Positions 1 through 31,627 of a stretch of 31,627 nucleotides of DNA are shown here, piece by piece. How positions within the stretch are numbered: the stretch's first letter is position 1; each line of letters starts with the position of its first letter. This DNA is from a virus. Taxonomy: Duplodnaviria > Heunggongvirae > Uroviricota > Caudoviricetes. The stretch lies in the IMG/VR virus record IMGVR_UViG_3300032315_001694; one strand, 5' to 3'. The position numbers were made by a program, and so were the translations under genes. The notes beneath the pieces are model-generated. The model ran no database searches, was not told the DNA's origin, and worked only from the letters and a program-made list of their open reading frames with translations.

Positions 1-3000
1 AGTTCCACCATAATTACTACTATCAACTGAATTAGTTAATGAGACTACCCACCCACCAAGACCATCTGGATAATAAGAACTGAATGTTATTCCAGTTCCA
101 CCCTCAGGGTTGAATTCATTAGATCCTAAATAATAAGAACCACCAGATACATCTAATTGAAATGGTGTAACATTTTCAGTCACAATCGTTCCAGATGAAT
201 ATATCGGTCCAAATCCTTTTCTGAATAACTCAGACGTTTTATTTGGCCAGTGTTCAGCATTCAATGGTGATCTTTCAATAAATTCGACACCATCATTATT
301 AGTTCTAACTCTACCGATTAGAATATTCTCTGCAGTTATTGGCAGTGTAGAACTATATGATAAAATACCAGAAACCGTCCAATAAATATAGTTTGTCTCA
401 TTTGGTGGCAATTGTAGATATGTTTGATTCCATGAAATTTTATGCAATTCACCTGTATCACTAAGTGTATCTATATGTGAGTATCCAAATCCCTCTGCAA
501 TGCTTATAGTTAATCCCATCTCATCTGAAATTAACCCACCTCTTATAACACCCATCGTTGATGATTGTGAAATAAGAGTAGAAACATCTGTCCTAAGAGT
601 TGGTGTATATTGTATATTTAATTTATTTGATATTGTAAAATCAGCAACATCAGGATCTAAATAAACAATACCCATACTATCAGATTCATTTATTACTGAA
701 GCTCCCTGGAAAGCACCCATTAAATTACCTATTGTATCAGGATGTTCTATTTGAATATTATTTGTAGTACCTTGACAAGATATACCAACACCAATAACAC
801 TTGGAGCAGATCCAACAAATGGAACATATATACCGGTTTCCCAAGATGTGAAATTAACCGCATTTAATCTACATCTTGCACCATCTTCAATTTGTAAGAA
901 AACTGAAGATGTTCCTATCTGTGTAGCATTTGCTTGAACAGAATTCATTACAATTTCAGAATTTGGACCTGAAGCTTTTGCAAAATGAATACCTGGTTGA
1001 GTTGGTAACATTCCTTGAGAATAACAATGTAAAATTAATATTCTACCAGGATTTGTTGGATTTCCACTACTATATGCTGTAAATCCATTATAAAATATAA
1101 AGTCATCACCATAACGACAATCTACCACTTGAACTGTACTTCTACCAGTATCACCATAACAAATTACGTGAGTATCATTTTCACCAAGTATGATATCTTT
1201 AATAACAAAAGCTGTTTGAGATGTACCAGCAGATGATGAGTGATAAAACGCAGCATAACCTGGTCCAGCACCAGTTACTAAACAAGATATAACCGTAGAA
1301 AAATCTGAACCTTCAAAAATATGTTGAGTTGCTGTTTTTGGTAAAATTCTTGTTGTTCTATCCTGACCTTTAACATTAATATAAGGTTTCATTACAATAG
1401 TATCTTCGTAATAATCACCAGCACCAATTGAAACCGTATATCTATTTGAGTCACTTGCATCAGTAATAGAATCAACAGCCTCTTTAATAGAAGTAAAATC
1501 ACCACCTTTAGTAGATACTGTTATAATTTTTGGATCTTTTCCAGTAATATAAAATGGAGCCGAAGCAGGAATATTTTCTTTTTCATATAAAATAGAACCA
1601 GTTAAAACACCGACTGTATCAAGATGCTCAATATCTAAATCTAAATCAACTGAACCGGTAAGTTGTGAACCATCAACAATAAGAGTTGAAAAAGTTCCAA
1701 CATCTCCAACTTTAACAGCAGTTCCCCAATTTTTAAAATAAGATCCTAATATATCAACTCTGGCACCATCTTCTAAATAAACACCAATACCTGTAGCTCC
1801 TCCAATATTTCCAGAGGTTAAAATATTACATTCAACACCAACACCACTTACAAATGTTCCAATTGCAGGAACTCCATCATTAGGATAATTATAATAGTTT
1901 TCTAAGTTTACAAAACAACTAAAACCATTCTCAGCTATAAGCTTAACACCATAACTATAAGTTCCATTAAAATCAATATACTCACCATAAAATTGAGTAG
2001 GTTCGGAGTTAGAAGTCACCTCTATACCAGTTTCGACATCTTGGAAACTAACTTTGTGCAATTGTGAAAAATCACCGGTATCGTAACATCTAATACCCAC
2101 AATACCAGGAATTTCAGACTGTAAAGTAAAATATGATAATTCACTATTCTGACCAAGACCAACCATATGAGGAGAACTTCCATCAGACTGAATAACAACA
2201 GCTTCAATAGCAACTCCAACAATCGAAACGTAAGGTTTACTGGTTAAATCAATAAGCGGTTCTATATAAACACCTGATTGAACTTTAACTACATACCTTT
2301 TTGTCTCACTCATGTCAACAATACTATCAACACATTCAGCAATCGAAGAATAATCTCCACCTTTTTTAGAAACTGTTAAAACATTCTCATCCTGACCATA
2401 AATAAAGAAAGGAGCAGATTCTGGAATTAATGATTTAACTCTATCAACAACTCCAAAAAATTGCCCAATCGTATCAGGATGCTGAATCAATAAGTCGTAA
2501 TTAAGTGTATTTTGAATAATAACACCATCTAATAACATCTTAGGAGCAACTCCAACATTATTTGTTCTTATTGCAACATCAAATCCATTAATATAAACAC
2601 TTAAAAACTCAACTACCGCACCATCTTCAACTACTAAACAAGTAGTTCCAGAAACAGGATTTTCAATTTTTATAACAGTATCAATTAAAGTAATAAGTGA
2701 TCTCGTTCCGGCTACATAAATAAAATTATCCAATGGAGTAGAATTACTAACATCTCTATAAATACAAGTCGTCATAAAAACTTCTGATGTAAATCCACCA
2801 GAAGATGTAATTATAACACCATTAATAAATGAACCAATAAAATTACATCTATCAATATATGTTAAAGCATCTGAGGCTGTTCCTTCTGATATGAATTGAG
2901 TTTCATTATCTCCAAAATTACAATCTCTAACTAAAAATCCACCAGCATCACTAGCATTATAAACAGCAACACCACCAGAACCAGTAGCACCCTCTAAAGT

Positions 3001-3753
3001 CAATTTAGTAATAGAAGAAAAACCAGCACCTATAAAAATATTGTTGGTACTTACTGTCGGCATAATAGTAACACTACTTGTAGATTCACCTACAACCGTA
3101 ATATATTCCTTCATTGTAATAGTATCTTCAACATATATACCAGGACCTACTTTCACAACATGTGGATTATCTTTATCTGAATCCATAATAGAATCAACAG
3201 CATCTTTAATAGACGAAAACTCACCAGGACCAGGTGTTTTTTTAACAATAACAACATTATCTGTTAATAACTGACTCTCTATTTGGTCTATAGCATCTTG
3301 AACATTAAGAGCAGTTAAATTACCACTTGGTGTGTAAAATATATTTGAAGCTGATGCCGAAATACTATTAATTTGATTTTCAACTTGGTCCAAAGCTTCT
3401 TGAACATTAGAAGCAGTTAAACTTCCAGTTGGATCATAAGAAACATTAGAGGCAATTGAGTTATTATTTACCCAGTTTTCAATTGCTTTATCAATTACAA
3501 GTGGAGTTTTATTTCTTAAAATATCTAAAGCACTTTGTAACTTTACAAGGGCTTGTTTAGCTTCATTAGTCGTTGAAAAATCTAGAACAATAGATTCCGA
3601 ATTTTGAGTTATTCTCAATAAATTATTAGAAACGAATGTATTCCTAACAGTAAATGGATTAATTGTCCACATAATTTTTGAATTAACATCCATTATTTGA
3701 ATGTTTACATCTGTATTTGACAGTGGTTTTAAAAATGTTCCTATACTATACAT
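1..3753 (-). CDS. Large tail fibre/tailspike-like protein with three tandem pectinesterase/pectate-lyase-like beta-helix modules (3' end runs off the window, >1251 aa)
   Basis: Manual translation from ATG at 3753 (MYSIGTFLKPLSNTD...) showed no stop down to position 1; absent from the ORF track. Three copies of a beta-helix N-cap motif: TPGPGEFSSIKDAVDSI..VKVGPGIYVE, SKKGGDYSSIAECVDSI..VKVQSGVYIE, STKGGDFTSIKEAVDSI..VSIGAGDYYE. Function inferred from motif resemblance. Confidence 0.8.
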   Translation of the reverse strand, partial: MYSIGTFLKPLSNTDVNIQIMDVNSKIMWTINPFTVRNTFVSNNLLRITQNSESIVLDFSTTNEAKQALVKLQSALDILRNKTPLVIDKAIENWVNNNSIASNVSYDPTGSLTASNVQEALDQVENQINSISASASNIFYTPSGNLTALNVQDAIDQIESQLLTDNVVIVKKTPGPGEFSSIKDAVDSIMDSDKDNPHVVKVGPGIYVEDTITMKEYITVVGESTSSVTIMPTVSTNNIFIGAGFSSITKLTLEGATGSGGVAVYNASDAGGFLVRDCNFGDNETQFISEGTASDALTYIDRCNFIGSFINGVIITSSGGFTSEVFMTTCIYRDVSNSTPLDNFIYVAGTRSLITLIDTVIKIENPVSGTTCLVVEDGAVVEFLSVYINGFDVAIRTNNVGVAPKMLLDGVIIQNTLNYDLLIQHPDTIGQFFGVVDRVKSLIPESAPFFIYGQDENVLTVSKKGGDYSSIAECVDSIVDMSETKRYVVKVQSGVYIEPLIDLTSKPYVSIVGVAIEAVVIQSDGSSPHMVGLGQNSELSYFTLQSEIPGIVGIRCYDTGDFSQLHKVSFQDVETGIEVTSNSEPTQFYGEYIDFNGTYSYGVKLIAENGFSCFVNLENYYNYPNDGVPAIGTFVSGVGVECNILTSGNIGGATGIGVYLEDGARVDILGSYFKNWGTAVKVGDVGTFSTLIVDGSQLTGSVDLDLDIEHLDTVGVLTGSILYEKENIPASAPFYITGKDPKIITVSTKGGDFTSIKEAVDSITDASDSNRYTVSIGAGDYYEDTIVMKPYINVKGQDRTTRILPKTATQHIFEGSDFSTVISCLVTGAGPGYAAFYHSSSAGTSQTAFVIKDIILGENDTHVICYGDTGRSTVQVVDCRYGDDFIFYNGFTAYSSGNPTNPGRILILHCYSQGMLPTQPGIHFAKASGPNSEIVMNSVQANATQIGTSSVFLQIEDGARCRLNAVNFTSWETGIYVPFVGSAPSVIGVGISCQGTTNNIQIEHPDTIGNLMGAFQGASVINESDSMGIVYLDPDVADFTISNKLNIQYTPTLRTDVSTLISQSSTMGVIRGGLISDEMGLTISIAEGFGYSHIDTLSDTGELHKISWNQTYLQLPPNETNYIYWTVSGILSYSSTLPITAENILIGRVRTNNDGVEFIERSPLNAEHWPNKTSELFRKGFGPIYSSGTIVTENVTPFQLDVSGGSYYLGSNEFNPEGGTGITFSSYYPDGLGGWVVSLTNSVDSSNYGGT
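700..3256 (-). repeat. Three ~290-aa internal protein repeats (approx. 3256-2384, 2383-1528, 1527-700)
   Basis: Each unit starts with the G(E/D)(F/Y)(S/T)SI..AVDSI-like cap and ends with I(Q/E)H(P/L)DT(I/V)G; units 1 and 2 continue IP(E/A)SAPF(F/Y)I. Boundaries approximate. Confidence 0.75.
3283..3453 (-). repeat. Tandem pair of fibre-type repeats ASNVSYDPTGSLTASNVQEALDQV / ASNIFYTPSGNLTALNVQDAIDQI
   Basis: Direct translation; this repeat type is commonly seen in phage fibre/structural proteins. Confidence 0.65.
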
Positions 3754-3769
3754 CGATTCTTATTTATTT

Positions 3770-4885
3770 TTAAATTATATTTAATGTCATATTAACACCA
3801 ATTAAATTATTCAAAGCTAAATCTGATAAATTAAACGTCATTGAATATGATCCCGCCATGGTAATATTCGATACTATTCCTGTTGTTCCTGATATAATCA
3901 TATTTGATTGTTCTAAAGTAATTGAACCATCTCTGTTATCATTAACATTACTAATCAATAAAGTCGATAAATTTGTGAAACTTAAAGTTCCATATGTTGA
4001 CAGAGAAATTGTTGTTGAGAAAGTAAATCCATCACTCGTTGAGAATGAAGAACCAGTTGCACCATTAAATGATATGTAATTATTTGAGGGATTATCACCT
4101 ACGAACTCATAGAAATAAACAACTGGTGATTCGGTATCTGCCGTTGTTGGGTAAGATACATTTGAATTACTCAAAACATAACTTAAGCCTGAATGAGCCT
4201 GTGCCGCATTAAATTCATCAGTAAATACAAATAAAACAGTTCCCAACGCTGAATCATCAAGTGTTACAATGTTTGAAACTCTAGAAACACTTTGAATATT
4301 TGCCAGTTGAAGATAAATAAGAGGATTGCCCGATGTATCTTCAACCACGATAGATTCACCAACCACATAAGATGTGATATCAGTCCAAGAAAGACCAGTG
4401 AATGTTGTAGCACTTTGGTTAGTAGTATCAGGAAAGAAATTGTAAGTATCATCAATAGATGCTACCATAACATCCAAGATAACAGGATATTTAGTGCTTG
4501 GATTAGTTAAGTAAAGTTGTTTGATTCTATTAGTAGAATTACCAGTTAAAATCATAATTCTATTTAGTGGAAATTGTGATGAGAAATTATCATAATAATT
4601 CCAAAGAATATAATTATCTTCTTCATTAACTGATGCTGTGTTATAAGTTGCCTTAATTACTAAAAAAGTAGCATTATCACCTATTCCTAAGTGATTTAAT
4701 AAGTAATTAACTTGACCAGTTTTTAGAATGATTCTACTTTTAAGTAGTTGTTTATAAGGTATTCTAATATCACCACCAATCAATCTTTCGACTGTGTTGA
4801 CACCTTCGATAGCGACTATATCACTACCTTGAAATTTGATATATTGACTTTGATTACCAAATACGCTGGAATTACCACAAGACAT
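3770..4885 (-). CDS. Hypothetical protein, probably virion structural (371 aa)
   Basis: Long ORF, S/T/N/G-rich, co-oriented between large structural-type genes. Confidence 0.75.
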   Translation of the reverse strand: MSCGNSSVFGNQSQYIKFQGSDIVAIEGVNTVERLIGGDIRIPYKQLLKSRIILKTGQVNYLLNHLGIGDNATFLVIKATYNTASVNEEDNYILWNYYDNFSSQFPLNRIMILTGNSTNRIKQLYLTNPSTKYPVILDVMVASIDDTYNFFPDTTNQSATTFTGLSWTDITSYVVGESIVVEDTSGNPLIYLQLANIQSVSRVSNIVTLDDSALGTVLFVFTDEFNAAQAHSGLSYVLSNSNVSYPTTADTESPVVYFYEFVGDNPSNNYISFNGATGSSFSTSDGFTFSTTISLSTYGTLSFTNLSTLLISNVNDNRDGSITLEQSNMIISGTTGIVSNITMAGSYSMTFNLSDLALNNLIGVNMTLNII

Positions 4886-5774
4886 AATTTTTGTTTAATT
4901 TTTTATTTAATTTATCATAAATATTCTCATCATATTTAATAATAATTAATTCAATATTATTATTTAAACAATATTCTCTTTTAATATTATCTCTATTTTT
5001 GATATTATTAAATGTTTCAACACCACCAAAATAATCTACTGGATAATAATGTTGATATCCATTATACTCTATCACTATATTTAATTCCGGAAGAAAGAAG
5101 TCAAATATTAGATCCGATTTGTATTTACAACCATCAAATTTTTTTTGATGTATAAAATCTATTTTATTATTTTTCAATATTGATATTATTTGTAATTCAT
5201 CCTTAGAAGATTTACATTTCGGACATCCTTTCCCAGTCAAATGGGAGTTTGGTGTTTGCATGAACTCTCCATGATTAGAACAAACTATCTTAACCTTCGT
5301 ATTATTATTTTTGTATATAGAAAGTGAATAGCTATATTTTCCATCATGTACAATATTTGATTTTTTAATAAAATCATTACAATTAATTAATACACCACCT
5401 TTACATTTTGGACATCCTTGGTTTTTCAAGTGATTATTAGGAGTTTGTAAAAATTCTCCATGAATGTTACAAATAATAGAAACTTTATTGTGTTTATTTA
5501 TGTAATTTACTTTTGAGTAATCATAAATATTACCATGAATTTTCACTGATTCATTAATAAATGATTGTGTGGATAGTTTATCTGTACCACCACACTTAGG
5601 ACATCCATTTCCGCTCAAGTGATTATTTGGTTTTTGTAGAAAATCCCCATGTAATTTACAGGTGATAGATACTTTATCAATCGATCTTAAATAAATACAA
5701 TTGTCATATTCATACCTTTCACCATGAATAATATTTGATTTATTAATAAACTCTTCTGTTGTTAATTTTTTCAA
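4872..5774 (-). CDS. Free-standing putative homing endonuclease: three C-x2/3-HG-x-F-x-Q-x-P-x2-HL-x2/3-GCPKC Zn repeats plus C-terminal PD-(D/E)xK/Vsr-like nuclease
   Basis: Repeats CKLHGDFLQKPNNHLSGNGCPKC, CNIHGEFLQTPNNHLKNQGCPKC, CSNHGEFMQTPNSHLTGKGCPKC; nuclease motif FDFFLPELNIVIEYNGYQHY; TTG start; 3' end overlaps the next gene by 14 nt. Confidence 0.8.
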   Translation of the reverse strand: MKKLTTEEFINKSNIIHGERYEYDNCIYLRSIDKVSITCKLHGDFLQKPNNHLSGNGCPKCGGTDKLSTQSFINESVKIHGNIYDYSKVNYINKHNKVSIICNIHGEFLQTPNNHLKNQGCPKCKGGVLINCNDFIKKSNIVHDGKYSYSLSIYKNNNTKVKIVCSNHGEFMQTPNSHLTGKGCPKCKSSKDELQIISILKNNKIDFIHQKKFDGCKYKSDLIFDFFLPELNIVIEYNGYQHYYPVDYFGGVETFNNIKNRDNIKREYCLNNNIELIIIKYDENIYDKLNKKLNKNYVLW

Positions 5775-5796
5775 AATTTTAAAATTAGATTTAGAT

Positions 5797-5806
5797 TATA
5801 TATTAA
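5797..5806 (-). promoter_or_regulatory. TTAATATATA motif (putative phage late promoter)
   Basis: Recurrent motif upstream of many starts in this window; here in the loop region of an 8-bp inverted repeat (5790-5813). Confidence 0.55.
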
Positions 5807-5817
5807 ATCTAAAATTC

Positions 5818-8523
5818 TTAATATTTCAAATCTCTAACATCTACAAGATATTTCTGTCCAATTGTAATCTCATCATCTGGGGAAATTCTAGTTATAACAA
5901 TCATATAACCCTTATTCAAATCTAATTCAGGACTATTTGCTAAAATACTAGTCGATGAAGATGGATTATGAATAACTACTGGATAAGTATTAGAAGCATA
6001 AGCTACAAAATCAACATTTTTATTAACATCCAATGATACAGTTGCGCCAATAACACTATAAACTTTATACTGACCAGAAAAATCAAATGTAGAAACAGTT
6101 CCAACAAAAAGATTTTTCATAACTAAAGTATCACCAACCTTAACAGAATTATTTACAACTAAATCATTTGAATCTAATTTAAATTGTAGATAATTACCAG
6201 AAGTTAAATTAATTGAACTGTTTAAATCAATTGGAAAATTAAATCCCCTCCAAGTTGAAGCTGAGTTTGGTTGTGATGTTGATGAATTAAATAATATCGG
6301 TAAATCGATATCACCAACCAATAAAGTTTCTACCGCTGGTGTACTAACTGTTTCAGATGCTGTTGAAGTAACAATCGGATTTATAGTGGTAATATAAATA
6401 TCCAATTTTTTATTTTGTGTTGATAATGAATTTCCAGTTATTAACACTGACATATTTTGCTTATAATCTAAATCCTTAGTAATTAAAAGCTTCAATTTAT
6501 CACTATTCGGTAATGTAACATCAACCTCATCATTATTCTCAATATGAACCAAGAAGTCTTTATTTGTCGGTGGTGTTATATTAATTGGAATACTACCACT
6601 TAAATTATACATATCAGTTGTTAAAAACTTATCAATACTATAATATTTAGTATCGATATTATTATAACGAATAGATGACGGTGATGTATTCAAAATCTCA
6701 ACTGAAATTGTATCACTCGAAACCACCTGTTGAGTAGAATAACTTTGTAATAAAGATTCTAAATTAGCTATCTTGGAATTTATAAGATTAATATCAGTTT
6801 GTGAATAAAGTAATTGTTTTAAACCTAACAACTCAGTTTGTAAATCAGTTTGTTGAGATAAGATATTTGTAAAACTCTCATTCAATGAAGATAATCTTCT
6901 CATCGCCTCATTGAATAAATTCATACTAAATAATGAGTTAATCGCCTCTGGATTATAAGCCTCTTGTGGATTATCATGAATAATATTGAAATTCAAATTC
7001 AAACCAAAAGCATATGATGTGCCATCCTGAGAACCATTAGTAACCAACTTTTTATAAACTGGAAATCTAATTCCAATCTCATCAGTTTTTGGATTATTAT
7101 CTGGATTATCTAAGAAAGAAATACCATATAAATTAGTTCTTCTGTTACCATTCAAATCCTCTACGGTATAATACCAAAGTATCGCATTAAATTCAAAATC
7201 AGTTGGAGGTGTGTTATTGACCTCAAGAGCATTAAACTCATCAAATGTAACCACCTCTCTATTTTGAATATTCATTTTAGCATAGTGTGTAGTATTGAAA
7301 TCCACTATAACACCATCAATAGTTGAACCATTAACAACCGGAGCATTAATATCACCACTAACACCATAATACTTACCACTTCTTCTTAATGAATCACCAT
7401 CCTGTGCCTCATATGTAAAATCAATACTATCAAATTGACCATAGTATCCACCCGGATATTCAGTAGGATTGCTAACAATTGGTGATGAGAATAACTCAGC
7501 ACCTATAATCTCAGGTTGATATTGAGCCGGAATAATCGGGAAAATCATACCTGGTTTGTAATTTATATCAGATATTGTTCTAAATAAAATATCTGGAGTT
7601 TGTCCAGTGTGATCTGGAATATGTGCATAAACTTCAGTATAAGCACGATTAGCCTCCTGAACATTTGATACACCATTCACTTCACCGATATACTGAACCA
7701 ATTTATGATATTGTATCCTTACTTTACCAGTATTAACGTTTGGACTTGAACTGATTAATGTAGACCAATCACAAATAATTTGTTGACCAGTTATAGATGT
7801 TGTTACATCTAAAACGGTAAATGACACAGTTGACCAAGTTGCGGAACCAAAAATATCATTTGGCAATGAACCAGCCAAACTAAAATCAACTAAATCAATA
7901 ATATCTCCAGTTCTAACATTAGTAGTTGTGTTAGTTTGTAATTCCAGATAACCTGAAAAGTTTGGATTACTTGTCAAATAATAATCAACTATATCCCAAT
8001 CTTGTATTTCTCTTTCTTTCCAAAGGTATTCAGGAAAATATGAATCATCAGTTTGATTAACCCTTGCAAACTCAGATAAATTATCAAAATATTCATCAGA
8101 TGGAACAGCCGGATCGAAGTCAATTAGATTCAACTTTTTACACCATTTCCAGAATATCTTTTCACTTGTAGTTTCTAAAGCTCTTGTATCATAATAATAC
8201 TCGGTGTTGTTCAATCTTGATTCTCTAAGAACTATCTCATGATTAGCTACATAATTTCTTAAAGATTCAACTACACGCTCACTATAACTTGGAGCTAAAG
8301 TGACAGCAATAGAAGAAAAAGTAGCAAAATCAAATGTAGTTTTAGATGATTGTGTTCCGCCTAAATTTACGCTTTCCTTTGGTAGGTTGAGTAAAACATA
8401 CTTTGAAAAGTACATTTTATAATTCTCACTTTGATAGGCAGCACTTATATCCTCAGCGGCGCCCGGAAAAGCATAAAAAGATGTACCATTTTGTTTTAAG
8501 TATTTATATAAGGGACACTGCAT
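5818..8523 (-). CDS. Hypothetical protein, probably virion structural (901 aa)
   Basis: Long ORF in the structural block, preceded by the variant motif TTTATATATA (8543-8552); central heptad-like segment (SLNESFTNILSQQTDLQTELLGLKQ). Confidence 0.75.
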   Translation of the reverse strand: MQCPLYKYLKQNGTSFYAFPGAAEDISAAYQSENYKMYFSKYVLLNLPKESVNLGGTQSSKTTFDFATFSSIAVTLAPSYSERVVESLRNYVANHEIVLRESRLNNTEYYYDTRALETTSEKIFWKWCKKLNLIDFDPAVPSDEYFDNLSEFARVNQTDDSYFPEYLWKEREIQDWDIVDYYLTSNPNFSGYLELQTNTTTNVRTGDIIDLVDFSLAGSLPNDIFGSATWSTVSFTVLDVTTSITGQQIICDWSTLISSSPNVNTGKVRIQYHKLVQYIGEVNGVSNVQEANRAYTEVYAHIPDHTGQTPDILFRTISDINYKPGMIFPIIPAQYQPEIIGAELFSSPIVSNPTEYPGGYYGQFDSIDFTYEAQDGDSLRRSGKYYGVSGDINAPVVNGSTIDGVIVDFNTTHYAKMNIQNREVVTFDEFNALEVNNTPPTDFEFNAILWYYTVEDLNGNRRTNLYGISFLDNPDNNPKTDEIGIRFPVYKKLVTNGSQDGTSYAFGLNLNFNIIHDNPQEAYNPEAINSLFSMNLFNEAMRRLSSLNESFTNILSQQTDLQTELLGLKQLLYSQTDINLINSKIANLESLLQSYSTQQVVSSDTISVEILNTSPSSIRYNNIDTKYYSIDKFLTTDMYNLSGSIPINITPPTNKDFLVHIENNDEVDVTLPNSDKLKLLITKDLDYKQNMSVLITGNSLSTQNKKLDIYITTINPIVTSTASETVSTPAVETLLVGDIDLPILFNSSTSQPNSASTWRGFNFPIDLNSSINLTSGNYLQFKLDSNDLVVNNSVKVGDTLVMKNLFVGTVSTFDFSGQYKVYSVIGATVSLDVNKNVDFVAYASNTYPVVIHNPSSSTSILANSPELDLNKGYMIVITRISPDDEITIGQKYLVDVRDLKY

Positions 8524-8668
8524 AGTTTAATATTAATTTTATTATATATAAAAAATTGAAGACACCTATGATAAAAAACAACGAATCGAAAGTAGAAATT
8601 ACAAGCAGAAATTGACGAAAATATTTTTATGGAGAAACTTCATTCTAATAATTAATATAATATTTATT

Positions 8669-9103
8669 ATGCTAGGACACATCTTCTATTTTATTGGACT
8701 TTTCTTATTCTTCTTAAATTTATCAAAAATTACTTCCTATTTCAAATTTATCAATACTAAAGAATGGACAATCAAATTCAAAAAGGTAACCGGAAAAGAT
8801 CCTCTTAAATCAGATTTTAGAGACGAGAAAGAACATAAACTTTTCGTTTATTTTGGTTGTCTCTCTGTTATTGAAACAATTTGGTTAATTTGTGGATTAT
8901 TAAGTAGTAGTTGGCAAATATTTGGAATCACTATCCTACTTGGTGTGATTATAAAACAAATCTTCGATAAATCACCATTTTCAGTTCAAAAGATTATAGG
9001 ATTTGTTTTTAATGTTTTTAGATCAGGTGTAATTATATTACTTGTCCTAAATCACTTTCATTTTCATCAAAACTTAACTAAGTGGATTTTCATCTGGATT
9101 TGA
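8669..9103 (+). CDS. Multi-pass membrane protein (144 aa; start re-assigned to ATG 8669, MLGHIFYF)
   Basis: About four hydrophobic segments; the track's TTG extension is low-complexity AT sequence. Confidence 0.65.
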   Translation: MLGHIFYFIGLFLFFLNLSKITSYFKFINTKEWTIKFKKVTGKDPLKSDFRDEKEHKLFVYFGCLSVIETIWLICGLLSSSWQIFGITILLGVIIKQIFDKSPFSVQKIIGFVFNVFRSGVIILLVLNHFHFHQNLTKWIFIWI

Positions 9104-9135
9104 AGACTAAAATATCTCTGGATTCACATTAAATA

Positions 9136-9498
9136 TTACTTTGTTTCTCCTAACATCTTTACAAACTCTTCGATAGCCTTTTGAGTACCTTTTATTATAA
9201 AATCATAAAGTCCAAAAACATTCATGGATTCAGGAGTTTCTCCGTAGAATTTAATTGAATTTAACACCTCATCAATCTGATTTCTATATTTTAAATAAAA
9301 ATCATAAATATCAGAATCATTAATTAATCCTTCTATCTTAACATCATCAGGATTCTTAATGAAAGATTCGACAAAAGATTTGAATTCACCACCTGATTTT
9401 TCAATAGTACCTTCAATCATTTTTTTCACCTCATCTGTTACTTCTGTGTATTTAGAAGGATCATCAGATTCTTTTATAAGTGTTGTAAATTTTCTCAT
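9136..9498 (-). CDS. Hypothetical protein (120 aa; start re-assigned to ATG 9498, MRKFTTLIKES), candidate internal head protein
   Basis: ATG lies 4 nt after TGAATATATA; this start removes the overlap with the 2044-aa gene; N-terminus resembles a capsid-targeting sequence. Confidence 0.65.
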   Translation of the reverse strand: MRKFTTLIKESDDPSKYTEVTDEVKKMIEGTIEKSGGEFKSFVESFIKNPDDVKIEGLINDSDIYDFYLKYRNQIDEVLNSIKFYGETPESMNVFGLYDFIIKGTQKAIEEFVKMLGETK

Positions 9499-9526
9499 AT
9501 TGTATATATTCAATTTAAAAACAATT

Positions 9527-12500
9527 TTATCCCCAAGTTCCTTGGAAATAACCATTATACCAAAGTCCACCATTAAATATACCATCCTTAAATACACCAT
9601 TATACCACAATCCAGAATTCCAAGTTGAATTGATGAAACTAGATACACATCTTAAATTAGATACTGAACCAGAAATTGGTAATTTAACCATACTAAATTC
9701 AACAATTGCACCTGTTGGATTCAATGTTATATCTTGTGTTAAACTCAATGTAGCAGTTATGGAATTTTGACCATATGTAATATTAAACAATGTTGGGTTA
9801 GGACTGAGTATTCCAATAAATGGTGATAAGTCAACTTGATAATTTGTATAAGTCAAATTAACCTGAGCACTTGATAAACCTGGAGGAGCAGGCACAGTAT
9901 TTAATTGTGAGTAATTTAGTACACCATTTAAGAAAAACCAATTTGAATCAACAAACTCTGAAAAAACATCACCAGAATTTGATTGATCTATATAAGAGGT
10001 ATAGGTAAATAATGTTCCAGTTGAATTAGAAGATACAGCAACAACATTCCATAAACCATCTAATAAAGTATTACCAATAGTATTTTGTAAACTTCTATCA
10101 ACATAAATATCCGTTGTATTGTTAATAGAATCATAATCAGTATAAAGCACATTGTATAATCTCGGATTGTCAGTTGAACCATAAATTGAGAAAGTGGTAT
10201 AATTACTATTATCCAAAATATAAACCTCATCATTGATGTTAAATGGATAATCACCATTCAAAGTAAATGAATTAGCAGTCGCTGTTACTTTTAAAACTTC
10301 AATATCTTCTGATATACCACCATGCCAAGTAGTATTTTTAAAGTTAATATTATAAGCCAATCCACCCCAGAAATCACCACCACCAAATAATCCAGTATAC
10401 CACTTGGAATATTTATGCACTTCACTAACATCCGGATTTCCATTATCATCTAAATTTAGATATGAATGAAATTGACCAGCTAAAAACTTACCACTCTCCC
10501 AAATAGAATTTCGAGAGTTATTTGATTTAGTACCAAATCTTGATACTTTACTATTCTTCTCATCAAATATACCATTATACCAAACACCATTCTCAAAATC
10601 ACCACCATAGAACTTACCATCTAACCAGAAAGAAGGACCATTATCAGTATTGAATACACCATTATTCCATTGACCCAATACCCAGATACCAGAATGAAAC
10701 TTACCATCAAGCCATAAACCATCATTCCAAGTTCCATCAAACCACCTACCAGTCGACCAAGTTCCACCATACCAACGACCATTGTACCAAGTTCCATTTT
10801 CCCAACTTCCATCAAACCATCTACCTTCATACCAAATAGATTTGGTTTCAATAGTTGTTTGATTATCAATTCTAACAGAAAGTAAATTATCTGTTGTTGA
10901 TTTAGAAGTCCAAATACCATAATACCAATCACCACTTAACCAAGAACCAGATATCCAAGTTCCACCAAACCATCTTCCACAATACCAAATACCTTTATAC
11001 CAAACAAGATTTTTATTTGAATCTAAACCAATTATAGCATTAGAAATCTCTGCTTCTAATATCCAAGACCAATCAGAATTTAATTGAATTAAATCTAAAC
11101 CATCAACTAATCTAAATTTATACTTATTTAAGTCAAGATTAATCAAATCATAAGAAGAACCAACTATATCCCAATTTTCTGTTGTTACTTCAACAGATTG
11201 TTTTATTTTCTTATCACCAATTCCTAAATCAAAAATATCAATAGGTTGAAAATTTAAGAAATAATCTTTTTTAACAAAGAACACTTTAAAATTAGGAATA
11301 CCGAATGTAGTTGCCGGTATTGGTAAGATTACACTATAAGGACCATTAATCGTTATATTGTGATATCCCAATAAAGTACTTGGATATAAAGATTGACTAC
11401 CAACCATCGTTACAATTACATAATCCTGATTGTTAAGTTGATGAGGTTCAGTAAAATCAAACTGGTAATTACCGGTTCCTATATCAGTTGAAACATTTAA
11501 CACCGTAAATTCAAATTCTCTATCTAACTTAGTCACTTGCATAGATAATTCATACTTAAAATCAGTATAAAGAATACCTGTTAAATCTTTAATTACTGAA
11601 TAATCTGAAAGTAGAATCTTAGTATAAGAATCAGTCGGAACCTTAAAATCTAATTCGGTTTCATAATTTGACCAAGTTCCAGTTACACCAGTAAGAGTTA
11701 GAGTATCATAGGATTCACTCACTAACCATTCAGGCCTATGTAAACGATTTATATACTGTAAGTCATCTGAAACCTGTTGAAGTGATCTTCTACTTACTAT
11801 ATCGACATAATAAATATCTACAAATGGAGTAAATATAAACTTATCATGAAACTCAATTACATACCAATTTGTCGTTGTTCCAGTTGCTGGAGTTACATAC
11901 TTATCAGTGATTAATAATCTTTGAGTTGTTGTTATATTACCATTTAAATCTGTAATATTGACATCAACAAAAGTCCACTTTAATAATGAATCCCAAATGT
12001 ATTTTAGATTTTCGCCAATTCTTAATTTATTATCTTCACCATTTGGTGATGGTGAATAAATACTAAATGTTCCATTATCTATGTAAATCTGATTTGGTAT
12101 ATCATTCGGTACTAACTGAGGTCCCGGAACACTAATCCAGTTAGGCATTGAATAAAATTCCTTAGTAGGTATATATTCAAAAGGATCAATAAAATTAAGA
12201 TAACTCAATAAATTGAAAGTTGGACTATAACCAAAATTTAAAAATCCAGAAGCATATTTAATTTCATTACTATAATTATTACCAACTGAATCTAATACAT
12301 CAATCGTTGATTGTAAATTATAATAAGCCGACCATTGACTATACTTTGGTGTAATTCTAAATGATTGAGTAGCTAAATTGTTATCTAATAACTGTTCACA
12401 ATTATAAGAATATGAAATATAATGTTTATTGAAGTTGTCAACAAAATATTGATTATTATTAGTTGTATTTTGTAAAGGATACTTATTTAAATCTCTAACA

Positions 12501-15500
12501 GTAAATCCAGTAGTAGAATAAGAAATATTATTTAATACATTTTCATTGAAATCTGTATAAAAATAAAAATATCCAGTAGTTATTACAGTTGGGTCCTGTC
12601 CACCACTAAATGGTTCATTAGGTGCCCAAATTAATGCAGGATTATAATTAGAAGTAAATGATATAATAGGAGTTACACCATTATATGTAGTACCAGCAGG
12701 TGAAATAATAGTCAATATGTTACCAAACGGAAAAGATGTAAATCCTGTGTTGGATGCGTTAATCTGACCGGATATAAAACTAATTATCTGAGATTCAAAA
12801 TTCCCAAACATCCCACCAGTTAATGGTGTTGCACCGGGAACAATAGTACCATCTACACTACCATTTGGAGATCCACCACTAATAGATATTGTTCCCGAAA
12901 TAGGCGTACCTGATACTGAAAGTGAAAAAGTGCCAACATATGAAGGTGGAAACGGACCAAACGGTAATGGAAAACTCTTCTGTTGTAATTGAATAGTAGT
13001 TGTTGCTCCCACACCACCAGAAATTGATGATGTCGTTGCAATTTTATTGATAATAAACTTACCCTCAAAAGTATCTGATGATATTTCTAATACATCACCA
13101 ACTTCTGGAATAACCGAACCAGACTGGAATGTTTCAACCCAAATGCCCAAATAATCATAAAAGTATAAATTATAAGGTGATATTGGTAAAGTAATAGGAA
13201 CGCCTGGTATCTCTCTAAATCTCGAAGATTGAGTTATTGACGATATTTGCATTGGTGGAGTTGCACTTGGCATTAATCCAACAATATCAAGATAATCAGT
13301 TGAAACACTTGGAGTTGCATAACTAAATGTTTTTCCACAAGCATCCGATGATGAAAACGTAAATGAAGGTTTAACAACATAAGCTTGTTCTAAATTTGAA
13401 TAATATTCAAATGTTTTTTGTCTATCTCTGAAATATTCAATCCAGTTTGTTTCTAAATAAGTTATCGGTGTTCCGGCATTATTAACTGTATTAGTATTTG
13501 GATTAAATCCAATGTGAGTATCAGTTCCAGAATTCTGAAGCATACTAACTGTAATACCATATCTCTCAGGAATACGATATTGACCGTAATCATCAAACCA
13601 ATATAATTTAGAACCAATATCATAGTCCATAAATAACAATCTCGGTTTCAATCTTGGAAAATAAGTTGAATCATAAACACTCGAAGTTGCTGAAAAATTC
13701 CATTTCTGCCATAAAGAAAAATTACCGGTATAAACCAATTCTTGATTATTGAATTCAGTAATGGCATTAATTGCTGATTGTGTCAAAGAAACACTAAAAG
13801 TCGTTGACCATATATTTGAATTACTCAATCCAAAATATCCAGATAATGGATTTACTTGATAAATATTTTCAAATGTTGAGAAATATAAACTACTGGTTGA
13901 TGATATCCAAGTAATACCTGAAACATCTCCAAAATTATTTGAAGTGTTTAATGTATCTTGAAGATAAAGAAAACTCCAAGTAGGTGAAATTAAATTATTA
14001 ATATCATATAAGTAGAGATTGTTCAATTCACATCCAATAGCAACAAATGAATAAGTCGATGAATTCGTACCTACCGTGAAGTAAGTCATATCTGTAATAT
14101 CATCAACTAACAAATATTCATCATCTAAGTAGTCTAAATATTTAGATATTCTTCTTTTATAAGCAAACCATTCACCTAAATTATAAGAAAACTCAATAAA
14201 TACACCATTATCACCACCAACATAAAACTTATCTATGTTAGAAAAAACTATCTTATTGTAATTATAACCATCAAAATCAGGCAAATAAATTTGTGTCCAA
14301 GTTTGACCAGTATCACTAGTTACCCAAATTTGATTATATAAACCAACAATAACACCTCTTAAATCATTAAAGAAATTAATGCTTGTTAGTCGAGTTAGAA
14401 CACTATCAGAAGGTTGATTTGAACCAGATGGGTATTTCAAAGATACTTTTTGAATTAAAAAATCAATTTTATCTACTTTTAGTAATAAACCTTCATCACC
14501 ACAAATCCAGTAATATCTACTTGTTTCTGAAACACTTCTTAATGTTGTTTTGTATTTCGAGTTTATAATATTTGTGATACTCTCTTGGTCATTAATTATA
14601 ACACCAAACTCACCAATAGTTATAGTTCTTTGTGGAACAGTATATGAATATGTAGCACTTAAAGTACCACTAACTTTCTCAACTACCAAGGATTGTGTCG
14701 CATGTTTAATAGTATCTTGTAAAGAAAGTTCAAATAAATTATTATAATCAACTCTTTGTCTTAAAACATAGTTATGACTTTCTTCAAAATACATTGATTC
14801 TCCAACCGGACCACCTGGATATAAAACACCACCACTATATTCTGGAAAAAATCCATTTTTTTGCCTATTAAGTTTGAATTGATTTTCTCTGTTAGAATCT
14901 CCCAATTTAACACAAATTGAATATCTCAAAATATCTTCATATGAATTCAAATCACTGGTCCTTTCTAATCTTCTATTCTTATAAATGTAAATTCCGTTTT
15001 CAGCTGTAGGAATTCTGTAAGTTGTTACAGTGCCAACTACACTATCAACTTCATAATAGTTATTAAAGAATGTAACTGGATTAGTAGAAGTTGGTATGGA
15101 AACCTTTGTGATCTGGTCTTTAACCAAAACACGATGTCCTTCTTTCACTATTACACCATCTATTACTAAATTAGGAATACTACTTGTTAGATTATCTAAA
15201 ATTGTAGTAGTTGCTAAATCAACATAAAATAAATTATCCTTCTGATCTTTTATTAATCTTTCAGGTGTAAAAAGATTTTTTAAGGTGTGATTATATTCTG
15301 GTAAAAGTTTATCAATCCAAATATTCAAAGATGAAGTTGCAATAATTGGACTTGGATTCTTAGGTAGAATACCAGAAAATGGTTGAACATAAGTAAGTGG
15401 CGAAGTACCAAGTAAATCAAAATAATAACTCGATGGAGTTGCACTAATATTTAGAACATCATAAACATTGCTCAAAGATGAACTTCCAGTAATCGCGGTA

Positions 15501-15661
15501 TTTATAGCAACATAAGTTGATCCACTTAAACATTTTTGATAAAATCTATATGTTTTAACATCTTGTGCTAAAGCATCAAAATCTGTTTTTTTAAGTGAAT
15601 CTGGTAGTGGTGTCCATTTACCAGTATCAATATTTCTTGACCAATTGTTATTTAAATTCAT
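9527..15661 (-). CDS. Very large virion structural protein (2044 aa; tail/baseplate-like) with a propeller-like region and W/F-x-x-G-x pentapeptide repeats
   Basis: N-terminal IDGVIVKEGHRVLVKDQ...ENGIY motif typical of phage fibre-associated domains; WVTSDTGQTW Asp-box-like motif; dozens of WxxG units near the C-terminus. Confidence 0.8.
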   Translation of the reverse strand: MNLNNNWSRNIDTGKWTPLPDSLKKTDFDALAQDVKTYRFYQKCLSGSTYVAINTAITGSSSLSNVYDVLNISATPSSYYFDLLGTSPLTYVQPFSGILPKNPSPIIATSSLNIWIDKLLPEYNHTLKNLFTPERLIKDQKDNLFYVDLATTTILDNLTSSIPNLVIDGVIVKEGHRVLVKDQITKVSIPTSTNPVTFFNNYYEVDSVVGTVTTYRIPTAENGIYIYKNRRLERTSDLNSYEDILRYSICVKLGDSNRENQFKLNRQKNGFFPEYSGGVLYPGGPVGESMYFEESHNYVLRQRVDYNNLFELSLQDTIKHATQSLVVEKVSGTLSATYSYTVPQRTITIGEFGVIINDQESITNIINSKYKTTLRSVSETSRYYWICGDEGLLLKVDKIDFLIQKVSLKYPSGSNQPSDSVLTRLTSINFFNDLRGVIVGLYNQIWVTSDTGQTWTQIYLPDFDGYNYNKIVFSNIDKFYVGGDNGVFIEFSYNLGEWFAYKRRISKYLDYLDDEYLLVDDITDMTYFTVGTNSSTYSFVAIGCELNNLYLYDINNLISPTWSFLYLQDTLNTSNNFGDVSGITWISSTSSLYFSTFENIYQVNPLSGYFGLSNSNIWSTTFSVSLTQSAINAITEFNNQELVYTGNFSLWQKWNFSATSSVYDSTYFPRLKPRLLFMDYDIGSKLYWFDDYGQYRIPERYGITVSMLQNSGTDTHIGFNPNTNTVNNAGTPITYLETNWIEYFRDRQKTFEYYSNLEQAYVVKPSFTFSSSDACGKTFSYATPSVSTDYLDIVGLMPSATPPMQISSITQSSRFREIPGVPITLPISPYNLYFYDYLGIWVETFQSGSVIPEVGDVLEISSDTFEGKFIINKIATTSSISGGVGATTTIQLQQKSFPLPFGPFPPSYVGTFSLSVSGTPISGTISISGGSPNGSVDGTIVPGATPLTGGMFGNFESQIISFISGQINASNTGFTSFPFGNILTIISPAGTTYNGVTPIISFTSNYNPALIWAPNEPFSGGQDPTVITTGYFYFYTDFNENVLNNISYSTTGFTVRDLNKYPLQNTTNNNQYFVDNFNKHYISYSYNCEQLLDNNLATQSFRITPKYSQWSAYYNLQSTIDVLDSVGNNYSNEIKYASGFLNFGYSPTFNLLSYLNFIDPFEYIPTKEFYSMPNWISVPGPQLVPNDIPNQIYIDNGTFSIYSPSPNGEDNKLRIGENLKYIWDSLLKWTFVDVNITDLNGNITTTQRLLITDKYVTPATGTTTNWYVIEFHDKFIFTPFVDIYYVDIVSRRSLQQVSDDLQYINRLHRPEWLVSESYDTLTLTGVTGTWSNYETELDFKVPTDSYTKILLSDYSVIKDLTGILYTDFKYELSMQVTKLDREFEFTVLNVSTDIGTGNYQFDFTEPHQLNNQDYVIVTMVGSQSLYPSTLLGYHNITINGPYSVILPIPATTFGIPNFKVFFVKKDYFLNFQPIDIFDLGIGDKKIKQSVEVTTENWDIVGSSYDLINLDLNKYKFRLVDGLDLIQLNSDWSWILEAEISNAIIGLDSNKNLVWYKGIWYCGRWFGGTWISGSWLSGDWYYGIWTSKSTTDNLLSVRIDNQTTIETKSIWYEGRWFDGSWENGTWYNGRWYGGTWSTGRWFDGTWNDGLWLDGKFHSGIWVLGQWNNGVFNTDNGPSFWLDGKFYGGDFENGVWYNGIFDEKNSKVSRFGTKSNNSRNSIWESGKFLAGQFHSYLNLDDNGNPDVSEVHKYSKWYTGLFGGGDFWGGLAYNINFKNTTWHGGISEDIEVLKVTATANSFTLNGDYPFNINDEVYILDNSNYTTFSIYGSTDNPRLYNVLYTDYDSINNTTDIYVDRSLQNTIGNTLLDGLWNVVAVSSNSTGTLFTYTSYIDQSNSGDVFSEFVDSNWFFLNGVLNYSQLNTVPAPPGLSSAQVNLTYTNYQVDLSPFIGILSPNPTLFNITYGQNSITATLSLTQDITLNPTGAIVEFSMVKLPISGSVSNLRCVSSFINSTWNSGLWYNGVFKDGIFNGGLWYNGYFQGTWG
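10321..11002 (-). repeat. (W/F)-x-x-G-x pentapeptide repeat tract; a second tract at about 9530-9625
   Basis: e.g. WYEGRWFDGSWENGTWYNGRWYGGTWSTGRWFDGTWNDGLWLDGKFHSGIWVLGQWNNGVF. Confidence 0.85.
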
Positions 15662-15664
15662 ATT

Positions 15665-15880
15665 TTATCTTCTTACTTTTAATTTCCAAGTTACGGTTAT
15701 ACTATCTACATCTAATGAATTTGTGATTATAGAAACTTTAGATTTTCTTAAAATCTCTTTTATCTCATCGACAAATTCATCATATTTATAAATATCCGGC
15801 ATGTATAAGCCAACATCTATAATAAAATCTTCATCTTCTGAGAAAATTAAATTGTAAATTAAGTCATCTTTCAATTTCAT
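15665..15880 (-). CDS. Hypothetical protein (71 aa)
   Basis: ATG 4 nt downstream of TTAATATATA (15885-15894); abuts the 2044-aa gene. Confidence 0.7.
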   Translation of the reverse strand: MKLKDDLIYNLIFSEDEDFIIDVGLYMPDIYKYDEFVDEIKEILRKSKVSIITNSLDVDSITVTWKLKVRR

Positions 15881-15884
15881 ACTT

Positions 15885-15894
15885 TATATATTAA
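15885..15894 (-). promoter_or_regulatory. TTAATATATA motif (putative late promoter)
   Basis: Exact motif 4 nt before ATG 15880. Confidence 0.6.
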
Positions 15895-15943
15895 TTAATT
15901 AGTTTTTGTAACCAGGAAGCTAACAAAAAATAATACATAATGT

Positions 15944-16717
15944 ATGAGAATTGAAAAAACTGGAGGTAAAGAAAGACAAAAAACTCAACGAGAAATTGCC
16001 AATGAGCAATATGAGTTACAAAGACAAAGAGAGTTAGGCTCAATAAAAAAGGGAAAACTTTCAAAAGAAGAGCTTACTGCACGCAATGTTGAATTAACAC
16101 CAAAACAACACGAACTTTATAAAGGTATAAGAAATAATACTTTAACAGTTTGTCAGGGCCCTGCGGGAACTTCTAAAACATTCACAGCTTGTTATACATC
16201 TCTTGCATTACTAGCCGACAAAAAAATTGACCAAATCATTTTGACTAAACCAATTCAAGAAAGTGGTGAGAATTTAGGTTTTTTACCAGGAACAGTCGAA
16301 GAAAAAGTAGATCCTTATATGAAATCATATTTTTCTAATTTTGAGAAAATTATAGGAAAAGCAACTTTTGAATGGCTGAAAGGCACCGGTCAAATTATAG
16401 TAGAACCTCTTGCTTACATGAGAGGAACAACTTATGATAGGAGTATTATGTTACTTGATGAAGCACAAAACTGCACCATGACTCAATTAATGTTATGGGT
16501 GACTCGCCTAGGTTCTGAATCTAAAGCGATTCTAATGGGTGACGTATCTCAATACGATATTAAAAAAAGAGATTCTAAATTTTTAGAATTTATTCAAATA
16601 ATCGAAGGAGTCGACCAAGTAAATAATTTCCGATTCGGAGTTGAAGATATTGTTCGTAATAAATTCTTAATTGAGATTGTTAATAAATATGAAAAATGGA
16701 AATATGATAATGAGTAA
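15944..16717 (+). CDS. phoH: PhoH-like ATPase
   Basis: QGPAGTSKT Walker A, ENLGFLPG, EPLAYMRG, LLDEAQN, GDVSQYD, DIVRN motifs. Confidence 0.93.
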   Translation: MRIEKTGGKERQKTQREIANEQYELQRQRELGSIKKGKLSKEELTARNVELTPKQHELYKGIRNNTLTVCQGPAGTSKTFTACYTSLALLADKKIDQIILTKPIQESGENLGFLPGTVEEKVDPYMKSYFSNFEKIIGKATFEWLKGTGQIIVEPLAYMRGTTYDRSIMLLDEAQNCTMTQLMLWVTRLGSESKAILMGDVSQYDIKKRDSKFLEFIQIIEGVDQVNNFRFGVEDIVRNKFLIEIVNKYEKWKYDNE

Positions 16718-17671
16718 TTACCAAACATCATCATCAAGAATTTCTTCATCATCATCTTCTTCTTGTTGTTTTATTAAACCACCATCATTCTGAACTAAAA
16801 CGTATTTATACTTAAATACTTCAGAATTTGAAAGAGTTCCATATTTACGAGAATAGAATTTGAAACTATCTATATAAGGATAATGGTCACAGATATGATT
16901 ATCTAATTTAACTGTTAAATCAATTTTTTCTGGACCCTTAGGTGTCATTAATAATTTTTCACTTCGAGCTGATTGTTCCAGTTTATGGATATAACCATTC
17001 TTGAAAGCCCAGTTTTTGAAGAAAATCATATCGTGATCATAAATAGAGTAAATTCTATCCATGACTTTATATGTTTGACCATTTCTATCTTGACAAGACT
17101 CCCAAAGTAGTGCCCGAGTTTTAACCTTACCATCTTCACTAAGAAGAACTAACATTTTAATCTTATCTGGATTATTAGCATAAATCTGCATATATTGGTT
17201 CTTCTCACGGTAACGCATACAAGAATTCCAAAGAGTGCCAACACAAGCAGCATTAGGACGATAATAATTATCCAGTAAGTAATATTTTGGAATATCATCA
17301 CCTTCAACAATTTTAAGACGAGTTTCATCTCTATCAAAAAAACTCTTGAAAAGATTAACGAAAATTTCAACGTCATATTGGTCTACACCAAATGCCTTAA
17401 TTCCCTCACTACTAACAAATTTAGAAATAAATCTGCCGATCTTAAGAGGTATTCGATATTTATCTTCATCAAATCCAGCATGCTCTAAACCCAATTTAGA
17501 TTTGGGTATAAATGAGATATTATCATTACCTGCTTCTTTTTTGATGTAATCACCGGTTTTTTTTAGAAATTCTCCCCGATGATAGTCTATCAAATCGACT
17601 ATCTTTGAAAGGCCACGAGTTTCGGAAATAAAAGATTGAAAATCACTGTCAAAATTAAGCTTATAAGACAT
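16718..17671 (-). CDS. Hypothetical phage protein (317 aa) with GTLWNSCMRY and RALLW..MDRIY motifs
   Basis: ORF track; motif type recalled from large-phage proteins; acidic tail; no firm family assignment. Confidence 0.7.
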   Translation of the reverse strand: MSYKLNFDSDFQSFISETRGLSKIVDLIDYHRGEFLKKTGDYIKKEAGNDNISFIPKSKLGLEHAGFDEDKYRIPLKIGRFISKFVSSEGIKAFGVDQYDVEIFVNLFKSFFDRDETRLKIVEGDDIPKYYLLDNYYRPNAACVGTLWNSCMRYREKNQYMQIYANNPDKIKMLVLLSEDGKVKTRALLWESCQDRNGQTYKVMDRIYSIYDHDMIFFKNWAFKNGYIHKLEQSARSEKLLMTPKGPEKIDLTVKLDNHICDHYPYIDSFKFYSRKYGTLSNSEVFKYKYVLVQNDGGLIKQQEEDDDEEILDDDVW

Positions 17672-17683
17672 AATATATACTGT

Positions 17684-17911
17684 ATGAAATTTTTATTAGA
17701 ATTTAAAAGTTATTATCAAGTAGGCGACGTTGTTTTAATCGAATATTGGTACAATGATATGATTACTCATGTAAAAATAATAGAAAAAAACAAACGTTCC
17801 TACAAAGTTACACATAATATTCCTGAATCCAAAATTTTTAATGCTCCTGATGAAATCATTAAATCTTCTGATATTATTGATAATTATAAAATTGATGATA
17901 ATTTGTCATAA
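17684..17911 (+). CDS. Small protein (75 aa; start re-assigned to ATG 17684, MKFLLEFKSY), SH3/KOW-like beta pattern
   Basis: ATG lies 4 nt after TAATATATA; YQVGDVVLIEY...VKIIE pattern; this start avoids overlap with the divergent gene. Confidence 0.6.
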   Translation: MKFLLEFKSYYQVGDVVLIEYWYNDMITHVKIIEKNKRSYKVTHNIPESKIFNAPDEIIKSSDIIDNYKIDDNLS

Positions 17912-19020
17912 CTCTTTTTATCTAAAGGATTAGACATATCTAAATATTGTTCTTTAACTAACTCCAACTCCTCCTTAGTCAAGTCAGTAGTTAAAAACTT
18001 ATCGCGAAAAACATCGAAAACTCCCTTATTAGATTGAATTTCAACAAGACCACTTCCCCCATCATAAAAAGTCCGACTGTTAGAATTTAAATTAGACCAA
18101 TTTTGATCCTTTTTACTATTTCCACGGCGTGTTTTCCTACGACCTCTTGATGTATAATAATCTTCTTCATCATCAAAATCTCTAGAAGATCCCCAACCAT
18201 AACCATAATAATCTTCATATTCGGTTTCAGAATAAGAACTTTTATTCCAATTATCCCATTTTGATTCTCTTGTACCTGGAACCCTTTTAGTTGGCAATTC
18301 TTCCCACTTAACATCTAAACAAGCCAAAGATAACTTATTCAAGTGATATAAATCTTGAGATTCCCGAACGGTGTGTTCTGATTGATAACCAACCGAAATA
18401 TTGGTACACTCTGATATTAAATCAACAAACTCAGCAGAGTCAGTGTAAACACCAGTATTATCCGGTTTATAATACAAATTAGTAGATCTATTCAATTGAC
18501 TAGACAAATCCTTAGCAAATTCATCAGAACAACTACGACTTGAAGATTGATGAGTAATTACCGAGTTTGTTCCTCTTCTATCGAAGGATATTACTCTATC
18601 ATAAAGACCTTTAAATTTACCTTTAACTGATGCCGCTGAAGAACCAACACAACCAACTTCTTCACCAATAAAGAAATAATATAATCCAGGTATGTTGTTT
18701 TTAATTAAAAAAAGTAAAATTGTTACACCTGCTTTATCATCAGCACCAAGAATAGATTTACCATCAGTAGTTACAATCTGTTGTTTTGATATAATCTGAT
18801 TAACATTTACTTGTAAACTACATGCCGTATCTAAGTGAGCCGTAAACATAGTTCGGCTTTTACCTATTGAAATAAAGTAATTTCCCCATTCATCTTTTTC
18901 GAGATTGGGGAAAATACCTTGACTTATCATATCTTCAACTAATTCATCCTCAGTACCATATGGATACGTTTTAGATGTTAGTTTTAAAAATGTCGATTTT
19001 ATAAATGCGAAACTGTTCAA
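17884..19020 (-). CDS. M20/M28-family Zn metallopeptidase-like protein with a low-complexity C-terminal tail
   Basis: AHLDT, LGADDKAG, GEEVG, SFDRRG, YTDSAEF, NISVGYQSEHT metal-ligand motifs; TTG start. Confidence 0.8.
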   Translation of the reverse strand: MNSFAFIKSTFLKLTSKTYPYGTEDELVEDMISQGIFPNLEKDEWGNYFISIGKSRTMFTAHLDTACSLQVNVNQIISKQQIVTTDGKSILGADDKAGVTILLFLIKNNIPGLYYFFIGEEVGCVGSSAASVKGKFKGLYDRVISFDRRGTNSVITHQSSSRSCSDEFAKDLSSQLNRSTNLYYKPDNTGVYTDSAEFVDLISECTNISVGYQSEHTVRESQDLYHLNKLSLACLDVKWEELPTKRVPGTRESKWDNWNKSSYSETEYEDYYGYGWGSSRDFDDEEDYYTSRGRRKTRRGNSKKDQNWSNLNSNSRTFYDGGSGLVEIQSNKGVFDVFRDKFLTTDLTKEELELVKEQYLDMSNPLDKKSYDKLSSIL

Positions 19021-19035
19021 TTCTTTTATTTTTTA

Positions 19036-19067
19036 CAAATATAAGGATAAATTTCATTATTAACAAG
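19036..19067 (-). promoter_or_regulatory. Bacteroidota-type sigma promoter (CTTG-N20-TATATTTG)
   Basis: -7 box TATATTTG at 19043-19036; -33-like CTTG at 19067-19064. Confidence 0.55.
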
Positions 19068-19706
19068 TTAATTGAGATAATTGTTCATTACTCTTTCAAT
19101 TCCTGGTTTAGTAGATTCTGGAATCTCATAGTGAACTCCAGTAGAATCCTCGACTTGCATACCACCTAATCCTGTTGCATATTGAGCTAAAGCCCACCTC
19201 CACGATTCATCATTTGAGAACTTTCTTGACCAATCATTATGTAAGTCATATAAATGATAAGCTCCAGCCTTTATATTATTTTCTGGAGTATTACCACCTG
19301 CAAGATCTAACTTAGCAGAACAATAATTAAATGTTTGTGGCATCATTTGCATATAACCCATCGCACCCGAACCTTCAGAATTTTCAATAAATCTAAATCC
19401 TGACTCTCTATCCACCACACTAAAAAATATAGAGTATGGTATATCATATTTATCACATTCCGAAACCATAAGTTCAAAAACTCTTGGATCCAAATCTAAA
19501 AAGTTTTCTCGATGAATGAAATTACAATCATTCAATATAACATTTTGGAAATAACCTCTTTTAAATTGATTAGACTTTGTAATTACCGAAACGGTAATTG
19601 ATTCATATGGCATTGCTAGTTGTATAGATTTACTTGGAATGCTAACATTCTTATAAAAAATCAAAAATAAAAAAACTAGTAATATAAATATTTTTTTAAA
19701 ATTCAT
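19068..19706 (-). CDS. SLT-domain lytic transglycosylase with N-terminal hydrophobic anchor
   Basis: RESGF catalytic Glu, GAMGYMQMMPQT, NIKAGAYHL, ALAQYATG motifs. Confidence 0.85.
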   Translation of the reverse strand: MNFKKIFILLVFLFLIFYKNVSIPSKSIQLAMPYESITVSVITKSNQFKRGYFQNVILNDCNFIHRENFLDLDPRVFELMVSECDKYDIPYSIFFSVVDRESGFRFIENSEGSGAMGYMQMMPQTFNYCSAKLDLAGGNTPENNIKAGAYHLYDLHNDWSRKFSNDESWRWALAQYATGLGGMQVEDSTGVHYEIPESTKPGIERVMNNYLN

Positions 19707-19754
19707 AATCTTAATTATTTTTTGGACGTTTATATATTGGTGAAAAATCCACCC

Positions 19755-20567
19755 TTAGGAGGAAAGTGGATTTTTACCAAAAATTAACACATCTACTCTA
19801 TTTTCTATTCTAGAAAGAGGTGGAAGTTTAACTTCATCAACAATCCATCTCTCAATCAACATATCCGGGTCTTTTCTAGCGTTGTGTTTAAGAGGTAATT
19901 TATCAAGCTCCTCAGTAGTAAACTTAGCCAAAACTCTTTGCCTTTGAACATAAGTACCACGTTTGAAGAAGTCTGGATAATCATTCCAATTTACACCTTT
20001 TTGGAAAAGAAGTTCCTGCTTTTCAGAACCATTCTTACCGTGAAGGAAATTGTGTGAGTAATACTCAGATGCTGCCATAGTAATAGAGTTTTTAGTAGCA
20101 TCCTGTTCTCTCCAAATAAATGTATTAACTGCTTCATCAAGAGTAGGAACATTGAACACTCTAGCGTCAAATCTCGGCATCAATTCGCCTTTTTCTGGAA
20201 TGAACTTTGGTAGATGTCTGTTAAAATAAACAGAACACATAGAAGCTAAATCAGAAATCATTTTAAAAAGACGACCATTGAAGTAGATAGCTGAGTTAAT
20301 ATCATTAACATACCAAACAAGAGTGATTTCATCAGATTGTGAATAACCACAATTAGCATTAGTTTCCTTAACAAGGTACTTAGTTGTTTCAATCATCAAT
20401 TTTGAAAGCCTTTCATCATAAGGACGTTTCAAACCTTTAGTAAATTTTGAAAATCCCTTACCATCAAGACGAGCGATTACGGGAATACGTGGAAGCATCA
20501 TGATTCCACAGGTTTGGTTTTCGTAAAATTTTTGACGATCACCAAGTGAGTCTTTTGTTTTTTTCAT
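19755..20567 (-). CDS. thg1: Thg1-like tRNA-His guanylyltransferase / 3'-5' polymerase (270 aa; start re-assigned to ATG 20567)
   Basis: RLDGKGFSKFT, YSQSDEITL, FDARVF, WREQDATKNSI, WNDYP..FKRGT motifs. Confidence 0.92.
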   Translation of the reverse strand: MKKTKDSLGDRQKFYENQTCGIMMLPRIPVIARLDGKGFSKFTKGLKRPYDERLSKLMIETTKYLVKETNANCGYSQSDEITLVWYVNDINSAIYFNGRLFKMISDLASMCSVYFNRHLPKFIPEKGELMPRFDARVFNVPTLDEAVNTFIWREQDATKNSITMAASEYYSHNFLHGKNGSEKQELLFQKGVNWNDYPDFFKRGTYVQRQRVLAKFTTEELDKLPLKHNARKDPDMLIERWIVDEVKLPPLSRIENRVDVLIFGKNPLSS

Positions 20568-20651
20568 ATCAGTTTTTCTTTTTTTCAAATTTCTTTGAAA
20601 ATTTTTTAACCACCTTTTGTTCAAAGAAAAATGATATGTTATTTAGTAATA

Positions 20652-20683
20652 CAAATATAAGTTAAAGTTTTTAATTTTTCAAA
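20652..20683 (-). promoter_or_regulatory. Bacteroidota-type sigma promoter (TTTG-N20-TATATTTG) upstream of the Thg1-like gene
   Basis: Exact match to the TTTG / TAnnTTTG consensus with a 20-nt spacer. Confidence 0.7.
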
Positions 20684-20696
20684 TTATCTGTAATGG

Positions 20697-21506
20697 TTAA
20701 ACTGCGACCTGCGTGGTTCCTTTCATATACATTTCTTCAAATTTTTCTATTCTATCTAACAACTCTTTAATTGTTATAACAGATTTTTTGTTTTTACTTA
20801 TATTATCATTATGTATCATCAATCTACAATTAGCAGGATGTGAAATTATTTTTGGATCTATATCCATTTCAAATCCCTCTCTAACTGATAACATATGATC
20901 TCTACTTACACCACCCAAATTATTTTTTTTATTTGTTGGTGAATACCATCCATATTTTTCAACTAAGGAAAAATCGAATTCATCTGAATAATCTTTAAGA
21001 TTGAATTTGAAATTGGAATCTAACCTATACTTCTGATATTCGTCCATATTTTTTCTTCTAAAACTTTTTCTACATTCAGAGGAACAATAACTTAAATCAT
21101 TTCTATCTTTTTGAAAAATATTTCCACAACCTTTACAGGTAATATCATAAATACCAATTTTACCTTCTTCCTTAATACCATTTTCTATAAGATATTTATG
21201 TATTGATTTTCTTATTTTATCTCCCCAGGTGACTTCTCTTCTTCCGTTTGATTCACTTGCAAAGCAAGAGTGATTACAATAATTATTGTCCTTAGAATCA
21301 TATGGTATTATAGTATCACAATGAAGGCATTTCTTTGGATTTTCTAAATACTTTTCTTCTCTTTCTTTTTTCTTTTGTTGGAAAGTATCTGATACTTTAT
21401 CATAATTTCTCAAATATTTATTCACAAATATGTTTCTACAAGTAAGAGAGCAATAAACTCTCTTACCAGTAGTTTCGTTTTCACATTCAATATTTTTACA
21501 CTTCAT
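20697..21506 (-). CDS. Putative HNH-type homing endonuclease with N-terminal CxxC..YCSxxC Zn-finger repeats
   Basis: Three Zn fingers (C..C...YCSLTC, CLHC...YCNHSC, CKGC...YCSSEC); C-terminal SRDHMLSV...ISHPANCRLMIHNDNISK. Confidence 0.75.
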   Translation of the reverse strand: MKCKNIECENETTGKRVYCSLTCRNIFVNKYLRNYDKVSDTFQQKKKEREEKYLENPKKCLHCDTIIPYDSKDNNYCNHSCFASESNGRREVTWGDKIRKSIHKYLIENGIKEEGKIGIYDITCKGCGNIFQKDRNDLSYCSSECRKSFRRKNMDEYQKYRLDSNFKFNLKDYSDEFDFSLVEKYGWYSPTNKKNNLGGVSRDHMLSVREGFEMDIDPKIISHPANCRLMIHNDNISKNKKSVITIKELLDRIEKFEEMYMKGTTQVAV

Positions 21507-21524
21507 AATTTAATATATTTTTAT

Positions 21525-21534
21525 TATATATTAA
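21525..21534 (-). promoter_or_regulatory. TTAATATATA motif within a 10-bp inverted repeat (21509-21535)
   Basis: TTTAATATAT-N7-ATATATTAAA ends 2 nt before ATG 21506. Confidence 0.6.
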
Positions 21535-21586
21535 AGTGGAGAGTTTCCCTATTGAACTATCAACTAGTGATTTTTGCCATACCCCG

Positions 21587-21662
21587 TGGAGCTGGTCGGA
21601 ATCGAACCGACCACATACACTCTTTGCAAAAGAGTCCCGCCAGCCTTGGAACATGCAACCCC
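21587..21662 (-). tRNA. trnA: tRNA-Ala (UGC)
   Basis: Acceptor GGGGTTG/CAGCTCC with G3.U70, A73; anticodon arm ACTCT-TTTGCAA-AGAGT; T arm GTCGG-TTCGATT-CCGAC. Confidence 0.92.
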
Positions 21663-21667
21663 ATGTG

Positions 21668-21740
21668 TGGAGAATAACGGATTTGAACCGATAAATCTTG
21701 CCAGCCAGACAAGTGTTTTAGCCAATTAAACTAATTCCCC
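21668..21740 (-). tRNA. trnA: tRNA-Ala (GGC), atypical U37
   Basis: Acceptor GGGGAAT/ATTCTCC with G3.U70, A73; anticodon arm CTTGT-CTGGCTG-GCAAG. Confidence 0.82.
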
Positions 21741-21778
21741 TGGAGCAGGCACCGTGATACAACGGTGGATCATCCTGC
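21741..21778 (-). other. 38-nt minihelix-like spacer element ending in U-CCA
   Basis: GCAGG-ATGATC-CACCGT-TGTATC-ACGGTG-CCTGC-T-CCA; abuts the 5' end of tRNA-Ala(GGC). Confidence 0.4.
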
Positions 21779-21783
21779 ATTTG

Positions 21784-21857
21784 AGTCGATAACCGGGATC
21801 GAACCGGCTCTATTCCTGCTTGGCAAGCAAGTGCACCACCATTTATGCGTCATCGAC
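21784..21857 (-). tRNA. trnG: tRNA-Gly (GCC)
   Basis: Acceptor GTCGATG/TATCGAC, U73; anticodon arm CTTGC-TTGCCAA-GCAGG. Confidence 0.9.
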
Positions 21858-21861
21858 ATTG

Positions 21862-21935
21862 AGCAGGAGACCGGGATCGAACCGGCTCTATTTCTGATTG
21901 GAAGTCAGAAGCACCACCATTTATGCGTCACCTGC
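21862..21935 (-). tRNA. trnG: tRNA-Gly (UCC)
   Basis: Acceptor GCAGGTG/CTCCTGC, U73; anticodon arm TCTGA-CTTCCAA-TCAGA. Confidence 0.9.
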
Positions 21936-21985
21936 GAGTTTTACATCCTGGTGGGATGAGTTTTTAAGAGTTTTCTTTCTCTTTG

Positions 21986-22056
21986 AGCGGATAGTCAGAA
22001 TCGAACTGACGTCACAGGCTTGGAAGGCTAGTGTAATACCATTATACGATACCCGC
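21986..22056 (-). tRNA. trnG: tRNA-Gly (UCC), anticodon stem with two mismatches
   Basis: GCGGGTA..TATCCGC, U73; loop CTTCCAA; T arm GTCAG-TTCGATT-CTGAC. Confidence 0.85.
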
Positions 22057-22064
22057 AAATATTG

Positions 22065-22154
22065 TTGGCGAAGTGGGATTCGAACCCACGTTTGAAATTA
22101 TCTCAAGATACCGCTACAGGTATAGTGTGTATAAGACACCACTGCTATTCGCCA
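22065..22154 (-). ncRNA. Non-canonical tRNA-like element (7-bp acceptor and T arm intact, no standard D arm, anticodon ambiguous)
   Basis: TGGCGAA/TTCGCCA; hairpins GGTGT-CTTATAC-ACACT, ATACC-TGTAGC-GGTAT, TTGAG-ATAAT-TTCAA; T arm GTGGG-TTCGAAT-CCCAC. Confidence 0.65.
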
Positions 22155-22156
22155 AT

Positions 22157-22190
22157 AAAAAAACCCAGTCATTTTTGATATGACTGGGTT
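22157..22190 (-). terminator. Intrinsic terminator/attenuator hairpin between leader A and the Gly/Ala tRNAs
   Basis: AACCCAGTCAT-ATCAAAA-ATGACTGGGTT (11 bp) followed by a U tract ending 2 nt before the first tRNA-like gene. Confidence 0.88.
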
Positions 22191-22224
22191 ATATTTTTCA
22201 AAATGAAACTTTTATCTCGTTCAT

Positions 22225-22296
22225 TTACATAACACAGCCATTGACTGACGCTCCCGCGCCGCCCCCTATAATCGATATGTTTGTAAATGTATTCAT
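22225..22296 (-). CDS. Leader peptide A, MNTFTNISIIGGGAGASVNGCVM (23 aa)
   Basis: Codons 11-16 are GGG GGC GGC GCG GGA GCG, a GC-rich island in AT-rich DNA; A-rich sequence precedes the ATG; followed by the terminator. Confidence 0.82.
   Translation of the reverse strand: MNTFTNISIIGGGAGASVNGCVM
22229..22241 (-). promoter_or_regulatory. Candidate antiterminator strand of attenuator A
   Basis: AUGGCUGUGUUAU can pair with AUAACCCAGUCAU (22192-22180, terminator 5' arm): 12 of 13 positions including one G.U. Confidence 0.75.
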
Positions 22297-22318
22297 TTCA
22301 GTTTTTATTTTGTAATGT

Positions 22319-22328
22319 TATATATTAA
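22319..22328 (-). promoter_or_regulatory. TTAATATATA motif upstream of leader A
   Basis: Exact motif 22 nt before the leader ATG. Confidence 0.55.
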
Positions 22329-22366
22329 AAGTTTTCAGTCTCTTTTGACTATTTTGATTTATAATA

Positions 22367-22398
22367 CAAATATATTATAAAGTTTTTAATTAACCAAA
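22367..22398 (-). promoter_or_regulatory. Bacteroidota-type sigma promoter (TTTG-N20-TATATTTG) for leader A and the Gly/Ala tRNA operon
   Basis: Exact consensus match with a 20-nt spacer. Confidence 0.7.
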
Positions 22399-22442
22399 TT
22401 TATTTTTATATCATTTCAATTTCACAATATACACTAATACGT

Positions 22443-24416
22443 TTAACCTCCTATGGTGAAAATTACATTATCAATTGTGCCTTTATAACCTATTCTTTGT
22501 GCTTTCTTATCACTTGCTATTAATTTAACTATTTTAATAATAGTTGAATTTTCAGTGAGTGGCGTTTCAAACTTTTGTGTAGTAGAAACTTTACCTAAAT
22601 AATCATTTTCCAATTTATAGATCTGTCTGGCAAAACTCTCGATTATTTGATTCACACTGCTTTTTCCAATAGTTATACTAATTTTAAATGGATGTATATG
22701 TTTTATTAAACTCTCATATTTATATAATTTGTTAAAATTAGTAAGACCATAAATAGACAGTTCTAAATCTGAATAGTCTTTTTTAACAACTTTTTTAACT
22801 TCTTTATTAGTGAGGTCCAAGTACCTATTTACTTTCAAATCGATTGGAAGATCAAAGATATCATTATGCTTATAAATAGTAACCACATTGTCTTTGTTAT
22901 GTATTATTTTTTGATAATTTTTTTGATAATCACCACCAACACTTTCAGGCGAATTACCGACTAATGAATTTAATATTACTAGATTAGCTTCAAAATTACT
23001 GGACATTTTAATACCCAGTCCTTCTTCTACATTATAGTCTATTGAATTAGAATTATAAATTTTGTTATATTTATCACAAATTATTTTAGCAAGTTCTTTA
23101 GAAATTTTTAGACTGGAAGGGCTATTATCAATTATGCCAGATCCAAAATAGCGAGCCTTAGTAGATTTTACAAAAGCTTCTTCATTCCACAAATTATCTA
23201 ATAATGCCTGCTTTAATGCACTATCTTTTGGTATCTCGTGTGATTGAGTTTTAAAAATGTTTGGATCTACTAATTTACCGGATAACCTGTCGGTAAAATA
23301 ATTAGCACCTTTAAATATTTCTTCTACTTTATTTAAGGTAACATAGATGTCATCTTTGAATATTTTTTCCAAAAAATTTGATAATACGTTATTCCTAGCG
23401 CTATCAGATTTAGTCCAAGTATTAAACTTACGTGCCCAATTAATACATTCTTCTTTTGAAAGTGTTGGTATTACCTCTAACCATCTGTTTGTTGTGGTGG
23501 ATGATGACAATTTTGCATAAACTTTTTCTTTTCCATCATTTGCAGCACCATAAACTAACTTATGAACTTCATCCATACTAACCTCATAGTCTTGTAACAT
23601 TCCTTTAATCTTGTCTTGTACACTACTATCTAATATATCATGTGCTGCACGAAGTGAACCATCTGGTTTAAGTGTTACTCCTATTTTAAACTTTACATCA
23701 TATTCGTCTAGATTGTAATTTAGAACTATTATTTGCTTATTACCTTTAGTAATGTATGTGTTCCACATACTTTCAGATGAAACGATACACCAAGCTGTAT
23801 CATATGCAAGTTTTTTAATATCTTCCCAATTTTTGACATAAATAACAACAATATTATTTTTTTCAAATATTATTTTGGATTCTAGTCCTTGTAAAAGCTC
23901 TTTAACATTATCTAAGTCATTCTTAGGATCTTTACTAAAGACCTTCATAGCACTTAATAAACTGTCATAAGATTTATATCTGGAAATTTTACTAAGAAAA
24001 ACATCTATATTAGATTTATCAACTAATTTTAATATTATATTTTTCGTATCAAATCCAATATTATCTTTCTTAATAAAAGATTTTTGTAAGCTGGGCAATT
24101 TATTGATAAAATTATTAATTTTAATTTTGTTATTAACGATTTCGATTTCATCAAGTAATTTTTCATATTTAAATTTGTTGATATCAATGGTTTGATTTTT
24201 CTTCTTTAATGTGTCTAATTCTGTAGCAAGTTTTTTTAGATCCTCAAATGATATATTTTCTTCAAATAAATATTGTGTAAATTTACCAATATATCCTAAG
24301 TTTTTGCTTAATAGTTGTTTTAGCTTTTCAAAATCCTCAAATTTCTTCTTAAAAATTGATTTAGCCTGGTCCATATTTTCATTTAGAAAATCTCGATATT
24401 TTAGAATTTTGCTCAT
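22443..24416 (-). CDS. Hypothetical protein (657 aa), candidate internal head protein
   Basis: N-terminus MSKILKYRDFLNE; TTAATATATA 6 nt upstream (24423-24432); YDTAWCIVSSESMWNTY motif. Confidence 0.75.
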   Translation of the reverse strand: MSKILKYRDFLNENMDQAKSIFKKKFEDFEKLKQLLSKNLGYIGKFTQYLFEENISFEDLKKLATELDTLKKKNQTIDINKFKYEKLLDEIEIVNNKIKINNFINKLPSLQKSFIKKDNIGFDTKNIILKLVDKSNIDVFLSKISRYKSYDSLLSAMKVFSKDPKNDLDNVKELLQGLESKIIFEKNNIVVIYVKNWEDIKKLAYDTAWCIVSSESMWNTYITKGNKQIIVLNYNLDEYDVKFKIGVTLKPDGSLRAAHDILDSSVQDKIKGMLQDYEVSMDEVHKLVYGAANDGKEKVYAKLSSSTTTNRWLEVIPTLSKEECINWARKFNTWTKSDSARNNVLSNFLEKIFKDDIYVTLNKVEEIFKGANYFTDRLSGKLVDPNIFKTQSHEIPKDSALKQALLDNLWNEEAFVKSTKARYFGSGIIDNSPSSLKISKELAKIICDKYNKIYNSNSIDYNVEEGLGIKMSSNFEANLVILNSLVGNSPESVGGDYQKNYQKIIHNKDNVVTIYKHNDIFDLPIDLKVNRYLDLTNKEVKKVVKKDYSDLELSIYGLTNFNKLYKYESLIKHIHPFKISITIGKSSVNQIIESFARQIYKLENDYLGKVSTTQKFETPLTENSTIIKIVKLIASDKKAQRIGYKGTIDNVIFTIGG

Positions 24417-24490
24417 ATGTGATATATATTAAATATTTTTTGTATTTCTAAGTAACATCAACTTTTATAATTTTCCAAATTATAAATTAA

Positions 24491-25195
24491 ATGTTAAATA
24501 CAGGATTTGGTGCCAATAAATCTGATGCTATCAGATTACTTCAAACTACTATAAATATATTGGAAGAGTTTAACATAAATCACTTTTTAATTTCAGGAAC
24601 TTTATTAGGTTACATTAGACATAATGATTTTATTCCGTGGGATGATGATATTGATATATTGGTAGATGAAAGCTTTTTAGATAAATTACAAAAAATATCT
24701 GAAAAATATCCTAATCTGAATATTTTCAGAAAGACCAAACATAAATATGATTCAATTAAATTTTGTTTTTCAGATGGTACAGAGATACCTGAGAATCTTT
24801 CTGTAAAAGAATGGAGAGAAAATTCTATATCTAAAGATAATAAATATTGCTGGCCTTTTATAGATATTTTTATTTATGAAATGGGTCCAGGATTACATAG
24901 TTGTTCTCGTGAGTTTAAAGAAGAAATAATTAATAATATACCTATAAAAATATTTCACCCATTCTCTGGACAATGTTCAGAATGTTTTCGACTATTTTCA
25001 GAAAATGAAATATCATTTTTTCATAATGAATGGAATAAATCAGAATTCTTTCCACCAAAAAGAGTTAATTTATTAGGAGTGGATTGTAATATTCCAAAAA
25101 ATCCAGATTACTTTTTAAGTCTAAACTATGGACCAAATTACATGACCGAAATAAAACCACCAACTATAATACATAAAATAGAAAAAGTAATATGA
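24491..25195 (+). CDS. licD: LicD/fukutin-family nucleotidyltransferase-fold phosphotransferase
   Basis: SGTLLGYIRHNDFIPWDDDIDI, FIDIF and IPKNPDYFLSLNYG motifs. Confidence 0.9.
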   Translation: MLNTGFGANKSDAIRLLQTTINILEEFNINHFLISGTLLGYIRHNDFIPWDDDIDILVDESFLDKLQKISEKYPNLNIFRKTKHKYDSIKFCFSDGTEIPENLSVKEWRENSISKDNKYCWPFIDIFIYEMGPGLHSCSREFKEEIINNIPIKIFHPFSGQCSECFRLFSENEISFFHNEWNKSEFFPPKRVNLLGVDCNIPKNPDYFLSLNYGPNYMTEIKPPTIIHKIEKVI

Positions 25196-26895
25196 TAGAA
25201 GATATTAAAAACCACATCGCGACTGGAGTAGATGCTAAAATATTACAGTATGAAGAAAATGCTGTCGATATTTCAGATGATAAAATTGACTTAGTAGAAA
25301 TATTAGGAGGAAAACAAAATTGCATTCTCATCAACATGGAAAAGGATGTTCAAAGATATCATACATCAGTGGATCAATTAAAGAAAGTATCAATTAAAAA
25401 TTTTGTACACTTAAAAGGCACTGATGGAAGAAATAAAGATAAAAAATATCTTGAGGATGATTTAACTTATATACTTCAGTTTCTAAGTCAATTTAATTCA
25501 GATATAGAACTTAAACAAATAAAAATAAATGATTTTTCTGAAATAAATGACAGTGGTGTTCATATTCAAGATGGACCGCTAGGCTGTTATTGTTCTCATT
25601 TAAGGGCTCTAATTTATGGATATTTAAACTATGAAGATTATACAATTATCTGTGAAGATGATATATCGATAACAAATACTGAGAAAATTGAAAAGTATAT
25701 AAAACAAATTCCAAATGATTGGGATATTATTTGTTTGAATTCAAGAGCAAAAAACATAAGTTACGGAGATTTACCTTTTTATAAATTCACTGATGATTTT
25801 CATTCAGGTCATTTTTATATTGTTAAGAATGAATGTTTGCCGATTTTATTTAGTGGAATGTATCCGATGACTGACCAAGTAGATGTTCTTATGGCCAGTA
25901 TGGTTCATAAACTAAATATCTATAACATACCAGATACGGTTTATCAAAAGAATATTAAAACAAATACCCAAAATAATTTGAGTATTATATTTAGCTCTCC
26001 TAATTATAAATCAGTTACCGAATCATTAAGCAACTCTGAGGAAATATTAAATATTTTAGCTAATAAAATTCTTACAGATAATGAAGAAAGAAATAAAATT
26101 ATTGTTAAAAGTTTAATGCATGATGTTCTTTATAACTTCATACTAACTGATGGAATAAACAATGAACCTGGCCCAAATATTGAAAATTATCAATTTGATA
26201 ATATTTATAAAGATGATCCCGATTTTATTCTTTTAGAAAAATATATCACTTTCTTCTTACAGTGCTCTAGAAAAGGAATTAATCCTCAATTGTCCGCCAA
26301 AGGATTATCAAATGTTTGCTTATTCACGTTAGATAAATTTAGTGAATTACATAACACACTAAATGAATCTGGAGAAATAATAAAAGCTCATAGTTTTGGT
26401 TCTACTGCACACACATATAAAATTGGAGATAATCTACTTAAAAGATATAATAATAGATTAAGATGGGCCACTGAAGGTCATGAAAATGTTGATGATATAA
26501 TTAGTAAAGAATTAGATTTATTATCAAAAGTAGGATCAAAAGTAATATGGAGTAATAATAGAAATATTTTGATGCCTTATTATGGTGAATCGTTATATAA
26601 TGATTTCAATCTACCAACCGATTGGAAAGAACAGATAACTAAAATATTCTCAGATTTAACTAATAAAGGCATTTTTTATCCAGAGTTTAGATTACAAAAT
26701 ATATTGACCTTAAATGGTAAGATCACATTTGTGGATTTCGGATTAGCAGAATTTAGAACCGAATGTGATAATACAGAGAATCTTAATAAGTTTATTAAAT
26801 ATTTAAGTTTAATGGAAGTAAGGTTTAGAAATGTTAATGATATAGATGAACTACATAGGCTAATTTCAACTTTCTATTTGAATAAAGGATTATAA
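25192..26895 (+). CDS. Glycosyltransferase family 25 domain fused to a C-terminal protein-kinase-like domain
   Basis: GT25: CILINMEKDVQRY, GTDGR, LGCYCSHLRAL, IICEDD. Kinase-like: GSTAHTYKI, FYPEFRLQNIL, ITFVDFGLA. ATGA overlap with licD. Confidence 0.8.
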   Translation: MIEDIKNHIATGVDAKILQYEENAVDISDDKIDLVEILGGKQNCILINMEKDVQRYHTSVDQLKKVSIKNFVHLKGTDGRNKDKKYLEDDLTYILQFLSQFNSDIELKQIKINDFSEINDSGVHIQDGPLGCYCSHLRALIYGYLNYEDYTIICEDDISITNTEKIEKYIKQIPNDWDIICLNSRAKNISYGDLPFYKFTDDFHSGHFYIVKNECLPILFSGMYPMTDQVDVLMASMVHKLNIYNIPDTVYQKNIKTNTQNNLSIIFSSPNYKSVTESLSNSEEILNILANKILTDNEERNKIIVKSLMHDVLYNFILTDGINNEPGPNIENYQFDNIYKDDPDFILLEKYITFFLQCSRKGINPQLSAKGLSNVCLFTLDKFSELHNTLNESGEIIKAHSFGSTAHTYKIGDNLLKRYNNRLRWATEGHENVDDIISKELDLLSKVGSKVIWSNNRNILMPYYGESLYNDFNLPTDWKEQITKIFSDLTNKGIFYPEFRLQNILTLNGKITFVDFGLAEFRTECDNTENLNKFIKYLSLMEVRFRNVNDIDELHRLISTFYLNKGL

Positions 26896-26930
26896 TTATA
26901 AGTTGGTATTTTAAATTATTAGTTTAAAGT

Positions 26931-26940
26931 TTAATATATA
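26931..26940 (+). promoter_or_regulatory. TTAATATATA motif
   Basis: Exact motif 23 nt before ATG 26964. Confidence 0.55.
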
Positions 26941-26963
26941 CCATTAGAAAAAAAAATACAAAT

Positions 26964-27284
26964 ATGAAACACATTAAAAAATTCAATGAGAGTCTTGAAA
27001 GAGGACAAATTATATTTTCAGGGGAAACTAAAAATGGTTGGAAATATAATATAGTATCAACTGATGGTTCAAGAGATGAATTAAAATTAACATCAGAAAG
27101 AGGATCAGATTTAGATGCCAGTGAAATGCTACATGAAGCAGTTGATGCTTATATTGAGGGAGGTTCAAGCACTAAGGGATTTTTTGTTGATGTTGAAGAT
27201 ATAACAGAAGCTTATGATAAAATGATGTCACTTGTTGACCATGCTTCAAGTTTAGATGGTTTGGTTACCATGGAAGATATTTAA
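26964..27284 (+). CDS. Small acidic protein (106 aa), candidate internal head protein
   Basis: N-terminus MKHIKKFNES; late-type motif upstream. Confidence 0.7.
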   Translation: MKHIKKFNESLERGQIIFSGETKNGWKYNIVSTDGSRDELKLTSERGSDLDASEMLHEAVDAYIEGGSSTKGFFVDVEDITEAYDKMMSLVDHASSLDGLVTMEDI

Positions 27285-27292
27285 TTTTTTTT

Positions 27293-28114
27293 TCATATCC
27301 TGCCATTCAATGTATTTACCTTACAATCTGACTTTTCTTTTATCAGTTTAGTTAGAAATTCTAAATCATCTGATCCATATTCAATTAATCTATATTTAGA
27401 TATCTTCCATTGAATTACATCTTTGAATTTATCAGGATCTTGCTCACCATTTTGATTTCTACTATTATCATAAAATCTTTTAATTAAATCTTTTTGAGCA
27501 TAAAAGAACAATAAAGTATTTCTATTTTTTATTGTCGTATTAAAACCGTGATATGAATAAAAATGTGGAGCAAAAAAAGAAACACTATTCGGAACATATT
27601 TTGAAACCTTACATGGTTTCAAATCTTTATCATAAAGTATTGTTCCATTATCTAACTCTTCTTGCTCCGTTAATTCATTCTCTGGGATATAAAAAATAAC
27701 TGATATAAATTGAGCGGGTATATCAGTGTGTATTTTCTGAAATCTATTTTCATCTGTATAAACAAATTGTAAATCATGATTAAAACACATCTCATCTACA
27801 TGATTACCATAATAAAACTTTTTCATTAGAGCATCTTTTATCTCTCTATCATCAAATACATCTCTAACTATATCAATCTCTAAATCATTAATATCTTTTA
27901 AACTAAATTTCTTATTCATGAAATTTGGGTTATCCCAATTCCTATCTTGTAAATTTTCATTGTATTTATAATACAACATTTTATCTTTTAATGCCTGATA
28001 AAAATCATTTGGAAAAATATCATTAACATAAAGATTATAAAAAGGATAAATATTTACATCTGTTAATTCTATCTTTTTTAAAACATGATATTTAATATCC
28101 TTAATAGATGTCAT
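27293..28114 (-). CDS. 2OG-Fe(II) dioxygenase
   Basis: IHTD (HxD), NGTILY, distal YHGF and RNTL motifs of the DSBH fold. Confidence 0.8.
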   Translation of the reverse strand: MTSIKDIKYHVLKKIELTDVNIYPFYNLYVNDIFPNDFYQALKDKMLYYKYNENLQDRNWDNPNFMNKKFSLKDINDLEIDIVRDVFDDREIKDALMKKFYYGNHVDEMCFNHDLQFVYTDENRFQKIHTDIPAQFISVIFYIPENELTEQEELDNGTILYDKDLKPCKVSKYVPNSVSFFAPHFYSYHGFNTTIKNRNTLLFFYAQKDLIKRFYDNSRNQNGEQDPDKFKDVIQWKISKYRLIEYGSDDLEFLTKLIKEKSDCKVNTLNGRI

Positions 28115-28721
28115 TTATAGTAGTTATTTTTCTAAGATATTTATCATCACCGAGTATTAGGTTATAATCATATTTTAACTTAGATACAATTGGCAAAACC
28201 TCACAATATATATTACTCTCAATATATTCTCTAAAAATAGACTTGAATAATTTAAAATTAGTTATTTGTGGAGAACATAATTGAATATATTTATCTCTAT
28301 TAGGAATTTCCCAGGAACCAGATTCATTAATCTTAGCCAATCCATTAACAATTGGAAGATAATATTGAGAATGGAAATTATTCTTTTGAGATTCAATTAA
28401 ATTATTAATACAATCTTTTGTTATGAAAGGTCGAGCTGCATCATGAATCAAAATATTTGAATAATCATCATTAAGATAATCCAAAGCAGTTTTAATAGAT
28501 TTAATTCTATCATCAACATCATTTACTAAAATCTTATTATTAGTTATAATTTGACTATAACAAGTTGAATTAGTTATTATAATAACCTCATCTAACAACC
28601 GATTTAATATATCAATTGAGTGATTGATAATAGGCTTACCATTAATTGTATAAAGTTGTTTCGGAATAGAATTATTAAATCTAGAACTTTTACCAGCGGC
28701 TAAAATTATACCAACATTCAT
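28101..28721 (-). CDS. ispD: IspD/TarI-like cytidylyltransferase (206 aa; start re-assigned to ATG 28721)
   Basis: GIILAAGKSSRF..PKQ, ILIHDAARPFI, KITTINDI motifs. Confidence 0.88.
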   Translation of the reverse strand: MNVGIILAAGKSSRFNNSIPKQLYTINGKPIINHSIDILNRLLDEVIIITNSTCYSQIITNNKILVNDVDDRIKSIKTALDYLNDDYSNILIHDAARPFITKDCINNLIESQKNNFHSQYYLPIVNGLAKINESGSWEIPNRDKYIQLCSPQITNFKLFKSIFREYIESNIYCEVLPIVSKLKYDYNLILGDDKYLRKITTINDIY

Positions 28722-28770
28722 ATAACTTATATAAAAAAAACAATTAGAGTTTTTCATCTATAATTAGAAT

Positions 28771-29016
28771 ATGTATGACCAAAATGAAAAATTAAAAGAA
28801 ATTATCAACTCTGATAAATTAGATATAACACTAACTATGAATATCTTAATTAATGCTGTTAAGGCTAATTGGGAAAAATTTAATACTGTTGATAAATTCT
28901 TAATTGGGAAATCCTTACAAACAATAGAATACTATTTTGAAAAAAAAGAGGATATTGTTATTAAATTTAAGAAGGATGTATTCCCAGTCGGTGACGATCC
29001 GACTTCTTCTCGCTGA
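28771..29016 (+). CDS. Hypothetical protein (81 aa); last ~12 codons are antisense to tRNA-Glu(CUC)
   Basis: ORF track; plausible helical sequence. Confidence 0.55.
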   Translation: MYDQNEKLKEIINSDKLDITLTMNILINAVKANWEKFNTVDKFLIGKSLQTIEYYFEKKEDIVIKFKKDVFPVGDDPTSSR

Positions 29017-29052
29017 GAACGAGATGAACTAACCAACGTATTCGATGGGAAC
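28979..29052 (-). tRNA. trnE: tRNA-Glu (CUC)
   Basis: Acceptor GTTCCCA/TGGGAAT; anticodon arm TCTCG-TTCTCAG-CGAGA; T arm GTCGG-ATCGTCA-CCGAC. Confidence 0.82.
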
Positions 29053-29796
29053 ATTTTTTTTATATATTTTTATCCACTTCCTGATAGAATTATCCGATAC
29101 TCCATATTTCCTACCAACTCCAACATATCCAAGTAAAGATATTTCTTCCAAAAGTTCTTCATAAGGTGGTCTTTGCACTTTTCTTCTTTTTTCCATAGCC
29201 TCAATAAAAGTATCCTTTTTAGAATTTATAATTTCTATACCTTTACTATTTTTATGATAACAAGACTTACAAGTTTTACTATCTTTTCGTTTTTTATTAC
29301 CACACTCACATAAATCAAATCTTGTATATTTATCTTCCTTTTTTACATTTAATCCACGACAATGAGTTTCTAATGTTGCGTTACAATTTGGACAAACAAT
29401 TCTTAAATTTTCAATTCTGTTATCGTGTCTATCACCATTGATATGGTCTAATATAAGTGACATTCTTTTACCTTGCCAGGTTTCATCTTGATGACATAAC
29501 TCACAAATTGGACTCTTTAGATTAAGTTTATACAATTTATTTTTTAAGTGATTTGTTGACTTGTAAGTCGAATTTTTGACTAAAACCTCTGATATTTCTC
29601 TAGCAACAAAAAATCCTCTTATACCTACTTGTTTATGTGGCTCAAAATGAGATACGTCTATATTGTTATTAGTGATAAAATAAGATAGTGTATTGTAATT
29701 ACCTCCGTTATTTTTAAGATTAAGTTTATTCAAAACATCAGTTTTATTGATAGATTTTGAAATGATTTCTTTTATATATTCAGTATTTTTCCACAT
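29029..29796 (-). CDS. HNH homing endonuclease inserted in the Tyr/Glu tRNA array (255 aa; start re-assigned to ATG 29796)
   Basis: CELC...LDHINGDRHDNRIENLRIVCPNCN; C-terminal Zn ribbon and HTH-like segment; TTAATATATA at 29814-29823. Confidence 0.88.
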   Translation of the reverse strand: MWKNTEYIKEIISKSINKTDVLNKLNLKNNGGNYNTLSYFITNNNIDVSHFEPHKQVGIRGFFVAREISEVLVKNSTYKSTNHLKNKLYKLNLKSPICELCHQDETWQGKRMSLILDHINGDRHDNRIENLRIVCPNCNATLETHCRGLNVKKEDKYTRFDLCECGNKKRKDSKTCKSCYHKNSKGIEIINSKKDTFIEAMEKRRKVQRPPYEELLEEISLLGYVGVGRKYGVSDNSIRKWIKIYKKNVPIEYVG

Positions 29797-29846
29797 AAAA
29801 TTTATTTTTATTTTATATATTAAAATACCGAGCCTCCCTAAATGAG

Positions 29847-29934
29847 TCGGAGTGGATGGATTTGAACCACCGATGTTTACCACTTGGGTAGGAAATTTAC
29901 AGTTTCCTGGGATCAGCCTCTACCCTACACTCCG
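29847..29934 (-). tRNA. trnY: tRNA-Tyr (GUA) with C1-G72
   Basis: Acceptor CGGAGTG/CACTCCG, A73; GGAAA-CTGTAAA-TTTCC; long variable arm. Confidence 0.85.
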
Positions 29935-29939
29935 TTTTG

Positions 29940-30010
29940 TACTCCCGAGCGGTTACGATCCGCCGTCTATGCAGTGAAAGTGCATCGATCTTCCATTAAT
30001 CTACGGGAGC
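29940..30010 (-). tRNA. trnE: tRNA-Glu (UUC)
   Basis: GCTCCCG/CGGGAGT; ATGCA-CTTTCAC-TGCAT; T loop ATCGTAA. Confidence 0.85.
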
Positions 30011-30017
30011 ATTTTAG

Positions 30018-30105
30018 TGGGTGTGGTAGGACTCGAACCTACGATGTTAGTCATAAAGACCTCTGGTTTACAGCCAAAGCCAATCGCCGCTATGGTGACA
30101 CACCC
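30018..30105 (-). tRNA. trnY: tRNA-Tyr (GUA)
   Basis: GGGTGTG/CACACCC, A73; TTTGG-CTGTAAA-CCAGA; long variable arm. Confidence 0.9.
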
Positions 30106-30110
30106 TTTCG

Positions 30111-30181
30111 TAGCTCGTAGGGGTAACGATCCCCTCTTTCTTGGTTGAAAACCAAGCGTCCTTCCTCTAGACGAACGAGCC
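30111..30181 (-). tRNA. trnE: tRNA-Glu (UUC)
   Basis: GGCTCGT/ACGAGCT; CTTGG-TTTTCAA-CCAAG; T loop ATCGTTA. Confidence 0.85.
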
Positions 30182-30187
30182 AAGTTG

Positions 30188-30275
30188 TTGGAGTGGAAGG
30201 AATCGAACCTCCTAAACACCCATACGCCATTTTTTAAACTGTGGGGGCTTTACGTGCCCCTGCCGTTACACTCCA
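30188..30275 (-). ncRNA. Non-canonical tRNA-like element (7-bp acceptor and T arm intact, no standard D arm, GUA-containing hairpin)
   Basis: TGGAGTG/CACTCCA; GGGGC-ACGTAAA-GCCCC; T arm GGAGG-TTCGATT-CCTTC. Confidence 0.65.
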
Positions 30276-30298
30276 TTTTATATTTCAAAGAACTCTAA

Positions 30299-30337
30299 AA
30301 ACAAAAAACCCAATCAAGTCTGAGTTGATTGGGTTTT
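30299..30337 (-). terminator. Intrinsic terminator/attenuator hairpin between leader B and the Tyr/Glu tRNAs
   Basis: AAAACCCAATCAA-CTCAGAC-TTGATTGGGTTTT (13 bp) continuing TTGTTTTT. Confidence 0.88.
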
Positions 30338-30359
30338 ACGAGTTTCAGTTATTTTATAC

Positions 30360-30455
30360 TTAACTTAAACACATAGCCTTATCAACTACGAACTTTTGCT
30401 CATATTCATAACCTTCATAAGAAGAAACGATTGTTATGTTTGTAGTGTTAGACAT
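30360..30455 (-). CDS. Leader peptide B, MSNTTNITIVSSYEGYEYEQKFVVDKAMCLS (31 aa)
   Basis: Codons 13-19 are TAT GAA GGT TAT GAA TAT GAG; followed by the terminator. Confidence 0.82.
   Translation of the reverse strand: MSNTTNITIVSSYEGYEYEQKFVVDKAMCLS
30377..30387 (-). promoter_or_regulatory. Candidate antiterminator strand of attenuator B
   Basis: AGUUGAU-AA-GG can pair with CC-CA-AUCAACU of the terminator 5' arm and loop (7 bp + 2x2 internal loop + 2 bp). Confidence 0.55.
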
Positions 30456-30491
30456 TTTATTTAAGTTTTACTTTGTTTTCTAATTGTTTTA

Positions 30492-30523
30492 CAAATATAA
30501 GATGATTTTTTTGTATCACCAAA
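30492..30523 (-). promoter_or_regulatory. Bacteroidota-type sigma promoter (TTTG-N20-TATATTTG) for leader B and the Tyr/Glu tRNA operon
   Basis: Exact consensus match with a 20-nt spacer. Confidence 0.7.
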
Positions 30524-30547
30524 TATTTTTTGAAATATTTTTGTTTG

Positions 30548-30628
30548 TTGCGGGAAGAGGATTTGAACCTCTGTCTTACATTGTTCCGGGTTATGAGCCC
30601 GGTGACCTTACCACTAGTCCACCCCGCG
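30548..30628 (-). tRNA. trnfM: Initiator tRNA-fMet (CAU) with a 13-nt variable loop
   Basis: C1.A72 mismatch; CCGGG-CTCATAA-CCCGG with three G-C pairs next to the loop. Confidence 0.87.
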
Positions 30629-30638
30629 ATGTTTTTTG

Positions 30639-30710
30639 TAGCGGGAGTAGGAATTGAACCTACGACCTCAAGGTTATGAGCCTTGCGAGCCACCACTGCT
30701 CTATCCCGCA
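30639..30710 (-). tRNA. trnM: tRNA-Met (CAU), initiator-like
   Basis: TGCGGGA/TCCCGCT with a U1.U72 mismatch; CAAGG-CTCATAA-CCTTG (only two G-C pairs adjacent to the loop). Confidence 0.85.
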
Positions 30711-30725
30711 ATATTTTATAGATTG

Positions 30726-30735
30726 TATATATTAA
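30726..30735 (-). promoter_or_regulatory. TTAATATATA motif upstream of the Met tRNA pair
   Basis: Exact motif 15 nt before the tRNA 5' end. Confidence 0.5.
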
Positions 30736-30795
30736 AAAGTTTTAGTCCCTTTTTAACTTTTTTCAAAAATTGTTTCAGTTCTTGAACCAACAATA

Positions 30796-30826
30796 CAAAG
30801 ATACGGATTATTTTTGAACTGCCAAA
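30796..30826 (-). promoter_or_regulatory. Bacteroidota-type sigma promoter (TTTG-N19-TATCTTTG) upstream of the Met tRNA pair
   Basis: Consensus match. Confidence 0.6.
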
Positions 30827-30839
30827 CTTTTTTCAAAAA

Positions 30840-31256
30840 TTATCTTTTATAAACTTCAATCACTGTAGCATCTGTTGGTATTGTATAGTATTTACTAAAA
30901 TTTTCTATAAATGTTTTCACATTTTTGACCGGTTTGAAAGATATTTGATTAGCTCTATTTCTAACTTCAGCATTTATCAAACAAGATTCTGGATCATTCT
31001 CAAAATAAATCCAATCTATTTTAACATCTGGACTAATCGATTTAATCCTTTCTTCTGCCTTTTGACGATTTTTCTCAAAACATAACTGAGGATCTGTTAT
31101 AATCAAATCCCTATCTAAATGTGGTTGAATATCTGTCTCAAAGTTCTTTGGATCATCTATAATCAAATATTTTCCACCATTATCTTTATTAATCTTCTTA
31201 GCCAAAGTGGATTTACCACTTCCTGGAAGACCAACTATGAAAAGTATATTGGACAT
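30840..31256 (-). CDS. P-loop kinase / AAA_33-like protein (polynucleotide-kinase-like)
   Basis: IVGLPGSGKSTLA Walker A, LIIDD, LIITD, CLINAEVRNR lid-like motif. Confidence 0.72.
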   Translation of the reverse strand: MSNILFIVGLPGSGKSTLAKKINKDNGGKYLIIDDPKNFETDIQPHLDRDLIITDPQLCFEKNRQKAEERIKSISPDVKIDWIYFENDPESCLINAEVRNRANQISFKPVKNVKTFIENFSKYYTIPTDATVIEVYKR

Positions 31257-31627
31257 TAGAATGAATTATTTTCTGACAGAAATTGATACAAGTCACCTAA
31301 AGTGATATAATAACAAGAATAATCATCATAGTTACCATAATATTCATTGTGACTTCTTGAGTCTTCATGAATTATACTTGAATCATTATACAAGATTTGA
31401 CATAATTCTTGAGGTGATTTCTCATTAGCATGTGATGATAAGATATCATCAAGAATTGGCTTCAAATAACTAAATATAAAATCATTCAAATCTAATGAAC
31501 TACCATCATACGGTTGAGCACCATCATCATCACCAGTGTCCCAACAAGAACCACCAGAAGCACCACCAGTATTTACTTCAGCATAAAGGAAAACATTTCT
31601 TTTTTTCCAATCAAGTGAGTTTTCTAA
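31256..31627 (-). CDS. Hypothetical protein, 5' end beyond the window (>123 aa; the track's 77-aa ORF is its C-terminal part)
   Basis: Frame open from 31627 (LENSLDWKKRNVFLYAEVNTGGASGGSCWDTG...) into the track ORF; ATGA-type coupling to the next gene. Confidence 0.7.
   Translation of the reverse strand, partial: LENSLDWKKRNVFLYAEVNTGGASGGSCWDTGDDDGAQPYDGSSLDLNDFIFSYLKPILDDILSSHANEKSPQELCQILYNDSSIIHEDSRSHNEYYGNYDDYSCYYITLGDLYQFLSENNSF

Follow-up and report, generated by a model that had tools for sequence, protein, structure and literature searches.

Two tRNA modules on the minus strand

The window, i.e., the whole stretch of 31,627 nucleotides of viral DNA analysed here, carries on its minus strand two modules of the same observed anatomy, where a host-type promoter, a short leader open reading frame (ORF) of 23 or 31 codons, an intrinsic terminator and tRNA genes follow one another. 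All these elements, first listed in a first-pass annotation of the sequence, are present and their coordinates were verified. In both modules the genes downstream of the leader and terminator are tRNAs only, not genes for biosynthesis or aminoacyl-tRNA synthetases (aaRS).

Module A (Ile/Gly/Ala) begins with a promoter of the Bacteroidota type, TTTG-N20-TATATTTG (22367..22398, -), recovered by a pattern scan that hit the window six times where 1.7 matches were expected. A second motif, AAAACTTTTAATATATA (22319..22335, -), recurs ahead of leaders, of a tRNA-Met unit and of genes, and in relatives stands directly 5' of leader ATGs; it is a candidate phage-specific promoter, a role that is inferred. 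Leader ORF A, MNTFTNISIIGGGAGASVNGCVM, comprises 23 codons (22225..22296, -) and has homologues in at least 13 relatives; its control codons are ATA..ATA GGG GGC GGC GCG GGA GCG, the Gly/Ala run from GGG onwards (GGGAGA) occupying 22266-22249. The intrinsic terminator (22155..22190, -; 22190-22162 in the narrower delimitation) is made of an 11-bp stem, AACCCAGTCAT/ATGACTGGGTT, with a 7-nt loop and a T-run, the hairpin having a dG of -15.9 kcal/mol. It is followed by a non-canonical tRNA of 91 nt (22064..22154, -; fold z = -4.0), miscalled Tyr-ata by ARAGORN, with the anticodon loop CUUAUAC (UAU, which reads AUA/Ile). Array A as a whole (21587..22056, -) then contains, all on the minus strand, (i) Gly(UCC) at 22056-21985, (ii) a second Gly(UCC) at 21935-21861, (iii) Gly(GCC) at 21857-21783, (iv) Ala(GGC) at 21740-21667, and (v) an Ala(UGC)-type tRNA with G3:U70 at 21665-21587, which rests on its fold and a weak tRNA-clan match and was detected neither by ARAGORN nor by Rfam. 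One part of the array region (21982-22089) is 82% identical to the tRNA-Leu/tRNA-Gly region of T4.

Module B (Tyr/Glu) has the same Bacteroidota-type promoter by pattern scan (30492..30523, -) and a leader ORF of 31 codons, MSNTTNITIVSSYEGYEYEQKFVVDKAMCLS (30360..30455, -), with the control run TAT GAA GGT TAT GAA TAT GAG (YEGYEYE) at 30419-30399; homologous Tyr/Glu leaders were found in relatives. Its intrinsic terminator, AAAACCCAATCAA/TTGATTGGGTTTT (30298..30337, -; 30337-30305 in the narrower delimitation), has 13 pairs and then a T-run. Next comes a tRNA-like gene (30189..30274, -) with acceptor and T arms and the loop ACGUAAA (GUA, Tyr-type), for which LR745206.1 has a homologue with the loop CUGUAAA. 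Array B as a whole (28978..30181, -) comprises, again on the minus strand, Glu(UUC) at 30181-30110, Tyr(GUA) at 30105-30017, a second Glu(UUC) at 30010-29939, a second Tyr(GUA) at 29934-29846, and Glu(CUC) at 29052-28978, with an HNH endonuclease ORF inserted at 29796-29029.

The composition of both leaders was compared with chance. In leader A, the densest stretch of seven residues falls entirely in {A,G,I} (7/7; P = 1.5e-4 when peptides are drawn at random with phage composition), a score reached by only 3 of 1140 sets of three amino acids; in leader B, 6/7 residues fall in {E,Y} (P = 3.5e-4), the actual pair being the single best among 190. The first-pass annotation had the tRNAs serving only the amino acids that dominate each run, which holds for Gly/Ala and Tyr/Glu but is too narrow for module A, where Ile(UAU) has to be added; given the anticodon UAU of its odd tRNA, module A also covers the ATA codons of its leader. 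An aberrant first tRNA, likewise proposed as part of the architecture, does occur in both window modules but is no part of the design: in relatives, the terminator is often followed first by a normal tRNA (Ile-UAU, Tyr or Glu), and the position of the odd tRNA of module A is taken by a canonical tRNA-Ile(UAU). Nor are the two modules independent, as had been supposed; they are paralogous, with a common leader N-terminus, M-x-T-x-T-N-I, and a common terminator core, ACCCA(G/A)TCA.

Leaders and tRNA arrays in related phages

Three pattern scans collected dozens of IMG/VR huge-phage contigs with the same design, which was also observed in LR745206.1 and LR756502.1. The comparison suggested at the outset thus bears out the expectation that, in huge-phage relatives, a short ORF and a terminator precede other tRNA arrays with concordant codons. 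Leader composition tracks array tRNA content across at least 10 different amino-acid sets. Besides Gly/Ala(/Ile) and Glu/Tyr arrays with matching leaders as in the window, a leader with QQQQQ precedes an array of three Gln tRNAs (L065), one with YYKQYYYK an array of Lys, Lys, Tyr and Lys (L023), and the leader IINIEAIGYAYEAG (IEAIGYAYEAG) a fused array of Glu, Tyr, Glu, Ile, Gly and Ala (L011/L018), while the leaders TYQKQYQPKGGKPYG and ICDYRNINNINECEDY precede arrays of Pro, Gln, Lys, Tyr, Thr and Gly (L056, L067) and of Asp, Tyr, Cys, Met, Ile, Asn and Arg (L014, L009, L046, L047), respectively. In relatives, the same leader-terminator design also stands ahead of aaRS-like genes (L030; L025/L045/L048/L050).

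Motif-independent surveys covered every tRNA array in three genomes of 476-642 kb. Leader and terminator were found at 7/7 multi-tRNA arrays per genome, with terminator sequences varying from array to array, and the true leader-array pairing ranked 1/5040 among permutations in each of the three. Where an array serves two amino acids, its true pair ranked 1 or 2 of 190 possible pairs in 15/16 leaders. Leaders favour rare codons, Ala being encoded by GCG in 33/48 cases vs 12% in phage ORFs and Gly by GGC or GGG in 46/77 vs 19%. Because the modules are homologous, many of these counts are phylogenetically non-independent.

AT-rich DNA abounds in short ORFs, and many bacteria have the generic hairpin formed by the terminator core ACCCAGTC...GACTGGGT; as such, the ORFs might be due to chance or encode unrelated micro-peptides, with the terminators merely ending upstream transcription units. 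This explanation is scarcely tenable, as it is contradicted by the permutation, random-set and random-peptide tests and by conservation across divergent phages with a composition following array content. Moreover, when 209 occurrences of the terminator motif were scored, mostly in cellular genomes plus the IMG/VR loci L116-L142, only one lay ahead of a tRNA, and it had no matched leader.

The codons of the run are complementary to the downstream anticodons, which would also fit if charged or uncharged tRNAs bound the run directly and controlled the terminator without translation, in the manner of T-box elements, where a specifier is likewise paired with a terminator/antiterminator. Such an RNA sensor is very improbable. 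Neither T-box (RF00230) nor other Rfam matches were obtained in 22157-22398 or 30299-30523, either at the gathering threshold or with the cut-off relaxed to E <= 1. In >45 modules, homologous or paralogous, the ATG, the open frame (through indels) and the stop codon are kept, and the stop codon holds a fixed spacing to the terminator, namely 19-34 nt to the terminator stem in the motif-independent survey and 23-37 nt to the conserved core of the terminator 5' arm in the motif-based set. The runs reach ~20 mixed codons, for which no tRNA-binding architecture is known. Among leaders, residue order is shuffled with composition retained (YESYYEE, YYYEE, YEGYEYE), which fits control codons rather than a folded receptor.

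Terminators and alternative folds

At its 3' end, each leader ORF contains a near-copy of the 3' arm of its own terminator, and this stretch changes along with the terminator from module to module. In module A, this putative antiterminator strand, or segment 2, is AAUGGCUGUGUUA (22230..22242, -), with its 3' boundary 2 nt ahead of the leader stop codon; in module B, it is UAGUUGAUAAGGC (30376..30388, -), the complement of the terminator 5' arm, which differs from its L022 counterpart in a compensatory manner (GTTGAT/ATCAAC in the window vs GTTGGCT/AGTCAAC). An intrinsic terminator is present in all modules surveyed. Across 33 of them, the stretch best able to pair with the terminator 5' arm falls almost always within the final ~30 nt of the leader ORF, and complementarity reaches P <= 0.05 against shuffles in 21/33. 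In an alignment of segment 2 of the module A type, 86.7% is paired vs 23-45% in slid controls, with two compensatory pairs. Taken by themselves, the two window modules do not reach significance against shuffles (A, P = 0.18; B, P = 0.07), so that support for the antiterminator comes from conservation and cross-module specificity.

Full-length folds of the window modules combine 1:2 with 3:4 pairing (z = -5.1 for A and -3.8 for B). In module A (MFE -41.7 kcal/mol), segment 1, the predicted anti-antiterminator strand ...ACAAACAUA... (22273..22287, -), is paired with the leader 3' end; across 13 relatives, 84% of the cells of this helix are paired vs 20-61% in slid controls, without covariation. 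When the terminator 3' arm is left out, both window modules fold with 2:3 pairing, the 2:3 helix of module B being extended.

The leaders could nonetheless be translated and array-matched while the terminator is a constitutive, leaky insulator, with translation of the leader acting instead on the stability, processing or local folding of the RNA. No expression data exist to speak against this, and antiterminator complementarity is weak in some modules (P 0.1-0.36 in about one third). It remains unlikely: the pairing observed is module-specific, with the leader 3' segment fitting its own terminator over others (ranks 1, 2 and 17 of 5040), the spacing between stop codon and terminator is constrained, and the alternative folds switch like those of a classical attenuator.

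Attenuation as the proposed mechanism

It is thus likely that the modules are ribosome-mediated, i.e., leader-peptide, transcription attenuators with tRNA gene blocks as the regulated product. This reading, already put forward in the first-pass annotation, is supported by comparative evidence, namely conservation, leader-array concordance and the module-specific antiterminator. Transcription would start at the host-type promoter, and probably at the phage-type promoter too, and proceed through the short ORF, where the control codons are ATA/GGN/GCG (module A) or TAT/GAA/GAG (module B). With fast decoding of these codons, the ribosome would arrive at the stop codon and cover segment 2, which lies within the final 5-30 nt of the ORF, and the terminator hairpin would form and stop transcription ahead of the tRNAs. 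With matching charged tRNAs scarce, slow decoding would leave the ribosome stalled in the run and covering segment 1, and the free segment 2 could pair with the terminator 5' arm, allowing read-through into the array. In modules of the Glu/Tyr type, 13-19 nt separate the end of segment 2 from the stop codon, so masking by a terminating ribosome is less obvious there. Leader translation, ribosome stalling, regulated read-through and the physiological signal are all inferred, in the absence of transcript, 3'-end or ribosome-profiling data. The design cannot separate tRNA shortage from amino-acid starvation, during which extra tRNA would be of doubtful use, and a trigger by anticodon nucleases or toxins is speculation.

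As in the leader-peptide attenuators of enterobacterial amino-acid operons (trpL, hisL, leuL, thrL and pheL), control codons are clustered in a short ORF that precedes an intrinsic terminator, and there is a mutually exclusive antiterminator, with its upstream strand at the ORF end; a counterpart of the 1:2 helix is predicted, though without covariation. Several amino acids are addressed as in the multivalent ilvGMEDA and thr leaders, and rare codons are used as in the leu leader, which in Salmonella has rare CUA codons. However, enterobacterial attenuators regulate biosynthetic enzymes and the phage modules tRNAs; the phage leaders address up to about seven amino acids, each with a downstream tRNA match, and the elements are phage-borne and multiplied to seven modules per genome. 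No sequence relationship links the two sets of leaders, and the Rfam Trp, His, Leu and Thr leader families gave no matches to the window leaders.

The leader peptide PheM controls the E. coli synthetase operon pheST. There too, attenuation responds to charged tRNA and acts on part of the translation apparatus, but the output is an aaRS rather than the tRNA itself. T-box riboswitches also read tRNA status by codon-anticodon logic through a terminator/antiterminator switch but, unlike the phage modules, are translation-independent, with a conserved T-box sequence, a single specifier codon, and aaRS or amino-acid genes as targets. The arrays of T4, huge phages (Al-Shayeb et al., 2020) and Lak megaphages are likewise clustered phage tRNA genes, for which no leader ORF or attenuator is described in the literature searched; nor, as first surmised, did that literature yield any description of attenuator-controlled phage tRNA genes.

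The mechanism is quite probably trp/his-type attenuation. With a matched leader and a switchable terminator, each tRNA set is probably made only when its codons are decoded slowly, and the supply of just those tRNAs that lie downstream would be under negative feedback. Each array would then form a separate regulon marked by its own leader, and an attenuator with the tRNA itself as output would depart from the usual targets, i.e., biosynthetic and aaRS genes.

Anatomy of the two tRNA units

On the minus strand, the region 21587-30523 comprises two transcription units of one common design, each with a promoter, a leader ORF, a terminator and then tRNA genes; this twin architecture, already proposed in the first-pass annotation, is confirmed here with verified coordinates. 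In module A, the unit of Ile(UAU)-like, Gly and Ala tRNAs, (i) a promoter TTTG-N20-TATATTTG (22398-22367, -), which we take to be of the Bacteroidota type, and a second motif AAAACTTTTAATATATA (22335-22319, -) precede (ii) a leader ORF of 23 codons, MNTFTNISIIGGGAGASVNGCVM (22296-22225, -), where two ATA codons stand directly before the Gly/Ala run, (iii) a terminator consisting of an 11-bp hairpin and a T-run (22190-22155, -), and (iv) a non-canonical tRNA of 91 nt (22154-22064, -) with the loop CUUAUAC (UAU, reading AUA/Ile). The array continues on the same strand with Gly(UCC), Gly(UCC), Gly(GCC) and Ala(GGC), and ends with a cloverleaf-like fold (21665-21587, -) exhibiting the loop UUUGCAA (UGC) and a G3:U70 pair, the latter being an Ala identity element; this last tRNA was missed by ARAGORN and Rfam, with only a weak tRNA-clan match. 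In module B, the unit of Tyr-like, Glu and Tyr tRNAs, a promoter of the same type (30523-30492, -) is followed by a leader ORF of 31 codons, MSNTTNITIVSSYEGYEYEQKFVVDKAMCLS (30455-30360, -), a terminator of 13 pairs (30337-30298, -), a tRNA-like gene (30274-30189, -) with an anticodon-type loop ACGUAAA (GUA, Tyr) and, still on the minus strand, Glu(UUC), Tyr(GUA), Glu(UUC), Tyr(GUA), an HNH endonuclease ORF and Glu(CUC).

The promoter motif is enriched in the window, with 6 matches vs 1.7 expected, and a third copy precedes a leaderless tRNA-Met pair. These two tRNA-Met(CAU) genes (30547-30710, -) possess their own promoter (30796-30826) together with the phage motif, and have neither leader ORF nor terminator. 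The motif (G)GAGA..AAACTTTTTAATATATA, present at 22319-22335, 30726-30742 and 24423-24439 (-), is found 8-25 nt 5' of leader start codons, including those of L001, L002 and L263-L265 (loci from relatives or pattern scans), and also 5' of certain protein genes and the tRNA-Met unit. As a candidate phage-specific promoter, it would give some leader mRNAs very short 5' UTRs.

Several neighbouring features are peculiar. In module A, the 3' part of the odd UAU tRNA and the adjacent tRNA-Gly(UCC) (21982-22089, -) share ~82% identity over 108 nt with the tRNA-Leu/tRNA-Gly junction of the T4 group, matched in hundreds of Tequatrovirus records; as judged from this likeness, the two pairs suggest an old shared tRNA dimer. 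Directly downstream of the array, a Thg1-like protein of the tRNA-His guanylyltransferase family (19755-20624, -), with the Pfam domains Thg1 (7e-29) and Thg1C, has its own Bacteroidota-type promoter motif at 20652-20683 and may be an enzyme of tRNA 5'-end repair or maturation. Inside array B, the HNH endonuclease ORF (Pfam HNH_3; 29029-29796, -) overlaps by 24 nt at its 3' end with tRNA-Glu(CUC) (28978-29052, -), and homing-endonuclease-like ORFs occur in the corresponding arrays of relatives, e.g., L001 (~6637-7070) and L002 (~6582-7207). This tRNA-Glu(CUC), called by ARAGORN with no Rfam match even at E <= 1, exhibits an unusual T arm (GGAUCGUCACC); as the odd arm is conserved in LR756502.1 (L002:5926-6000), the tRNA is probably functional.

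Concordance between leaders and tRNA arrays

Against a background set by the amino-acid composition of long ORFs from the same phage group, the match between leader and array exceeds chance in the window alone. The densest 7-residue window of leader A has 7/7 residues in {A,G,I} (P = 1.5e-4 vs random peptides), a score reached by only 3/1140 three-amino-acid sets, while leader B has 6/7 in {E,Y} (P = 3.5e-4), which is uniquely the best of 190 pairs. A binomial enrichment over the whole peptide was abandoned in favour of this windowed statistic and of permutation tests, being diluted by the parts of the leader outside the run.

No close DNA relative was found in the phage collection, where blastn matches were at tRNA level only; two huge uncultured phages, LR745206.1 (635 kb) and LR756502.1 (642 kb), were reached through these matches. 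In each phage a Glu/Tyr array comes before a Gly/Ala array, with either array standing behind a leader ORF and a like terminator, the leaders being MNTITNIASYESYYEEGNLVRRNNYVVM and MKNLNNISIAVIGNGAGAIREWLSYGI in LR745206.1 and MNRFTNIETIGYTGYEGAYSELLVRPLSML and MKNLHNISVGVIAIGAGSVCLWLNYVS in LR756502.1. Among homologous leaders, the order of Tyr/Glu or Gly/Ala residues varies and the composition is kept, which fits control codons and neither a folded peptide nor a structured RNA receptor.

Three IMG/VR pattern scans combined with ARAGORN brought up dozens more modules on huge-phage contigs. For instance, the leader IINIEAIGYAYEAG stands before a fused Glu, Tyr, Glu, Ile(UAU), Gly, Ala array (L011, L018), AYYKQYYYK before Lys, Lys, Tyr, Lys (L023), MKMITQQQQQ before Gln x3 (L065), MYTTYQKQYQPKGGKPYG before Pro, Gln, Lys, Tyr, Thr, Gly (L056), TTITTYTGKQYPQGKQTPTG before Pro, Gln, Tyr, Thr, Gly x3, Lys x2 (L067), and NICDYRNINNINECEDY before Asp, Tyr, Cys, Met, Ile, Asn, Arg (L014, with L009, L046 and L047 similar). 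In most relatives of A-type, i.e., homologous to module A, a canonical tRNA-Ile(UAU) comes first after the terminator, in support of the UAU/Ile reading of the odd tRNA in the window; the aberrant tRNA, which the first-pass annotation had counted as part of the design, is thus not obligatory. Behind one A-type leader (MKQIHNISAKIGGGAGASVSG; L024:3123-3260), the terminator hairpin is present twice in tandem, with no tRNA detected in the 2.6 kb downstream. The leader-plus-terminator design also occurs before protein genes (L030:1400-2832, in LR756502.1 at about 426 kb; L025, L045, L048, L050): the L030 leader MRKIIKLKDDRYLWTDCLAD precedes a 425-aa class II aminoacyl-tRNA synthetase, Asp/Asn-like in appearance, and a conserved leader M(K/R)xLHTYKIxIDWG precedes a 67-aa basic protein and a 211-aa HisRS-core-like protein. 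No obvious single-amino-acid run is seen in these leaders before protein genes.

As the pattern scans were seeded on one terminator core, a motif-independent survey was added, where a generic search for a hairpin plus T-run and a short ORF was applied at every tRNA array, covering all RF00005 tRNAs of LR745206.1, LR756502.1 and a 476-kb IMG/VR contig. Seven modules were found in each of the three genomes, with terminator sequences differing between modules, namely (i) His/Phe/Trp/Lys (example leader ...THKNFSKSHKWFS...), (ii) Arg/Ser (...TSKSSSRSSS...), (iii) Glu/Tyr, with a leader as in module B, (iv) Ile/Gly/Ala, with a leader as in module A, (v) Asn/Leu/Val/Ile/Thr/Met/Arg (MTTMNLNMTMNLTLNVVNITLCNIR), (vi) Pro/Asp (...NPQPQDQDP...), and (vii) Gln (...TTQQIQQQQ...). 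Single tRNA genes (Met, Cys), including in LR745206.1, have promoters without a leader. The true pairing of leaders with arrays is the best of 5040 permutations in all three genomes; each test within a genome gives P ~2e-4 on its own, but the genomes are related and the tests are not independent. The concordance that the first-pass annotation proposed to test at other huge-phage tRNA arrays is borne out for leader composition and array content, at rank 1/5040 in the three genomes.

The leaders also favour codons that are rare in these phages, with counts inflated by shared ancestry: GCG accounts for 33/48 Ala codons in leaders vs 12% in long ORFs, and GGC plus GGG for 46/77 Gly codons vs 19%. 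By analogy with the Salmonella leu leader and its rare CUA codons, such a preference would raise the sensitivity of the sensor. Concordance at codon level beyond amino-acid identity is mostly uninformative, as an array generally has tRNAs for every synonymous codon; the exception is ATA, which represents 23/34 (68%) of the Ile codons in leaders with an Ile(UAU) array vs 35% in phage ORFs.

Predicted alternative folds of the leader RNA

The full-length leaders of the window are predicted to fold much more stably than shuffled sequences, with z = -5.1 for module A and -3.8 for module B. In module A, the predicted fold combines the terminator with a long helix in which codons 3-8 (...ACAAACAUA...) pair with the ORF end (...UGUGUUAUGU...); once the 3' arm of the terminator is withheld, the ORF end is predicted to pair with the spacer and the terminator 5' arm, a pairing which in this model is the antiterminator. 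The two strands within the leader ORF are here called segments 1 and 2, where 1:2 is the putative anti-antiterminator helix, 2:3 the putative antiterminator and 3:4 the terminator.

The terminator 5' arm has its best complement within the final ~30 nt of the leader ORF in nearly all of 33 non-redundant modules, and this match is significant vs shuffles (P <= 0.05) in 21/33, the modules of the window being individually weak (P = 0.18 for A and 0.07 for B). Several classes carry perfect copies of 8-13 nt of the 3' arm at the stop codon, e.g., UGACUGGGU in L009. Over 13 A-type leaders, the 2:3 helix is 86.7% paired vs 23-45% with a slid partner and has two compensatory pairs, while the 1:2 helix is 84% paired vs 20-61% and, being invariant, is without covariation support; RNAalifold on the A-type alignment recovered the terminator only, and the alternative helices were specified by hand. 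The strongest structural test takes advantage of paralogous modules of one genome with differing terminators: the 3' segment of each leader finds its best partner in the terminator of its own module, and the actual assignment ranks 1, 2 and 17 of 5040.

The spacing between leader and terminator is constrained: the terminator stem begins 19-34 nt past the stop codon in the motif-independent survey, and the conserved 5'-arm core is 23-37 nt from this codon in the motif-based set. With a ribosome stalled on codons 11-13 of leader A, segment 1 would be covered and segment 2, which starts at least 16 nt downstream, would stay accessible; once at the stop codon, the ribosome would sit on segment 2. 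These positions, inferred from the anatomy, would follow the trp/his logic.

Relation to known systems and significance for phage biology

Taken together, leader-peptide attenuation with tRNA genes as output, the reading advanced in the first-pass annotation, is considered probable and draws its support from the conserved architecture, the leader-array permutations and the own-terminator pairing; leader translation, stalling and regulated read-through remain inferred. The element would work like classical attenuators and meets their structural criteria, but differs in controlling tRNA genes and in lacking sequence membership in curated families. The leader regions had no match to any Rfam family, T-box and Trp, His, Leu and Thr leaders included, whether at the gathering threshold or relaxed to E <= 1. 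As for the terminator core ACCCAGTC...GACTGGGT, it is a generic hairpin that occurs across many phyla of bacteria, and only 1/209 scored occurrences, mostly in cellular genomes with the IMG/VR loci L116-L142 in addition, precedes a tRNA, without a matching leader. A scan with this core revealed no matched leader-tRNA module in cellular genomes, attenuators with other terminators being outside its reach.

In full-text literature searches, no leader-peptide attenuator before tRNA genes was found described for phages or cells, in agreement with the first-pass annotation, which knew of none. The E. coli tRNA-Phe genes pheU and pheV, presumed to have a possible Phe-rich leader, were rejected as a candidate: in the K-12 record, only ~105 nt separate them from the upstream gene and no leader is annotated. 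Arrays with this probable attenuator design are common across huge phages and, within the reach of the searches, undescribed in the literature. In phage phiCbK (JX100813), judged by eye and without statistics, an ORF MFALSHNSLSTKAASPASLSLAPLATATKPSTKPTTSASHSTDHL is followed by a hairpin with T-run and then Pro, Pro, Lys, Lys, Leu x3, Ala, Ser, Ser tRNAs, and an ORF MSKTYRQFVRQIQVVRNIRAGRSRMADEGFRD by a terminator and then Phe, Val, Ile, Ile, Val, Gln, Gln, Ile. These leaders stand 5' of the arrays at about 49.8 kb and 51.6 kb. A simple terminator finder returned nothing in this GC-rich genome, the hairpin-plus-T-run terminators being seen by direct inspection. With Caulobacter, phiCbK offers a cultured model for the attenuator hypothesis.

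Phage tRNA genes are usually seen as a static supplement to codon usage or as spares against host tRNA nucleases, and to our knowledge the control of their expression is essentially unknown. The signal sensed could be tRNA abundance, tRNA charging or tRNA damage by host nucleases or toxins, which anatomy cannot separate. In the last case, certain tRNAs would run short under attack by tRNA-modifying toxins or host anticodon nucleases, ribosomes would halt in the leader rich in the corresponding codons, and the phage would turn on substitutes for just the tRNAs that had been lost. Such a counter-defence sensor has no direct support and is regarded as rather unlikely; the grouping of Tyr/Asn/Asp in one array class would fit it, since some known nucleases target this GUN-anticodon tRNA family. 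If true, each array would be an inducible repair kit and not merely a codon-usage supplement.

Whichever the signal, attenuation of tRNA genes suggests that tRNA arrays would be discrete regulons with the leader as label, which would explain the clustering of particular tRNAs. It also suggests that the leader predicts the decoding identity of the downstream tRNAs, a help with the non-canonical phage tRNAs that standard tools miss. More broadly, huge Bacteroidota phages of a large clade, and seemingly the phiCbK-like phages of Caulobacter, may gauge decoding speed codon by codon, which would set the transcription of the matching tRNA block, and classical attenuation would thereby reach a new class of output, i.e., the tRNA itself.

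Follow-up and report, generated by a model that had tools for sequence, protein, structure and literature searches.

The window analyzed here is the whole 31,627-nucleotide stretch, phage-like DNA with a GC content of about 29-30%. On its minus strand lies a compact unit, termed module A, in which a candidate host-type promoter is followed by a short leader open reading frame (ORF), an intrinsic terminator, and a block of tRNA and tRNA-like genes. The features of module A, in the order in which they would be transcribed, are the following.

22367..22398, minus strand: putative host-type promoter, TTTG-N20-TATATTTG, resembling the Bacteroidota-like -33/-7 consensus (pattern scan)
22319..22331, minus strand: CTTTTAATATATA motif, a recurrent phage motif located 20-35 nt 5' of start codons
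22225..22296, minus strand: leader ORF A, 23 codons plus TAA, with orthologs in LR745206, LR756502, L105, and L125
22276..22289, minus strand: region 1, candidate anti-antiterminator strand, paired with 22226-22240 in the minimum-energy fold
22249..22278, minus strand: putative regulatory codons 7-16, ATA TCG ATT ATA GGG GGC GGC GCG GGA GCG (codon-anticodon match)
22229..22241, minus strand: region 2, antiterminator 5' strand AUGGCUGUGUUAU (duplex energy, masked folding, and orthologs)
22180..22192, minus strand: region 3, terminator 5' arm plus 2 nt upstream, common to antiterminator and terminator
22162..22190, minus strand: intrinsic terminator hairpin, 11 bp with a 7-nt loop, -15.7 kcal/mol (folding and compensatory changes)
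22155..22161, minus strand: U-tract TTTTTAT of the terminator, ending 1-2 nt before the first tRNA-like gene
22064..22154, minus strand: non-canonical tRNA-like gene of 91 nt with an Ile(UAU)-type loop, CUUAUAC, the first behind the terminator
21985..22056, minus strand: tRNA-Gly(UCC)
21861..21935, minus strand: tRNA-Gly(UCC)
21783..21857, minus strand: tRNA-Gly(GCC)
21667..21740, minus strand: tRNA-Ala(GGC)
21588..21665, minus strand: non-canonical tRNA-like gene with an Ala(UGC)-type loop, UUUGCAA

The promoter match lies approximately 70 nt 5' of the leader ATG. Its resemblance to the consensus suggests a promoter function and, equally, a Bacteroidota host. A pattern scan returns six such matches in the window against 2.2 expected, and four of the six precede leader A, a second leader termed B, a tRNA-Met pair, and a Thg1-like gene. 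The CTTTTAATATATA motif, which recurs 5' of A-type leaders in two IMG/VR contigs as well as in LR745206 and LR756502, may represent a second, phage-specific promoter. The untranslated leader is A-rich and contains no Shine-Dalgarno sequence. The terminator hairpin begins 34 nt past the leader stop codon and shows compensatory changes across six leaders, while the leader as a whole folds with a z-score of -3.8. An earlier note on this DNA had placed termination 2 nt ahead of the first tRNA-like gene; the gap between the U-tract and this gene is 1-2 nt, which leaves no room for another promoter.

The tRNA block itself differs in part from its first description as three Gly and two Ala tRNAs. The three Gly genes stand, and the first of them shares ~82% identity with the tRNA-Gly region in T4-like phages. 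Only one canonical Ala gene is present, carrying a GGC anticodon, whereas the other is the non-canonical UGC-type gene at 21588..21665. This last gene scores 23.8 bits against the Rfam tRNA-clan model, below threshold, and ARAGORN makes no call for it. A homologous copy nevertheless occurs in LR756502, and canonical tRNA-Ala(UGC) genes are present in orthologous tRNA clusters. The first gene of the block was called "Tyr(ata)" by ARAGORN, a call that is wrong, as the CUUAUAC loop is of the Ile(UAU) type; a canonical tRNA-Ile(UAU) occupies the matching first position in both LR745206 and LR756502.

Leader A contains the run of six consecutive Gly/Ala codons, GGG GGC GGC GCG GGA GCG, at codons 11-16. 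Because the first gene behind the terminator has an Ile(UAU)-type loop, the ATA codons at positions 7 and 10 also form part of the putative regulatory run. Of the ten codons whose amino acid matches a downstream tRNA, nine can be read under strict rules by an anticodon of the block (UAU, UCC, GCC, or UGC); the exception is ATT, which has no strict decoder downstream. The claim that every Gly/Ala codon is read by a downstream tRNA holds for the Gly codons, through UCC and GCC, but the anticodon of tRNA-Ala(GGC) does not read GCG, leaving this codon to the non-canonical UGC-type gene. Among Gly codons in the long ORFs of the window, GGG accounts for 1% and GGC for 5%, and among Ala codons GCG accounts for 7%; five of the six Gly/Ala codons in the leader are rare in this phage. 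The rarity of GGG, GGC, and GCG in 29%-GC coding usage places the leader run far from chance. Codons 7-16 also enclose a small conserved hairpin with a GGGA loop. GGCGCGGG is invariant in five A-type orthologs, and GGCGCGGG(A)GCG is kept as nucleotides even across an indel that alters the peptide. This conservation suggests that GGCGCGGG(A)GCG may have an additional role at the RNA level, possibly as a pause hairpin exposing the GGGA loop.

The 3' end of the leader (22241-22229) was proposed to pair with the terminator 5' arm, and the sequence bears this out: it matches 22192-22180 at 12 of 13 positions, with one G-U pair. The duplex has a computed energy of -13.8 kcal/mol against -9.0 +/- 1.9 for dinucleotide shuffles (p=0.02), and the antiterminator is competitive at -16.4 kcal/mol versus -15.7 for the terminator. 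The effect of a translating ribosome was modeled by folding the transcript up to the terminator loop with the ribosome masked at each codon in turn, on the assumptions that the ribosome covers +12 nt past the A-site codon and that the host couples transcription to translation. Under these assumptions, a ribosome stalled on the Ile/Gly/Ala codons permits the antiterminator and a ribosome on the last codons or the stop abolishes it; the earlier note had anticipated this for ribosomes at codons 11-13 and at the stop codon, respectively. For A-site positions from codon 1 to codon 15, 10 of 11 terminator arm bases pair upstream; the number falls to 7 at codon 16 and to 0 from codon 21 to the stop. 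Once the transcript is complete, the two folds differ little in energy beneath a stalled ribosome, and the terminator wins otherwise. Because the full-length fold at equilibrium favors the terminator, the decision of the switch must be kinetic, as in trp.

The pairing between regions 1 and 2 is less distinct. The 1:2 hairpin (22289-22276 with 22240-22226) is part of the minimum-energy fold at -22.8 kcal/mol, with p=0.10 against shuffles. In the A orthologs, 63% of cells are paired, which is not above shuffles, and over the 29 modules described below the element is individually significant in 8 and collectively reaches a Stouffer Z of -6.6. The antiterminator already forms when the truncated transcript is folded free of ribosomes. 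An untranslated leader would therefore be predicted to permit read-through, unless the 1:2 hairpin acts as a kinetic trap.

Orthologs of leader A were found by a distant DNA search in LR745206 (635 kb) and LR756502 (642 kb), both complete genomes of huge phages, and by pattern scan and covariance model in two further IMG/VR contigs, L105 and L125. The pattern used, GGCGCGGGAGCG-N5-12-TGGCTG, has 53 matches in IMG/VR, of which the covariance model recognizes L105 and L125 as real and the others as chance. A synteny search in IMG/VR and metagenomes with the upstream 657-aa gene returned relatives at 35-63% identity, none of them adjoining tRNA arrays. All five A leaders keep the ATG, the AACATA box, the Ile/Gly/Ala run, the TGGCTG core, the TATG box, and the terminator, and all five precede Gly/Ala tRNAs, with or without tRNA-Ile.

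The antiterminator is conserved in this family, with a core, UGGCUG:CAGUCA, that is invariant in five orthologs. Across the orthologs 86% of cells pair, compared with 27-46% when the partner is slid. Covariation in homologous leaders had been put forward as a check; within the A family it is uninformative, as the core is invariant and 7 of 12 pairs never vary. The reading frame offers a different view of the constraint, as TGGCTG is read GGC-TG(N) in three orthologs and TGG-CTG in two. Together with the unconserved C-terminal peptide, these two frames indicate that the constraint is on the RNA rather than on the peptide.

A paralogous unit, module B, lies on the same strand of the window, with the following features.

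30492-30523, minus strand: putative promoter of module B (pattern scan)
30360..30455, minus strand: leader ORF B, 31 codons, paralogous to leader A, with the run Y-E-G-Y-E-Y-E
30305..30337, minus strand: intrinsic terminator of module B, 13 bp
29846..30272, minus strand: Tyr(GUA)-type tRNA-like gene, followed by Glu(UUC), Tyr(GUA), Glu(UUC), and Tyr(GUA)
28978-29052, minus strand: tRNA Glu(CUC) of module B, past an HNH gene

Orthologs of leader B in other genomes keep the richness in Tyr and Glu while the order of the residues is shuffled. The nearby tRNA-Met pair (30710-30547), one gene of which is initiator-like, has a promoter match and no leader. This arrangement fits attenuation, as a sensor of elongation could not report on an initiator tRNA.

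Five other huge phages carry the same design ahead of most of their tRNA blocks. Covariance-model and tRNA-model searches, followed by a scripted scan of tRNA regions, yielded 27 modules in five huge-phage records, or 29 with the two in the window, and by our own assignment roughly 60-85% of the tRNA genes in these genomes lie behind a module. Module by module, the middle part of the leader names the amino acids of the tRNAs behind it. Individual leaders specify His/Lys/Phe/Trp; Ser/Arg; Asn/Leu/Thr/Val/Met/Ile; Leu only; Thr/Pro/Ala/Val/Arg/Gly; Leu/Ser/Cys; and Lys/Gln/Tyr. In one case, a Pro/Asp leader that also contains Gln codons is followed by a nested poly-Gln leader ahead of Gln tRNAs. 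A strict terminator finder, which may miss imperfect hairpins, detected no leader module at the Ile/Cys/Asp/Asn block of W04, and none at suppressor-like CUA tRNAs or tRNA-Met genes.

The correspondence between leaders and tRNAs is strong in statistical terms. On average, a fraction of 0.446 of the residues in a leader is cognate to its own tRNA block, compared with 0.180 +/- 0.021 when leaders and blocks are permuted, and none of 100,000 permutations reaches 0.446. As orthologs are not independent, leaders were also deranged within each genome; the number of derangements reaching the observed match is 0/1854, 0/1854, 0/265, 0/9, and 0/2. Under strict wobble rules, 304 of the 344 cognate codons in the 29 modules are decodable by a downstream anticodon.

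The complementarity between leader and terminator is likewise specific to each module. In 26 of 29 modules, the duplex between the 3' part of the leader and its own terminator 5' arm exceeds shuffles (p<0.05 each), giving a Stouffer Z of -16.4. A leader pairs with its own arm at -13.8 kcal/mol on average, and unrelated leaders do so at -8.4. This module-specific complementarity supplies the covariation that is not visible within the A family by itself. Cognate codons account for 74% of the ten codons before the boundary at which the antiterminator switches from on to off and for 20% of those beyond it. When modules are aligned on the last A site compatible with the antiterminator, cognate codons occupy 79-93% of positions -6 to -1 and ~20% past +3, in a metaprofile that depends on the assumed ribosome footprint. 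At the stop codon, the antiterminator is off in 27 of the 29 modules.

Anatomy, energetics, conservation, and statistics, all computed here, support the attenuator reading of the earlier note. Module A is best explained as a transcription attenuator of the ribosome-mediated, leader-peptide type in control of a phage tRNA operon, a reading to which we assign a probability of roughly 0.84 on the strength of sequence comparison and modeling. Promoter use, leader translation, stalling, and conditional read-through would proceed as follows. Transcription would start from one or more promoters upstream of 22331, and the 23-codon leader would be translated as the polymerase advances. Where charged tRNA-Ile(UAU), tRNA-Gly(UCC or GCC), or tRNA-Ala(UGC) is scarce, the ribosome would stall within codons 7-16, leaving 22241-22229 free to pair with the emerging 5' arm of the terminator. 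The terminator would then fail to form, and the polymerase would read on into the Ile-like, Gly, Gly, Gly, Ala, and Ala-like tRNA genes. Where decoding is fast, the ribosome would reach the last codons or the TAA and cover 22241-22229, and the terminator would form, ending transcription 1-3 nt ahead of the first tRNA-like gene. If the leader is not translated at all, the 1:2 hairpin may hold the antiterminator strand and favor termination, a step for which the folding analyses provide weak support. The circuit as a whole would act as negative feedback, keeping the supply of a tRNA block in line with demand, and would be one of a genome-wide set of such modules.

The alternative closest to this mechanism retains a leader whose translation gates the tRNA genes but gives it a different read-out, either global sensing of translation or RNA cleavage, ribosome rescue, or Rho. 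The equilibrium fold, which favors the terminator, and the weak 1:2 element leave some room for such a read-out. Codon specificity is nevertheless the strongest signal in the data, and the antiterminator strand, significant in 26/29 modules, is located one ribosome half-footprint past the cognate run. A global sensor would, in addition, have no need of a different leader for each tRNA block. We therefore regard a different read-out as unlikely.

A simpler possibility is that the hairpin serves as a plain terminator or insulator without regulation, next to a chance ORF, with the tRNAs produced by leaky read-through or from an unrecognized promoter. The AAACCCAGTCA...TGACTGGGTTTTTT hairpin is indeed a generic terminator in these phages, where it also closes protein genes (L034, L036, L037, L038, and L048); matches of model R1 at those loci were rejected as plain terminators of this kind. 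A plain terminator, however, leaves unexplained the amino-acid match between leaders and tRNAs across 29 modules, the module-specific complementarity of the leader 3' end to its own arm, the position of the cognate codons relative to the antiterminator strand, and the retention of the ORF in all orthologs. The promoters, moreover, sit 5' of the ORF and not between the terminator and the tRNAs. This makes an unregulated terminator very improbable.

Equally improbable is a role for the short ORFs as genes for functional micropeptides, such as membrane or tRNA-associated peptides, beside an incidental terminator. The N-termini are alike across modules (M-K/N/T-T/N...N-I), and the 31-residue product of leader B is predicted by the gene caller in the source contig, both of which a micropeptide would account for. 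The C-terminal halves are unconserved, though, and the TGGCTG core occupies two frames among orthologs. The middle of the peptide also varies with the identity of the downstream tRNAs, and no peptide family is expected to track anticodons. The conserved M-K/T/N-T/N start, which fits the attenuator reading, probably serves efficient initiation on an A-rich mRNA that lacks a Shine-Dalgarno sequence.

Least credible is direct sensing in the manner of a T-box, with leader triplets pairing to the anticodons of uncharged tRNAs without a ribosome: triplets complementary to the downstream anticodons are present and T-boxes control other genes of the translation apparatus, but Rfam finds no T-box or known leader family, the triplets all lie in one frame between ATG and stop, and a single leader has up to seven specificities and no specifier-loop or T-box-bulge architecture. 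The idea that leaders are degenerate tRNA fragments was rejected by reasoning, since a translated tRNA remnant would not give cognate residues.

The ribosome-mediated attenuator proposed for module A shares much with classical amino-acid attenuators. As in trpL, hisL, leuL, and pheL, there is a short leader with a run of regulatory codons, including rare ones, and a terminator overlapped by a mutually exclusive antiterminator, whose strand a stalled ribosome would free and a ribosome at the stop codon would block. The multivalent leaders resemble the enterobacterial thrL and ilvL, which also name several amino acids. The phage modules differ from classical attenuators in that they would regulate tRNA genes rather than enzymes, in that they occur in phages ahead of most tRNA blocks with up to seven amino acids per leader, and in having a promoter type without Shine-Dalgarno-dependent initiation. 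As the charged tRNA that would be sensed belongs to the operon's own product class, the circuit would amount to direct autoregulation. To our knowledge, the genes regulated by all described leader-peptide attenuators encode biosynthetic enzymes, transporters, or synthetases. Behind terminator A, unlike in described attenuator operons, there are only tRNA and tRNA-like genes. The Rfam leader families (His, Leu, Thr, Trp, and similar ones) and the T-box have no match in the window at gathering thresholds, and the leader and T-box models have none over 21540-22420 even at E-values up to 5.

T-boxes control genes of the translation apparatus, and they resemble the phage modules in combining a conditional terminator and antiterminator with a reading of specific tRNA status by codon-anticodon pairing, ahead of translation-related genes. 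They differ in binding uncharged tRNA directly without a ribosome, in their conserved fold, and in being monovalent, all of which is absent here. The nearest cases are the E. coli pheST operon with its pheM leader and the His-codon leaders of hisS/hisZ in bacilli, in which attenuation acts on synthetase-type genes (Naville and Gautheret 2010, PMC2965389). These likewise place a translation-apparatus gene under leader-peptide attenuation by the amino acid that it serves, but they control synthetase proteins, whereas here the product is a tRNA, with the first tRNA starting right behind the terminator. For amino-acid attenuators, rare or wobble-read codons have been argued to sharpen sensitivity (PMC1183508); by analogy, such codons in tRNA leaders would do the same.

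Most known regulation of tRNA genes acts on the promoter, through stringent and growth-rate control. In full-text literature searches, no leader-peptide or attenuator control of tRNA genes, phage or cellular, was found, nor any codon-sensing control of phage tRNA arrays; within the same searches, no codon-specific feedback on tRNA synthesis is described. The arrays themselves are of a familiar kind, as phage tRNA genes are interspersed with homing endonucleases in the T4 tRNA cluster and in huge-phage arrays. The tRNA repertoires of huge phages were reportedly surveyed by Al-Shayeb et al. in 2020.

If the modules work as proposed, they would extend textbook attenuation to non-coding genes, allow phages with dozens of tRNAs to avoid needless synthesis, and give phage tRNAs a testable role in the demand-driven complementation of host decoding, which might extend to a reaction against defenses that target tRNAs. 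The leaders would be compact and modular devices for sensing how fast chosen codons are decoded. They also list the tRNAs of one transcription unit and in this way help to assign non-canonical tRNA-like genes, such as the Ile, Tyr, and Ala types in the window.

A broader and more tentative proposal, for which we consider the odds somewhat less than even, is that huge phages and at least some cultured phages, such as phiCbK, operate all of their tRNA genes as codon-addressed, demand-driven circuits, in which a block is switched on only when its codons are decoded slowly. If so, a phage could adjust the tRNAs that it adds to the host in which it finds itself and would respond automatically to the loss of host tRNAs through shut-off or anticodon-nuclease defenses. 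Nested leaders, such as Pro/Asp/Gln followed by poly-Gln, would provide hierarchical control. Independently of this broader proposal, phiCbK (JX100813), a cultured system available for experiments, has the layout of the modules and so supports the attenuator reading: its depositors' predicted terminators, annotated at 48120-48166, 49745-49769, and 51465-51502, are located directly ahead of tRNA blocks. The 45-residue phiCbK gp083, rich in Ser/Leu/Pro/Lys, precedes Pro, Lys, Leu, and Ser tRNAs, and a short ORF containing Q-F-V-R-Q-I-Q-V-V precedes Phe, Val, Ile, and Gln tRNAs.

Module A is a proposed leader-peptide attenuator ahead of an Ile-like/Gly/Ala tRNA array. The Gly/Ala run of its leader ORF includes a small GC hairpin capped by a GGGA (GNRA-like) loop (22249-22266, minus strand). 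This hairpin is conserved at the nucleotide level, with GGCGCGGG invariant in alignment A2. In the huge-phage genome LR756502, an indel alters the leader peptide, yet the nucleotides of the GGGA-loop hairpin are kept. The element could act as an RNA polymerase pause hairpin or as a brake on the ribosome.

In module A and its sister, module B (a Tyr/Glu array), the terminator is followed first by a non-canonical tRNA-like gene (2/2 modules in the window). The window holds three such genes, in which the acceptor and T arms are present and the D/anticodon regions are rearranged:

22064-22154, minus strand: tRNA-like gene with an Ile(UAU)-type loop
30185-30272, minus strand: tRNA-like gene with a Tyr(GUA)-type loop
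21588-21665, minus strand: tRNA-like gene with an Ala(UGC)-type loop

The codon content of the leader helps in assigning their putative identities.

Related huge phages contain nested attenuators:

L055:2704-3752 (LR745206)
L063:2459-3546 (LR756502)

At both loci, a Pro/Gln/Asp leader precedes Pro and Asp tRNAs, followed by a second leader of mostly Gln codons with a separate terminator, and then Gln tRNAs. This succession implies a predicted two-level control of the distal Gln tRNA block. Single or paired CUA-anticodon tRNAs, termed 'Pyl' by ARAGORN, occur at loci L068 (LR756500) and L075 (LR756501) without a recognisable leader module. They appear suppressor-like and hint at stop-codon reassignment in these phages.

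The sole attenuator-free tRNA group within the window is a tRNA-Met pair, which lacks both a leader ORF and a terminator and has a host-type promoter match and a TTTTTAATATATA motif upstream:

30547-30710, minus strand: two tRNA-Met(CAU) genes
30796-30826: host-type promoter match

One of the two genes, 82 nt long, shows initiator-like features: C1 and A72 are mismatched, and its anticodon stem is of the GGG/CCC form.

The motif (C/T)TTTAATATATA recurs in the window, consistently placed 15-35 nt 5' of start codons or tRNA genes:

22319-22331, minus strand
30726-30738, minus strand
29814-29826, minus strand
21525-21537, minus strand
24423-24435, minus strand
5797-5809, minus strand

Scanned loosely, the pattern gives 14 matches versus 10 expected, which is no significant enrichment. 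The motif is a possible promoter or start signal specific to the phage.

Modules B and A are adjacent in LR745206 and LR756502; in the window, a block of ~6.5 kb (given at 24491-28757) with LicD-family, glycosyltransferase-25, and IspD-like cytidylyltransferase genes lies between them. The block resembles an inserted cassette for modification of the sugar or teichoic-acid type.

HNH or homing-endonuclease-like ORFs lie within or adjoin the tRNA arrays, one of them splitting Glu(CUC) off the remainder of module B:

29029-29883, minus strand
20697-21506, minus strand
4872-5774, minus strand

Endonuclease-like ORFs likewise occur in tRNA arrays of related huge phages, such as a GIY-YIG-like ORF within the LR756502 Gly block. 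Approximately 1 kb downstream of array A lies a further gene with a separate host-type promoter match (20652-20683):

19755-20624, minus strand: Thg1-like tRNA-His guanylyltransferase family protein (Pfam PF04446, E=7e-29)

Its product may have a role in tRNA 5'-end maturation or repair.

Follow-up and report, generated by a model that had tools for sequence, protein, structure and literature searches.

A putative leader-peptide transcription attenuator ahead of a Tyr/Glu tRNA operon in an uncultured tailed phage

Introduction

Transcription attenuation mediated by leader peptides has been reviewed as a mechanism (PMC1183508). The enterobacterial leaders trpL, hisL, leuL, thrL, ilvL, and pheL are built from a promoter, a short ORF with a run of cognate codons, mutually exclusive hairpins, and the regulated genes, and the phage locus described here, termed module B, is built in the same way. 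Its mixed Tyr/Glu run has a parallel in the multivalent thr and ilv leaders. However, the classical attenuators regulate enzymes, whereas module B would regulate tRNAs, so that the feedback would act on the tRNA supply and would be phage-encoded. The trp decision is kinetic, and the same is required in module B. An untranslated trp leader super-attenuates; in contrast, module B, in which no 1:2-type anti-antiterminator was found, is predicted to read through.

Components of the translation machinery are also controlled by leaders. The pheM leader ahead of pheST in E. coli is a synthetase attenuator. Leaders with His codons are located ahead of hisS paralogues in bacilli (PMC2965389). As is proposed for module B, the pheST and hisS leaders place a translation component under the control of the decoding speed of its own cognate codon. 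Their output is a charging enzyme, whereas that of module B is tRNA, and the hosts and sequences are unrelated. T-box riboswitches (RF00230) resemble module B in that terminator/antiterminator control reports on a specific tRNA. However, a T-box works without translation, using a single specifier codon and a conserved T-box sequence to bind the uncharged tRNA itself, whereas the sensor of module B is an ORF.

The closest database relatives of the DNA analyzed here are unannotated "uncultured phage" genomes of 630-735 kb and the Lak phages. The former include LR745206 and LR756501-4, which we take to be huge-phage genomes of the type of Al-Shayeb et al. 2020 and whose records carry no annotation. 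The tRNA arrays of these phages have the same kind of content, and leader modules of the same kind were found in LR745206, LR756501, LR756502, and LR756504. A literature search found no paper on leaders or terminators ahead of huge-phage tRNA arrays, and a full-text search, which did not cover most subscription journals, yielded no account of tRNA genes controlled by leader-peptide attenuation. To our knowledge, the cases of leader-peptide attenuation on record concern amino-acid biosynthesis and a few synthetase genes, and none concerns tRNA genes.

Results

Organization of the locus

The window is the whole stretch of DNA that was analyzed, 31,627 nucleotides of the IMG/VR virus record IMGVR_UViG_3300032315_001694, and its base composition is 29.7% G+C. 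All features of module B were located on the minus strand. In the direction of transcription, the order is Met, Met, promoter, 5' UTR, leader ORF, spacer, terminator, tRNA-like gene, Glu/Tyr/Glu/Tyr tRNA genes, HNH endonuclease gene, and Glu(CUC) (Table 1). A preliminary description of the locus had not included the promoter, the Tyr-like tRNA, or the full extent of the antiterminator.

Table 1. Coordinates of module B and of the paralogous module A in the window
Feature	Position	Strand	Evidence
Two tRNA-Met(CAU) genes upstream, own promoter (30826..30796), without leader ORF	30547..30710	minus	ARAGORN; pattern scan
Promoter, Bacteroidota type, TTTG-N20-TATATTTG	30492..30523	minus	Pattern scan
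Predicted 5' UTR, A-rich, about 30 nt, without Shine-Dalgarno	30456..30486	minus	Transcription start inferred, unmapped
Leader ORF, 31 codons plus stop, MSNTTNITIVSSYEGYEYEQKFVVDKAMCLS	30360..30455	minus	ORF translation
Regulatory run, codons 13-19, TAT GAA GGT TAT GAA TAT GAG	30399..30419	minus	Sequence
Antiterminator hairpin (predicted)	30323..30387	minus	Pre-terminator folds, shuffles, growing-chain fold, covariation
Intrinsic terminator, 13-bp stem, 7-nt loop, then UUGUUUUU	30297..30337	minus	Folding
Non-canonical Tyr-like tRNA, first gene past terminator	30189..30274	minus	Alifold consensus
tRNA-Glu(UUC)	30181-30110	minus	ARAGORN; Rfam RF00005
tRNA-Tyr(GUA)	30105-30017	minus	ARAGORN; Rfam RF00005
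tRNA-Glu(UUC)	30010-29939	minus	ARAGORN; Rfam RF00005
tRNA-Tyr(GUA)	29934-29846	minus	ARAGORN; Rfam RF00005
HNH endonuclease gene inserted in array	29029..29883	minus	Pfam HNH_3
tRNA-Glu(CUC)	28978..29052	minus	ARAGORN
Module A, paralogous to module B	21587..22398	minus	ARAGORN, folding, pattern scan
Module A promoter	22398..22367	minus	Pattern scan
Module A leader MNTFTNISIIGGGAGASVNGCVM (I/G/A)	22296..22225	minus	ORF
Module A terminator	22190..22162	minus	Folding
Module A Ile(UAU)-type tRNA	22154..22064	minus	First past terminator

The promoter motif was also detected by pattern scan ahead of leader A, the Met tRNAs, and module C, which lies on the contig beyond the window. In the relatives, the module B promoter was retained and its flanking sequence varied. 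The 5' UTR without a Shine-Dalgarno sequence and the start context of the leader ORF resemble those of other genes of the phage. The TTTG or TAnnTTTG promoter form is a feature of Bacteroidota, as is initiation that does not depend on a Shine-Dalgarno sequence, and the presence of both in the sequence suggests this phylum for the host. Transcripts from the tRNA-Met genes could run on into the attenuator.

The downstream array was confirmed by ARAGORN, Rfam, and Pfam as Glu(UUC), Tyr, Glu, and Tyr followed by the HNH gene and Glu(CUC), the arrangement given in the preliminary description. The four Glu/Tyr tRNAs scored 44-55 bits against Rfam RF00005. The HNH gene is outside the switch; in relatives it was absent or swapped for a DUF559 gene. 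The first gene past the terminator was called as a tRNA by neither ARAGORN nor Rfam. An acceptor stem and a T arm can be recognized in its RNA, together with a loop of the anticodon type, ACGUAAA (GUA = Tyr, with C33). In the alifold consensus, the RNA lacks a D arm, and a helix ACGGC/GCCGU wraps the anticodon arm.

The Tyr/Glu run of the leader peptide

The leader was described earlier as carrying three Tyr and three Glu within seven codons, and these are present together with one Gly. Among the ATG-started sORFs of 15-50 aa in the window (n = 183), only the module B leader had at least 5 of 7 consecutive residues in {E,Y}, and only the module A leader had at least 5 of 7 in {G,A}. The background frequency of E+Y in the long ORFs of the window is 0.106. 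With this value, hand arithmetic gave P ~9e-6 for a given stretch of seven residues with at least six E/Y, and P <=2e-4 for at least six of seven over the whole leader peptide with the residue set fixed beforehand. Over the whole leader, the E/Y content is modest (6/30, P = 0.09, binomial). The whole-peptide binomial is too blunt for short runs, and thus window-based counts and permutation tests were used instead. The E/Y signal is a local run of seven codons, as in the classical leaders.

Competition between terminator and antiterminator

The 13-bp terminator hairpin reported earlier was recovered by folding as AAAACCCAAUCAA-CUCAGAC-UUGAUUGGGUUUU at 30337..30305, with -14.7 kcal/mol and followed by UUGUUUUU. 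The spacer between the leader ORF and this terminator is 22 nt. As was also claimed, the segment AGUUGAU begins 11 nt past the run and is complementary to AUCAACU, which comprises the last 5 nt of the 5' arm and two loop nucleotides. When the RNA was folded before the terminator 3' arm exists, AGUUGAU formed the base of a long imperfect hairpin. The predicted pairing of this antiterminator is AGUUGAU..GG.CUAU.GUUU.AGUUA with UAACU.AAAC.CGUA..CC..AUCAACU, and it extends from the last nine codons across the stop codon and the spacer into the terminator 5' arm, 8 of whose 13 nt are paired in it.

The energy of the antiterminator in pre-terminator folds was -15.9 to -17.2 kcal/mol, varying with the run codon that holds the ribosome. 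The preliminary description had considered this antiterminator weaker than that of module A, which is not borne out by the values of about -16 to -17 versus -16.4 kcal/mol. For a stall at any run codon, the pre-terminator MFE sequestered 8 nt of the 13-nt 5' arm, whereas none was paired once the ribosome stood at the stop codon. The gain from pairing with the 5' arm was -9.6 kcal/mol compared to a mean of -1.4 among 300 dinucleotide shuffles of the upstream segment (p = 0.003). The probability of 5'-arm sequestration was ~0.6 up to A-site codon 19 and fell to 0.5, 0.2, 0.1, and 0 at codons 20-23. It had been doubted earlier whether a terminating ribosome would fully cover AGUUGAU. Such coverage is unneeded, since a ribosome past approximately codon 21 is predicted to melt the hairpin.

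At equilibrium, the full leader RNA folded into the terminator (P ~0.9) whatever the position of the ribosome. Equilibrium folding with a masked footprint was therefore non-discriminating, and pre-terminator, growing-chain, and barrier calculations were used. Because the terminator always wins at equilibrium, the switch must be kinetic, and in these models it would work only if the antiterminator is kinetically trapped. With the ribosome at codon 16, the antiterminator stayed the MFE structure until nt 146 of the 151-nt hairpin region in the growing-chain fold. The direct-path barrier from antiterminator to terminator was ~12.8 kcal/mol, and we estimate that refolding over this barrier would be slow relative to the crossing of the U tract by the polymerase.

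The antiterminator was still predicted when the whole ORF was unoccupied. No convincing 1:2-type anti-antiterminator or pause hairpin was found in the module B folds, and the full-length MFE showed only a weak ACUAC/GUAGU pairing. A UAUGAGC/GUUCGUA hairpin within the run could act as a pause signal. Without a convincing anti-antiterminator, the prediction for a leader that is not translated is read-through, which would be a fail-safe ON state.

A single-position shuffle test was performed on 10 modules with one chosen stall codon each. The antiterminator reached p <=0.02 in five modules. The other five had p values of 0.19-1.0, including the homologue L026-B, and are unconfirmed by shuffles. 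In module C (p = 1.0), the chosen stall codon cut off the antiterminator, and part of the five weak p values arose because the chosen stall position already covered the antiterminator. In 17/17 modules, the predicted antiterminator was present with the A site in or before the run and was gone 1-4 codons after it.

Conservation and covariation of module B

The identical leader peptide was found in 162 blocks of metagenome assemblies. The phage is present in the samples of the ENA assemblies KRAE22-1 and GROS21-1 and in Logan ERR2848561. Twelve loci were fetched, and all kept the order of Met, Met, leader, terminator, and Glu/Tyr; they differed in how many Glu/Tyr tRNAs follow and in which order, and in the inserted endonuclease genes. 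Variable columns in the alignment of the 12 loci numbered 0 of 96 in the leader ORF, 0 of 42 in the terminator, and 1 of 36 in the 5' UTR region; they made up 17-18% of the adjoining spacers and 53% of the tRNA-like gene. These loci were retrieved by peptide identity, and the lack of non-synonymous change is thus partly an artefact. Only the missing synonymous change and the invariant terminator are informative among them, and complete nucleotide conservation would equally fit a non-coding RNA.

A scan anchored on the terminator alone found three leader variants. The first has an extra in-frame TAT in the run and a GAU>GGU change, with the AGUUGAU:AUCAACU helix kept through a G.U pair. The second has a synonymous GAA>GAG change within the run, and the third a Cys>Tyr change close to the C-terminus. 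The reading frame was kept in all relatives and variants, and indels were present in the flanks and absent from the leader ORF. The core of the antiterminator co-varied between GUUGAU:AUCAAC in the window and GUCAGAC:GUCUGAC in LR745206/LR756502, with four two-sided changes. These changes track the terminator's own arms, and the core starts 3-11 nt past the run in the window and the homologues.

Other modules of the same genome

In module A, the Ile(UAU)-type tRNA is followed by two Gly(UCC), Gly(GCC), Ala(GGC), and Ala(UGC) tRNAs, of which the last was missed by ARAGORN. Its variants had indels in the UTR and spacer and never in the ORF. The sole change in the Gly/Ala run was synonymous (GGG>GGA), and the terminator varied in its loop and kept its stem. 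Module C consists of a promoter, the leader MKNLNLNMNNLLNMVNTLCIRTKSSGYAKFRFM, a terminator, and then the tRNAs Leu(UAA), Leu(AAG), Asn, Cys, Val, Ile, Thr, Val, Thr, Leu(UAG), Leu(CAA), and later Arg(CCU). The leader segment MKNLNLNMNNLLNMVNTLCIRT... matches the Leu/Asn/Val/Thr/Cys/Ile tRNAs. There are four Leu tRNAs (five counting all), and the four different Leu codons of the leader, CTA, CTC, TTG, and TTA, correspond to four Leu anticodons. A third "TNI" sORF in L006 (MAEKKDTNIKIV...) was rejected as a leader; it lies within the end of an HNH gene and is a chance occurrence.

Match between leader codons and tRNAs across phages

In LR745206, MNTITNIASYESYYEEGNLVRRNNYVVM precedes three Glu, Tyr, Glu, and Tyr tRNAs, and in LR756502, MNRFTNIETIGYTGYEGAYSELLVRPLSML precedes Glu, Tyr, Glu, Tyr, and Glu. 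In both genomes, the B-type module is followed by an A-type leader ahead of canonical Ile(UAU) and Gly tRNAs. A Met/Gln/Ile leader stands ahead of Met, Gln, and Gln in LR756501, and LR756504 has Gln/Asp/Lys/Tyr leaders ahead of Asp, Tyr, Tyr, and Gln.

In the complete 642-kb LR756502 genome, all seven multi-tRNA arrays were preceded by a promoter, an sORF of matched composition, and a terminator, and only two isolated tRNAs had no leader. The leader sets were F/H/K, R/S, E/Y, I/G/A, N/L/V/I/T/R, P/D, and QQQQQQQ, the last of which (MTTSFQQQQQQQINRTD) stands ahead of four Gln tRNAs. The true pairing of leaders and arrays ranked 1/5040 in a permutation over these seven arrays and 1/720 in a permutation over six types. 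Over 17 modules, the composition of the leader follows the tRNA content.

Lak-B5 (L029) has scattered single tRNAs, and the module detector found no module there. A search of IMG/VR with neighbouring proteins recovered a single non-syntenic locus, which has no tRNAs; an exact 37-mer taken from the leader had no match in IMG/VR, and the degenerate module pattern gave eight chance matches and no module.

Discussion

We consider it probable that module B controls a phage tRNA operon by ribosome-mediated (leader-peptide) transcription attenuation. This interpretation was already given in the preliminary description, and the support for it is stronger than was assumed there. Every testable prediction at the sequence level was met; regulation has not been shown experimentally. 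The anatomy, the conservation, the covariation, and the match between leader codons and tRNAs are results of the analysis, and translation of the leader, ribosome-polymerase coupling, and regulated read-through are inferred.

In the proposed mechanism, the host RNA polymerase would start at the TTTG-type promoter and the host ribosome would translate the 31-codon leader; coupling of the two in the presumed Bacteroidota host is assumed. When charged tRNA-Tyr or tRNA-Glu is scarce, decoding of Tyr/Glu codons would be slow and the ribosome would linger at codons 13-19. The AGUUGAU segment could then pair with the emerging 5' arm of the terminator to give a kinetically trapped antiterminator of ~-16 kcal/mol, and the polymerase would enter the Tyr-like, Glu, Tyr, Glu, Tyr, and Glu(CUC) tRNA genes. 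When the run is decoded fast, a ribosome beyond codon 21 would unwind or occlude the antiterminator, the 5' arm would be left free, and the 13-bp terminator would form and stop transcription. Because the product, tRNA, would relieve the signal, slow decoding, the module may act as a negative-feedback homeostat for tRNA supply. Unlike in trp, a leader that is not translated at all would leave the operon on.

It is unlikely, and yet conceivable, that leader translation controls the tRNAs by a route other than hairpin competition: Rho or a phage factor could act on the untranslated RNA, the processing or stability of the RNA could depend on the ribosome, or the polymerase could be pushed through the terminator by a ribosome. 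The codon-tRNA match demonstrates a link to decoding but does not reveal the route, at equilibrium the terminator fold always wins, and neither a pause hairpin nor an anti-antiterminator was found. However, such a route leaves aside an antiterminator that is significant compared to shuffles, lies at the run boundary in 17/17 modules, and co-varies with the terminator arm in homologues.

We regard as quite improbable that promoter, sORF, and terminator form a self-contained unit, a small gene or sRNA independent of the array, that the tRNAs are expressed through leaky read-through or an unrecognised phage promoter, and that the run is unrelated to them. Nucleotide conservation that extends to synonymous sites would fit an RNA that is functional in its own right. 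A phage-specific motif, AAAAAGGGACU..AUAUAUA, is present near other tRNA units, so that non-host promoters may occur. However, the pattern scan found no promoter match in the gap between the terminator and the first tRNA-like gene, which is only 8 nt in module A and 30 nt in module B. The match in composition recurs with different amino acids in 17 modules and ranked first in both permutation tests, and the extra in-frame Tyr codon argues for a translated run.

There is very little room for a switch of the T-box fashion, in which the run codons would bind uncharged tRNA directly without a ribosome and thereby stabilise the antiterminator. It is true that the tRNAs downstream are cognate to the codons of the run and that the locus combines an antiterminator with a terminator. 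However, the run lies within an ORF with a conserved start, frame, and stop, which is free of indels between flanks that have them, and the insertion in the variant is a whole codon. The module C leader, with up to seven or eight amino acids, is unfit for a single specifier. Membership of the T-box or another known RNA leader family was excluded, as neither a T-box nor an amino-acid leader family matched in a cmscan of positions 21400-31627 with a threshold of E<=1.

That the sORFs encode functional peptides, such as precursors of modified peptides or regulators, linked to tRNA genes by chance is scarcely credible: the leaders do share an N-terminal motif (x-T/N-N-I), and leaders A and B have Cys third from the C-terminus, but the homologues keep composition and not sequence (SYEGYEYEQ in the window, SYESYYEEG and GYTGYEGAYSE in the B-type homologues), the C-terminal parts are unrelated between phages, the Cys is lost in a variant, and no peptide-modifying enzyme family was found among the neighbours scanned, so that a RiPP or PEARL-type precursor was rejected.

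If module B is a leader-peptide attenuator, its sensor would gauge decoding speed directly, and such modules would be compact, portable parts for codon-specific sensing. The leaders would also give annotators a clue to the identity of the non-canonical tRNA-like genes of huge phages: the odd tRNA-like elements past the terminators of modules B and A read Tyr and Ile codons that are found in their own leaders.

Phages have been proposed to carry tRNAs in order to compensate for codon usage, to replace host tRNAs that were degraded, or to escape defences that cleave tRNAs. A possible extension, which we offer only tentatively, is that phage tRNA operons are an inducible counter-measure. They would be off while host tRNAs suffice, and each would be turned on individually once the host tRNAs that correspond to it are depleted, as could happen through anticodon nucleases, other tRNA-targeting defences, or host shut-off. 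At the collapse of translation they would be fully on, with untranslated leaders reading through, and huge phages would thus carry a codon-resolved sensor array for the host decoding machinery. If the attenuator is real, phage tRNA genes would be regulated by demand for each amino-acid group and would not simply be constitutive add-ons for codon usage. Since each leader names the codons it monitors, the question of why phages carry tRNAs would become testable.

tRNA genes and leader sequences of the proposed attenuator modules

Most leaders of the proposed tRNA attenuators, in the window and in loci L025-L031, carried x-(T/N/S)-N-I at codons 5-7 regardless of specificity; in the window this motif was written ACA AAC ATA. 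It is unclear whether the sharing reflects common descent, a requirement of translation start-up, or a role in RNA pairing.

A third attenuator-like module, module C, was located in the same genome. Its leader contained Leu, Asn, Val, Thr, Cys, Ile and Arg codons, and an additional sORF of 42 aa (MKIIMINGKVFAKV...) followed the terminator, ahead of the first tRNA.

In module A, which precedes the Ile/Gly/Ala tRNAs, the gene called tRNA-Tyr(ata) by ARAGORN is better read as a non-canonical tRNA of Ile(UAU) type. Its acceptor stem showed compensatory changes across relatives (GGCGAA/TTCGCC, GGCTGG/CCAGCC, GGCAGG/CCTGCC and GGCGAG/CTCGCC), and the huge-phage relatives LR745206 and LR756502 carried a canonical tRNA-Ile(UAU) at the equivalent place. 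The tRNA-Ala(UGC) was not called by ARAGORN and was detected only by a weak Rfam hit. GCG codons, which occur in leader A, are among those that this tRNA can decode.

The first gene behind the terminator of module B, the Tyr/Glu module, had an acceptor stem and a T arm and lacked a D arm. The anticodon-like loop ACGUAAA displayed GUA with C33 in place of U33, and the anticodon arm was enclosed by the helix ACGGC/GCCGU. Neither ARAGORN nor Rfam gave a call. Because several relatives have helix-weakening changes, this gene may, judged from sequence, be decaying or working otherwise than as a tRNA.

Features in and near the tRNA arrays
Feature	Location	Strand	Remark
Module C, attenuator-like	L024 19337-18833	-	~12 kb beyond window start
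HNH endonuclease gene	29029-29883	-	Inserted in Glu/Tyr tRNA array
Non-canonical tRNA-like gene	30189-30274	-	Immediately 3' of module B terminator
Ile(UAU)-type non-canonical tRNA	22064-22154	-	Loop CUUAUAC
tRNA-Ala(UGC)	21587-21662	-	G3:U70; weak Rfam tRNA-Sec match
AAAAAGGGACU-N-(U)AAUAUAUA motif	30726-30754; ~22315-22345; L024 ~19262-19290	all -	
Thg1-like gene (tRNA-His guanylyltransferase family)	19755-20683	-	Pfam PF04446

Shared motif and nearby genes

The motif AAAAAGGGACU-N-(U)AAUAUAUA stood 3' of host-type promoters and was common to three sites, namely before the Met tRNAs, in the module A 5' UTR and in module C. Module B did not carry it. A phage-specific promoter and a binding site for a protein are both possible readings of this motif.

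The final codons of the HNH gene overlapped tRNA-Glu(CUC). In relatives this site was empty or was occupied by a different HNH gene or by a gene for a DUF559 endonuclease, and since endonuclease content varies in this way, the tRNA arrays are, on comparative grounds, hot spots for homing endonucleases.

The Thg1-like gene had a separate promoter (TTTG-N20-TATATTTG) and lay ~1 kb downstream of the tRNA array in module A. Its presence points to additional functions of this region in maturing or repairing tRNAs.
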